Below, in pieces: positions 1 through 64,000 of a stretch of DNA of 64,000 nucleotides. How positions within the stretch are numbered: position 1 is the stretch's first letter; the number at the start of each line of letters is the position of its first letter. The position numbers were made by a program, and so were the translations under genes. The stretch is from positions 14,140,214-14,204,213 of the forward strand of contig JASCQW010000156.1 in NCBI GenBank assembly GCA_030264375.1. Reading direction: 5' to 3'. A model generated the notes under the pieces. The model was given only the letters and a program-made list of their open reading frames with translations, was not told the DNA's origin and ran no database searches. The stretch is from Carcharhinus longimanus (Eukaryota).

Positions 1-790
1 ATCCAAAAGTCTGACAGCAGCGGGGATGAAGTTGTTCTTGAGTCAATTGGTACGTTATCTCAAACTTTTGTATCTTTTCCCTGAAGGAAGAAGGTGAAAG
101 AGAAAATGTCTGGGGTGCTTCGGGTCCTTAATTATGCTGGCTGCTTTGCTGAAGTGTAGACAGAGTCAATGGATAGGAGGCTGGTTTGCGTGATGGATTG
201 GCATACATTCATAACCTTTTGTAGTTCCTTGGGGTCTTGCGCACAGCAGGAGCATACCAAGCTATGATAATAACAAGAAAGAATGCTTTCTATGGTGCAT
301 CTGTAAAAGTTGGTGTGAACTGTCGTTGACTTGTCAAATTTCCTTAGTCTTCTGAGAAAGTAGAGGCATTGGTGAGCTTTCTTAACTATAGTGTCAGTAT
401 GGAGGGACCAGGACAAGTTGTTGGTGATCTGGACAGCTAAAAACCTGAAGCTCTTGGCTCTTTCTACTTCATCCCCATTGATGTAGACAGGGGCATGTTC
501 TCCTTTACACTTCCTGAAGTTGATGACAACCTCCTTCGTTTTGTTGATATTGAGGGAGAGATTATTGTTGCTGCACCAGTTCACCAGATTCTCTATCTCA
601 TTCTTGTCCTCTGTCTTGTCATTGTTTGAGATCCAACCCACTATGGTGCTTCATCAGCAAACTTGAAAATCGAATTTCAGGGGAATTTGGCCACACAGTC
701 ATCGGTATATAAGGAGTATGACAGCCTTGTGGGACACCGGTGTTGAGGATGAGTGTGGAAGAGGTGTTGTTGCCTATCCTTACTGATTGT
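1..790 (-). mobile_element. Degenerate Rex1/Babar-clade non-LTR retrotransposon fragment (RT C-terminal part and 3' end)
   Basis: ORF 132-641 reads WCSNNNLSLNINKTKEVVINFRK...LYFLRRLRKF...FYRCTIESIL; ORF 619-849 has LNTGVPQG; a decayed KFAD motif lies near 650-665. The frame is broken. Clade assigned from motif recognition. Confidence 0.8.
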
Positions 791-1051
791 GGTACGTGGA
801 GATGCTGAATCAGGCAGCAAATAGACTGCATTGCCCAAATATCCTGCATATCAAAAGTTGGATGCTTTCATTGGCCATTCCCATTTTCCCATGGCTGGCT
901 AGCTGTGGTTGCCTCCCCTACCTACTTTGTCTACTACACTGGAATCAGCTGGTGAAATCTGGTATTCAAAACAAGAAAGCATCCTCCCCCATGGGTATGT
1001 GTGACTAAAAGTTCTATGAGTTTTGATACCAAATCAGTCATAAGAAGATCT

Positions 1052-1355
1052 CTGGTTCAAATGATGTTCTGTGTTGAGTTAGCTGATCTTAGCACAGTCA
1101 ATATTGACAGTATTACAATTCACTTCTGGGGCTACGAAAATGAAGTAGGATTCTTCTTCTTCTTAATTGCTATTCAGTAATCTCTGAAATATCTGTAGGA
1201 GTTAAGTGAAGACAGAAACAGGCTCAACAATGATGTTCCCATGCTGAATAACCTACTTGCACTCACAATTTAGACTCTCAAATCTAAAACATCAACTTCA
1301 TTAAAGTATCAGGACAGCTTTTTTGCATTCCAGCAGGAGTCACTGTTTCCAAGAG
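1052..1355 (+). mobile_element. Old SINE-like interspersed repeat (family unnamed)
   Basis: Core 'tgttgagttagctgatcttagc...caattcac...'; related decayed copies at ~14075-14290 (-), ~41245-41605 (+) and ~63545-63640 (-). Confidence 0.4.
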
Positions 1356-2106
1356 AAATGAAAAAAAATTGAAAAAGAGATAAAATGAATCTTGTTGATA
1401 CGTTACATGTGCAACGCTAACTTGGTTTTTTTTCTCTACACACATGCCAACAGGCCTGCTGTGTATTTCCAGCGTATTTTGTTTCAGTATTTGTACATGC
1501 TGAATATATAATCTTGAACTATTAAAAACATACAGGACTGAACGGAATGCATCAGAATTACTTTAATGAGACTTATACCATGCAGTAATGCAAACCTCCT
1601 GTGTCACACAGCCATTTGAAAACCCAAACACATATCAGGTGCATTGATGCCGATCTTGGTTTTCCACTCCCTTTGTGTGCCAACAGTGCACAGGGACAGA
1701 ATTTCAGTCCCTTTAAAAAGAAAATGTTGGATTCTTATGCAAGATCTCCTGAATCCAATACTATAGTAGTCATAGACAGAAATTGAATATTCCTTTATTT
1801 TAAAAGGCCAAGATTGTTCACATGCTAATGTATTAATGAGTACAACGAGGGTAATTCATATTTAAAGCTAAGTGTGAAAAGGTATATTTGTATATCAAAT
1901 TCAAGTCTGCTGAAATTAGCTAATGCATTTTAATCTTGGAAACAATGTATCACATTAACATGATCAACTGCAAGATAAAACAGTTACATATTAACTAATT
2001 GGTAAATTGATATTCTAAAATATCTACTCTGGTCAGATAGTGGGTGTGACTTTCCTCCACTGTTGCTAATTCATCAAACTATTCATCCAACATTTGGTAC
2101 AAGATG

Positions 2107-2347
2107 GGCAGAAATTTCCTCCAATTAAATACTGAGAAGACTGAAGCCATTGAGAGGAATTTCCTGGCCTTGTGGCGGAAGCAGTGCGCTGTTTGCCAAT
2201 GGTGGGATCTTTTGGTCTTATCACCATCAATGGGATTTCCCATTGCACTCACAATTTAGACTGTACCCCACATTGCTGGAAAATCCGTGGCAAAGGGCGG
2301 GGTGCCAGAAGATCTCACCAGCCTGAAAAGCTGGAAAATTGTGGCCA
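2107..2347. mobile_element. MITE-like non-autonomous element with imperfect terminal inverted repeats
   Basis: Starts gggcagaaatttcc and ends ggaaaattgtggcc; the same terminal motif bounds elements at 48808-48943 and 58537-58820. Confidence 0.5.
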
Positions 2348-2477
2348 TTGTTTTTGGTCATCACCCTTGTACTCGCTGACCTATGTTGGCTCCCAGTCAA
2401 GCAACATCCTGGTTTTGAAATTTTCATCAATGTTTTCATGGTCTTGCCAATCTCCTCCAACCCACAATCCTCTGAGA

Positions 2478-2660
2478 TATCAGTGCTTCTCTAATTCTGG
2501 CCACTTAGCCATTCCCAATCATAACTTCCATCATTGGTAACCATGGCGTCAATTGCCTCAAACTCTGGAATTCCCTCCCTACACCTCTTTGCCTCTGTAC
2601 CTCACTTCCTCCTTCGAGACACTTCTTAAAACTTACTTCTTTGACCAAGCTGATGGTTAT
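2478..2660 (+). mobile_element. L2-type LINE 3' end fragment
   Basis: 'ctctggaattccctccct...cttcttaaaacttacttctttgaccaagct' matches the L2 ORF2 end (LWNSLP...LKTYLF). Confidence 0.6.
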
Positions 2661-3309
2661 CTAATTTAGTATCTCCATATTGGCTTCATACCCTATCCTG
2701 ATGTACATAATCTGTGCTATGATCCTGAAAGATCTACGTCAAGAAAACCTTTGTCTGATTGAGGTCGTCGGAGGTAGCTAGGTTGGGGCATAGTCTGCAA
2801 TGGCGATTTCACTGATGAGCAGGCCTGTGCTTCAGTGATGCTGTTTGCGTTGAGTTGATGGCTGCCATTTTAAGTGGAAATGTGGACAGGATCTTGATTT
2901 TTGTCCAGCCCAGAATTTTGGTGTTCATTTTGATGAACTGCGAGATATCCTAAAGAAAATGGATGAAGCAGAGAATCCTGTCAATGGAGAGGACAAGTTC
3001 CTTGGTGAAGGCTCCCATCCTGCCTGACTCGGGGGAGATGGGACCAGAAGAGTATCCATGCACATAGTCTCCTGAGGGGTGCATTCCTGGCCGAATTTGA
3101 GAATTGGCTGCTATGCTTTCACAATCTTGAATTGAGAATTGAGCGTCTCGAGTTCGATGAAGCACATTGCATCCAGTCTTTGGGGCTTGGGGTCAGTCGA
3201 AGACTCTGACCACTAGTCTTACATTGTCTTGTTCTCAGTGTTCATCAGGAGGTTGCCAGATGTATTGGGTTCTTGCCACCCACAAGGACCTAGGCTGAGG
3301 TATAATAAT

Positions 3310-3389
3310 GGGTAAAATACTCTGTCGGAGGGTCGGTGCAGACTCAATGGGCAGAATTGTCTCCTTCTGCACTGTAAAGATTCTATGAT
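3310..3389 (+). mobile_element. HE1-type SINE 3' tail fragment
   Basis: 'ggtcggtgcagactcaatgggc...ccttctgcactgtaaagattctatgat', the same tail as the full copies at 22483 and 35215. Confidence 0.7.
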
Positions 3390-3439
3390 GGTGGTGGCCA
3401 TGCTAAAGGAAAGAAAACAGAAAATCATCCAAAATGATT

Positions 3440-4190
3440 ATTTTTCAAACTGGAGGATGGCAGGCAGTGATACTCCACAACTGCCAGTGCTCCATACAGA
3501 ATTTACTTGAATATTGGAATACAGAATAAAATTTCAAAATTTGCTAATTGCACCAAACTTAGAGGCATAGCAAACAGTGAGGATGATACCAATTAACTGC
3601 AAGAAGATATAAACAGACTAGCAGAATGGGCACAAGTAGCAAATAGAATTCAATACAAAGGTGATGCATTTTAATAGAAGGGATAAACAAAGGCAATATA
3701 TTCTTATTGTGAGAGTTCTAAATGTGCATGGGGTCCTCGGGTTTGGGGGAGTCATCTGCACTGTATTAGGACATTTTGAAATACAGGATTTTAGGTTTCA
3801 TATAACAAAGTATTGAGTACAAATACAAGGAAGCTATGCTGCACATTTATAAAACTCTGGTTAGGCTACAACTGGTGTATTGCATCCATTTCTGGTCACC
3901 ACACTTTAGGAAAAATGTGAATATCCTCAAGACGATGCAGAGAAGATTTACTGGAATGGTTCAAGGGATGAGGGAACTTTACTATAAGGTTAGGTTGCAG
4001 AAGCTGGTGTTGTTCTCCTTGAAGCAAAGAAGTGGAGGGGAAATCTGACAAGAGTGTACAAGATTATGACAGGTTTAGATAAAGTGGGCAAAAATAGCTG
4101 ATGTTATAAGAACCATGGTTCACAGGTTTAAGGTTTTAGCAACAATGAGAGGAAAAACTTTTCTATTCATGAGTGGTAATGTTCTGGAAC
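3440..4190 (+). mobile_element. Degenerate CR1 LINE RT fragment
   Basis: ORF 3836-4048 IYKTLVRLQLVYCIHFWSPHFRKNVNILKTMQRRFT is the typical CR1 ORF2 C-terminus; upstream LQEDINRLAEWA-like sequence. Confidence 0.8.
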
Positions 4191-4447
4191 TACATGATAG
4201 TAAAACCATCATACATTCATATGCAGGAACAGGTTCTTTGCAACCAGAAGGAATATGTTCAAACCTTGCACTTTGAGGAACTTTATACTTCTCCACTGCT
4301 TTTCTCCAATGACAACACCTCAATCAATCAAAGTTGACTTGCCAATCAAGACCAGCAGCCATTTTCCCTGCAGTATAAATTGAAATTTGGTATTCTTGCA
4401 TTTGATGTGATGCAGGATGAAAAGATTCGGCACAGGTCTCTTTTCAG

Positions 4448-4900
4448 CAATATTTGGATTTCCAAAAGGCATTGATAAAAGGTTGCTACACAAGATAAGA
4501 ACTATATGGGGTTTTTTTGGTGGGTAGGGGGTTATGGGGATGGGGGAGGTGGATGATATATTAGCATGGATTGAGGACCGCCTAACTAACAGAGAACAGA
4601 ATTGGGATAAATAGATAATTTTCAGGATGATAACTGCTGAAATGCCAGAAGGCCGCAACTATTTATCTGTATTGATGATTTGAATGAAGAGTATTGTGGT
4701 CAAGTTTTCTGATGATCAAAGATGGATAGGGAATCAAGTTGTGAGGAAGATACAAAGAGCATGCAAAGGATGATAGTGGACAGAGATAGAATATAATGTA
4801 GGAAAATGAGAAATTGTCCACTTTGTCAGGAAAAATAGAAAAGCAGAATATTATTTAATAGAGAGAGATTGCAAAATGCTGTAGCACAAAGGGATCTGGG
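4448..4900 (+). mobile_element. Degenerate CR1 LINE RT fragment
   Basis: YLDFQKA (tatttggatttccaaaaggca), AWIED, and KFSDD (aagttttctgatgat) remnants. Confidence 0.7.
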
Positions 4901-5344
4901 AATACCTTAATTTTCAATTTCACTCTATTGTTCATAAGTTAATTGTGGATACATTGTTTATATCTGAAAAATTATAAATGACCCTTTCATAAAAATCTAA
5001 CTTTAATTAAAATATGTATTAAAAACATTTCCAATGCATTAAAATAATCAGGTGAGTCCCACCCTGGGTGCATATCCTCATCAACACGTCAAACACGTTA
5101 AAAGTCCTTGTAGAGGAGTGCACAAACAAATTCAGAAATTGATTTGTCCTGCATGTGAGGAATTGTAGCCTTTCCTGAATGCATCCAACAGTAATACTGG
5201 AACAAAGGGTGATGCTAATTGCACTCATTACTTTCGTCAAGATTCTTTGAGGAGATTTTGTCACAAAAGACCTGCTCATCAAGTATCCTTCTTGTCTGGT
5301 TTAATAATCTCTACATGAATCTGTTTTCCAATTATGGAGTTGGG

Positions 5345-5535
5345 GAGGAGTTTCTTCTATCAGAGTGTCTTGAATTCTCTTCCCCAGTGAGAATTGGAGG
5401 CTGGGTCATTGAATATATTCAAATTTGAGTTAGACAGCATTTTGACTGACAAAGGAGTGAAGTGTTATATGGGCCCTGATCTTGTTGCATGGTGAAGCAG
5501 TGTCAAGAGATTGAATGGTCTACTCCTATCCCTGT
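5345..5535 (+). mobile_element. CR1 LINE 3' end fragment
   Basis: 'tttcttctatcagagtgtcttgaattctct...gaatggtctactcctatccctg' CR1 3' UTR signature. Confidence 0.6.
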
Positions 5536-6224
5536 TGGTATTCAAATTTAGTTGGATAAACTCTAGTATTATGCTGTTCACAATTGGGAATTTCTAAGCC
5601 TTGACCTTTGCCATATTGCACCTAAACTCTCTGTAGTTGGTTAAGTCAGGCATGTCCATTCAAGGAAGAGTGTGTACTCTAGACTGGGCAAACAGATAAG
5701 CACTATGCTGTTGATTTCTCAGTAGCTTAGTTTTGTGATCCTTAAGCATTGTGGTCAGTTTTTGCTTGTGCTAGACACTAAGATGACTGGAATGGAAATA
5801 AGGAGTAAGGCTTTGGCTGTTTGAGCAGCAAGGACTTTACAGCACTGGATGAATTGCACTAACTCAGCAAAAACTGCAAATTGAAACTATACTTTTCTGA
5901 AATATTATTTGGTACCATACGCTGTGGTGCACATGCCAAGATTTAATAAGGAAGCCTCAGGATTTGGCAAACATTTTTAAAGATCACAGAATCATAGAAA
6001 GAGGCCATTCAGTCCATCACGTCTGCACTGACAGAGTACGGTACCCATGACATGTTGCAACAATTTATTCAGGCATAGGTGGTTTTGAAGTGAAATCATT
6101 TCTGAAATAATAACACTCGCATCTTTTTAAATAATATGTATATATTTTCAGCCTTTAAGGGATGGATGGCCTTACTCAATTTGAGTTTATCCTGACATTA
6201 CATTGTTATTGGCAAGAAAAACTG

Positions 6225-6576
6225 GCAATTATTAAGCATTTTTCATGACAATGGATGTCTTAAAGTGGTTGAAAGCCAACTGTTGTAATGTAGGAAATTC
6301 AACAGCTAATTTGTGTACAACAAGCTTCTCAAACAGCAATGTGGACATAATACGTTTTTGAGATGTTGATTGAGGTGTCAACACTGGCCAAGACACGAGT
6401 ATATCCTCTGCTTTTTAGAAAAAGCAATGGGATCTTTTTCGTCCACCTGTGAGGGCAGATGGGGCCTTGATTTAGCATTTTATCCAAATGACAGCTTGAT
6501 TTGCATGCTCAAATCCTGTAATGGGCCTTGAACTCACGAGCATTTGACTCAAGAGGCCAGTGCTATCAGCTGACAC
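6225..6576 (-). mobile_element. Deu-domain SINE (SacSINE1/AmnSINE-related)
   Basis: 'atgggatctttttcgtccacctgtgagggcagatggggccttgatttagcat' resembles the reverse-complement Deu domain; tRNA-like head remnant at 6520-6576 (B-box-like gagttcaaggccc on minus). Confidence 0.6.
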
Positions 6577-6729
6577 TAAAGCAAAAATAGACAGAGACAG
6601 CCCTACATACAAAAACTTTATTATATAAGTCTCAATTTGATTTATATGTATAGCATTTTCTAAATTATTGATTATACATGAAAAAAGTTACATTAATACT
6701 TGATCTTTGTATAATTGTTCGGACATCTG

Positions 6730-7401
6730 AGACAGAAAAAATCCCGCCACGTTATATCGCATCAAGCTGATGATCTGTAAAACATACGATCAGTTTTGTA
6801 GAAGAAAGCTAATCTTGATAATTAATGATATCGAGTGAACTTCAGGGAAAAAAATCCCTCCCTTCTGCGCTGTAATTTTAAAAGCCGACGGTCTGTGAAA
6901 CCAGTTATTGCATGTTTGTAGGCTGCTGTTGAAATTCGGTGGGCAGTGTACTGGTTCCTGGAAGAGCCCTGGGGGAGTCAGACGCATTCTTGGCTGAGAT
7001 TCAATGCCTGACCTAGACGTCGACAAACAGAGGGGAGAAGGCAGTCTGAGCTGCAAGGTCGTATTGTGTGGATATGCCGCGTCTTTACGCTTGCAGATCG
7101 TAAAGAGGGCTGAAAAGAAGAAAAAAAGGAAACAAAGTACAGAGTCTAAAACCAATTGGGGACTGGATTTCGAAGGACTGGTTCAACCAGCATTTGCTTG
7201 AAGAGATCTTTTTAAGGGCACAATTGTGGATATGTTTGAACGCAGGAGTGCTGCAGAAACACAGCACGCTTAGAGACTGGATTTCATGAGCTACTTTAAT
7301 TTTGTCCGTGGTGGTAGGGCAAACTTGGACGCCGTGGCTTTTTAAAAGGGGGATTTATCTTATTTTAAACAAAACGGGTGTGCTTTTTGGGGTCAGAAAT
7401 C
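6730..7401 (+). promoter_or_regulatory. Putative SKI proximal promoter / 5' UTR
   Basis: CpGs reappear from ~6720; repeat-free; E2F-like TCCCGCC at ~6742; lies directly before the SKI ATG. TSS cannot be placed from sequence. Confidence 0.5.
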
Positions 7402-8310
7402 ATGGAGACTGTACCAAGATCTAGTTTTCAGCCTCATCCAGGACTCCAGCAAACCTTAAAGCAGTTTCATCTCAGCAGTATGAGTTCGCTTGGAGGACCG
7501 GCGGCTTTCTCTGCTCGGTGGGCTCACGAGATGATGTACAAAAAGGAAACTGGGAAAGAGACAGATCAGATTATTCACCTACCTATACAGCCGCCTCCTG
7601 TCATGCCAGGACCCCTCTTCATCCCCTCGGACCGATCAACGGAGAGATGCGAGACCATTCTGGAGGGGGAAACCATTTCTTGTTTCGTAGTTGGTGGGGA
7701 GAAGAGGCTTTGCTTGCCTCAGATCCTGAACTCTGTGCTAAGAGATTTTTCCCTCCAACAGATCAATTCAGTATGTGATGAATTACATATTTACTGCTCT
7801 AGATGCACGGCAGACCAGCTGGAGATCCTGAAAGTCATGGGGATTTTGCCCTTCTCTGCCCCATCCTGTGGCTTGATCACCAAGACAGACGCAGAAAGGC
7901 TTTGTAATGCCTTACTCTACGGGGGAACCTACCCTCCCCATTGCAAAAAAGAATACTCTAGTACCATTGAGTTAGAGATCACAGAAAAAAGCTTCAAAGT
8001 ATACCATGAGTGTTTTGGGAAGTGCAAGGGACTCTTTGTGCCTGAATTGTACGGTAACCCTCATGCTGCATGTATCCAGTGCATGGACTGCAGGCTTATG
8101 TACCCTCCTCACAAATTTGTAGTGCATTCGCACAAATCATTGGAAAACAGAACCTGCCACTGGGGTTTCGATTCGGCCAACTGGAGAGCCTATGTCCTTT
8201 TGAGTCAGGATTACACGGCAAAAGAAGAGAAGGCACGATTGGAACAGTTGCTGGATGAAATGAAAGAAAGATTTGACTACAGCAACAAATACAAAAGAAA
8301 AGCACCCAGG
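7402..8310 (+). CDS. SKI: SKI proto-oncogene (Ski, SMAD co-repressor), first coding exon, 303 codons
   Basis: Translation [40 protein letters not shown]...[47 protein letters not shown]...[21 protein letters not shown]...[14 protein letters not shown]...NKYKRKAPR closely follows vertebrate Ski (N-terminal R-SMAD-binding segment, DHD, C2H2 zinc SAND domain) and fits SKI better than SKIL. Kozak context atcATGG; phase-0 donor AGG|GTGAGC at 8310/8311, equivalent to the end of human exon 1. Confidence 0.97.
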
Positions 8311-10749
8311 GTGAGCGTTTTTTCTAACTTGAGACGTATCTTTTACTATGGGTCGTTACAGTTAACTATTTCCACTATGGCTTAGAAAAAACCTGTCAAA
8401 ACTAGTATTGAGGGCGTTTGAATATAACCTTTTCTCAGGCTTTTTCAAACTCACCATAGGCGCTAATAAATATGACTCAGAACTGAACACAATTTCTCTC
8501 AATACTTAAAAAGTTAAATCATTCATTTTCGGTTTCACAAGCAGCGATACTGGACACGCATGTATTGTATCCTGGTTCTGTAAGCAGTTTCTACCGAGTT
8601 TTGTTTATCACTGTGGAAATTATGCATTTAAATTTCATTTCAGATGTACTTTCCCTTCCCTTGATGGAGAAGTTTTGAAATCATGAATGATATCTTTAAA
8701 TACTTGAAGGTGTACGTATTTTAATCGTTACCCATTATAGATAATGACGTGCTAAATTGGAAGCATTAAGTTGACTACGAGCTGCTCAATGTGATAGTTT
8801 CAGACAAGGGTGTGTGTTTCCTTGCTCACTAATATGTGGGAGTGGTTTTGTGAGACGTACATTAGTATGGAGAGGGCTGACTCTTAACTGCAGGCATGGC
8901 CTGTGTTGGGCACTGTTTTAGCCAATCCACATCCAGTTAGCAGATCGTGGGGATATTTAATGCCGAAAGACAAACTGGGGAAGCTGCTTAATCCGACCTA
9001 TACTCAAAACTAGATTTCAACATTATCACGACTGTGCTTAGTTTCGCTCACGTTTCATCTGGAAATACACATGGGAGTCATGAATATATGCTGAACCTGT
9101 CTGGGCAATTCATTCCAGATTATAAAAATGAGTTTGAAACTATGAGTTTGAAAATACAATTCGGCGATAAAAATCCGTGAATGATCGCCAATTTTCCTAC
9201 CTCCAAAGTGCGCTGTTAGCCTACCACTTCGATTTCTTCTGGTGTAAAAGTGAAAAGTTTGTATTTTTGTTTTTAGTGCTTTTTTTCCCCCTGTTAGCAC
9301 CCATCCCACTCTCTTTCATTCTGATTTCCAAACAGGAGCTAGCAGACACTGAATTGATTGTTTTTTTTTGCGTGGGTAAAGGTTACGGCCGTGAACCTTG
9401 GGATACCTCTTAACTGAATTAAAAAGGAAACGCTGAACTTTTCATTTGCATCAGTTGTTATGAATAAAAAAAACCGATGAAGTAAACTCGGGACATTGAT
9501 AAGTATGCGGTTTTGACTCTCAATGGGCTAATTCATTCTCTCGCGCCTTTTGGATTTTTGCCCCTGCTATAATATTGTACATTACTCGAGCAATTACAGC
9601 GCATTTAGTAAGCAGAAAAATAATGAGCTGTTCCAAGGAATATTGGATTGTGCTGCTTAAGTCTTTGGAGGAGAGAATTTACTTTGAAGAAATCAAGTTG
9701 CTAGAGTGTTTTTAAAAAGCAAAACTCTTTAGACCACAAAGTTACTTAAGAGGCGAAAATGGTCTCTCAACAGTTAAAGTCTAAGCTTTAGACATCGTGA
9801 AGGATCATTTTTCACACTTTCAAAATCGAACATTTAATAATGCAAGTGAACAGACATTTTAGGGAAAATCAAGTACTCCTTTGTGCCATCTGGATGAAAT
9901 CTGATATTTCATGCCAATTTTAAAGGGACAACTACAGAATCAGTTTGGTGATTATTCATTGCGAATGTAGATCCGTGCATTAAAAAATTGAGGTGCCCCA
10001 TTTCTGGATTTCTATCAATAAAAGTAACAAAATCACAGGAATATCCCTGTGATTTTTGTAAAAGCGTAATTTTCGATTTGCTGGGTAAATTCAAAATTGA
10101 AGCATGCACGCTGGAGGGCCCCGCCAGAAAGTATGGAAAGATCGCGTGCAATACAGACAGGAAGTTGTGGTTAATGAGACTTGTGGATATTGCGAAAGGC
10201 GAGAGAACTTAATGTGCAGGAGTGTTGAGAAACCTGGGTGTACGGACTTTGTCAAGATTAGACTTGAATCCTGCCCTCGTCCTCACACGCACCAGTTGAT
10301 GCAATTCTAGATTGACTAAGATAGGTGGCCATATAAGTTACTGTTGTCATCCCTCTTAGGTTTATGGCGGGAATTTGTAAAATAACTGGTGTGAAGTCTT
10401 ACCTCCCAGTCTTTTCGTACGAAACTGTATTTTTTCGTATTCTAACAACTCGGGATTCCTACTAGTGTATCCAGTTAACCTCCATATTCGCACCCTATAA
10501 TTTAGGTGGATGTGGGAAAGTAAAATTCCAAAGAGGCAATTTCCATTGTAAAATATTTTTGTTTCATGATTAAGTGTGCCGTGGCTAAAATACATTCTGG
10601 ATTTTCATACAGGAGTTAGAATTTTGGAGGGGGGGTAAAGAGAGAGAGGATGATAGTCTCAAGTCCTGAAAACACACAGGACCTTCAATTCTACCTCCCA
10701 CCATCACCAAATACCCGTGTATGATTGCAATAACAAAGATGCCTAGTGA

Positions 10750-11600
10750 CATTTTGTCACGTGTCTAAAACACTATTCACAACCAGTCAGGTGACCAAGT
10801 CGAAGCTCATTGGACACGCCAGATTCAACGACGTCACAGCCTAGGCCCAAAGTGCGCCACATGACTGAAATGGCGCATGCTCAGCACACGTGCCATGCCA
10901 CCTGCCTTACAATTGTGGTCAATTGAAGGAATTAAAAATCACATCCATGACACATCAAGGCGGGTAGCTCAAAACCAGATAGACGCGTCGCTGCCTCCGG
11001 CTATCGTGCAATGCCATCATCCCACCGAGTTTGTATTGCGTCAAATACCCTTACCTCATTTATTTTGTTGATTCGACACTTCTGGTGGAGCGGTGGCGGA
11101 GATTTTTGGTTTAAACGATGCTGAGAGTTAAATTCTCTCCGAAAGATGGTGGATGGGAAATTGGCGACGGATCGAACGACGACGTTTGGGGGAGACGACA
11201 CGGACATAGCACCTTCTCCTAGTTGACGGGGCAGAAGGTTGCCATGGTGACCGGATCGGGGCCTTTTCATAGGCTGCGCCCTTCGCTTCGCGCGCTGATC
11301 GTTGATGCATGCCAAGGCCACGCGGCAGCTCGGAATTCGAAGCTGTGCAGCGCGCGCGACAGGGCTAACGGTCCCAGGGTGGCGTCACGTGATCCCTGCC
11401 CGTGGCTATGGCGAACCCAGTGCTCAATACTGCTGATCAGGTTAGCCCGCCACCTCTTTTGCACCCCCCTCATCCTTTCAGGATAACGCACACAACCAAA
11501 TTAAGAAAAGTCAGCCGTATTTTAAATTCAACAGCCGATATTATGAGAGGCTGCCACTTTCTGAGGAATAAACGGTACGCGCTCTCACACTTCAAAAGGT
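10750..11600. promoter_or_regulatory. Intronic CpG-island promoter-like element
   Basis: Highest CpG/GC density in the window; CACGTG at 10758, 10887 and 11386; CRE-like GACGTCA at 10830; YY1/NRF1-like AAATGGCGCATGCTC at ~10868-10882; ATTGG at ~10809 and ~11160; RFX X-box GTTGCCATGGTGAC at 11238-11251. Confidence 0.7.
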
Positions 11601-11696
11601 TTGTGGACTTATAATATGATTTTAAAATGTGGTGAATTTGTTGTGGTTTCTCGTGGAGACACCAGAAGAGTGTGATTTTACTACCATGAAGTAGTT

Positions 11697-12288
11697 TATT
11701 GGTGTGTTTTGTCAAATTATGCCATCAGAGGTTGCAGTGATCTGGTTAGAACTAAAATATTGGTTCTTCTCTGGAGCTAAAGAAGCAGTCCTTCAGCAGG
11801 TTTTAAATATTTTCATACATCTAAGCACAATTTATACACCAAAATAAAATATGATTTACGAAGCAGAGTATAAGAATTAATTCATTCTGAGCTGATTTGC
11901 CTCCCTGAGTTTGAAGACGTTTTAATAGTTTGGCTAGTGACTTCCCAAAGTTTTCAGAGTTTAAAGAACTTGAGTGACCCAACCGTAGCCTTTTGAAATA
12001 AGGGGAAGATGTTAAAATATTAAGAGATAGTTAATATGGTTGGCACTTCATGGAATGTTCCTAATTTAATACTTTTATCATTTTTTCTTTGATTTAGTTA
12101 ATATGCCAGATTTGTATCGCACCGTTCAAAAATTTCAAAATTGCTTTGTATTGGAGTGTTTTGTCAAAATATGCCACTAAAGGTTGCAGTGATCTGGTTA
12201 GAAATAAAATATTCGTTCTTTTCTGGTTCTAAAGAAGTTGTCCTTCAGGAGATTTTAAATATTTTCATAAAATACCTCAACACAATTT
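11697..12288 (+). repeat. Diverged ~137-bp direct repeat, two copies (11697-11833 and 12149-12288)
   Basis: Shared gtgttttgtcaaa..tatgcca..aggttgcagtgatctggttagaa.taaaatatt...ccttcag..ttttaaatattttcata...cacaattt; offset 452 bp. Confidence 0.9.
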
Positions 12289-15200
12289 GAATGTACAAAT
12301 TGAAGTTCACTTTTAAACTTAAATACATTTAAAACGTTTGAAACTGTAAGTAATGTAACAGGATTTTTTTTTAGATTTGTTCTTTTCAGTGCACTTTAGG
12401 TTGTGAAGTGTACTTCCAGATCTATCTAGGGTTTCTAAGTTTGTATCTAGTTTCAATTGAAATTTTATTTATTGCATACATTCCTCTAAATATTTAGTAT
12501 ACAGATGCATTTGTAAAGAATTAGTAATTGTCGTGAAGCTTCAATGATATGTAAATGAAGTCAATTATATGTAGGGTTTTAATTAGCAGCTAGGTTCATG
12601 TGTGAAGTACATCAGATTAATTATGTGGCACATCTGCTGATAATTTACTACTTTTCTGCAGACCCATCAAAACTGTGAAATTTGCATCCTTAGGTAGTTT
12701 GACAAGAAACAGAGGAATTTGACAACAAATAAATCATGTTTTGCCCCGTCTGTTATGTTTGAAACTGTTTTGACTTTTTAACAGGTTAAATGAATGGCTT
12801 CATTAAATTGTGTTACTTAATTTTAGTAATTGTACAGTTTTAGTGGGTTATGTGTCTTGAAATTGTTTCAACTTTCCTTTTTAGAAAATGAATGCCCCCA
12901 AATATGGATTGCTTACACAAAGCTTTTTAGTGAATTGAATAGAACTGACCTTGTGTTTCGTCACCTAATCAAATCTGACCATTTTAATTCAGACTTTCAT
13001 ATATTGATTAGGCAAGTCATCTTATGTTTTGCTTGTGTATGTGTTCTGCAAGGGTGATGAGAATATCTTTAATCTGCTTCTGAGAAATAAGTGTTTCTGC
13101 CCAAGGGAGATAGATATGGGAGGGACACAGCAGTTGTCAAGCATACAAGAGTCATATTGGCCCAAAGGGACTAAATTTTAAAACAAAATATGCACAATGA
13201 GGTTTTTTAAAAGGAGAATAAAGCTGGTTTGATGTGGTTTGTCATAATGGGAAAAAATCTTGTTTTTCTTTGAAACCATCTCAAAAAAAACATTCTTCTG
13301 ATGGCATCTTGTGACTGGAAGTACTGTTTAGTAATAACTGAGTAAAATTACATTTGAATATGAATGTCAATATGTGAATTTTAATCTCTTGAAGAGGGCA
13401 ATCGGTGACACAACCAACTGACAACTCCAAGGGAATTTGGAGATTTAATTGATTATAGTATAACAGAGTGATTGTTAATTTGCTTGAAGTTTTTCAGAGT
13501 TGTGCTATTGTATTCCATTACTGAGAGTTCAAGGTACAATGATTTTTATGTGTGACTTTTAGTTGCCAGGTATGAACACAGGACACTATTGCTATGACCT
13601 ACCAGAAATAGCAAATTGTTCTTTATAAGCATGCATAATTGTCATTTTAATTTTGGATGATGTGGATGACTGTAAGTTGACCGTACTTACTGAATACCAC
13701 CTTAGAGAATGGTAATTTCGGCACATAGTTCAAATGACGCACAAGGAATCCAACACTGATGGTAATGCCTACTAATATTATGCATTTTGGATGTCAAATG
13801 AAAATTGACTGGGCAGTGGATGATAGTCACTTGGACAAGGTAGCAGAAAATGCTAGTTGCCAATGCAACTCTATATGGCTGTTGGGAGAGAACACACAAG
13901 AAACAAACAGGAAAACCATTTGTTTCCTCCAGTTATTTCCTCCTTTTCAGTGAAATGCCTGAATGTTGGTGAGGTACAATCTCACATATGTCAGATTTTT
14001 GGGTACTTCACTCCTCAGCGGGCATTCTTCATTTTGCGGCTAGACAGTGAATGTTAGAACAATTGGATTGGGTGAGAACTAGTTAGTTTTGATCCTGTAC
14101 TCGCCCAATACCTGTAGAAGCATACTTGCCAGCAGAGATTGGCAGCTAGAAATCAGGAGCTCGATTTGTAGCTGATTTTTCCCACCTCCCTAGTCCAGGA
14201 ACATTGAGGCAAACTGTAATGCTTAGGCTGAGCTTATTTAACTAAACCTAGATCGGAGATCTAACCTGTCACCTCCTGATCTATATCTGCTGACATTTTC
14301 TGACCTTTCAGACCAATGTAGTGTAAAGAAAAATTGGTGTTTGTCCATTATCTATTTGATAAGTTATGATTTTGAGAGAAGATCCATAAGGGCTGTAGAA
14401 TGAAGCAAAAGTAACTATAGTGTTTCAATAATGGGTACCTAAACACATCTGCAGGTGAAATAATTACAGGAAACTTTAATCACAGTGGAGTATGGCAAAT
14501 GGTAAATGTATTTTAGATGAGCAGATGCCAGTTTAAAAAAAGTTGGTTTGATGGCACAAGAACCAGGACAGGGATCCAGTTGTTTTATTTTGCCCATTCT
14601 GTCCTTAAATTGGTGTTAATTAATTTTCACAATGCAGATGATTGATTAAACTCTTTACATTAGGAGGGAAAGTAGTTAGTCTGGACACCTTGCAAAAATG
14701 TTATTACCACAAACATTTGGCTGTGATGTATACCTGGAGATGCCTAAAAATACAGGAAAGTGTTAAGTTTTTAATGTAATGGAAACAGTTGATACAGATC
14801 CTCATTTACTGTCTGATAAAGAAACAACCCTGGTGACTTGGGAATGGGAGTTGTGTAAGTCAGCAAGGAATCATTTTTTTAAGCATAGGCTTCATGATAG
14901 CAGAATTGATACTGAAAACTGAGCATTGTACAATTTAGGTCTGAAAAGTAGTACAGTTGAGAGGGTTGAGATGTGTTTGTATATTTTCATATCTTCTTGA
15001 GTTTGAAATGGGTATTCTATTTTTTTTCTCTACATCACAATATTTCACATCCCTCTCCCCAAAGAAAATACAGTGATCAATAAACCATTTTCTAAAGAAA
15101 TTGGGAAGGATTATTTGATATGCTCTTCAGAATGTGCAAAATGGCATTTTTCTAAACAAGATGCAGTGTTCCAGAATAAAGAAATTTGTATAACAATCAT

Positions 15201-18200
15201 GGTTAGGATCATATGCTTTATGTGGTAAAAGATAAAGTTGCTCTTCCAACCTGGGATAGATTTAATGATGTATTTTCATACCATTGATAATTAATTTTTT
15301 AAAAATTGTTATGTTTTAGTGTTTGCTACAAACCCTTTTTTATTCTTTAACTTCACAGTATCACTACTGGTAAATAGTAGTGAGTGAATAGGCTTCTATA
15401 CAGTGGTCTCATTGTAGTCTCTTTTTATTACCTTGTCCAAGATTATACCATGTAGTGCAGTGATCACACAGAAAACATTGTGCATTAGTTACTACGACTC
15501 AGCTTTTATGACTTTGTACTTTATGCAAACTGCAGTTAAAGAACGATTTGAATCAGTTAGCAATGGTGTCTGCCAGGGACAATATTATGAGCCGTAGTCG
15601 GTAGCCAGTCTGTCTAGCTCGTGGAGGGTATTCAATAAGCTTATAAGTCACGTGTTAGTTTATGGCGCTAGTTGGTAAAATTCTCTTAACTGCAGCAGCA
15701 TGCTGGCAGTGCGTTCCAGACATTCTGTCAGTATTTTGCTGCTTCAGCCACAGTGGCCTTTGTGTGGCAATGTCAGTTTTCATTCCCATGTGTTGCTGGG
15801 GGCACTGACATATGACCCCGATGATACTGTTTTCCCCACCCCTAAGGTGCTTGAAAATCCCAGATGGCAGTGTGAAATGGGGGAGGGGAAAGGGGAAAAA
15901 ATGTTTCAATCATTTAGCAGCTCTTAACTATAGCCATGTTTTTATTTTAAATATAATTGCTTCAATTTTAAGAAAAAACTTGCAGAAATTTAGTTCTGTA
16001 GGTTGCTATGCCTTATATTTGCATTATGCTGAAACGTCTGTATAGTTTTACCTTTTTTATAACTGTTTAACACCACAAAATGAATTACTACACTTTTTTT
16101 TTCTTTATCCCTCAGTTTATCTTGCTCTCTGTTTATAACTCATCAGTCAGTACATTTGAAAGAAGCGAATTGCATTGCTTTGCCACCACAAACAATATGT
16201 AAGATCAAGTTAAATATGGGTGAAGACAGTCAATAGGCCAGAATGTATAATTCCAAGGTTTTGTCTTCTGCTCAGACTGTATATGTGAAGAATTTCCTGG
16301 TTTTAGTCCTAAATAGATCTTCAGTAGTTTGGATCTCTGTCCCCTTGACTTGTTTTCTACCTTTTGCATATTTTCTGTGTATTTAAGGTCTCTTCTCGGT
16401 ATAAACAGTTGATAAGTTGTACCTTAAAACTGGAAAATTAAGTCTACTTTTAGAATCAAAATAATTGATGTTTAGGAGATTAGCATACTACAAAAAAATG
16501 GGAAGCTTGGCGGGCAGTATAGCAAAAGAGGACTGTAAAATATGAACTTTATACCATACAAATAGAGTTTAGCGCAGAGACTTTTCTTTTTCATAGCATG
16601 ACATGTATAACATGAAAAATGACTACTTAAGCAGATGCAGTAGTAAGTTTCCAAATGGAATTGATTAGGCTCTGCAGAGGCCTGAATTTTGTATTCTATG
16701 GTAGATTTGAAGTGTAATGATCAGGATCAAGATTACTGCAACTGAGCAATGAATGATCAGAAACTTAAAAGGGGCAATTCTACTTATTTTAGAACTTGGT
16801 TTCAACCCTGTGAATTTTGGAAAATTCCAGCAGTTTTATTTTGATGTATATAAAACTGTAGTTATATTGATGGTAACTACTTTTGGTGGATTGGCAAGCA
16901 AAATCTTTTGTTATTGCACTGTTTAAGAATATTCTTCCAAAGTTTAATTCAAATTTTTGGCTATGGTCTTGTGAAGTATTTGGACAACACAAAATTAAAA
17001 CATGACTTTTTACTCCAAATTGCATGTGTTCAATAGAAATGAGATCTAATTTTAAAATTTACCTCCTTCTGCTCAGCTCACAAAGTTTCAAAAGTTTTTT
17101 TATCATTGCTATAAATTAGCATATAAGAAGAACTAAAATATTGAGAGATTTACTGAATTCCCAGGGTATCCCAATCTCCTATTCTTTCTTTGTCTGACTG
17201 TTTGAATATTAAAGAAGTGAAGAGGAGGGTAGCATTTCACATGCAGCTCATGAAAGGTTTCCCATTCAAAGCATTGTATTGAAGCTGCGATGTTGCCAGG
17301 TTTCTGCACAGTTTTCCAGATCAATGTCTTAAGAGACTTCAGTTTAGAGTCTCTGGTTGGATTTAACCATTTCCTGACCTGTATAGTGAAATATTGTTAA
17401 TAGCAAACAGATTGTGATTCTTGAAACTCAAGGGTAGCTAAATGAAGACGTTCAAGCCATTGTTTCAGATGAATAGTTTGCAGTTGTTAGTTTTTAATTT
17501 ATTTATAATATTTGCTTACCATGGCTAATGTTCAACAGACGCTTGCACTGTTCATCTTGTACTTGCTTTGCAGACTAGATTCCAGAAATTAATGAAAAAA
17601 TATCTGAAATGTTTATGGCTGCTTTGGTTTTTGTATGATAGAAGTAGTTCATACTTGTTCTGCAATTGTAAGCTCTAGGAGGAAGGTGGAATGCAAAATG
17701 TAGTGCATTCCAGAGTGTATTTGAGGAAATACTGGTACAGTTTTCACATGACATATGAGTAAGCTGACATTTGATTTTGGACAAGTGAAAGTTTCTCATC
17801 ATGAAATGAAGACTGAAAGTTTGTTCAAATTATAGGCTCAATGTATTGAAAGTCACCTCTCAATTCTATTTTTGTAAAATACCAACTCCAGTGCCACAGA
17901 ACAGGGACAACAGGTTCCTACTTCATTCTTGGTCTGTGACATAACTTGCATTGAGTGGAGGCTTTCGTGCTTCCTCTGGTAGAGCAGAGAATCATGCAGT
18001 GGTAGCTCAGGCACTTAGCTTTGGCTGATAATGGGAGGCAAAGTTTGTTTGTAGAAATACTTCTGATGATACTATCAATTACAAGTAGATAAATTACAAC
18101 TGCATTTAGAAAAAAAGTTATTTCTAAAGCTTATTTGAGGGTCCTTTCCAAAGAGTCATTATAGATGTCTATTATAATATTTTGATCTGGCTGAGTGACT

Positions 18201-18239
18201 GGGGGTAGAGAGGGTTAACTTTTGAAGAAAAAAATCCCA

Positions 18240-18240
<1 letters not shown>

Positions 18241-18302
<62 letters not shown>
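18241..18302. repeat. (CA)31 microsatellite
   Basis: Perfect CA run. Confidence 0.98.
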
Positions 18303-18304
<2 letters not shown>

Positions 18305-18316
18305 AGTCACTCTGAG

Positions 18317-18515
18317 ACTACCCTCTGAGAAGAAATTCTTTCTCATCTCTGTCTTAAATGAGAGTTCACTTTTTAAACCATGTCCCCAGTTCTGGATTTC
18401 TCCCATGAGGGGAAAGATCCTCTCTCCATTGACAGTCAAGCCTCCTCAGAATCATATAAGATTCAATAAGATCACCTCTCATTCATCGACAGACATCATA
18501 TTTGGTCAATGTAGG
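18317..18515 (-). repeat. 199-bp near-identical duplicate of 20173-20371 (CR1 3' fragment plus flank)
   Basis: Direct comparison shows 2 mismatches. Confidence 0.9.
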
Positions 18516-19954
18516 TAGCTGAAGGACAAAACTTTATACGATTACACAAAATAGATTGTTACTGCTGTTAACCTAACGAGCAACACTTATTCAGATGTTC
18601 AGTATCAACTGTGCAAAATTATCAGCATTTTTGAGTCTAACAGAACAGTGTAGTTCAAAAGTCTACTCAAGGTGTGGGTGGATTTATGTAATGATCAATG
18701 AGCCATTGTTTTGGGAATGGGGAATAATAAATTTTAAAAGATCTTTATGAAGTTTTAATCCATATTAGAAATCTATGTTGCTTTTACTAGACACAATATT
18801 GCATTTAAAACATTCTTTTGCCATTTTTATATCCCTAGGGAGTTCTGTGGATAAAACTTGTTTTTTCAATTATAGATGCGTTTTTATACTTGAATGTAAT
18901 GTGTATTTGCTATTTTATAGTTATTTTATTCAGCTTCCATGTGACATGTATCGTTCCCTGGTTTTGTGACTTGCTCCTTATATGATTTGATACTTTTGAA
19001 CCACAACTAAATGCACCAAAACAATCCAGGATGATAAGCACTCTTGATCTATTGTCCCTCCCAGTAATGAACTGTTTAAGCTGTACTCAGAATCTGCCCA
19101 AAGTCATGATTAAACAACTTTGTGTGTGAGAAATTTGAACAGGTGATCACTAAAATTCAGCAACATTTTTGTGCTGTTTGGATGCTTAAAATATAACTTA
19201 TTCCTGAATAACAATCGTCAGTAGGTATGTCATTGACTGAATAAAGTAAACCAATATATCAGAAGAAATGCAATAATTGGAAGTGATCATTTGATTTTTT
19301 TTGTATTAGTTAAGGGGAATAGGATAAAGTACTATTCAGGCTAGGACTTGTCTCTCACGACCTTTCTTACCAATGGGGTTTACATGATGTATGGGATGTG
19401 GAAGCGAAGGCACAAGTAGGAGTTTTTTTATGTTTGCCTTACTTCAACAAATGAGGTTGAATGGAGGAACATTTTGTGAATGGTAAAGGAAAACAAAATA
19501 CTGTAGTAAGAAAAAACAAAACTTTTGACAGGTGTAAGGAAATAAATGAGGCACAGACTTCACAAAGGGATAGTAGACAGATGGGAGAGGAATAAGAATG
19601 TCAGCTGGGAGAGGTCAGAGTATGAACCGTATCCCAGGAACAGAGGCTGAAACATAGGCATAAAACAAAAGCTGACAGGCAGCCTTCAGACTTACTCTAA
19701 CAAGAGTGTACATGCATGGAAGATCAAGCCTATTCATACCTCTGAAGGGAAATCTCTGGAGGACCACCTGAAGGATTTAGAGAGGAAGTTCACAGCAGTC
19801 TGGATTTGGATGTCTTGAAAACCAGTTTAGACAGAAATGGCTAAGTTAGGGGTGAGAACAAAAGGATTAAAATATATTAACACACATTTGCCTTAGGGTG
19901 TGTTGCAGTTACAAGGAATGACACTGCCATTTAGACAAGTCTTCTAAAACAAAA

Positions 19955-20340
19955 ATAAGATTGTAAGAATTGGGAGCTGGTTTATGCCATTCGGCCCATT
20001 GAGCCTGTTCTGTCATTCAATAAGGTTGTGCTGATCTGATTTTGACCTTAACTTCACTTTCCTGCCTACCCCGATAACCCTCGATTGCCTTGAAGACCAA
20101 AAATCTTCAGCCTTGAATATAATCAGTGACCCAGCCTCCACTGCTTGCTGTGGAAAAGAACTCCAAAGACTAACTACCCTCTGAGAAGAAATTCTTTCTC
20201 ATCTCTGTCTTAAATGAGAGTTCACTTTTTAAACCATGTCCCCAGTTCTGGATTTCTCCCATGAGGGGAAAGATCCTCTCTCCATTGACAGTCAAGCCTC
20301 CTCAGAATCATATAAGATTCAATAAGATCACCTCTCATTC
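19955..20340 (-). mobile_element. CR1 LINE 3' fragment
   Basis: 'taagaattgggagc...gccattcggcccattgagcctg...cattcaataag...ctgagaagaaattctttctcatctctgtcttaaatg' is the reverse-complement CR1 tail. Confidence 0.8.
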
Positions 20341-22482
20341 ATCGACAAACATCATATTTGGTCAAAGTAGGGAAAAATAACTTTCAAGTAGTGGGGTTGG
20401 GCAGGAGGGTTTGAGTGAAGGGAAAGTTGGAAATCTAAAAATAAAAATTGAGACAATAGAAAAGTAAATTGATGTGGGTAAAGACAAGCTGAGTAGGACA
20501 ATAAACTTGATGCTTTGAGTTATCTGTAATCCAACTTGCTGATTACTTTTAACAGAATGTTATTTATTTTTCAACTTTATTATTTGAAGTTTTAAGAAGT
20601 CTTGCAAAAACATTGAAAATAGACCATAAATGAATGCTGGTAAGTAGGTATATATGAGTTGTTTCCAAGTACTGTTGAGAAAAAGGTGTCAATGTTTCAG
20701 AGGACTGGGATCAAAGTATTTGAGATTGGAATAAAATGTCCAATTAGCACATGTTTTACTAAGATGTACATTTAAAAACTTCTTAAAAGCTATTAAAAAC
20801 TAATTTGTTTTTAACTTTTTTTCAGATATCCATGTTTTGCAGTTGAGTATTGAATTGAGGTTATGCTGGTTGCTTCAAACTGTAACGGTGGAATCTTGTT
20901 CAGCATTACTGACAGTAGTTGAGATCAGGAAGTGTTTGTTGATATTTCCTGTCAATAAAAGTTGATCTAGGAATGTCCTTTCTAAAAGGATCATTATGAA
21001 GAAAGGAAAGAGGGGGATTATTGAACAGTGTTCTTTCTATTTTATTTATATGGGTGGGAGCCAACAACAAACCTTTTTTGGCTTGATTCTTAATGGATGG
21101 TGAGATTAGAATTTCAACTGGTTCAGTTTATTGAAGTGAACTTTCTGGCAAACCTTTAATACCACCTACAAATTCTCTTCCTCGTAAGAAAACTAGTGAC
21201 TGACAAAAACCTCCTGAAAGTGTTATCAAATCATTATTAATCCATTTCATTACTGAATTCCATTATTTGTGGGGAATTTGGTGTCAACCTCCCCAGGCTC
21301 CAAGAAAATTTCCAAGGGCAGGATTCGCCAATGTTATTCTTGCCTGTGTCACTGCAGGTCAGAACAGAGAATTTGGCATTCCGGCCAAAATTCAATTCAC
21401 TTTTGGCAGCACTGGAGAATCCCAGCCGCAAACGAGTATGGAGGTTTTTGGCGTAAGTGTGGTTGAATTGTGAACTAAATCGCCTTAAATCAACTCAACT
21501 GAAATCTCCCTGTTTTCCTGCTGGGGACAGCACTTAGAAATTGTTTGGGAGAATTCTGCCCAGCAGAAAATCAAAAGGGAAAGATTGGATTAAAGGGAGT
21601 GGGTGGAAAATAAGAAGTCCTTGGTGACACTGCTTGCATCTTCCCCATCATGCCAGATAGCAGCAATGCTGGTAATGCATGAGGCAGCATTGATAAATGC
21701 ATGAGGGTAAATGAAGCATTTGGATATTTGGTGCGATTCCTGAGTGCCAGAACTGGTGCTGGGAGTGCATTCTGTAGAATGAAAGTTTAGTGAAGCAGTA
21801 TATGGTGTATATTCTTCCACTGACACTGGTGGCACATGAGATATCTAGGGTCCAGGCACCAGAAATTGACCTTTCTGGCTTCTCCCAAATCTTTGAGAGT
21901 GGTCCTTGGGAACCTCCTGCTCTCTGTGGAACCAGAACATATTTCCCCCTCCTCCCTCCTCCTCCTCCTCCTTTTAAGTGTTTTATTCATAATCCTGGAC
22001 TCTTCCTACTTTGTCCTAATGTTCTGCTTTTCTTCTTTAGTATTGCAGTAATATTATTCAGGGACAGTCTCCTATAATTCAGCGAGGCTTCCCTTTTGAG
22101 GGGATTGACTGCCCTTATGAGAAGACCAAATGCTATCAGCGAATACTGGTTGACACCCTGCGGATTGCAGAGGTAGTTAGCATATACTTGGCCCTGCACT
22201 GCAATTGTCAAAATGAGGTGACAGCAACAAATTTGTCTACTGCCTAATTCTGCTGGGTTCATGAGTTGCAAATGCCATACACAAATAATGGCATAATTTA
22301 ATTTTTAGCCATATTTCTACATCATGACAAATATCTGAAAATGTTGCCTAGATAACTAAATTTGTTGTATCAAAATGTCTCTTCCTGACGACAGTATTTG
22401 TTTTATTATTCATTCTAAAGTAGAAAATATTCGCAGTTTGTCACAACTTTATTTTACACCTTGGAAGCCTGAGATAAATTCA

Positions 22483-22800
22483 GGGCAGCATGGTGGCACA
22501 GTGGTTAGCATTGCTGCCTCACAGTGCCGGGGACAAGGGTTCAATTCCAGTCTCGGGTGACTGTGTGGAGTTTGCGCGTTTTCCCCGTGTTTGCATGGGT
22601 TTCCTCCAGGTGCTCCGGTTTCCTCCGCAATCCAAAAATGTGCAGGTTTGGTTGATTGGCCATGCTAAATTGCCCCTTCGTGACGGGGGACTAGCTAGGG
22701 TAAATGCATGGGGTTATACTAGGGCCAACAACAACTATACTTGTTGGTGCAGGCTCAACGGACTGAATAGCCTCCTTCTGCATTGTAGTGATTCTATGAT
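22483..22800 (+). mobile_element. HE1-type tRNA-derived V-SINE, full length
   Basis: A box (tggcacagtggttagc), B box (ggttcaattcc), V-domain (gggtttcctccaggtgctccggtttcctcc), tail gattctatgat. Confidence 0.9.
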
Positions 22801-22884
22801 TTATTATGATAGGTATAGATTTGTATATCACTTGAAAGTAATTTTTGGTCATCAAAGTTTAAATTGAATTTAAATTTGAAGTCT

Positions 22885-23176
22885 AAAGAATCCTTACAGT
22901 GTAGAAGGAGTTAATTTGGCCGACTGATTCTGCACTAGCTCTCTGACAGAGTATCTTACTCAGGCCCTCTCCCCGCCCTATTACCACATATTTACCATAC
23001 TAACCCTTCTGACCTGCACATCTTTGGATTGGGGGAGGAAATTGGAGCAGCTGGAGAAAACCCATGCAGACACAGAGAGAACATGCAAATTCTACACAGT
23101 CACCCAAGGCTGGAATTGAACCCAGGTCCCTGGCACTGTGAGGCAACAGTACTAATCACTGTGCCACCATCCTGCT
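22885..23176 (-). mobile_element. HE1-type V-SINE, full length, inverted relative to 22483-22800
   Basis: Reverse complement of the head (gaattgaacccaggtccctggcactgtgaggc...ctgtgccacc) and of the tail (agaatccttacagtgtagaaggag). Confidence 0.9.
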
Positions 23177-26100
23177 CAAAGTCATACAACATTTCTTTGC
23201 GTTCACAATTCTTTGACTCTTGTATCTGCTTTACTCCAAAAAGTGTAATAAATAGTGAATATGACTGGGCAACCTGTACCAATGAGGCAGATACTAATAA
23301 CCCGATCCTTTTTAGGGATATTGTTGAGGGTGATGTAACAAGATATGAACCAATTATCTGTTGCATGTGTGCTCTTAAATTTTTTTTGCTTTGTTATTGA
23401 GACAGATTTTCTTCTGACTCTAGATTCTACTTAGCAATTTTGTTACCAGTTGATGGATTACTGATAAACTGAAAACATTGCACTGCATTTACTTCCTGTA
23501 CCGAAACATAAAGACATCTTGTAGATTTTTGTCACAGCTTTAGACAAACTACAGAAAAAGTAAACAACCATAGATTCGTTTAAAAAGAACTTGAAACAAA
23601 ATTAAAGATTTTTCTGCAGTACCTTGATTAAAAACGATATTGCCTTAAAAAAAATCTTCAAATATAGAAGGATAATGAAATATGATATAGTGTTCAGTTT
23701 TATAAAGTGTTTTATCTGATAGAGTTCATTGATGTAGCTGGGAAAAGCAGGAGGGGAGATTGATCATTGTCCTTCCTCTTCAGTGCAAAGGGTACAGCAT
23801 CTGTTTGCATTATTCATTATATTGAAATGTACACATCTTTGGCGTCTTCTCTTCCGTCTCTCCAGTCACACAGTCTGTGCTGTCTGACATTGGTCTAATC
23901 AAACCATGGTGATGAGGCTAGACACATGCAATATAATGCTGTGGTTATATTAAGACTTTGTTTTTTTGTAATCTAGTCTCAGTCGATTGAACAAACACAG
24001 ACAACGTAAGTCTATTTCTTAAAAATAAGAACGTTGAATGTTGTGAGTTAAATAGACACAGACACTTCAATAAAAAAAATGCTTAGTAGTTAAAGGTACT
24101 GGTGAAAATTTTAAATGCACTCAGGACAGCAGTATAATGAATGTCCAACTCACCCAGGAGCAGTGGTGAGAGGCCCAGCTGCTTTTAATGGCCAGTTCTC
24201 ATTAACATAAGATTCATTTGAATAAACTAGGAAGTTGACAGGAATCAGGAAGCCCGGAGGCTGCCCTCCAGGCCTTGGGCAAATGCAGAGACAGGAATTT
24301 GGGGCAGTCAGCAATTCAAAATGATTTGGGAGCCTGGGCATGCCTGTACCTCACTTGTGGTGCTCAGAGAAGCACTCCTGCTTCTTTAAGCCCAGCAAAA
24401 GGAAGTTTTAACCTACCTTACTAAACCTGTTCATTCGTCTCATCAGGTTCTTGACATTTGACATGGCTTGTAGGCTTTTTCAACTTGATATAATAGGACT
24501 TGCATAAATGTACATTTGAAGAAGAATGTACATTTGGAGCGTAAATATTTTGGATCCTCTGTCGATGGGAGATGGTTGTGGTACAAGTAGATTCAGGGTT
24601 ACAGAGAGCAAGTGATCACCAAGGACCAGAAGTGACAATTTCACTACCAGTGCATTGCCAGGTTTAACTAGCACTTGTGTGAATTACTACTGACAATTAT
24701 TTCTTGATCATCTATAATTGAATTTCCAGGCACCTTGTAGCTATTTTCTGAGTTGATTAAGCTCATGTAAATTACTTGTTCTGTTTCCCCACTCCATAAC
24801 TTTTGTAACAAAAATAATCGTGATTCAGAGGATCTATGATCTGTATTTTTGATTGTTTATCTTTCAAAATGTAAAATTCTGCAACCACTCTATCATAAGT
24901 TAAGTTTAATCAAAATTACTATTTTGCTTTTTAATTTTGCACAATTTGTGTATGTGTTGCAATTTTCACTCTCTCGCTTTGTTAAATATTAACAAAATGC
25001 AGATACTTATCTTTGTGTACTGTTAATAAAATTCAGTTTGTGAATACAGACTTTGCTTGTTTATTATATTGCACGTTATATCTTATTGGAAATATGGACT
25101 TCAAAAATACACGATTTACAAATTACATCACTCTTTCAAGCTAAACATAACAACACTTCAGTTGGCAAGAGCTGATATGGTAGACTGATGTAACGGAGAG
25201 TCCAGTATTGGTACTCCTTTTAAGAGGAGCAATTACTAGAAGGTGCTTTGTTTTTCGCTGTTTTCTTTTCTCTGGGCTTTCACCAAACCGTACAAAGCTC
25301 GCAGTAAATATAGATGAACTTAGGAAAGAAGAAAGTTCGTCATGACTGTCAACCTAAGCAAAGAGGGAGGATGGAATTATGAAAGCTCTCTGACAAAGAG
25401 TGCCCTTGTCCTGCTTTGAAACTGTATTTTCAAGACGTGCGGCAATGTCTAATTGGTGTAGCCCAGCTCAGCAATGAGGCCTCTGTCTGTTCAGGGTAAA
25501 AGTAATACTGTTGACAGCATAACAACTGGCCGTAGTCCAGAATCAGTTCTGGCCTTGGAAATGGGAGCACATTTTATCGCTTGATTTTCTGCTGCATCGT
25601 AGGTATTTGAGCCTTGCAAATGGCTTGTGATTATTCCTCAATGCCAAGTGGCTCCTAAAGTTCAAGTGTAGAACAGAATGTACAAAGCAACAATCAATAT
25701 ACTCGGTAATCACCCAATGTTGGGGGAAGAGGTGGTGGTGTTTTTTTAGGTTATAGTGAACTTTGTAACATGACCCTGCTGTTTATCAGTAATGTACTTG
25801 TAAACATTCCACAAATATGACAGAAAAATACAAATATATATTTTTTAACTGGCTAGAAAGTCTTGGGAAAATTAGAAATCTATATTCTAGTTTCTTGAGA
25901 AGTGGTAATTTTTTTATTATTACTGATGACTGTATGATATTTGTACAGTTTTAATTTTTCTTTATGCTTTGTGTATTTTGGCCAAGGATGTCACTTTTAG
26001 CAATCCACATATATAAATCCCCTTGGATTTTGCTGTTTAAGTGTAAACTAGAAAGGAGTGGGCATTCTGCAGAGGGTTTGACTGATGGCCACCATTTAAA

Positions 26101-26751
26101 AAAAACACCCATGCTTTTCAAAATGGTGGAGTGAATAAAGCTTAATATTGTGATTAAAAATACAACAAGCTTTACTCGCAAGCATCATTCAAAACATAAA
26201 TAAATAGTGGTTTTGAATAATGGCTGTTTTTTATTGAAGTATTTAGTCTAGAATAGCAATGGTTACTAAATAACAATTTTTAACATTTCATATTTTGTTT
26301 TTGTAACATTTGTTTTCTGTTGTTTAAAGTTTATATTAATAATAGATGCCAGAAAAAAAACATCCTGTACATCTTCTTTGAAATGCTCCGATTCCACTAT
26401 GTTTTTGCATTTGTTTGAGTTTATCACTTCCCCTTAAAGGAATTCTCCCTCCTATATTTTTAATACTACACCAACTGGATAAATACAAATCCAGTGACTG
26501 TGTAATTTCCAAAATCTTCTGGCGGTTTAAAGCTTAAGATCTAGAAAATAAATTCTTTAAAATTAAACATTGTACAATACTCTGAAATATCAATATGTGA
26601 AATTTATTTTTGTAAAATTGTTTTTACAATCCAAGTCTTAATCTCTTCTTCACAAAGGGATGTTTATGATCAGAAGGCTGGTTTCAGGGGTGTCAGATAA
26701 TGCTGCATGCTATATTAGAAACCATTTCTTATTAACAGCTTTGATTTCAAG

Positions 26752-27054
26752 AAGGCAGTATGGTGGCACAGTGATTAGCGCTGTGAGGCAGCAGTGCCAG
26801 GGACCTGGGTTTGATTCCTGGCTTGGGTCACTGTCTGTGTGGAGTTTGCACATTCTCCCCTTATCTGTGTGGGTTTCCTCCCATGCTCCAAAGATGTGCA
26901 GATTAAGTAGATGGGCCATGCTAAATTGTCCCTTAGTATGAGGAGGACTAGCCAGAGTAAATGCATATGATTATGGGGATAAGGCCTGAGTGGAATTCAC
27001 TCCGGTGTAGACTCGAGGCTGAATGGCCTCCTTCTGCACTGTAGGATTCTATGA
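26752..27054 (+). mobile_element. HE1-type V-SINE
   Basis: Head ggtggcacagtgattagcgctg, B box ggtttgattcc, tail ctgcactgtaggattctatga. Confidence 0.9.
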
Positions 27055-27329
27055 AGGTGTTTGACAGCACCCATCAGTCATTTTAGTATGTCGTAAGACA
27101 GTATGTCATCCCGTATATTAACATATTAAAAGCCTTATACCACAACATCAGCTGCTCTATCGAGACCAGCACTGGCTTCATAGGCTCCTTCAGCATCATT
27201 ACAGGAGGACAAATTATCCCCATTGTGTCTTGGTTAGTGACTTCATCATGAGGAAGACAATTATGAATGTAGACTTTTGTATTCTGTGGCAACACCACCA
27301 GTTGACAGACCTGCATTTCACTGATGACA

Positions 27330-28800
27330 TTCCCTTGCTGGCCAAAAATTGCACGCGTTTCTAACTTGTCCTCCAGTCTTGAGTAATGGCACCAAAGTTG
27401 GTGTATGCGTCAGCTGCGACAAGGCAATGGTGACTGGATGGCAAAAAGGCTTTGCTGTCGCCATCAGGCAACAAAATATTGAGGACATCAACCTACCCAG
27501 GAAGGGTGATGTAGAGATAAACATCCACACAAGAATCAGCAAAGCAGCATCACTCTCTCACTGTCCGTGCATTCAACACCATCAACATGGCCGTGAGGTT
27601 GCAGCTCCACAGATGAAATTCTCCCACTTGGGACTAATTCCTCTGGCAGGTGGTGGGAACAGAGTGTGTTTTCCTCTGTGAAGTCTAGCAGGCAGCCTCT
27701 CTCATCTTCCACCCCTGACCTAATTTTCTACACACCTAGGTGTTTAACACTGAACTCCATTGTGGGACAGGCATAAATAGCATGTCTGTTATCATATATA
27801 GTGTTGCATTAAAAAGACGCCTAACATCATTGACCATTATTGAAGAATGAAGATGTACCTCCAAGAACACTGAGGCTGGAAGAATCTGAAGGATCCACTT
27901 GTAGATGCTCCCCTCCCACATTGCTATGGTGATCCATGGACAAGGGTTGCTGCTGGCATCCATCCTGAACTCTGGATGCAACCCCAGTCCTCCTTTTGGA
28001 TAAGTCTCATCTTCTGCTCACTGCAAAAATGTGTTCTGGACCAGTATATTTTCACACTGGCTTTGTGGAGAATTGGACGTGTGCGGAAGATTGTGGTCAG
28101 TCCTTCATCTGCGTCCCATTAACAGGATGCAAATCCGTTTCACGCTGGCCTCTGGTNNNNNNNNNNNNNNNNNNNNNNNNNNNNNNNNNNNNNNNNNNNN
28201 NNNNNNNNNNNNNNNNNNNNNNNNNNNNNNNNNNNNNNNNNNNNNNNNNNNNNNNNATTGGGTACCGGCAATACATGCTGGCATAAGAATGATCTCTGGA
28301 AACCCACCAAAATCCCCCCCAACACACACGCGCGCACACACAGCCAATTGAAGCCACTGCCAGGTCATGGGAGAATTCCGCTCTACATGTCCATTACAAT
28401 GCCAACTGAAGCCCATGCTTGCGCAACATGGAAGAGAAACAGCAAAAGTTTCAAGTAAGTTGGACATCTTTCACTAGTGCTGTCTGCGAAAGGTGGAGAG
28501 ACAGAATTGCCAACAAAAGTTCCACAGAGCACTGGCCAGAGACGCCTTTTGGACATTGGTGAGACAACAGAAGTTCACTGGACATTTATTTTTCAACCCA
28601 AATACCCAGAGTGGTAATAGAGTTTACACTACCATATGGAAGAGGAAGATGGGGCTAGTCAAAGATGATCTGGCAAAGTACATTCAAGGAGTATCTTCAA
28701 GAGCTGGACATTGCCTACGCTAGAATGAAAGGGATTGTAATGGACTGCTGTTGGAGCCTTGCTCTCCACTGTCCCGCATGGGACCAGAGGAATTTAGAAC
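27330..28800 (+). mobile_element. Highly decayed RTE-like LINE remnant, interrupted by other repeats and a gap
   Basis: DVEINIHTRISKAAS-like peptide at ~27500-27560 and RTE-like 3' pieces at 28400-28790. Confidence 0.4.
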
Positions 28801-29431
28801 TTAAACAATCATAAAATTACAGTAGACTTGGTCTGAGTGCTCAGTCTACGTGGTCATGGTGCCTTTACTACATATCATGTGCAGGAAGTCATGGATGATG
28901 ACAAACCAATCAGGCTTCTATCCCATGGGAACTAAAAGGTCAACCATCCATTAGCTTTCAGTGGAGATTTAAGTCTTCAGAGATCAAAGATATGTGTCAG
29001 GGTTGGAAACCCAAGTCTTTAATTAAATTACTTTCCAATGCCAAAAGCAAAACTCCTAAAGGACTTTGTGAATGATGTTATTCCATTTGTGATTTTTAAA
29101 AAAAATTATTGCATTCCTTTTCAAGGCTCCAAACAAAAATGCAGGGAACAATACTCTATTAGATTGCGAGTATTAAATTAGGATTGCCAGAGAAGTGCTG
29201 TGTTTTAAGGGCTGCATCAACAGCCTGTAAATAGTCTTCCTACAATCTTGAAGGATGCTGCACAGAATAATTTGATCTTATATTTTTAAGAGCTATTCAC
29301 AAATACAGAGGGGCAAAAACCAGTGTTATCAGTATGGTTGACATAGCTGAGCCATTTTTACAGGGACCTGCTGCCTAGTGAGTGCCTGTTTCAGGTGCTA
29401 AGTCTCTTTAAATGTGCAACTCTTTATAATT

Positions 29432-29630
29432 AGAACATAAGAACATAAGAAATAGGAGCAGGAGTAGGCCATCTGGCCCTTCGAGCCTGCCCCGCCATTC
29501 AATNNNNNNNNNNNNNNNNNNNNNNNNNNNNNNNNNNNNNNNNNNNNNNNNNNNNNNNNNNNNNNNNNNNNNNNNNNNNNNNNNNNNNNNNNNNNNNNNN
29601 NNNCTTGAGGCTGTGCCCCCTAGTCCTACT
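29432..29630 (-). mobile_element. Young CR1 (HER1-like) LINE 3' end spanning a gap
   Basis: (agaacata)2 tail followed by aataggagcaggagtaggccatctggcccttcgagcctgccccgccattcaat; nearly identical to copies at 31861 and 34945. Confidence 0.85.
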
Positions 29631-30719
29631 AATTGGATGATATACATAGGATTTGCCATTTTAGGACTGAACGAATCAAGAGTACTGTTTTTAGTTTTAC
29701 TGCCAGTAAGTCAGAGGCCTCAGCAAACTAAGTTTTAAACTATTTTTGTTGTGGCTGAGAGGAAAGGAATGTTCTTTGTCCTACAAAAATTAGATGGGCT
29801 GCCGCCACCCCACATTGCCCTCCCACAACTCCTTTCAAAAACTCACTCTAGCTGCTGACTGGGTAGCCTCCACACTGCTTGTTGTTATATTGGTCATCCG
29901 CCCATAAGTTAAACTATAGTACAAAGTACTTTGGAGTATCACTGAGAAAAAAGATGTGAGTTTTGTTAAATCAATTTTTTTGCATGCATTTGTTCAGAGG
30001 GAATGGTGGATGAAGGGGATCATAGTCTGCACAAATTGCAACATACCAGCATGTGACAATTTCAGTGAACCAACTGGTCTTTCCTGGTTATTAATGTTCA
30101 TGTTTGTACGGCTGTAATGTAATAGTCTTCTGATAATTGCTACCTAGATTCACCCATGCAGAATGGCCACATGGATGAGGTACTAAAAAAAATTATGAAT
30201 ACTCACGTAGCCTGTATGTCAACATCTTAGAACATAGGAAAATGTGTTGAAATGAAATGGGGAAAGAAAATGAAATGCTGTGAGAGAATAAGAGAAAATT
30301 GGTTAAAAAAAGCTTTCAATGTATCCATTCAGGAGCCTCCTTTCAAGACTAATTTAAATTCATTCAGATTTAATCTGTCTCAGGATGTTAGACAATGAAG
30401 ATTTCCTAGCCTGATAAAGATGGTAATGAACATTGTCTGCAAGTGCATAAGATCTATTGTTATATGTTTCCACATGTAAATGTTTCTCCTTTTTTTTATT
30501 GCATTGGTCAATTTGGACTAAAGATTTTGCATACAGGCAGTGAGGCATATAATGGCTTTAGTTTTCACTTGAGGCACAATCAGCAATCTGTGCAAATTAT
30601 GCTCAGAATTGAGCTAGTTTTTAGGTATTTTTTCCCCATCGTGTTTTCATTCAAATTCATTTGCATATTGTCAAACATGAAATCTGCCATTGATCAGTAC
30701 AGTTGAGCAGCACTATTGA

Positions 30720-32700
30720 ACAGTTATGGGCTGAGAAGGCCTGACTGGGATCTGCACCATTTCACCATGGGGCAGCAGTCTGGGCTGGCTGGCTGATGAG
30801 CAATCGCAAAATGGACTGACAGGACTGTGAAGAGGGATACTATCTTCTGAGAGAGGACAGACAAGACAGCAGGTTCATGCTCCATGGAGCCTCTGCAATT
30901 TCCATGGGCGAATGCCTCAGGAATCCTAGTAATTTGTTGGAAGACAGACTGGTGAACTGCTTGGATACCCTGCAAAAGCACCTTTTGCACAGTGTATTCT
31001 ACAACTGTAATGGCAGCAGCCTGAGTTTGCGCAACAGCAGACTGAACTTGCTTGCCAGCAATCTGAACACATACTGCAGTACTCACATGTTAGGTGATTG
31101 CTGCTTGTGCTGCAATAGAATCTGCAATTAATAGCCTTAATCCGCTGATTATATTGGATCTATAAGTATGCAAACAAAGTTGGTGAGCATTTCCACGCAG
31201 GACAGGATGGCGTCCAAGCTGTGTGAAAATCCCTGTACCAAGTTGATGCTGGCCTCCTTGATACTCCTGGACATTAATCACAGGCTTTTGGCAGGCTTCC
31301 CAATTCACCAAGTATTTTGTTGTGCGTACCCATCAGCTGCTCTCTGTAGGCTTCCCCATTGAAGTGCTCACCTGAGCACTTGTAGCATTCCAGTCCTCCA
31401 GTGATAATCCTGTCTCTATGTTGTCCTCAAAATTACAGTGTCAGTATCTGAGCTGGTGGCTGCAAGTGTAAATTGATTGTAGTGCGTCCTCATCACTGCT
31501 TTGTTGCCTGGCCAGGCTGCATTTCTTGGGAATCTGGAAGGAGAAAGGCAAGAGGGTATGTTTGTGGCATGAGGAGGGAAGCTGAAGTAAAAGATCTGTG
31601 CTAACACCATGTAGTCCTCGTCAGATGAGAGGCAGTGAGAAGCTGGATTAGATTTGAGAATACCTATATCTTTGGTTTCAGCCCTGCCACTGTTCAGTCT
31701 CAGCAATGGGCAATCTCATAAGTACCATCTCTACCATGGGGTTAGGACATGCCAGGCACACACACCTCTATCTGGGTTAGCTCCTCTTGCTCAAGGTTGT
31801 GTGCTATCTCATTCTGTAAGAAAGAGGGAGTGTGTTAGTGAGTCAGCAGTTTTTGTTCAAGAACGTAAGAACATAAGAAATAGGAGTAGGCCATCTAAAC
31901 CTTCGAGCCTGCCCCGCCATTCAATAAGATCATGGCTGATCTGAAGTGGATCAGTTCCACTTTCCCGCTTTCTCCNNNNNNNNNNNNNNNNNNNNNNNNN
32001 NNNNNNNNNNNNNNNNNNNNNNNNNGCCTCCACCACTTCAACGGGCAGAGAATTCCAGAGATTCACCACCCTTTGAGTGAAGAAGTTCCTCCTCAACTCC
32101 TTTCTAAACTGCACCCCCCTTATTTTGAGACTGTGCCCTCTAGTTCTGTTTTCCTTTCTAAGCGGAAAGAATCTCTCTACCCCTACCTTAGGTGATGTGG
32201 CTGTCATGGTTGAATAGCCGGCAGTGTGTGCAATGTGAGAGAAGTGGGTATGAGGTTTTCTGAGTGCTAATCATGTGAACATACAGTGAAGTATATAAAT
32301 GTTGGGTGTGAGACCTGATGGAAATTGTTGGTAGGTGAGTGATGAGGGTGTGGTGAATTGTGCAGTGTCTGAAGACAGTGGTGTACCTGGCTTGACCACT
32401 TGTGCGGTCATTAAATTTTTTGTGCCATTACATTAGGTCCTCAGAGCTTCATTTCTGGCATTGACCTTCCGGAGCTGCCTGCTCTTGATGCCTTCTGAGC
32501 GTGTGTCTGGAAGCCTTCTGGCTCCCTGTGCCTACAGGACACCTTTTTCTCTTTTCCACCTCCACCACCAAGGTATCTAGAGCAGGGTCTGAAAACTTTA
32601 GAGCTCTGAATCCCAACCTCAACCACTTGAGGTTTTCATGAAACTGGCTGGGGGTGTGTGGGGCAGTGCAGGGCATTGATGAACTCACTCACTTGTGGTG
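30720..32700 (-). mobile_element. PIF/Harbinger transposon remnant (Myb/SANT-like ORF), interrupted by a CR1
   Basis: Minus strand 32390-32610 encodes RALKFSDPALDTLVVEVEKRK...RHTLRRHQEQ and, after a frameshift, KKFND, i.e. a Myb_DNA-bind_5-type domain. The extent towards 30720 is inferred from continued GC-rich coding-like decay. Confidence 0.55.
31861..32190 (-). mobile_element. Young CR1 LINE 3' fragment
   Basis: ORF 31857-32207 RTRGHSLKIRG..FRKELRRNFFTQRVVNLWNSLP plus tail aacataagaaatagg. Confidence 0.9.
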
Positions 32701-33119
32701 GGTTGGAACTTCAAACATTATAATGAGGCAGTGAATTTTAGTACACAATTTTTAATTTGTCTCTGGACAGAACCTGTCTGCTAAACCCAGGGAAGGAGTG
32801 TTGGACCCTGGAGGTAAGTAGCTTTGATTCAGCAAGAGATGAAATGTCCTTGTCTGGTTTAAAAAAAAATCCCCCCCCCCCCCCGAACAATTTTGTGTTA
32901 TGGGCTGGTGTCTGGTAGACATTGTGATGATACTACTTTTTTCAGATTATTTCGTTTTTGGGCCTTTGTGGCAGGCAACAGGAAACTCATATGTTTTGGG
33001 TGGATTCAAGCCTGGATCTTAAGAGTTGTGAAAGCAACAACACTCGTATCTCGTCATTTAGTCTCTCAGTCTCTAATAGTAAAAGAGAATGCTGTTAATT
33101 TCAGAATTAATGTTTAAGT

Positions 33120-33905
33120 GAGAAAAGTGTCACTGAAAGCTAACATGCAGGTAAAGCAAGCAATTAATAAGGCAAATTGTATGTTGGCCTTTATTACAAA
33201 AGGATTTTAGTACAGCAGTAANNNNNNNNNNNNNNNNNNNNNNNNNNNNNNNNNNNNNNNNNNNNNNNNNNNNNNNNNNNNNNNNNNNNNNNNNNNNNNN
33301 NNNNNNNNNNNNNNNNNNNNNNNNNNNNNNNNNNNNNNNNNNNNNNNNNNNNNNNNNNNNNNNNNNNNNNNNNNNNNNNNNNNNNNNNNNNNNNNNNNNN
33401 NNNNNNNNNNNNNNNNNNNNNNNNNNNAGACCTCCCTACTTTTATATTCAATCCCCCTCGCTATGAAGGCCAGCATCCCATTCGCCTTCCTGACCACCTG
33501 CTGTGGGGTTTTTTTGGCCTCGCTTGTCCTGAAACCATAAAATCCCGCCTGAGGTTAATGTACCGTTCCATGGTCTGCCCCTCACTTGCTCCAATTCCCC
33601 TGGAAGGCAGGATGGTAAAATTCCGGCCACAGTCTCAGAACAAGCGATAAGTGATCTAGGACTGAGATGAGGAATTTTTTTCACTGGCAGTGAATCTTTG
33701 GAATTCTCTGCCACAGAGAGTTGTGGATGCTCAAGTTATTGAGTATACTGACGACTGAGATCAATAGATTTCTACATGTTAAAAATGTGAAGGGATACTG
33801 GGATAGTGCAGGAAAATGATACTGAAGTGAATCAGTCATAATCTCATTGAATAACAGAAGATTTGAAGGGCTGAATGGTCTATTCCTGCTCCTATTTCTT
33901 ATATT
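33120..33905. mobile_element. Cluster of CR1 fragments (+ 33120-33221, - 33428-33500, + 33630-33905) with a MITE-like piece
   Basis: KANCMLAFITKG (+), VRKANGMLAFIARGIEYKSREV (-), and CR1 3' tail ...cctgctcctatttcttat (+). Confidence 0.75.
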
Positions 33906-34232
33906 TACCTACAAATAATTTGTCTCCCTTCTTTGAGCTTTGTGTTAGCTGTATAAACAGAAGTATATATATTTTCAGAACTCTGTCACAAAGATTGATA
34001 TGATTAATTTTACAGGACTGGCTGTCATAAGATTTCAGTTGTAACTTAGTCACAGTAAAGCAGTTTTCTAATAAGAGTTTACGATGGGCAGAACATTTTT
34101 GAGAAATTCTTGATGACCATGATTACTGAAGGTGTCTCAGAATATATATTTTCAGTTTTTTAAATATGAAAACATTGTAAGCAATCCAACAATTAAATCA
34201 CAGCACAGATATTTTAAATAACTTTTCTTTTG

Positions 34233-34543
34233 TAGAATCCCTACAGTACAGAAGGAGGCCATTTGGCCCATTGACCCTCTGACAGATCTTACCCAGGCAC
34301 ATATCCCTGTAATGCTGTACCATGGCTAATCCACCTAACCTACACATTTTGGGACACCTTTTACATGATCAATCCACCCTAATCTGCGCATCTTTGGAAG
34401 TGTGGGAGGAAATTGGAGTACCCAGAAGAAATCCATGCAGATACCAGGAGAAAGTCCATCTGCACACAGACAGTCACCTAAAGGCCAGAATGGAATCAGG
34501 GTCCCTGGCGCAGTGAGGAAGCAGTGCTAACCACTATGCAGCC
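34233..34543 (-). mobile_element. HE1-type V-SINE
   Basis: tagaatccctacagtacagaaggaggcc ... gtgaggaagcagtgctaaccact. Confidence 0.85.
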
Positions 34544-34765
34544 TTGTACCATTATTCTTTTACTCTTGTTCCCCCACCCCCACCCCACGTTGTTTTATCC
34601 TCAAATACTGTATATCATCTTGACTGTAACCTTCGTTTTGTTTTTTATTGGTCCTGTTGGTGTCATCCTGATGCCTTTTCTACAGTTCAGTGATTCTAAA
34701 ACTGAGAGGCTTGATTTTTTTTTCTTCATCTGATTTCCAAGGTTGGAATCAGTTACACTGCTAGT

Positions 34766-35015
34766 TTAATAGAGGGGAGTACGGTAGGATGAGAGAAGAA
34801 TTGGCGAATGTGGACTGGGGGAGTGCATTGGAGGGAGGGTCTGCNNNNNNNNNNNNNNNNNNNNNNNNNNNNNNNNNNNNNNNNNNNNNNNNNNNNNNNN
34901 NNNNNNNNNNNNNNNNNNNNNNNNNNNNNNNNNNNNNNNNNNNNTTATTGAATGGCGGGGCAGGCTCGAAGGGCCAGATGGCCTACTCCTGCTCCTATTT
35001 CTTATGTTCTTATGT
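34766..35015 (+). mobile_element. Young CR1 LINE mostly hidden in gap 34845-34944
   Basis: Left flank encodes NRGEYGRMREELANVDWGSALEG (CR1 ORF2, between EN and RT); right flank is the 3' tail ending (ttcttatg)2. Confidence 0.8.
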
Positions 35016-35214
35016 ACTGCTGGTAACATGTATGATAGAAAAAGACTTTATCCCCATCCCAATCCCAAATCTTTGTTTTTTTTCCAACTCCTTCGCCCTC
35101 TCCTGGAGGTGCTATAATATGCTGGATGGTATGTGACACAGGCGTTTGAAGCAGTTTGCCTTCTTGTCCAAATGTCCATTCCTTCTGTGAGCCTAGAAGG
35201 AGAATGGACGTGAG

Positions 35215-35546
35215 TGACACTCTGGAACAGCGGTTAGCACTGCTGCCTCGCAGCTCCAGGTTCTGCTTTTGATTCCTGGTTTGGGTCACTGTCTGTGTGG
35301 AATTTGCACATTCTCTTTGTGTCTTCATGGGTTTGCTCTGGTTTTCTCCCACAGTCCAAAGATGTGTGGGTTGGGTTGATTGGCCTTGGAAAATTGCTCC
35401 TTCATGTCCCGGGATGCATAGGTTAGAAAGATTAGCGGGGTAAATATGGGGATTACTGATGTAGGGCCTGGGTGGAATTGTTGTCGGTGCAGACTTGACG
35501 GGTTGAATGGCCTCCTTCTGTACTGTAGATTTCTATGATTCTGTGA
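35215..35546 (+). mobile_element. HE1-type V-SINE
   Basis: gcggttagcactgctgcctc ... ctgtagatttctatgattctgtga. Confidence 0.9.
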
Positions 35547-37979
35547 CATAATGAGCTTTGTATTGCAGCCTAACTCTTTGCTGAATGACTTAACTGCATC
35601 TTTTTCACATTTACATCTGGATTTTGCACTTGGTTTAATGAAATGGCTATATTATGAATCTTGCTATTCTGCATATGCACAGACTGAAACAGTTTAAACA
35701 GTGCACATGAATCAAGAGCTGAAGAAACAACAGTACTTTGTAATGTCAATATCAGTCACTGCCCTGATGTTGCTCAGTAGTTAGGAGGACTTTTTTTTAA
35801 AAAATCCTCTGGAATATCCATGTTATTTAGTTTCCAAGTATTGTTGGATATAAGATATCTGCATCTTAAGAAATGGTGGAACAAGAGATGGTAAAACCAG
35901 TTCTGACCAAACTCAATCCCATCCTTACTTACCGATGCACTTTCCAATAGGAGTGAGAGATAAACCAAAATCATAGCTAATTTTTATCCTTTGCCTTGTG
36001 CAGGAGTTATAACAACAATGCCGCTCTGGCTGAAACTGCTGAAATTTGTGATCAAATTTGGGTATTTCTCTCTGACACATGTCAGATGATACTCCTTTTT
36101 CCTCCTTTAGACATCAAATGAGGGATATTTTTGTTGAGTTTATTTTCCCCATGTTAGAACTTTCCTTTGGCTATAACAGTCCCTGGTAGCCTTTCATAAT
36201 TTCTAAATCCTCAAAATGAGACAGTCTGCTTCAACTGAAGTCTAAGATTTGCTGATTTAAGACATTTACTCTCTGTGCATCTGTTCCCTTTTTAGATAAA
36301 TTTTGGCTTGAAAGCAGAAATGGCATGGACATTAGGATTGTGTTGTATTATCTTAGCCCCATGTCAGTCTCTTTCTAAACTCAAGTAAGTTTGTTATTGT
36401 TGAGTTAATCTGGTTCTAATCAGGAGTTATAAATTTATAGCTTTTCCTGATAGATCAGAGTAGAACAATGATCATGTACTTGCCTTTCCTGATGTTTCCT
36501 GCTGGTTTAATATGTTGCATTGCATCCATATATTAAATATTCAGAATAAAAGCTTTGGAAAGCATACCCACTCTTGATTGTTCTAATCTAGTTCATTTGG
36601 CTAGTTTGCCCCATAATAAGTAAATATTGAATCTATTTATTACTCATGAATCTTAATGCATTTAATTAAACAGGTTGAAATATTCACTCCTACAATTCAA
36701 GCCATCACTTAGAGTAGTGGTTGAGTAAACACTACCATTCTTGTCATGTCACTTGCAAAGATAATCAAATGTGACAAACCATACTGCATGACTATAAATT
36801 TTAAAGGATACTGTTGATAGAGGTAAAAACAATTACAAAATTGCACAAGCATTTATGAAACCAGTATGTTTTGTTTTCCTGTCTGAGGTTGTATTAGCAG
36901 CAGGATGTGGGCAGTTGAAGGCCACATGGGGGTCAAAGGAACAAGATTATTACATTGAATGCAGGAGAGAAACCTATTGGTACTGTTTTGATTAGTCCAG
37001 GAATGCAATCAGGATTACGCCCTGTATCAAGAAAAGCAATGGGCAGATTCTTATAAAATACATGAGATTTTATGTATCTCATGTGTATATATAAGAGGGA
37101 CTTATAGACCTTAGCAAGTGTGTAACTTATAATTAGAATTAAATGAAATATCAGGTTGTAACCTGGAGTTTGGAACTATTGTTGGCTGTTCAATGCATAA
37201 CTATTACATAATGGTAAGGAGAGAGTTTCGTTAAGTGTACATGTTTGGGATCAATATTAGAAAAATTTAAAGTACAGAGGGCTTTAATGACGCTAAATTA
37301 GATGAATGGTGAATTCAGGAATCCTCTCCACTTTATTAATTCCTGATGAGAAAACGTTAACCTTTGTGCTCATCGTTATTGTTCACAATGAAAAATGGTT
37401 AAAAGTAACGGGAAATGTTTTTAAATGATCTACTGTAGAAGATTCTTTAGAATCGCACTGCTGTCAGCTTAGATGTGGAACTGCTAACTTGTGGGGAATC
37501 TATGACAGTTTTATTCCTTTATGGCTTTTCATGCTTGTCTGTTTGAATTATTCTGTTTTTATAGTGCAGTGCTATATTGTGTTTTTCTAAAATTCTTTAA
37601 AAGTATACATCGGCTTTGTTTGAGTTCAGTGCTTTCGGATCCAAATCTATTGTGCTATTCTTCATTATGTGTTCATTTTAAACAAAAAAAAACTGAAATA
37701 GCACTAGAAACAAGCAGTTAACAAATATTCCAAAACTTTTCAACAACTTGGTTCCATCGAATAACCAGTTTGGATGGGATTGAAACCAGAATGAACATCA
37801 ACCCAGAACAAAGGTGGCAGTGTGAATGAGCCCCCTGTACTGGAATCAAAAGTCGTGCCTTTGCCCAGAGGTTTCGTATTGGTATAATAGCAGTATTGTA
37901 CAACATGCATGGTTGGAGACAAGATTTTTTTTCTAGCCACACATGTGATGCTGTGATGCTTTAAATTTACTTGTATTAA

Positions 37980-38310
37980 AGGAGATGGTGGCATAGTGGT
38001 AATGTCACTGAACTAGTAATCTGGAGGCTAGGCCCTGGGGACATGGTTCAAATCCCACAATGGCAGCTTGTGGAATTTGAATTCAATTAATAAATATGGA
38101 ATTAAAAGCTATCTCAGTAATGGTGACCATGAAAATGACCATCAATTGTTGTAAAACCCCATCAGCTTCATTACTGTCTGCCATCCTTGGCCAGTCTGGT
38201 CTACATGTGACTGCACACTCATAGCCCCTGAAATGGCCAAGCAAAGCCACTCATTTCAAGGACAATTAGGCATCGGGAACAAAAGCCTCTAGTGACACCC
38301 ATAAAGAAAA
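37980..38310 (+). mobile_element. tRNA-derived SINE with L2-like tail (second SINE family)
   Basis: A box tggcatagtggtaatg, B box ggttcaaatccc; body gaatttgaattc...tgaccat...ctacatgtga shared with the copy at 53732-53990. Confidence 0.7.
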
Positions 38311-39994
38311 GAAACCACTCACCAGTGCACTTGGTCTCAAAATGGGAGAACTCTGCCCCTAGTAACTAGATGGGTATTGGGCGAGGACAGGATTGAGCTC
38401 AGATATGGTTTTTGCTCCCCTCTCCCTTATAGCTTGCCAAAAACATTCTTTAAACTTGCACATAGAGATTGGTTCACTTGGATGGGACACCAGAGATTTT
38501 AGCTTGAGTACATGCTTTCAAGAGGAAAGGGGTAAATGGGGGCCATATGCAAGTATGTATAAGGGCAATTTATTAAATAAAGGAGGATAAAGTTGCCACT
38601 ATTAAGTTTGGCAGCGAGATGTGCAGTTTCTTAGTTTGCCAAACCACTATTCAAACTTAATGTTGCAATGTTTAAAAGGGGACAGTATCTCTTTTGTTAG
38701 TTGAAGTTGGATTTTAAAAATCCTCCAGAAATCAAATCAACATAGTTTTCTTTTGCAATGAATTTAAGGTTTGTCAAATAAGCAGGCTGCAAACTTTAAA
38801 CTCAACTTTGAATTTTGATTGGATAAATGGCACAACACATGGATTTTATAGTTTAATTCGTTTAAAAAATTTATTTTTAAAGTACAAGTGCATTTATTGG
38901 AACAATGCAGTGTTGAATAACTGATTTTAAAATGACCGAAGTCAGCTCTTTCTTTAGTAGTTAGTAATTTGACAAGAAAGATAATAGAATAGGGCCAGAA
39001 AACATCTGTCCAAATGTTTAGTCTTTTACGGCATATTTATTGTAGGTTGACAAGTTAATTTTATGATGTATACATAATCTGGGAGGCAAATAGCTATATC
39101 ATATATGGGCTATTTTCAATATTTACCATAAAAATACAAATTCCATTCTTTTTTGATGGATGTATAGTATTACACTTAGTCCCAGTAAGCAGTGCTTTGG
39201 CGAAGTATTGCTCTTGCCATTTAGGACTTAGTGACTTAGTGAATATGATTGGGTTTAGTGAATGGATTTTTGTGCTAAGTTTAAGAAATGGGACTGCATT
39301 GTGTGTGCATGTACTTCCAGAAAGAAAGTTGGCTGGCAGCCCACTTGCTCTATGTATGCCCATTGATATTGCAGATGGGCTATATTAGCCAACAGTGGGA
39401 CTTTCATTCCTCACTGGGGAGGAAGTCCATACTTATGAGATCTACCAGCCAGTGCCAAGAGCCCAGTAGCGGGCACTGCCAGGACTGCAGCCATTCCCAA
39501 AAAAGACAGAGAGGTAATTCCGGCGCATTGGATAAGGAGAGTTTGGCCAGCCTTGGGGAGGTGGGTGGGGCTCAGTGGTTATGGGGAAGTGGGCTTTGGA
39601 GAGAAGGTGGGAGGGGCTACCTTTTGGGTGATGCACAAAGACCACTCTCCAAAAAGAGTACCCTTCTTTCTTCCCAACCTTCTAAAAACGTTTTAAAAAA
39701 ACAGCCTGCCTACTCCCTCCTGCCTATTGCATTAAGACCTGGACATTGAGGTCAACTGAGCTTATTACCAAACTCAGTAGATTCTTAATTTTTTTTAAAA
39801 CATGGGTTTGTGGCATGTCAGTTTTTGTGCCTGTTTTATACAAATGAACTTGGAGGTGGGTGGGAAGGTTGTGTGCTAGGCACCCACCTATTTTCAGTGA
39901 AGGAAAAGAAATCTCGAGAGACTGANNNNNNNNNNNNNNNNNNNNNNNNNNNNNNNNNNNAATTAAGTAAAACAACATTGGTCATTTTCTTCAA

Positions 39995-40147
39995 CAAAAC
40001 TAAAAGACTGCAGGTGCTGGAAATCTGAAACAAAATATTGGAAATATTCAGCAGGTCAGGCAGCATCTGTGAAGCAAAAAAGATGTTGCTTTTCTCCACA
40101 GACGTCATTTGACCTGCTGAGTGTCTTCAGCATTTTCTGTTTTTAGT
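39995..40147. repeat. Self-inverted short repeat, probably Penelope-like derived
   Basis: cagcaggtcaggcagcatctgtg ... cacagacgtcatttgacctgctg form inverted arms; related pieces at 1428-1490, 50640-50920 and 59870-59990. Confidence 0.55.
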
Positions 40148-43100
40148 TCCACTCATTTGCTTTCTTTAAGTATTGTTTGAAGTTTTTCAGCGATGTTGAT
40201 AAGGTCTTCAAACCCATTCCTGTATCAGCTGCCATTAACTACATTTAACTTATTATTAAGGATTTGTTCAAATATTAAAAAAACTGATCCTGAATAGGAA
40301 ACCACACATTAAAAAAAACAAACTGCAAAGTCAGAGAAGTTTTATGATTCCGCTCACAATATTAACTTGATTCCAACAAGTCCATCTCCTTTAACAAGTA
40401 GAGTATTACCTTAAGGGACTTGCCATTGATGCATTCATTTAAAATTAATTGATGGAATTGGGTATGTATATTCATTCCAGTGCTGTACTGGACTAGATTA
40501 AATTTCTTGATATTTTTCATCTCACTCTCTTGCAGCCAGGTAACTAATGTCTGCTCAAGTTTCATCAACAACAAAGCATATTGGGGCATGTGCTAACATG
40601 CACATACCATATGACTCTCTACATTGATCTCATTAATCTTAATCCAAATCATCTTGATCCAAACTCAGCAGATTATTTTGAGATAATGTTGACTGCAGAA
40701 ATGTCTGTTGCAGATTGGCCATCTGAACTAAGGAAGGCATATGCTTTAAAAGATATAATTGAAACTCATCTTCCTTTGAGGCAAAACGATGTTTGGACAG
40801 GAACCATGATGTATTTTAGCTATTGCCCATAGTGCTATAATATCAAAAGATGAGGTGTCAGAGAGAGCATACAAACCTTGGACACCTCATCTGCTCAACG
40901 TTTCAATTATCACCGGAGGCTGCAGATTGCGCTTTGGATTTATCAACTATCTCAGAACCTATTGAACTGGAGTGAAAGCAAGTCATCTTCGTTTTTTTTT
41001 AAGAAACTGCCCAGGAAAAAGAAAATGGATAGAGCCAAATATTTATCTTTTTAAATTTAAAGCTATATCTAGGTGGAAAAACAAATACTATGTTTTTTAG
41101 GGAAAGGTGAGATTGGTTGGAATTTATTGTAACACAAACTTCAACAAAGATTGCAGACTTAGTGATTTTATGAGATTTTAAAAGTATTTGTAAATTCAAG
41201 CCTCCTGCAACAGCCCTCACTCTCATCTCCCAATTGGCAATGTAGCTGCTTTCTGAGCTATCTAGACCAGGGTATTTTGGCTCTGATCCTTGATCTATGC
41301 TGCATTACCTGATCCCAATTGAGGTGCGCAAGAGAGAGTACACTGCCGTTGGCCTCAGAATCTGTAAGCTAACAAAGGGTGTGCTAGTCAGAATGCTGCT
41401 CTTTTATGATTAGCCAACTACTTCAGTTCCAAATGTTGGGTGAAGGACGATATGTCTTGAATGCAAAGCACCTTACTTTCAGATATCTCGCTGGTCACCT
41501 TTTGGGATATATTTGAGAAGTTGTCACTTGGACAAGATGCTGGAGGGTTTTTGACATAAATCATGGAATTATATCACAAGCCTTAGTCAACACCTTCAAG
41601 ATAAAAACAGCAAAAAGTGTTAATATGTTTTGAAACAAAGCACGTTCACCCTGAGTAATTGTTTTATGTTAATTTTTTTTCAAACTGTATTCAATAGTTT
41701 GTCCCCCAAAGTATTGTCTGGTTTGTTCATAGGATGTAAATTGTGTTAATAGGGTAAAGAACAGGACATTGAAGCTGCTCTGTTTACCAGATGTGAAGAG
41801 TAAAATGGCAGAAAACCATTTGTGTAAAGAATTTATTGCTCAGCTTAAAGTAGATTTATTGTGAGCCTGGTAGTAGTCTTTGTAGTGATGCTGGTGCAAA
41901 GTGGGGGAGGGACTTTTTGAAGCATTAAAGATACTACATTCAAATTTGTGGCAGTTTATGAATATCCTGGAGAACTTGGGTGTGGGACCCTTTAATTTGG
42001 TAGCCAAGCTACAAGGGCTATGAAGTGGGCCAATATCTTCTACCAGATGACTATTTCCATTTAAGATTAAAATTTTAAAAAGTCAGTAGAAATGTTTGAC
42101 CAGTGGTGGACTTCATAGAGAATCTTGTTTTTTTTATCTCACGTAAATATGAACTAATGATCAGAAGTATAATTGATTTAGAGGAAAGGAATAGTTGAGG
42201 GGTCATAATATTATGAATATATAAAAAAAGAAAAAGACGTGTTTACAAGTTCAAGTTTAGCACTTACCCATTTACAAAATACAAGATTAGAAATATACAA
42301 AACACATTTTTGAAGTGAAAAAGAGTTTGATTATCATTTATGTTTTGGTATCTTGTTGCATTAAATATATATATAAAATGATTTGTGACAAGAAATAATG
42401 GAAGAGTAATAAGAACAATTCAAGAGTTTGAGCATTTCAGAGGTATGAAATTAGCACAGAAATTTGATGTATAGCATGTTATAAAAATATTTCAGTGGTA
42501 ACTTTTTTAGTGTGAGCAACCATTGATTTAGAAGTAGTTTCAACTCTTCGATGGCTCTAGATTTGCATTAAGAGTTTTAAAGTAGTCCTCTGCTCTCCCC
42601 CACCCCCACTCTTTCATGGTCATGTTAAATTCTCTCCTTTTCTGGTCATCACAAAAACATTGTGACTGTAATCATTAAGGACATTGAGGAAATTAAAACT
42701 AACCATCCCTGATGATCACTTTTCAAGATGGCAATTAAAGCTTGAACGAATTATAGAAAAGGGGCCAGACAGGATTTTTACAGCTGCATGGTGACTCTCT
42801 TTAATTCCTTCTCCCTTCACAGCTGGGGGCCAAATATTTGGATTTTTTTGTGTCTCTTTTGGGGTTGATGGTAAAGTTATAAAGTTGCCAGTAAACTTTT
42901 AAAAGGCAGATTCAGCATTACTTTCTACTTTAGCTCAAACATTGAATCCCTAGGTTTATGGGTTTGAAGAGTATATATTCTTGACATGAATAGATTTTGC
43001 TTGTGGCTCTCCCTCATTTTGTGGTAATCTAATTTGTAGTTTTTTTAAAAAACTAATGACTTAATGATGGCAATGATTGGTTGAAGGATCTTCATCTAAA

Positions 43101-44592
43101 AACGGTGAAGGAAATTATGTTTTGGAATACATGTGTAGCAATAATATAAAACCAACACTAGTAAAAAGTCACTCATTGGAATTGGAAGATAGATCACTTT
43201 TAAATTCTGAAACTTGAACATAGGAAATGTAGTACCATTTAAAGTAGAAAAAAAACTTAGAAATGGGAATGTTAGATTTGTTTTTCCCATCGAGGCACTG
43301 ATAGTGTACTGCTAGTTGCCTTATGGGGTCATGAGGTCAGATTCAGAAGTTAGAAAGTCCACAGTCACTAGGGACTTTACCATCTGGTGGTCATAAAACA
43401 GGTAATGGTCAAAGTTTCCTTTTTTTGGAGGGGGGAAGAGGCGGGGAAGGAAGACATGGTCCAGACTGTTGAAGTGAGGCCATGCCCTGAAGCAGACAGT
43501 GTTATGGCCATACTTTTTTTCTGCTTGTGTGTCTGCTGAAGGGTCAAAAGTTCAGGCTGTCCAATTTGGAGATAGAAGCAGGCAGGAGGGCTGGAATGCA
43601 AAGCTGTAAAACTGCTTCTCCCTGCCACTCCCCCTTTCCCTTACTACCCGCCTCTCTGCCTCCACATGCTGAGAGAGGGATCAGCTGTATTCCAAGCTAT
43701 CTGCACGAAGACTGTCATTGTCTTTTACTCTGCCAGTCCTGATTATTTGTTCCTTTGAGAGGTTAAAACCCCTAGTGGGGAGCTTTTAAATCTGCCATTG
43801 ACAGTAAAAACAAAATGACTCCTTTCCATGGATTAAGTATTCTGCTTTTAAATAACAATCAGTCACTTATTTATAATAAAACTCAGTAAATAAGGAGTCA
43901 CAATTTGACCCAATTATGCGTATTGAATTTCCCCTGCAAATAACAAGTTGGTCTGTTAGACTAACTGCGATCTAGAACGTTTATTATATGATGTGCTTTT
44001 AATNNNNNNNNNNNNNNNNNNNNNNNNNNNNNNNNNNNNNNNNNNNNNNNNNNNNNNNNNNNNNNNNNNNNNNNNNNNNNNNNNNNNNNNNNNNNNNNNN
44101 NNNATGTGCTTTTAATTTGGATCATTAAAGCTTTATCTACTCTTTTATTATAACACATTTATTTAGAGTTTCTATATTCATAAGTAAATGTCTGCATGTA
44201 GTATTATATATTGTGAAAGGAAATAATGGTTGAATCATTAAAGGGGCATCCTCAGTTGGTAAGTTCCTGACTTCAGTACGCTGAAAGGGAAGCAGTCAAT
44301 AGATATTAGATACTTTCTAAGAGTAAAGTGAAATCTGGGGCTACCACAAGGCCTTAAAGGAAAAATATACTTTACTGAAGTATCACAATTGTGGAATCCA
44401 TAGAATCCCTACAGTGCAGGAAGAGGTCAAACAGCCCATCAAGTCTACACTGACTCCGAAAGATCACTCCACCAATGTGGTTTGGTCAGCCCCGGCTCAC
44501 ACAGCTTTAGATTTGCTGGTGAGAGGTAGCCTAGAGACAGACATTTCGTGTCCACGTAAGATCCTGAAGTTCTACTATAGTGACATTATTAA

Positions 44593-44883
44593 TTAAAGTT
44601 TATTTATTAGTGTCACAAGTAGGCTTACATTAACATTGCAATAAAGTTACTGTGAAAATCCCCCCAGTTGTCACACTCCACCTTTTGGAGTACACTGAGG
44701 GAGAATTTAGCATGGCCAATGCATCCTGCACATCTCTCGGACTGTGGGAGGAAACCAGAGTAGCTGGAGGAAACTCATGCAGACACTAGGAGAATGTACA
44801 GACTCTGCATGAACAGTGACCCAAGCTGGGAATTGAACTCCAGTTCCTGGCGCTGTGCTAACCAGTGTGCCACTGTGCAGCCC
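44593..44883 (-). mobile_element. V-SINE variant with alternative 3' tail (...tgtgacactaataaataaacttt)
   Basis: V-domain (gactgtgggaggaaaccagag) and HE1-like head, but the tail matches the copies at 62895-63487. Confidence 0.8.
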
Positions 44884-45365
44884 TTGGAGTCCATGGGTTG
44901 TAAACTGCATTTCTTATTCATATTGTTTTGTCAAAATTGAAACTTGATGTTGTAATCGGGGGCATCTCTACACAAAATGTCATCTCAAGTCTGTCCTCTG
45001 CTAGAAACTCAACTGTGAAACTTTGCAGGTTTCAACTTTTGTAACATTTAGGATGATCACACAATTCAGTAAAATGTATGGTTCACTGTTTAACAAATTT
45101 TCTCCTAATTTTTTAATTCTATATTTTATAATTAAAATAAAGTTAATTGCACATATCACCTAATGATCTTTTTTAGTTTTTACCTGTAAAGTGGATGCAT
45201 TGGTTATTATTTTCCAAAATCCTCTATACTCTAGGATGGTTCCAGCTAACTTGTTAGTAAATGTAATGTTGCTGTTCGTGAAAGGTGAGTGGAGAAAACA
45301 GCCATTGGGAGAATTTTGGAATCTATTATTGAGGAAGCCTTAACAATGCACGTAGAAAGTCGTGG

Positions 45366-45759
45366 ACTGGATTTTTCTAGCCATTCCCACTAGGTGGATT
45401 TTCCAGTCCAGCCAATGCCAAACCTGGGTCTCTACTGACAGGNNNNNNNNNNNNNNNNNNNNNNNNNNNNNNNNNNNNNNNNNNNNNNNNNNNNNNNNNN
45501 NNNNNNNNNNNNNNNNNNNNNNNNNNNNNNNNNNNNNNNNNNNNNNNNNNNNNNNNNNNNNNNNNNNNNNNNNNNNNNNNNNNNNNNNNNNNNNNNNNNN
45601 NNNNNNNNNNNNNNNNNNNNNNNNNNNNNNNNNNNNNNNNNNNNNNNNNNNNNNNNNNNNNNNNNNNNNNNNNNNNNNNNNNCCTGTCAGTAGAGACCCA
45701 GGTTTGGCATTGGCTGGACTGGAAAATCCACCTAGTGGGAATGGCTAGAAAAATCCAGT
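45366..45759. repeat. Perfect 77-bp inverted repeat flanking a 240-N gap
   Basis: 45366-45442 is the exact reverse complement of 45683-45759. Confidence 0.95.
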
Positions 45760-48700
45760 ACCAATTTGCTTGGGAATACATTGCTTTAGCCGTTTTCCTT
45801 TTTGACATCAGACCTTTCTCAAGGTAGGTGGTACTGCCACTTGCCTCAAAATCTGACTTATCAGCTCATGTGAAAGATGAATCTGACATTGCTGGTTCCC
45901 GTAATATTTTGCACTTCTGAACCTCTTCCACCCACATTACACACTGTCCCATTGTACCTAAGCTCTGAAGAGATTTTAGCCTTTGGTTTTCATATCCCAT
46001 TACATTTACAGCCTGCATATCCTTCCCATCTTCATGCCAATCTCTCCACAGATATTAACACACAGAATATTTTTAATAAATTGTACTATCACTTGGCTCT
46101 TAGAATATTTCATCTAATATAGCAGCTTACTTTACCAGTGCAGCTCAAACTAGCCTGGTAGAAGGAGGTAATTGGAGTACTCAAATTTGGAATGGGCAAA
46201 TTATAACTGAGTTTTGAGCGTAGTTGATTTGAGTGGCAAGTTCAAATGATTTGGCAATCCAGTAAATTAGTCGAGTTATGATTGATGATAAGAGGAATAC
46301 ACAAATTGTTATCTGTTCACATGTGATATGAGATAGAGTCCATTGGTTCAAAAGGTCATAACCTTTTCTGGTCACTACAGTTTCTTGTAGGGGGTGGGAG
46401 TGGAATGGTTCAGCAACAATGGAGCTGTATATCACTTCAAAGCAGCAATGGCCTTATAACCCTTTTGCCTACTGTACTTCTACCTATATTTAAACATTGG
46501 GAATAACAAAACTTTTGGACATATACTAACATGTAGGGGAGAAAGCAAATTTAATTATATATTTCTATGAAAGCTTTGGTACTATCCAGATTGCTCTTTT
46601 GCCAGCCCTAAGATTTAATTCAGCTCTGATCATCCTTCGGGTAGTGATTACAACCCCCTACTGCGGAGCCTAAATCCTCAAAGCTATCGAGTGAGAAACA
46701 TCAAAAAGGTGCAAAGGCAAAAAAATATGGGATTCATTAAAGACCTAATTAGGCTTGGGGGGGAAAAAACATTTCCTGGGCCAATTATCAGAAAGGCAGT
46801 TGCACGCACTTCTGTTGCATAACTCCATTGCATATTAATGGTAACTTAACAATGTAGAGTGAATCAATGGGTTTTGAGTAGCTCAAACTATATCTGTATC
46901 CTTTTCCAAATGGCCCTATGTACAGGTTGATTGTGAGCAAAAAATCGCTAACAGAACGATTCATTGCTTTTATAGTTTAATTGAATTAAATAACCTGTTT
47001 ACAAAGTTATTCAAATTTCATTCGCTTGCAGTAGGCTGTATGTTCAGCAAAGATTAAGCAGAGTTTACCATTTGCAATACATATACAATATATTGTCTAC
47101 ATCCTTCAACTATAAAGTTCAAATTGCCATATACAGCAAGGATGTTCGCTGTATAATTTGGTTCATTTTATATTAAACAGACACCTAAAATATGGTGTGG
47201 AGAAAATACTATATGAAGACGATCCTTTGTTTTGTTCTAATCTTTGGTACCTGCACAAGTTTTGAAATCTGAGGTCTTCTGCCAAATTTATCATAAATAT
47301 TGTTGAATATACATCAAAGTAGAAAGCATGAAATCAGAAATGGCAGAGACTTCAATCCAAACTATGGAGCTGTAGGTGTGGCAAAATCAAGTATTCCTCA
47401 GTCATGCAAATGCAAAGGGTTTTGGAAGAATCTTGTATACTTTTATTGATATTTCAGGAAATAAACTAATGGTGTATTTTCCTTTTCTTCCATGTGCTGT
47501 CAATGTTTCCTTTGGTGTCTATACTCAGGTAAGCATTTCACTTTTTTGTTCTGGGTGCTCCAGATGTTACATTACAGAAGTGAGCTTCTGGAGTATTTTC
47601 TGTACAATAGTATTTGCACACAATTCTTCAATAGGCAGTATGTATAGAGATCAACAATTTAAGAAATATTTTGGCTGAATTCTCTGATGTCGCCACCACT
47701 GCCAGTGAGAAAGGAGAGTTTGGTGCTCAGTCTGCTTAAAATGACTGACTGGCTTCTGAAACAAAGTTTATTTCTCCATCCCCCATTAATATTCCTCCTG
47801 CCCCACTCTGCATTTGAAATTGATTGATTACATTCTAGGTAATCTCACAATTCAGTAAGCAGTTTGGAACTAATATTTGAACCTGGAAACATGATTCACA
47901 GCTGCAGCAGGACCTGCAAATTTTATCAATTTTCTGTTGTATAAATGGAGGCAACCATTGTGATCAATACCTTGCTTTTTGTTGCGTGTGTCAGTTGAGC
48001 ATCGTGTTTCTTTGGGGGTGGAGTTGAAATAATTTGAAAAGGGGAAAACAAACCAAAAAAAGCTCTGTTGTCTTTAAGTCATTCTTTTTGAGATTCCATT
48101 TGCTGTCCTGTGCACTGTTCTGAGTACCAGATGGTGTCTTTATTGCAGCTGTGCAGAGTGGACTGTCTCTGGTAATATATTGTGCATGAGATGAAGGGTT
48201 TAAACAAAAAAACGTAGTTTAAAACTGAGTGCTACATGTGGTGGAGAATGGGGCCCTGAATAGTCTCTAAATGATCATGTTTACTTTCAGAATTCAAACC
48301 ACAGCAGTTTTTAAAAATAAGTTATTGTGTAAATTTTTAGGAGCACCATATCCTGTAACATTGTGAGCTTTAAAACAAATTTTGTTTACAAAACAAGTAT
48401 GGAAATAATTTGGTACAAACGATACAGGGAAAAATAATGCCCCCATTTATGTTAGAAAACAGTCCCAAGGTGAATTCTGTTTCAGAATTCACTCAACCTG
48501 CTGCAACTTGTGCAAATTTTAAATAGTAGATTTTTTGGGGTGGGGTGAGGAGGGTGTGGAATGTGTCTGTTTCGGCGGTTTTCAGAAAGTCAAGAGGTGC
48601 CAGACGTGGTTTTAATCATTGTTTTCTCACACTCTAAATTATGTGAAAAATAAGTCTAATGTTAGCAGTTTTGTTTACCACCATTCTCACTATTGCAAGC

Positions 48701-48807
48701 CCATCCTGCTTTTCCCTATATCAGCAATGCATTTACTAATTCGATGCCTCCTCCGTAGTTGGAGTACAGCTTTGTGTGTGTTGTGTGGTGGGATAGGGAA
48801 AACACCA

Positions 48808-48943
48808 GGGGTGAGATTTTCCAGCCGTGCTTACTCCAAAGCTGGAAAATCCCACCCGAGGTTAACAGATCTTTGCATGGTTTCTTACACCCCACCCACC
48901 CGCTACGATTCCCTTGTCGAGCAGGACAGTAAAATTCCACCCT
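48808..48943. mobile_element. MITE-like palindromic element
   Basis: ggggtgagattttcc...ggaaaatcccaccc internal hairpin and terminal gtaaaattccaccc. Confidence 0.55.
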
Positions 48944-49657
48944 AGGATTTTACTATATTTTCTCTCTTTACATAAAAGCAAAGTAGGCTTTACAATATCA
49001 GCAGGTAACAGAATAAAGTCTTTGTACAGTCAGGAGCTGATAAAATCCCTGCATTGTAAATGAGAAATCTTACCTGCAAGATGGTGAAACCTCAAATGTA
49101 TTGAGTGGCTTTCAAAAGCAGCTTTGTACTGTAAATTGAATGGAAGAAAATACAAAGACAGACAGTGGTCTGTGGTCTCTGGTTTTGGATGAAACCATCA
49201 CTAGTGGTGTCTGGTTTTAATATGGTTGACTGTCTCCCACAACATTACAATAACTGTTTTTGGGTTTACCACTAGGTTTCTTTCTGTTCTTCCCCTCAAT
49301 CGCAGTCTCTCCTCTCTCTCATATATATATATATATATACACATACATATACTATAGCAGAAATTTTGAGATCACCCAAGCTTTGCATTAGTATGTTAAT
49401 TTAAGCTAAATTGTGATTTTATTTATATTTCTTTACAGAAAAAGATGCATTATATGTGTTGGAAATAATTGTTTGGCTGTAGAGAAAACTTTATTTTTTT
49501 TTGGTTTGGAACATTTTGAGTAAAGTGAACACAAATCTATAAGATAGAAATTGTTCGTTCTTCAATTAGTTGCAATACATTCGATTTTGTTCATTCATTT
49601 GATGTGGGCATTGCAAGCAAGGTCTGCATTTATTGCCTAACCCTGATCACCTTGAGA

Positions 49658-49963
49658 ATGATGTGGAGATGCTGGCATTGGACTGGGGTAAAGACAGGAA
49701 GAAGTCTCACAACACCATGTTAAAGTCCAACAGGTTTATTTGGTAGTAAAATCCACTAGCTTTCGGAGCACTGCTCCTTCATCGGGTAAGTGGGAGTGCT
49801 GTTCACAAACAGGGCAATAAATTCATAAACTCGATTTACAAAATAATGGTTGGAATGGGAATCTTTACAGGTAAAGATTTGCATTCAAAAGCTAGTGGAT
49901 TTTGCTACCAAATAAACCTGTTGGACTTTGTTCTGGTGTTGTGAGACTTCTTACCATGTTCAC
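49658..49963. mobile_element. Penelope-like element remnant with inverted pseudo-LTR arms
   Basis: 49700-49763 (aagaagtctcacaacacc...aaagtccaacaggtttatttggtag...ccactagcttt) is inverted to 49888-49952; carries a hammerhead-like motif; flanked by ccttgagaa direct repeats; related pieces at 56586-56651 and 56853-56897. Confidence 0.7.
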
Positions 49964-52524
49964 CCTTGAGAACCCAGTGGTCAACTGCTTTGTGCTGTCT
50001 TTCATGTGGTTTAGGTACACTCAATGCTGTTAGGAAGGGGGTCCCAGGATTTTGACTCACTGACAGTGAATAAATATAGTTCCGAGTGTGGCTTGGAAGA
50101 GAACTTGAAGTTCCCTAGCTGCCATGGTGGGATTTAAATCCATGTCTTTAGATTTGCCATCCAGGTTTTTGGAGTACTAGTAAACCACTAGGCTACTGTA
50201 ATAACTTCATTGAGGGCAGACCTCCAGTACAACACTGCTTTATTAAAACAAAAGGTGTCTGTAACTTGCAACAAATCATGAAGACCTGTGCTCTGGCTCT
50301 GTATAACCTGTGGTCCAGGCTGTGAGTGTGGGTATTAAACTCTTGCTGCTCGTCTCTCATTGGGTGAGCTCCTGCTTGCTCAATTGGGTAACCCATATCC
50401 CATGAAACCCATGGGGAGATCAATTAATGACATCCCATGTCCTCCGTGGCCACCAAAACAACTACTTCACTCTTTTTAATGGGGGCTCAAAGGAACTTAT
50501 TTCTAGAATTATCCCCCAATCCAGATATGACTATATCTTCTTCTAAAATGGTAATAACTTATTCCTTTATCAAGCCATTAATAATTATTAATGTGGTTAG
50601 GAAAAATGGGGGGAAGGGGTGTATATCTTGAATGTAAAATACTGCATCTGATGGAAATCTGAAATGAAGAGACAGGAAACATTCTGCAAGTCAAGTAGAA
50701 TCTGTGGAGTGAGAAATATAAGGTTAGCATTTCAAGTTGATGACCTTTGGTTAGAAGGTGCTGGTAACTTACAGCCCATGTAGACCTAAAATGATGATGC
50801 AGTTTTAAACCTCAAAGATTTGTCTAAATTTCAGTTACTTTTGTTCAGCAGATTTGTCTACCGCATGAAGTCCACTAGCCATTTCTAGCACTGTGTGCCT
50901 GATTCAGGTTCAGCAGTGTTTTTTTTGCACTAAGTAATTATCATGACTTGGAAAACACAGTGTACATTCTTTTAGGTGTGACTCGCTTTGATTTAAAGAT
51001 GAAGCATCTCTTAATCGTTGTTAACTTTCATAATGAAATTGCCTGACCATCAAAAACAGAACCTTGTACCAAATCAGAATTGAAAAACAAACTGATGCGT
51101 TAAGGCAGATTTTATCCATTTAATTGTTTATACCTTCACTGACTGCCCCATACTTCCTGATCATATTTCCCATCTGTTCAGTGAAAATATATGTTTTTAT
51201 GTTCCCATAACACCAATAATCAGTACTTGATATTTGTCATCATTCTGAATGTTTGCTAATAAGTTGAGCCAAAATGTAGTTTCAGTATGATTGCTGATTG
51301 CAATTTATACATAATCACTTAGCCAGAGGGTTACTTAATCGCCTGCTATTTATCTCTTTTAGAGGCTCTTTAAATACACCTTGCCTGAAGAATTCATATT
51401 TAGCCTGAGCAAAGAAAGAGCTAATTTAACTGGGGTGGCTGAGGTCTTACTGTTGGAGTTGAAAGCAAGAGGTGATCCCATTTAGACAATTGGCGGGACC
51501 CAAGTAAGTGACCATTACTGGGGTTGTGGTCCCGTTAAGGACGGCAGTGCCAATGCCGTGGGGGCAGCTACTGCTGCTACGGAGCCTTGTTGTGAGCCAT
51601 CGAGTGTCCAAAAAGGAGGCCTGTGCCCCACTCCTGCAGAGCCAGCTGGGTGGATGCCCAATTTCCCTTGACAGTCATCCCACCAGCTCTGGCAATAAGA
51701 CATAAAGAGGACCTTATTGGGCCACTTAAGTGATTCAATTGAGTCCATGGCAGGTGGTCTATCACCTCTCCCACTGTTAGCTGAATGGCATGGTGGCAGG
51801 AAAACATCAGCAATGCCACCCAATACCTTCTGGTGTTATTTTGCTGGCCTGCCACCTTTTTAACCTTGTCCATAAGGGCTAATTAAAATTCAGCCTAACA
51901 GCTCCTTTAAAAAACATTTTTGTTTCACAAATCTGCCTCACCACATTAATAGTTACATTTCAAAAAAGGAACAATAATATGTTTTGCAATTCTGGAAAGC
52001 TAGATTAGTGGACTCCCATTATGGGCAATTATTAAAATTCTCATTTGTTTCTCATGCCATTGGTAGGATACTTCTATTTATATGTTCACCTATCAAATTC
52101 TTAAAGGGAATAGTAAGAGTTTTTATTGTCAAATTTTGGAAAAATTGGATTGTTTCAAACAGGGCAACTGAAAATGGCTTAAACCTTTTCCTCAAAGTCT
52201 TTTAAAAAAAACACTCATCAGGAGAGTTACAACAGCTTTAGGCAATTAAATAACTAACTGGAGCTCATGATACAAAGATGGAGTTTAATTGTTTCCTGCT
52301 TATGTAAACAGATAGCCAGACATGCTGAAAATTGAACTATCATTCCAAATCTAATAGATCTGGTGCCATCTTTTAGATTTTTGTGACCCTCATTATATTG
52401 GAGATTGGGATTGCTGAGAGAGGATTTAGTTAGTGTTTTTGTATTGATGTGAAATATGCATATTTTTGTGTGTGATTGCAGTTTAACTTGGTTCTTTCTA
52501 TTAATATTTTAAGATTAAACTCCC

Positions 52525-52730
52525 ATTGCATTGGAAGCAGTTCAAAGAAGATTCACTGGACTGATCCCTGGGATGAGGGGGTTCTCTTAAGCATGAAAGT
52601 TGAGCAGGCCTGTACTCATTGGATTTTAGGAGAATGGGAGGTGATCTTATTTATGAAGGGGTATGACACGATAGATGCTGGTCATGGGGAAATCTAGAAT
52701 TAGTTTCAAAATAAAGTGTCATCAAATTTT
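52525..52730 (+). mobile_element. Decayed CR1 3' fragment
   Basis: gcagttcaaagaagattcactggactgatccctgggatg (VQRRFT.LIPGM). Confidence 0.65.
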
Positions 52731-53399
52731 AAGAAAATATTCATTGGCGATTGTCAGACATAAATGTGTCAAAATTTGAATGGACAAACATAAAAAACAA
52801 TAACATATTATCAATACAATACCAAGAATGAGTTCAAGCTGTAAACCAATCTTGAAAATTTTGATCTTTTTTGTAAACAGTCATTGTTTCTTATATTATC
52901 TAAATTGCACCTTACCAAACCTTTCCATGATTAATTAATGTCAATGTTGGAAAGTTTAAAGATAGAGGTAAAAATTTTTCTTGTAGTGGTGCAAAATACA
53001 AGGTGTTCTATCAGCTTCATGTTATCTGCCGAGCTCGATGCTCAATCCCATTTAGTTCAATAGAGCTGAATAACAATGGGCTATATAACAATGACAAATG
53101 CATTGATGTCTTTTTTACTTCCTCCTAAGATTAATTTCTACCCTGCTGAATTAGGTTTAAGGATGTCATAATAAGATTTGGAAAAAAGAATCTACTCCTC
53201 CTGTACCTCTGCTTAAATGATACCATGTGCGTGCGGATGGAGGTACCACAAATCCAAAAGGGGGTGGAATGAAGAGAGAAGGTCACTGTTATAAGACAGA
53301 AATCCTCTTTTCAAACAGCAGCCAGAAAATAGGAGGGAAACAAATGAGGTCAACTTAGGTTTAGACAATGACAATACTTTTGAAGAAAAAAAAATGGCT

Positions 53400-53680
53400 A
53401 AGTCTCCAGCAGTAACTTTTTTCATGACGGCTTCTAGTAATTTCCCTATGCTGAATGGCCTGTAGTTACCTGCTCTCTGTCTCCCTTTCGAGAACAAGAT
53501 GTTACGTTAGTTAATTTCCAATCTACCGGGATCCCTGCAGAATCTATGGAATTTTGAAAGATTATAATCAATGCATTCACTACCTCTGCAGCTGCTTCCT
53601 TTAAGGTCCTATGATGCAGGCCATCTGGTCATGGGGTTTTGTCAGCCTTTAGATCTAATAGTTCTCCGAACACCTTTTCC
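53400..53680 (-). mobile_element. Decayed CR1 RT-region fragment
   Basis: ORF 53213-53497 begins FSKGRQRAGNYRPFS..GKLLEAVMK (CR1 GNYRPVSL...GKLLE). Confidence 0.7.
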
Positions 53681-53731
53681 TGCGGGTTGATTATTTTGTT
53701 ATTTTCTCCCGTTCACCTCTTGTAACACTGC

Positions 53732-53990
53732 GTTGGCACAGTACTGTTGTCTCTAGATCAAATCCAGACACCCAGGGTAATGCTGTGGGAACCCAGTTTG
53801 AATCCCACACTGACAGATGGTGAAATTTGAATTCAGTAAAAATCTGGAATTAGTAGTCTTGTGATGACCATCAATTGTCGTAAAAACCCATCTCATTCAC
53901 TAATGTCCTTCTAGGAAATGAAATCTGTCCTTAACTGGCATGGCCTACATGTGATTGCCCTCTGGAATGGTTGAGCAAGCGCTCAGTTCA
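53732..53990 (+). mobile_element. tRNA-derived SINE, same family as 37980-38310
   Basis: gtttgaatccc B box; gaaatttgaattcagtaaaaatctggaatt body. Confidence 0.65.
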
Positions 53991-56900
53991 CCAGGCCCCT
54001 GGTCTACCTGCCAGGGTTATCCTGCTGGTGGGCCTGCTTTGCAAGGCCCTGGCTTGCTACTCATTAAATAACAACTGTAACGGGATTAGTCCCTCAAATG
54101 CCCTCTTAAAGGCCTTTGGGCAGGAAAATTGGAAACAACTGCCATGGATTTAATAGGAGGTAAGCAGGAAGGCACTGGGTTCTCCACACAGCATTTTACT
54201 GCCCGATCACACACCCCTTCTCACACCGCCTACAACTCCAACCTCTTGGGGGAGGCATTAATTCTAGTCTGTATGAGACTGGGTATTCTTTTTTAAAAAA
54301 ATCAAGATGTAGCTGTCTTTAAATTTTACTGAATGTACTGTTATAACTGAGGAATGCTACATTGTTTTTAAATTTTGTTTACTCCGTTTTTAAAATTTTT
54401 TACTCTGTTTTTAAAGTTACAAAGCCAGTGCTCAAGAGTGGACCGCAGATGCGAATCCATACCTTGTTTGATCTAAGAACCAAATACAAATTCCACTTGA
54501 ATCCAATTTACGGCCCCCATAAGGGAGATATTGGGGGTGCCTTTAAACCAAATCCTTACTTAATTACTTAAAGCAACATGAAAGATTCAATGATGCCACT
54601 CAAAAATAAACTTTTCTTATTCATATCTAATTGAAGCACCCATCTTTTCAGAGTGTCAGTGAGCTTGGAAATCCCATTCAGGCCAGAAAAACTGTATTTC
54701 ATTGGTTTATATTGGAATTTTCTTCAACATTTAAAACACATCTGAGAACAAACAATAAATACCAGAAGTCACAGTTTTATACAGACTTTGAGAACCACTG
54801 CAATCCTAACATGAATCCCTAAGAAGTAGAGATTTATTGTAAAATATAAATATGAGGTGCACGGTGAGCTGATTGAAAAGGAATATTGCTAATCTGTTCT
54901 CAAGGATGTATCATAGTTTGGCCTTTGCACACTTGTTAAATTTCTGTCACCACACAATATCAAGTCTATTGAACAGATGTTATTTGTTGGCTAAAAGTTG
55001 TGTTCAGCCTCCTACAAAAAAAATTCTGCTTTTAAGTACCAAAGTATTTTTTGGAAGAGGCTATTCATGAAGAGAGGGCAGTATAAGGTGCGTGGGATCC
55101 TGAAACTTCTGAATAGGAAGCATAGGTCATGACCTTCACTAGACTTAACAGAAATCTTCACTCATTAGAACAGTGGATGTGACTGCCACGTTGCTTCAAG
55201 TGTCAACAGACTTTAAATTAAGGCTAGCCACTCTAGAAGAAGAAAAATGCTGTCTTTGAAATTTGATCAGTGTTTGAAAGCAACACCCTGATTGGCCGAA
55301 TACAAGAGTGTTGGAACTTGATTGAGGACAGTCAAGGTTTGAGACGCTTACCTGCGACAGAGTCTCAACAAACTGTCCTATCCATGATATTAATAGCAGT
55401 GCATAGATCCCTGCTTCTACTTAAGACAGTTTTTTTTAGTGAAGCTCGAACAGTAACAGAATCTATAACTCACCAACAATAATTGATTCCACCTGCATTG
55501 TCCCTGGGAATTAAGGTTGGCAGAGTGAAAGATTTTTTCTTTGAATTAGCTGTTGAAAACTGCAGTTCACCCTTTTCACACTGTGGGGTAGGTTGGTGGA
55601 AGCCCAGAGCTGGGCCAGATCAAGTAGGGTCAGAATAAATAAAAATGGTAAAATACGTTTCTAAAGGCTGTTTATCTGAATGCACACATCATTCATAACA
55701 AGAATTGATAGCAAGAAATATAACTGGGCATGACCTGACAGGCATAAGAAAGATATGCGCCGGGATTCTTTGGCCTATCCGCTACATTTTTCTCGGCAGT
55801 GGGAGGTGGCGGGATCTTCTAGTCCTGCTGCTCTCACTGGGACTTCCCAGTGGCTCCTCCCCACTCTGCCGGGAAAAACACAGCGGTGTGCCATCAGCGG
55901 GACCAGGAGATCCTACCAGCATGAAGAGGAAAATGGTTTCTTCTCTCTCTGCTGTCCTTCGACTGAACTGAGATGCAACCAGCAACTGCTGCTTTAGACC
56001 CTTTACCTGCCATTGATCTGGAGGAATCCAGTGTTCTGTTCCCAAATTGCTTGGGGTACAGTTTTGTAATTTTACTCTTTCAGGGTCAATTCAGTGATGC
56101 AGTATACGCGAGAATCAGCACTTTCCAATAAACCACATCCCTCCATGACAATCTGACACGGAACTCAAGAGATATAAGCCCATAAATATCTGTCTGTGTC
56201 AAAGTACAACAAATGGATAAACAGAAATCTTTATACCAATGCAATAACATTGTCTTCCCAGCTGCCCCATCACCTTCATTCTCCTCCCCCACACCCCCCA
56301 GCGACAAGGAGCACTGAAAATGCCTTGGAAATCCACTCCAATGTTGCCTTTACACCCCAACCACTCTCCTCCATCCATTTTATTCAGAACACCTCACTTG
56401 ACTTATAAATCCTTTCTGAGAAAAGAACTCCTTAAACTGGCATCACTCAGTTTATAGGGGGGAGTTTAGTTTGAAATCAGGGGTGGAATTCTCCCAGGTT
56501 TGGTGGTGGACGAATGTGCTGAATCTTGCATGACCCAAAAAATCAGAAATCTTCCAGAGTAAAATCCCATGGCAATTCTCCCAGTAAAAAGTCTGACAAC
56601 ACCAGACTTTTTACTGTGTTTACCCCAGTCCAACGCTGGCACATCCACATCAATTCTCCCAATGGCAGGTTTCTCTTCCTGCTGGGAGATGGCACAAATG
56701 GCATTTACATTCTTTTGTACCACATGAATACTCATTCAAACAGCTACTCGCTGCCATCCCATCAGGCCTTTCAATCACGTGTTACCCCACCAGAAGTTTA
56801 CGCCGACATCAGCCCCGATTAGGAATGAGTATCATGCACAAGGCAGTCTTCAGTAAATAAACCTGCTGGACTTTAACCTGGTATTGTGAGACTTCTAACA

Positions 56901-58536
56901 GACTTCAGTTTACCAGAGACTTCAGGGTGAGTGCAACAAGTTTCTGCCATACTGCTATGTTGCTCCTAATGCGCTGTTCACCATACTGCTGGGACAAATG
57001 GTTCCTGCCTCCAATTCCGTGCTGAGCTGGTCTTCATGGACAGCACCATGCTGCTGGACCCATGCACTCTCTGCATCATCCAGTCAAATCAGTGATGCCT
57101 GCGGTTGGGGAGTAGAGGGTTCTGTCTAGCCCTGGTGCCTCACAGGAGTGTTATCTGGACAGGACAATGCTGCGGTACTCATGTTGCCACCATAACAAAG
57201 GCCCGAGGTTTAACCGGGGGTGGAGTGTGGGTTGAGGCCAGTGGGTTTTGGGGGATGTGGCCTAATGAAGACAGAGGGATTCTGTACTATGGATTATGAA
57301 GCATTTAATTAAATAAAATGGATAGTGCATTTCAGAACTTTAGAAATGGTATTAACGCTTCAGGGGCATAAATTATTGAATTTCCATTTGATGCAAGTTG
57401 AAAGAAAGCACTACTATGTGAAACCACCAGTGTGTAGGATGGCCAGAGCTGCAGGCTGTCAGAACTGGACACTTTCACAGGATAATGCAATTGTGCTTGA
57501 GGGTGATGTGATCACTTTTGGGGATTCCATGCTGTTGGGGCAACATGGAGGTTGGAGGTGAGAAGAAAGTATTAAAACAAACCAAGATTTTGCGGCCCGC
57601 CCAATAGAGTCTGCTACAGATAGGGAAAGGAATAGTTAGAGGCTTACTAGTGTTTTACAAGGGTAAGTGACCTAAGGGCCAAAATACTGGACCATTGTCT
57701 AACTAGTTAAAAACCAGACAGTCCTGTGCAAAACCGGATGTCTGGCAATTATATGCAATACTGAATGCCTCCAAATAGAGTAAAACTAATCCTGTGGATT
57801 ATGCACCTTTTGTAGTGGGAGGAAACAAAAAATATAATTTCTTAGAATTGTTGTTGAAATTGTCGGTTCAATGAAAACCCCATTCTAACAGCTACACCAA
57901 AGTAGCTGTCTTGTCTGACTGACAGTTAAGGCTATGGCACGGAGAACTTGTAACATTTTGTTGTTTCTGCTTGTCCTTTTCCAAGCGTGCTTTAAATGTG
58001 TTTATAAAACTGTACAGGGTGATGTACTGTTCTACTTTAGATGAATTTGAAATGTACCTAGTTTTGTTTCAGAAAATTCACTGTACATTGTAGATCTATT
58101 GTAAAATTTAATGTACAATTGCATGACATTTTACTAAGTTAGAACAGTCTGTAGCACAACAATTGTATTTAAAAAGCTACTATTAGAGCCTACAAATGAA
58201 TGGAAATTTTAAGAGGAAAATGCAGGCCAATTTTTGTAGAATTTAAATTGCCAAAATTGATTTTCTTTGGACAAAAGCTCTGTACTGAGATAAACTTTCT
58301 TCCATGGTTCAAAAACAAGTAGCTGCCTGCATGAGTACTTCGNNNNNNNNNNNNNNNNNNNNNNNNNNNNNNNNNNNNNNNNNNNNNNNNNNNNNNNNNN
58401 NNNNNNNNNNNNNNNNNNNNNNNNNNNNNNNNNNNNNNNNNNGTACTTCGTCATGACCAGCCTGAATCAATATTCTGTTCTCCCTCTTTCAGATGATCCA
58501 GTTAAGGTACATTTTAAGTATTTTGGGATGCAGTTT

Positions 58537-58820
58537 AGGGGCAAAATTTTCCTATGGGCTTCTTTACCCTGCCATGAGGCTCAAAAGTCCACACTGTGAG
58601 CAACAGCAATTTTCCCCAGTCAATCGGCTTTTAATAATAACTTCAGTTGGCTACCTTCTACATGTGAGCAGGAACCATGTGGCCAGCACCCCCTAATCCC
58701 ATCTTTGGGAAAATGGCATGGGAGTGTGATGGAGCCAGGCAAAGGACATGAGTCCAGTGGCACAAAATCTTCTACTTCCACCACCTTTATTCACAACCCC
58801 GGGGACTAAAAATCCTGCCC
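58537..58820. mobile_element. MITE-like element
   Basis: ggggcaaaattttcc ... aaaaatcctgccc termini. Confidence 0.45.
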
Positions 58821-60297
58821 AGACCTCAACAAGCAGAGGTTCAGTGCATACTAATGTAAAACATGGTAAAACTAAGTTGATAGTATCATAGTAAGTCTAC
58901 TGGAAGCCTTGTGTCAGTGGGTGCAAATAGAAGTCGTCCCATTGGGTCCTGTTAGGATTCTATGACCTAATCTGAGCTGAGTGTTGATAGCATAATGTTA
59001 CTTTCTGCATGTGCAATCTAGATAAAGGTGTTGCATGGCCGTCATTCAGCCACCATCACCATGACGACATCCCTCCCTGTTCCCAGGCCTGTTCGTCAAT
59101 TACATTCATGCTCTGATCAGCCTGTGCCATGAGAATGTATTAGGTCTGATTAAAAGCCATTTGAAGTACAAAGAACCCTTTGGTTGACTGAGTGGAATCT
59201 AGCAAATTCTGTGTTGGCTTAAAGTGAGCAACTTTTAAAAGGTTTTGCATGATCCTAATTTAGTATACGAAATTCAAAGTAAATCAGTTGAATTGACAAG
59301 AAACCAATAATAAGGAAGGTGATATCCCCTGCAACCATGTGTATTTAAAAAAAATGTTGAACTAAGAGCAAGCAGATGGTGCAGTGAAAGTAGATCAATG
59401 TGTTTGGCAAAAGCTGTCTTTAATGACAGCTTTGTTGTAGCAAGATTTGCTGTTTTGGGCCTACAGAGGAAATCTGTGTCATTACTAATATAAATCTGAA
59501 CCCTGATCCCTTTTAGAAAAATGAGAATGAAAAAAATTGCTGATAATTTTGAGCCTTGCTGTTTTGCGGAGCATGCAAGATTTGCTCTTCTTTGCAAAGA
59601 TTCTCTATTCGCTCATTATGGAAGGAAAATTGGAAGTTATCTGCACTGGATTGCTCCATTTCACCTGCTCGGCTTCCTCATCCTCAAAAGCACGTTGCCT
59701 GGGGAGGATCCATAAGAGAGGAGATTAGAAAGAAAAGGGGTGCCTGACTTCAGGGTAACAGAATCCCAAAATAAGCCTTTCAGAAATCAAATCTACTAAT
59801 CACAGTTTATTAATAGCACAACAATTAAAATAAAATGCTAACATATATGCTGATTACAAAGAAGAATAGAGCAAAAACTGAAAATGCTGGAACTACATTG
59901 AGATTCGATCACTTGAAATGTTCGCCTGTCGTTTTTCCCTCTCCAGATACTAACAGACCTGCTTTGTACTCCCAGCACCTTCTGTTTACTTTCAATCCGG
60001 TATTCAGTTTTTTGTCCTTTTTCTAGGAGAAAGAATGGATTCCGAGTAGAGGTAAAAAAAAGGCTCATGAACTGCACGATTGAAGCCCAAGTGGATTAGT
60101 AGCTTTAAATAAATTGTGCAACTGTCTTTAATTCTTTCTTGATATTTAATGTTTTGCAAGATGTGTCTTTGGTGGAAAAGTATGGTAATAAGTCAGGGAT
60201 TGAAGCTCCTATGTGCTTTTTGAGTTTGTTCCCAAGTGTAGGCTATTTCAGGCATCATCTGTCGATACAAATAGAGAAAAATAAAATTACATGCTGA

Positions 60298-60588
60298 CCA
60301 GGGTGGCACAGTGGTAAGGACTGCTGCCTCACAGCGCCAGGGACCCAGGCTCGATTCCTGTGTGAAGTCTGCACATTTTCCCCTTGTCTGTGTGGGTTTT
60401 CTCTGGGTGCTCCAGTTTCCTCCCGCAGTCCAAAAATGTGTGGGTTAAGTTGACTAGCCATGCTAAATTGCTCCTTACTGTTGGGGGGATGTCAGGGATT
60501 AGTGGGGTTACAGGGATAGGGCCTCCTTGGGATTGTCGGTGCATACTTGATGGGCCGAATGGCCTCCCCTTGCAGTGTAGGTATTCTA
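60298..60588 (+). mobile_element. HE1-type V-SINE
   Basis: gggtggcacagtggtaaggactgctgcctcacagcgccagggaccc ... gcagtgtaggtattcta. Confidence 0.9.
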
Positions 60589-62894
60589 GTAGAAGGATAT
60601 TACAAGATTTATTTTTACTTCTTACACAATGTTACTTAAATAATTTTTTTGTTGTATATTTGTGTCCAAAACCGGGTAACTCTCCCAATTACCTTATTCT
60701 AGGCCCACCCCTAAAATTAGGGTAAATAATTATTATTGTAGAAATAATGGAATTTGACCAGTGCTATATTTATAGTGAAAATGTACATCCAGATTAAAAT
60801 ACAATAGTGAATTGCATTTTTCTAAGGTATAAAATTCTGGGAGTTGTACGAGCTTCTGAGACCAAAACCCCAGGCTGCAGCTGCAGTTATGCTGCTGGTT
60901 GTACTTGAAATCAGGAAAAGAGGGTGTAGTTCAGAAGATAGGATTGCTGCAGTCTGGGCCTCTAGCCTGCTGGCTAGACTGCTGAAACTTATTACGAGTT
61001 CTTCACCAGTGCCTCTATCTCTAAACTATTGGCTGGTTTCCATGCCCTTTCTATGTGACCTTGCCTGGAAATAGAACAGAGGAATTTAAAAACTGGATGC
61101 CTGTAGTGTAGACTCAGTACAGGGTTGCCATTGCTTGATATTTGCATGGATGAAGTGCCTTTGCCCTAGGGTAATGAAACTACAAGGGAAGAAAAGAGTA
61201 ATGTAAAAGCATCTGTAATTAAAACTTGTTATTCCAGTCCCTTATCATTGTTTATGTCTACTGTAGTTTACTCCCATAAGTTGCATTTTCAGAAGCCTCC
61301 TTTTGCAATTAGAATAATTGTTCACAGAAGATATTCATCTATGCGCAAGTAAGGCTTAGTACAGGAGTCAGGGGGTGAGGTGTTGTGGGAGGGAGGGCGT
61401 GGTCGTGTGAACTTGATAAAGCAGCAACAGAACTGAAACACAGTAGACTAAAGTACCACACAGACTTGTTTCAAAATGTACAGGAAATACGAATGTTGTT
61501 GAAAATCCAAAAGATTAAAAATGTTGCTTTTTAGGTTGGTTAATAAAATAGACTCGTGCTACAGCTTCTTAGGTGTCCTTGAAATTCAGGATATCTTGTG
61601 TTTAAAAAAAACTACACAACTGTTACTGCACTTTTCAAGTCTCCAAAAGTGGATTCCTATCATTATTTCGGGTGAGGGAGAAAGAAGGGGTTGATGATTG
61701 TGGGAGGGGGTGGTGGTATGCTGGCTCTGATCTGGGGGGTGGGAGGGGCAGCAGTTGGGAGGAAGCCTGAGACCGTGGGGAGGGGGGGTGTGATTTATTG
61801 CTCCTCTGGGGTACCTTTTAAAGATGACATCCCAATCTCTCCTGTAGCCGGGTTTTGCTCACGACCTTAGGCCTTGCCCTCCTGTCTGATGGTGTGATTC
61901 ATGCCCCCTTGATTATCTTTTGGCAGTGTCGTGAGATCTGAAGAGAAACACGCTGGTGTTCTCACCAGATTTACCAATTTTGGTGAGGTTTTGCCTGTTA
62001 ATTCCAATTGGAATAAAATACTCCATTCAGGAAGCAAATCTGCAGTAATCAGAAATTGTCTGTCATACTTGTGGATTAATTGGAATGTATGAGCCACTCC
62101 AAAGCTGCATTTAGATATCTACATCTACAAAAATAATATGACTGCTTTTATACTGAAGTCTTAGAGCAATTAATTCAAACAATGAACGAAGCAAGGCCGG
62201 TAATGTTGTGAAAAACATACTCAAAATAACAGCAGCATTTTGCTACTGAAATTTCATTATAACCTGACTGCATTTTAGCAAAATGTTCTAGCAATGACAT
62301 ACAAATGACACCCTTTAAGGTGCTGTGTCGCCATATTGTGCAGTCTGTTGATTAGACAGATGGCATGCCTACAACTGGGCTATGTTCTGAGCAAACAGGC
62401 ACTGGGCAGAAGACAGTAAAGTAGGCCGTGTAGAAAGGGAGGGTAGTCAGGTAGGAAGGTGTTGCTTCCACTGCGCAGTCCCACCTGGCTACCACCTGTT
62501 TCGTAAGCTAGAATCAATGCATGTTCTGTTTTTTCCTTCTGCTATCTCCTCGGCCTCCAACAGGTATTGTACAAGGACAAGATAAAGGCTTATTTAAGCA
62601 TAAAGGATGCAGAAAGTAGTATATTGGCAGGTGATAGTGCAAATTAAAGAGATACTGCAGTTAAAATAATTGAACTCAGAAATGAATTGAATGTAACTAA
62701 CACAAGTACTTTAAAGCATCTATATCAGGTAACTGTTAGATATCTCATTCTTAGAAGTGATTTTTTTATTCACTTTTTTAGTTCTGGATTTTCTGGTCCA
62801 TTGTAACGTGAGTTTACATGAGACTTTAAATCAAAAGGTGGGAGTTTCACTATTGATCTGAACTAGTGGGTGCTCCTATTTCTTATGTTCTTAT

Positions 62895-63487
62895 GTGGCA
62901 AGGTGGTTGCTGCTTCAATGCACCAAGGACCTGGGTTTGATTCCCGGCTTGGATCACTGTCTGTGAGTCTGCATGTTCTCCTTGTGTCTGCATGAATTTC
63001 CTCCGGATGCTCTGGTTTCCTCCCACAGTTTGAGAGACGTGCTGGTTAGGTGCATTATTTAAAGTTTATTCATTAATGTCACAGTAGTCTTTCATCAGCA
63101 GTGCAATGAAGGTACTGTGAAAATCTCCTCGTCACCACACTCTGATGCCTGTTCGCGTACACTGAAGGAGAATTTAGCATGGCCAATACACCTAACCTAA
63201 CCAGCATATCTTTTGGACTGTGGGAGAAAACTGGAGCACCTGGGGAAAATCAATGCACACACAAGGCGAACGTGCAAACTCCCCCACACAGTGACCCAAG
63301 CCAGGAATTGAACCCAGGTCCCTGACACTGTGAGGCAGCAGTGCTAACCACAGTGCTGCATTAGGCATGCTAAATTCTCCCTATGTACCCGAACAAACAC
63401 CAGACTGTGGCGACTAGGGGATTTTAACTGTAACTTCTTTGCAGAGTTAATGTAAGCTTACTTGTGACACTAACAAATAAACTTTTT
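62895..63487 (+). mobile_element. V-SINE variant (+) interrupted by an antisense copy of the same family (63058-63356)
   Basis: Host head and V-domain 62895-63057, host tail 63357-63487; insert bounded by tgcatta duplication; a CR1 tail (62872-62896) abuts the host 5' end. Confidence 0.85.
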
Positions 63488-64000
63488 GAGCCACATCTTG
63501 AAATACCAGCCATTCTGTGTAATGCAAACAGCTGACATTCTGAAAATTGTTTTCTCTTTCATCCCCATTTTACTCCCTTCCTCTCCTGAGAACACTCACT
63601 TGTGATGAGACAAGGTTCCACAGCACCTAGAATCCTGTAGGACTTTTCTCTCATGCCTTTTCATTAGGAGAGAATCTAAGAATTATGTAATGGCAGGCTA
63701 TCGAACCAGATATCTCAACATGTATGTTTTATTATCTCTCCCTCCCACTACCGTACCACCTATTCAGGTGATCTACAGTCTGAGGCCCTTCCAACTCCTC
63801 ACTGAAATTAAAGGTCACACAGTTACTAAAGCAATTGCCTACTCATAGGTCCATCTTTCTACTTTTGAACTAAAACCTTAATCGCTATCTTTATAGTAAC
63901 TTCACAAATACCCTCACTAGATAGCTTTCAGAAACTCTAATTCTGCTGCATGAGTTTTCACTTATGAGGGCTGGATTAGAGATTGGCATTTGTGCATTGT

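Follow-up and report, generated by a model that had tools for sequence, protein, structure and literature searches.

A CpG-rich element with an RFX X-box in SKI intron 1 of Carcharhinus longimanus as a putative antisense-facing promoter

The first intron of SKI in Carcharhinus longimanus raises the question of whether it holds a second promoter that faces back toward exon 1, and whether an RNA started there would be spliced. A preliminary description had assigned three minus-strand splice donors to an antisense transcript launched inside the intron and running through exon 1, either as a lncRNA or as 5' untranslated exons of FAAP20. The window, meaning the whole 64,000-nucleotide stretch that was analysed, corresponds to contig C156:14140214-14204213, and positions given without a contig name are counted from its first letter. 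The setting is defined by two features of the host gene:

6857 to 7401, plus strand: SKI 5' region covered by contigs of relatives, with 6857 the furthest point reached; the contigs give no start site
7402 to 8310, plus strand: coding part of SKI exon 1, with the Dachshund-homology and Smad4-binding domains (Pfam PF02437 and PF08782)

The contigs come from eight runs (seven organisms) of the 18 RNA-type runs, 18 of the 24 listed runs having been typed as RNA by guess and the other six being of unknown kind, probably DNA. The word shares of the RNA-type runs are 0.10 to 0.21, approximately what SKI exon 1 alone yields, and the contigs are unstranded, approximately 90% alike in the intron and from relatives with no close match to this species. 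The contigs extend to 8313 in all eight runs. Since their loose end maps to C156:14313743, the position of the next SKI exon, intron 1 is approximately 165 kb long. The upstream region of SKI itself (6601-6900) is AT-rich, with a CpG content far below that of the intronic element described below, and carries, near 6745, a minus-strand GGCGGGA motif that is presumably E2F-like. At the left end of the window (1-760, minus strand) is a reverse-transcriptase remnant, which we take to be of a LINE-type family and which is heavily covered by repeat contigs.

The CpG domain and its downstream edge

Four features describe the region from which an antisense RNA would start:

6600 to 11600: CpG-retaining domain that runs from the SKI promoter through exon 1 and 3.3 kb into intron 1
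11001 to 11500: CpG peak at the downstream edge of the domain, a promoter-like element
11238 to 11251, minus strand: RFX X-box GTCACCATGGCAAC, which fits the consensus printed in the accessible part of PMC4168999
11385 to 11392: palindromic E-box TCACGTGA

The observed/expected CpG ratio is 0.72 at 6601-11700 and 0.23 over 204 kb in a 200-nt profile, and the right edge of the domain is sharp, falling near 11600. In sharks, as set out in the accessible part of PMC5437953 and as is commonly accepted, retained CpG is a sign of regulatory DNA that is free of methylation. The element at the edge contains 40 CpG per 500 nt (o/e 1.06, GC 0.55), which makes it the CpG-richest 500 bases within the surrounding 404 kb and places its CpG density above that of the FAAP20 and SKI start regions. 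The stretch 10300-11500 is single copy, with one genomic match. Just beyond the edge there is a local duplication of approximately 140 bases (11697-11833 and 12149-12288).

The X-box GTCACCATGGCAAC differs from GTTGCCATGGCAAC at two positions, both of which are allowed by the degenerate consensus. The pattern occurs 756 times genome-wide, compared to 67 times for the reversed control, an 11-fold excess in which palindromic sites count twice. With 42 CpG, the site described here ranks first of 23 when set against 22 other X-box loci that exhibit 0 to 25, these being the first listed, all on contig C1 and several of them rich in N. The majority of the 22 are CpG-poor and enhancer-like. In the accessible text of PMC5838959, functional human X-boxes are mostly found within 500 bp of a TSS, and X-box enhancers also exist. 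A second, degenerate X-box-like stretch (GTTCGCCATAGCCAC, 11415-11402, minus strand) is located approximately 150 nt upstream of the main X-box; paired boxes are described for RFX targets in the part of PMC4168999 that is accessible. A palindromic match to a looser X-box consensus is also present elsewhere in the SKI locus, near C156:14326721 (window coordinate 186508), outside the CpG peaks. The E-box TCACGTGA, presumably of the USF/TFE type, is one of three such sites in 404 kb.

The direction in which the element would fire can be approached through the donors and poly(A) signals on its two sides:

11567 to 13222, plus strand: five AATAAA signals beyond the element

Over 2 kb on either side of the X-box, the minus side contains three donors of at least 8 bits and a single AATAAA, 9 nt before the first donor, and the plus side contains no donor of this strength and the five AATAAA listed above. 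Moderate plus-strand donors are located at 11440 (7.6 bits) and 11574 (6.9 bits). The minus strand is free of AATAAA between 11064 and 6622, and gaps of that length account for 5 of 174 in 204 kb. A combined donor/poly(A)-signal asymmetry this large is found at 4-9% of positions, depending on the span (p 0.04-0.09), and it is absent from the FAAP20 promoter, which was used as a control. Under the U1/poly(A)-signal model of promoter direction, as set out in the accessible part of PMC11230626, the asymmetry modestly favours firing on the minus strand, antisense to SKI.

Splice motifs, coding capacity and RNA contigs

The predicted antisense exons, and the two further stretches that bear on them, are as follows:

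11055 to 11230, minus strand: putative first antisense exon, with a guessed start, AATAAA from 11064 and the strong donor GAG/GTAAGG at its 3' end
10403 to 10665, minus strand: candidate second exon, with a fair acceptor at 10665, a weak alternative at 10494 and a strong donor at 10403
8455 to 8610, minus strand: doubtful third exon, with a weak acceptor and a strong donor
7109 to 7130, minus strand: pyrimidine tract resembling a very strong acceptor, on the antisense side of the SKI 5' UTR and not listed in the preliminary description
9512 to 10292, strand not given: stretch matched by unspliced contigs in two of the eight runs, inside SKI intron 1 and inside an intron of the transcript first proposed

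The three minus-strand donors are found exactly where the preliminary description placed them: GAG/GTAAGG (exon end 11055), GAG/GTAAGA (10403) and ATG/GTGAGT (8455). They score 11.3, 10.4 and 9.9 bits compared to 9.3 bits for the real SKI exon-1 donor, with predicted U1 duplexes of -10.1, -9.6 and -9.2 kcal/mol compared to -9.0 kcal/mol. All splice scores were obtained with an approximate vertebrate donor matrix and a crude pyrimidine-tract acceptor score. Among 202 non-overlapping windows taken from the surrounding 404 kb, eight, counting this one, contain three donors of at least 9.85 bits in a 2.85-kb span (6 of 102 on the plus strand, 2 of 100 on the minus strand), and the donor trio alone is therefore unremarkable. 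The placement of the strongest two is less common: they lie 183 and approximately 835 nt beyond the X-box, a donor of at least 11.2 bits being present in 1.5% of windows of 200 nt and a pair of at least 10.3 bits in 0.5-1.3% of windows of 900 nt, with both thresholds set post hoc at the observed scores.

The proposed acceptors before 10665, 10494 and 8610 are likewise exact in position, and they are uneven in strength. Their scores are 4.8, -1.3 and -4.0, compared to 2.2, 2.2 and 4.6 for the real FAAP20 acceptors. Ranked against all AGs, 10665 falls at percentile 98.5, 10494 at 84.8 and 8610 at 71.3, so that the latter two are weak; equal or better sites occur 10 times per kb per strand for 10494 and 19 times for 8610. 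The tract at 7109 scores 11.0, about the highest value in 204 kb, and is not among the 12 best of the 49,141 AGs in 404 kb. It may mark the next exon of the antisense RNA or be no more than purine-rich UTR sequence, and it is crossed unbroken by contigs in five of the eight runs of relatives. The SKI contig of a non-shark vertebrate (L017) likewise has a purine tract in the SKI 5' region. Taken together, the splice motifs are real and their cluster is mildly unusual, and the sequence does not imply an exon chain, because the trio recurs in 8 of 202 windows and the acceptors are uneven. The specific three- or four-exon structure is a prediction that rests on two weak acceptors.

An open reading frame of 38 aa was reproduced on the path 11055>10494, 10403>8610, as first described. 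The accompanying statement that other paths hit early stops requires amendment, in that 3 of 18 paths, all through the previously unlisted acceptor at 7109, give ATG ORFs of 138-170 aa. A stop-free minus-strand frame of 130 codons is present at 7182-6793. A 2-nt insertion at 7101 in the contigs of three of the four relatives compared, the fourth having no cover, would shift the frame of the 138-170 aa ORF. For the 127-aa frame that covers the first exon, a search of 1.84 billion representatives gave no match, and none of 25 candidates from a larger protein library proved related to it. A protein search with the 80-aa frame over the second exon found no relatives. Pfam gave nothing for either frame, and there were no Rfam matches at E up to 1 within 5000-14000. 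The antisense RNA, if made, is most likely non-coding. The description of the transcript as a lncRNA is thus plausible with regard to its product, which shows no coding signal, and the exon chain attached to it is putative.

No joint at the proposed splice sites is listed for the contigs of relatives. The three joints listed for four runs, including X17, are all indels, and those listed for the other four, including X9, are all elsewhere; both results refer to unstranded contigs. An X17 contig of 1110 nt covers 9512-10292 in four pieces (approximately 90% alike, depth 8), and an X9 contig of 253 nt lies at 9672-9930 (depth 3.3); both are unspliced. These contigs lie along the route that an antisense RNA from the element would take, and they fit unspliced antisense RNA, SKI pre-mRNA or DNA equally well. 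Cover by the relatives' contigs is zero at 8407-9340 and 10275-11675 in the four runs that include X9, and at 8370-9354, 10340-10733 and 10931-12112 in the four that include X17, with one low-depth X17 piece within 10734-10930; these gaps, like the contigs as a whole, speak neither for nor against the transcript.

The interval between SKI and FAAP20

The neighbour invoked for the downstream end of the transcript was mapped from orthologues and is located outside the window:

C156:14032836-14052859, minus strand: FAAP20, four coding exons, with the ATG at 14052859
C156:14032842-14032916, minus strand: FAAP20 exon encoding the UBZ domain

FAAP20 is indeed the upstream head-to-head neighbour of SKI and the next gene on the minus strand. 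The proposal that the antisense exons are its 5' UTR exons is unlikely, because the FAAP20 ATG exon is located 95 kb from the SKI ATG and inside a CpG element of its own (C156:14052714-14053213), so that a proximal promoter-like element is already present there. Six of eight shark orthologues start with MAEEKK and a seventh carries MAEEKK internally; the closest named shark orthologue is 91% identical. A weak AG (score 1.3) precedes the ATG by 13 nt, which makes a distal FAAP20 UTR possible, and nothing requires one. The shark orthologues are 358-394 aa in length with a long third exon, and their sources label them uncharacterized. Human FAAP20 is approximately half as long. A search for PF15751 across the genome gave no match.

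The rest of the interval was scanned with 271 of its 274 minus-strand frames of at least 45 aa, repeat-masked to at most 40%, the three border-crossing frames being excluded. Two Pfam hits are above the cut-off (RVT_1 and Nucleoprot-TPR) and five more are below it. A hidden coding gene was rejected on these hits, which represent a reverse-transcriptase piece and a broken, TPR-like dispersed repeat, and no other Pfam-recognised gene was identified between SKI and FAAP20 (exons of fewer than 45 codons would escape). The TPR-like coiled-coil piece (C156:14055213-14056113, minus strand; L008:5000-5900) is broken and intronless, matches Nucleoprot-TPR with an E-value of 7.7e-13 and sits 2.4 kb upstream of FAAP20. 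From 423 candidates, 40 of which were scored, 47 further matches at 67-78% identity were found on many contigs, and the sequence may represent a repeat family in hundreds of old copies.

A backward-facing promoter and its alternatives

The reading preferred here is that the CpG element and its X-box form a second, backward-facing promoter that starts a non-coding RNA toward SKI exon 1, and a probability of about 0.5 is assigned to it. The X-box, the position at the domain edge and the asymmetry of donors and poly(A) signals make a minus-facing promoter plausible, as the preliminary description had it; the spliced transcript that was to come from it is itself not observed. The element would lack methylation and be occupied by an RFX factor, and polymerase would start near 11200 on the minus strand. 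U1 bound at 11055, and at 10403, could then permit elongation, and initiation in the plus direction would end early. The antisense RNA could cross SKI exon 1 and extend as far as the AATAAA at 6622, or past it. If human convergent promoters are a guide, function would reside in the DNA element, with SKI made RFX-responsive through a shared open-chromatin domain; the RNA itself would be a by-product made at low level, and its splicing beyond the first donor is uncertain.

The strongest competitor, of lower probability yet still to be taken seriously, is that the element serves as an intronic enhancer bound by RFX or is plain SKI CpG domain, with short unstable bidirectional RNAs at most, splice motifs that occur by chance and no stable spliced antisense RNA. 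The recurrence of the donor trio, the two weak acceptors and the CpG-poor, enhancer-like nature of most other X-box sites are consistent with this, as are the X-box enhancers known from the accessible text of PMC5838959 and the statement in that of PMC4972320 that downstream antisense transcripts in human "are not apparently stable". An enhancer or plain domain accounts less well for a CpG density well above that of the other X-box sites and of the FAAP20 and SKI start regions, for an 11.3-bit donor 183 nt beyond the X-box and for poly(A) signals confined largely to one side. At the other extreme, it is improbable that a multi-exon, RFX-driven antisense RNA is spliced over SKI exon 1 to 7109, or on to FAAP20, and ties SKI to a ciliogenesis or spermatogenesis programme. 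If such an RNA were real, it would represent long-range convergent promoters in cartilaginous fish at the gene for SKI, a TGF-beta/Smad co-repressor.

Three further readings are considerably weaker. An internal plus-strand SKI promoter, whose transcript would join exon 2 and omit the exon-1 domains, would suit an element within SKI intron 1 that has moderate plus donors and an exon 2 at a known position; it is very unlikely given that the nearest 2 kb hold five AATAAA and no plus donor of 8 bits, and that exon 2 is approximately 162 kb away. Lower still is the chance that the exons are distal FAAP20 5' UTR exons, in which case the first FAAP20 intron would contain SKI exon 1. The order of the genes and the weak AG before the ATG would allow it, and in the accessible part of PMC11735407, human daRNAs extend across the host TSS in 97% of cases, with some entering annotated genes. 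It would demand an intron of approximately 95 kb in a gene whose ATG exon has its own CpG element and a MAEEKK start that recurs among its orthologues, and human FAAP20 has a strong TSS of its own according to the same source. That the transcript encodes a small protein, of 38 aa or of 138-170 aa through the 7109 acceptor, is the most remote reading of all: the three longer paths and the 130-codon frame speak for it, and the frame-shifting insertion and the absence of relatives or Pfam matches for the 127-aa and 80-aa frames speak against it.

With the antisense-facing promoter as the preferred reading, the closest known systems are the convergent promoters and daRNAs of Wiechens et al. 2025 (PMC11735407) and the daTSSs of Lavender et al. 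2016 (PMC4972320), both cited here from their accessible portions. Convergent promoters account for 24.5-29.2% of annotated human TSS peaks (PMC11735407), and those bound by RFX7 co-regulate both partners, as in PIK3IP1/PIK3IP1-DT. With regard to the proposed regulation of SKI by an antisense RNA, knock-down of the RNAs in this closest studied class did not change the partner consistently. The SKI element resembles them in that the putative second promoter lies downstream of the host TSS, faces it and shares one CpG domain with it, in the RFX-type site that its downstream partner carries, as in PIK3IP1/PIK3IP1-DT, and in the expectation that its non-coding RNA crosses the host TSS as daRNAs do. 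Among human daTSSs for which a CpG island overlaps the gene TSS, 55% lie within 250 bp of the downstream island edge, and factor motifs are found just upstream of the antisense start (PMC4972320); the SKI element likewise sits at the downstream edge of a promoter CpG island with motifs just upstream of its putative start.

The distance is a point of difference. From the putative antisense start at approximately 11200 to the SKI 5' region, which extends at least to 6857, is approximately 4.3 kb, compared to a limit of 2.5 kb and a median of 413 bp for the convergent promoters (PMC11735407) and a 2 kb definition and median of 507 nt for daTSSs (PMC4972320). The spacing therefore exceeds the human operational limit of 2.0-2.5 kb, while a single CpG domain and an edge position are found as in those classes. 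As the distance is greater than 2.5 kb and the TSS that would define the class is putative here, the element is filed as working like a convergent promoter and not as a proven member. Unlike the apparently unstable daTSS transcripts, the strong donors here could allow a stabler, spliced RNA. With RFX X-box promoters (PMC5838959 and PMC4168999, in the parts accessible) it shares a full-site X-box in a CpG-rich element, and it differs from them in that no ciliary or other protein-coding gene is tied to this predicted box.

Backward-facing promoters are a common arrangement at vertebrate genes, and the locus is best described as a real promoter-like element of this common kind with a plausible antisense RNA, an unproven exon structure and an unlikely link to FAAP20. 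If correct, it would provide one shark example of a class to which about one in four active human TSSs belongs (PMC11735407, accessible part) and would identify SKI as receiving a testable input from RFX. No new type of system would be involved; its unusual points are limited to the strong donors and the wider spacing. No entry for human SKI was found in supplementary files 1-11, tables S1-S5 and part of table S6 of PMC11735407, the portions covered, in which its paralogue SKIL (five rows) and FAAP20 are present. Searches of the openly accessible literature listed no paper that describes an RFX site or an antisense transcript within the first intron of SKI. A metagenome scan with SKI identified three loci among 70 stretches, with L017 the only close orthologue, and the 4.4 kb of intron 1 available on that contig lack both an X-box and intron sequence resembling that of the shark. 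At L017:2750-3500, approximately 1.3 kb into intron 1, CpG content rises modestly, together with a minus-strand CCAAT box, and the stretch possibly represents an unrelated antisense-facing element.
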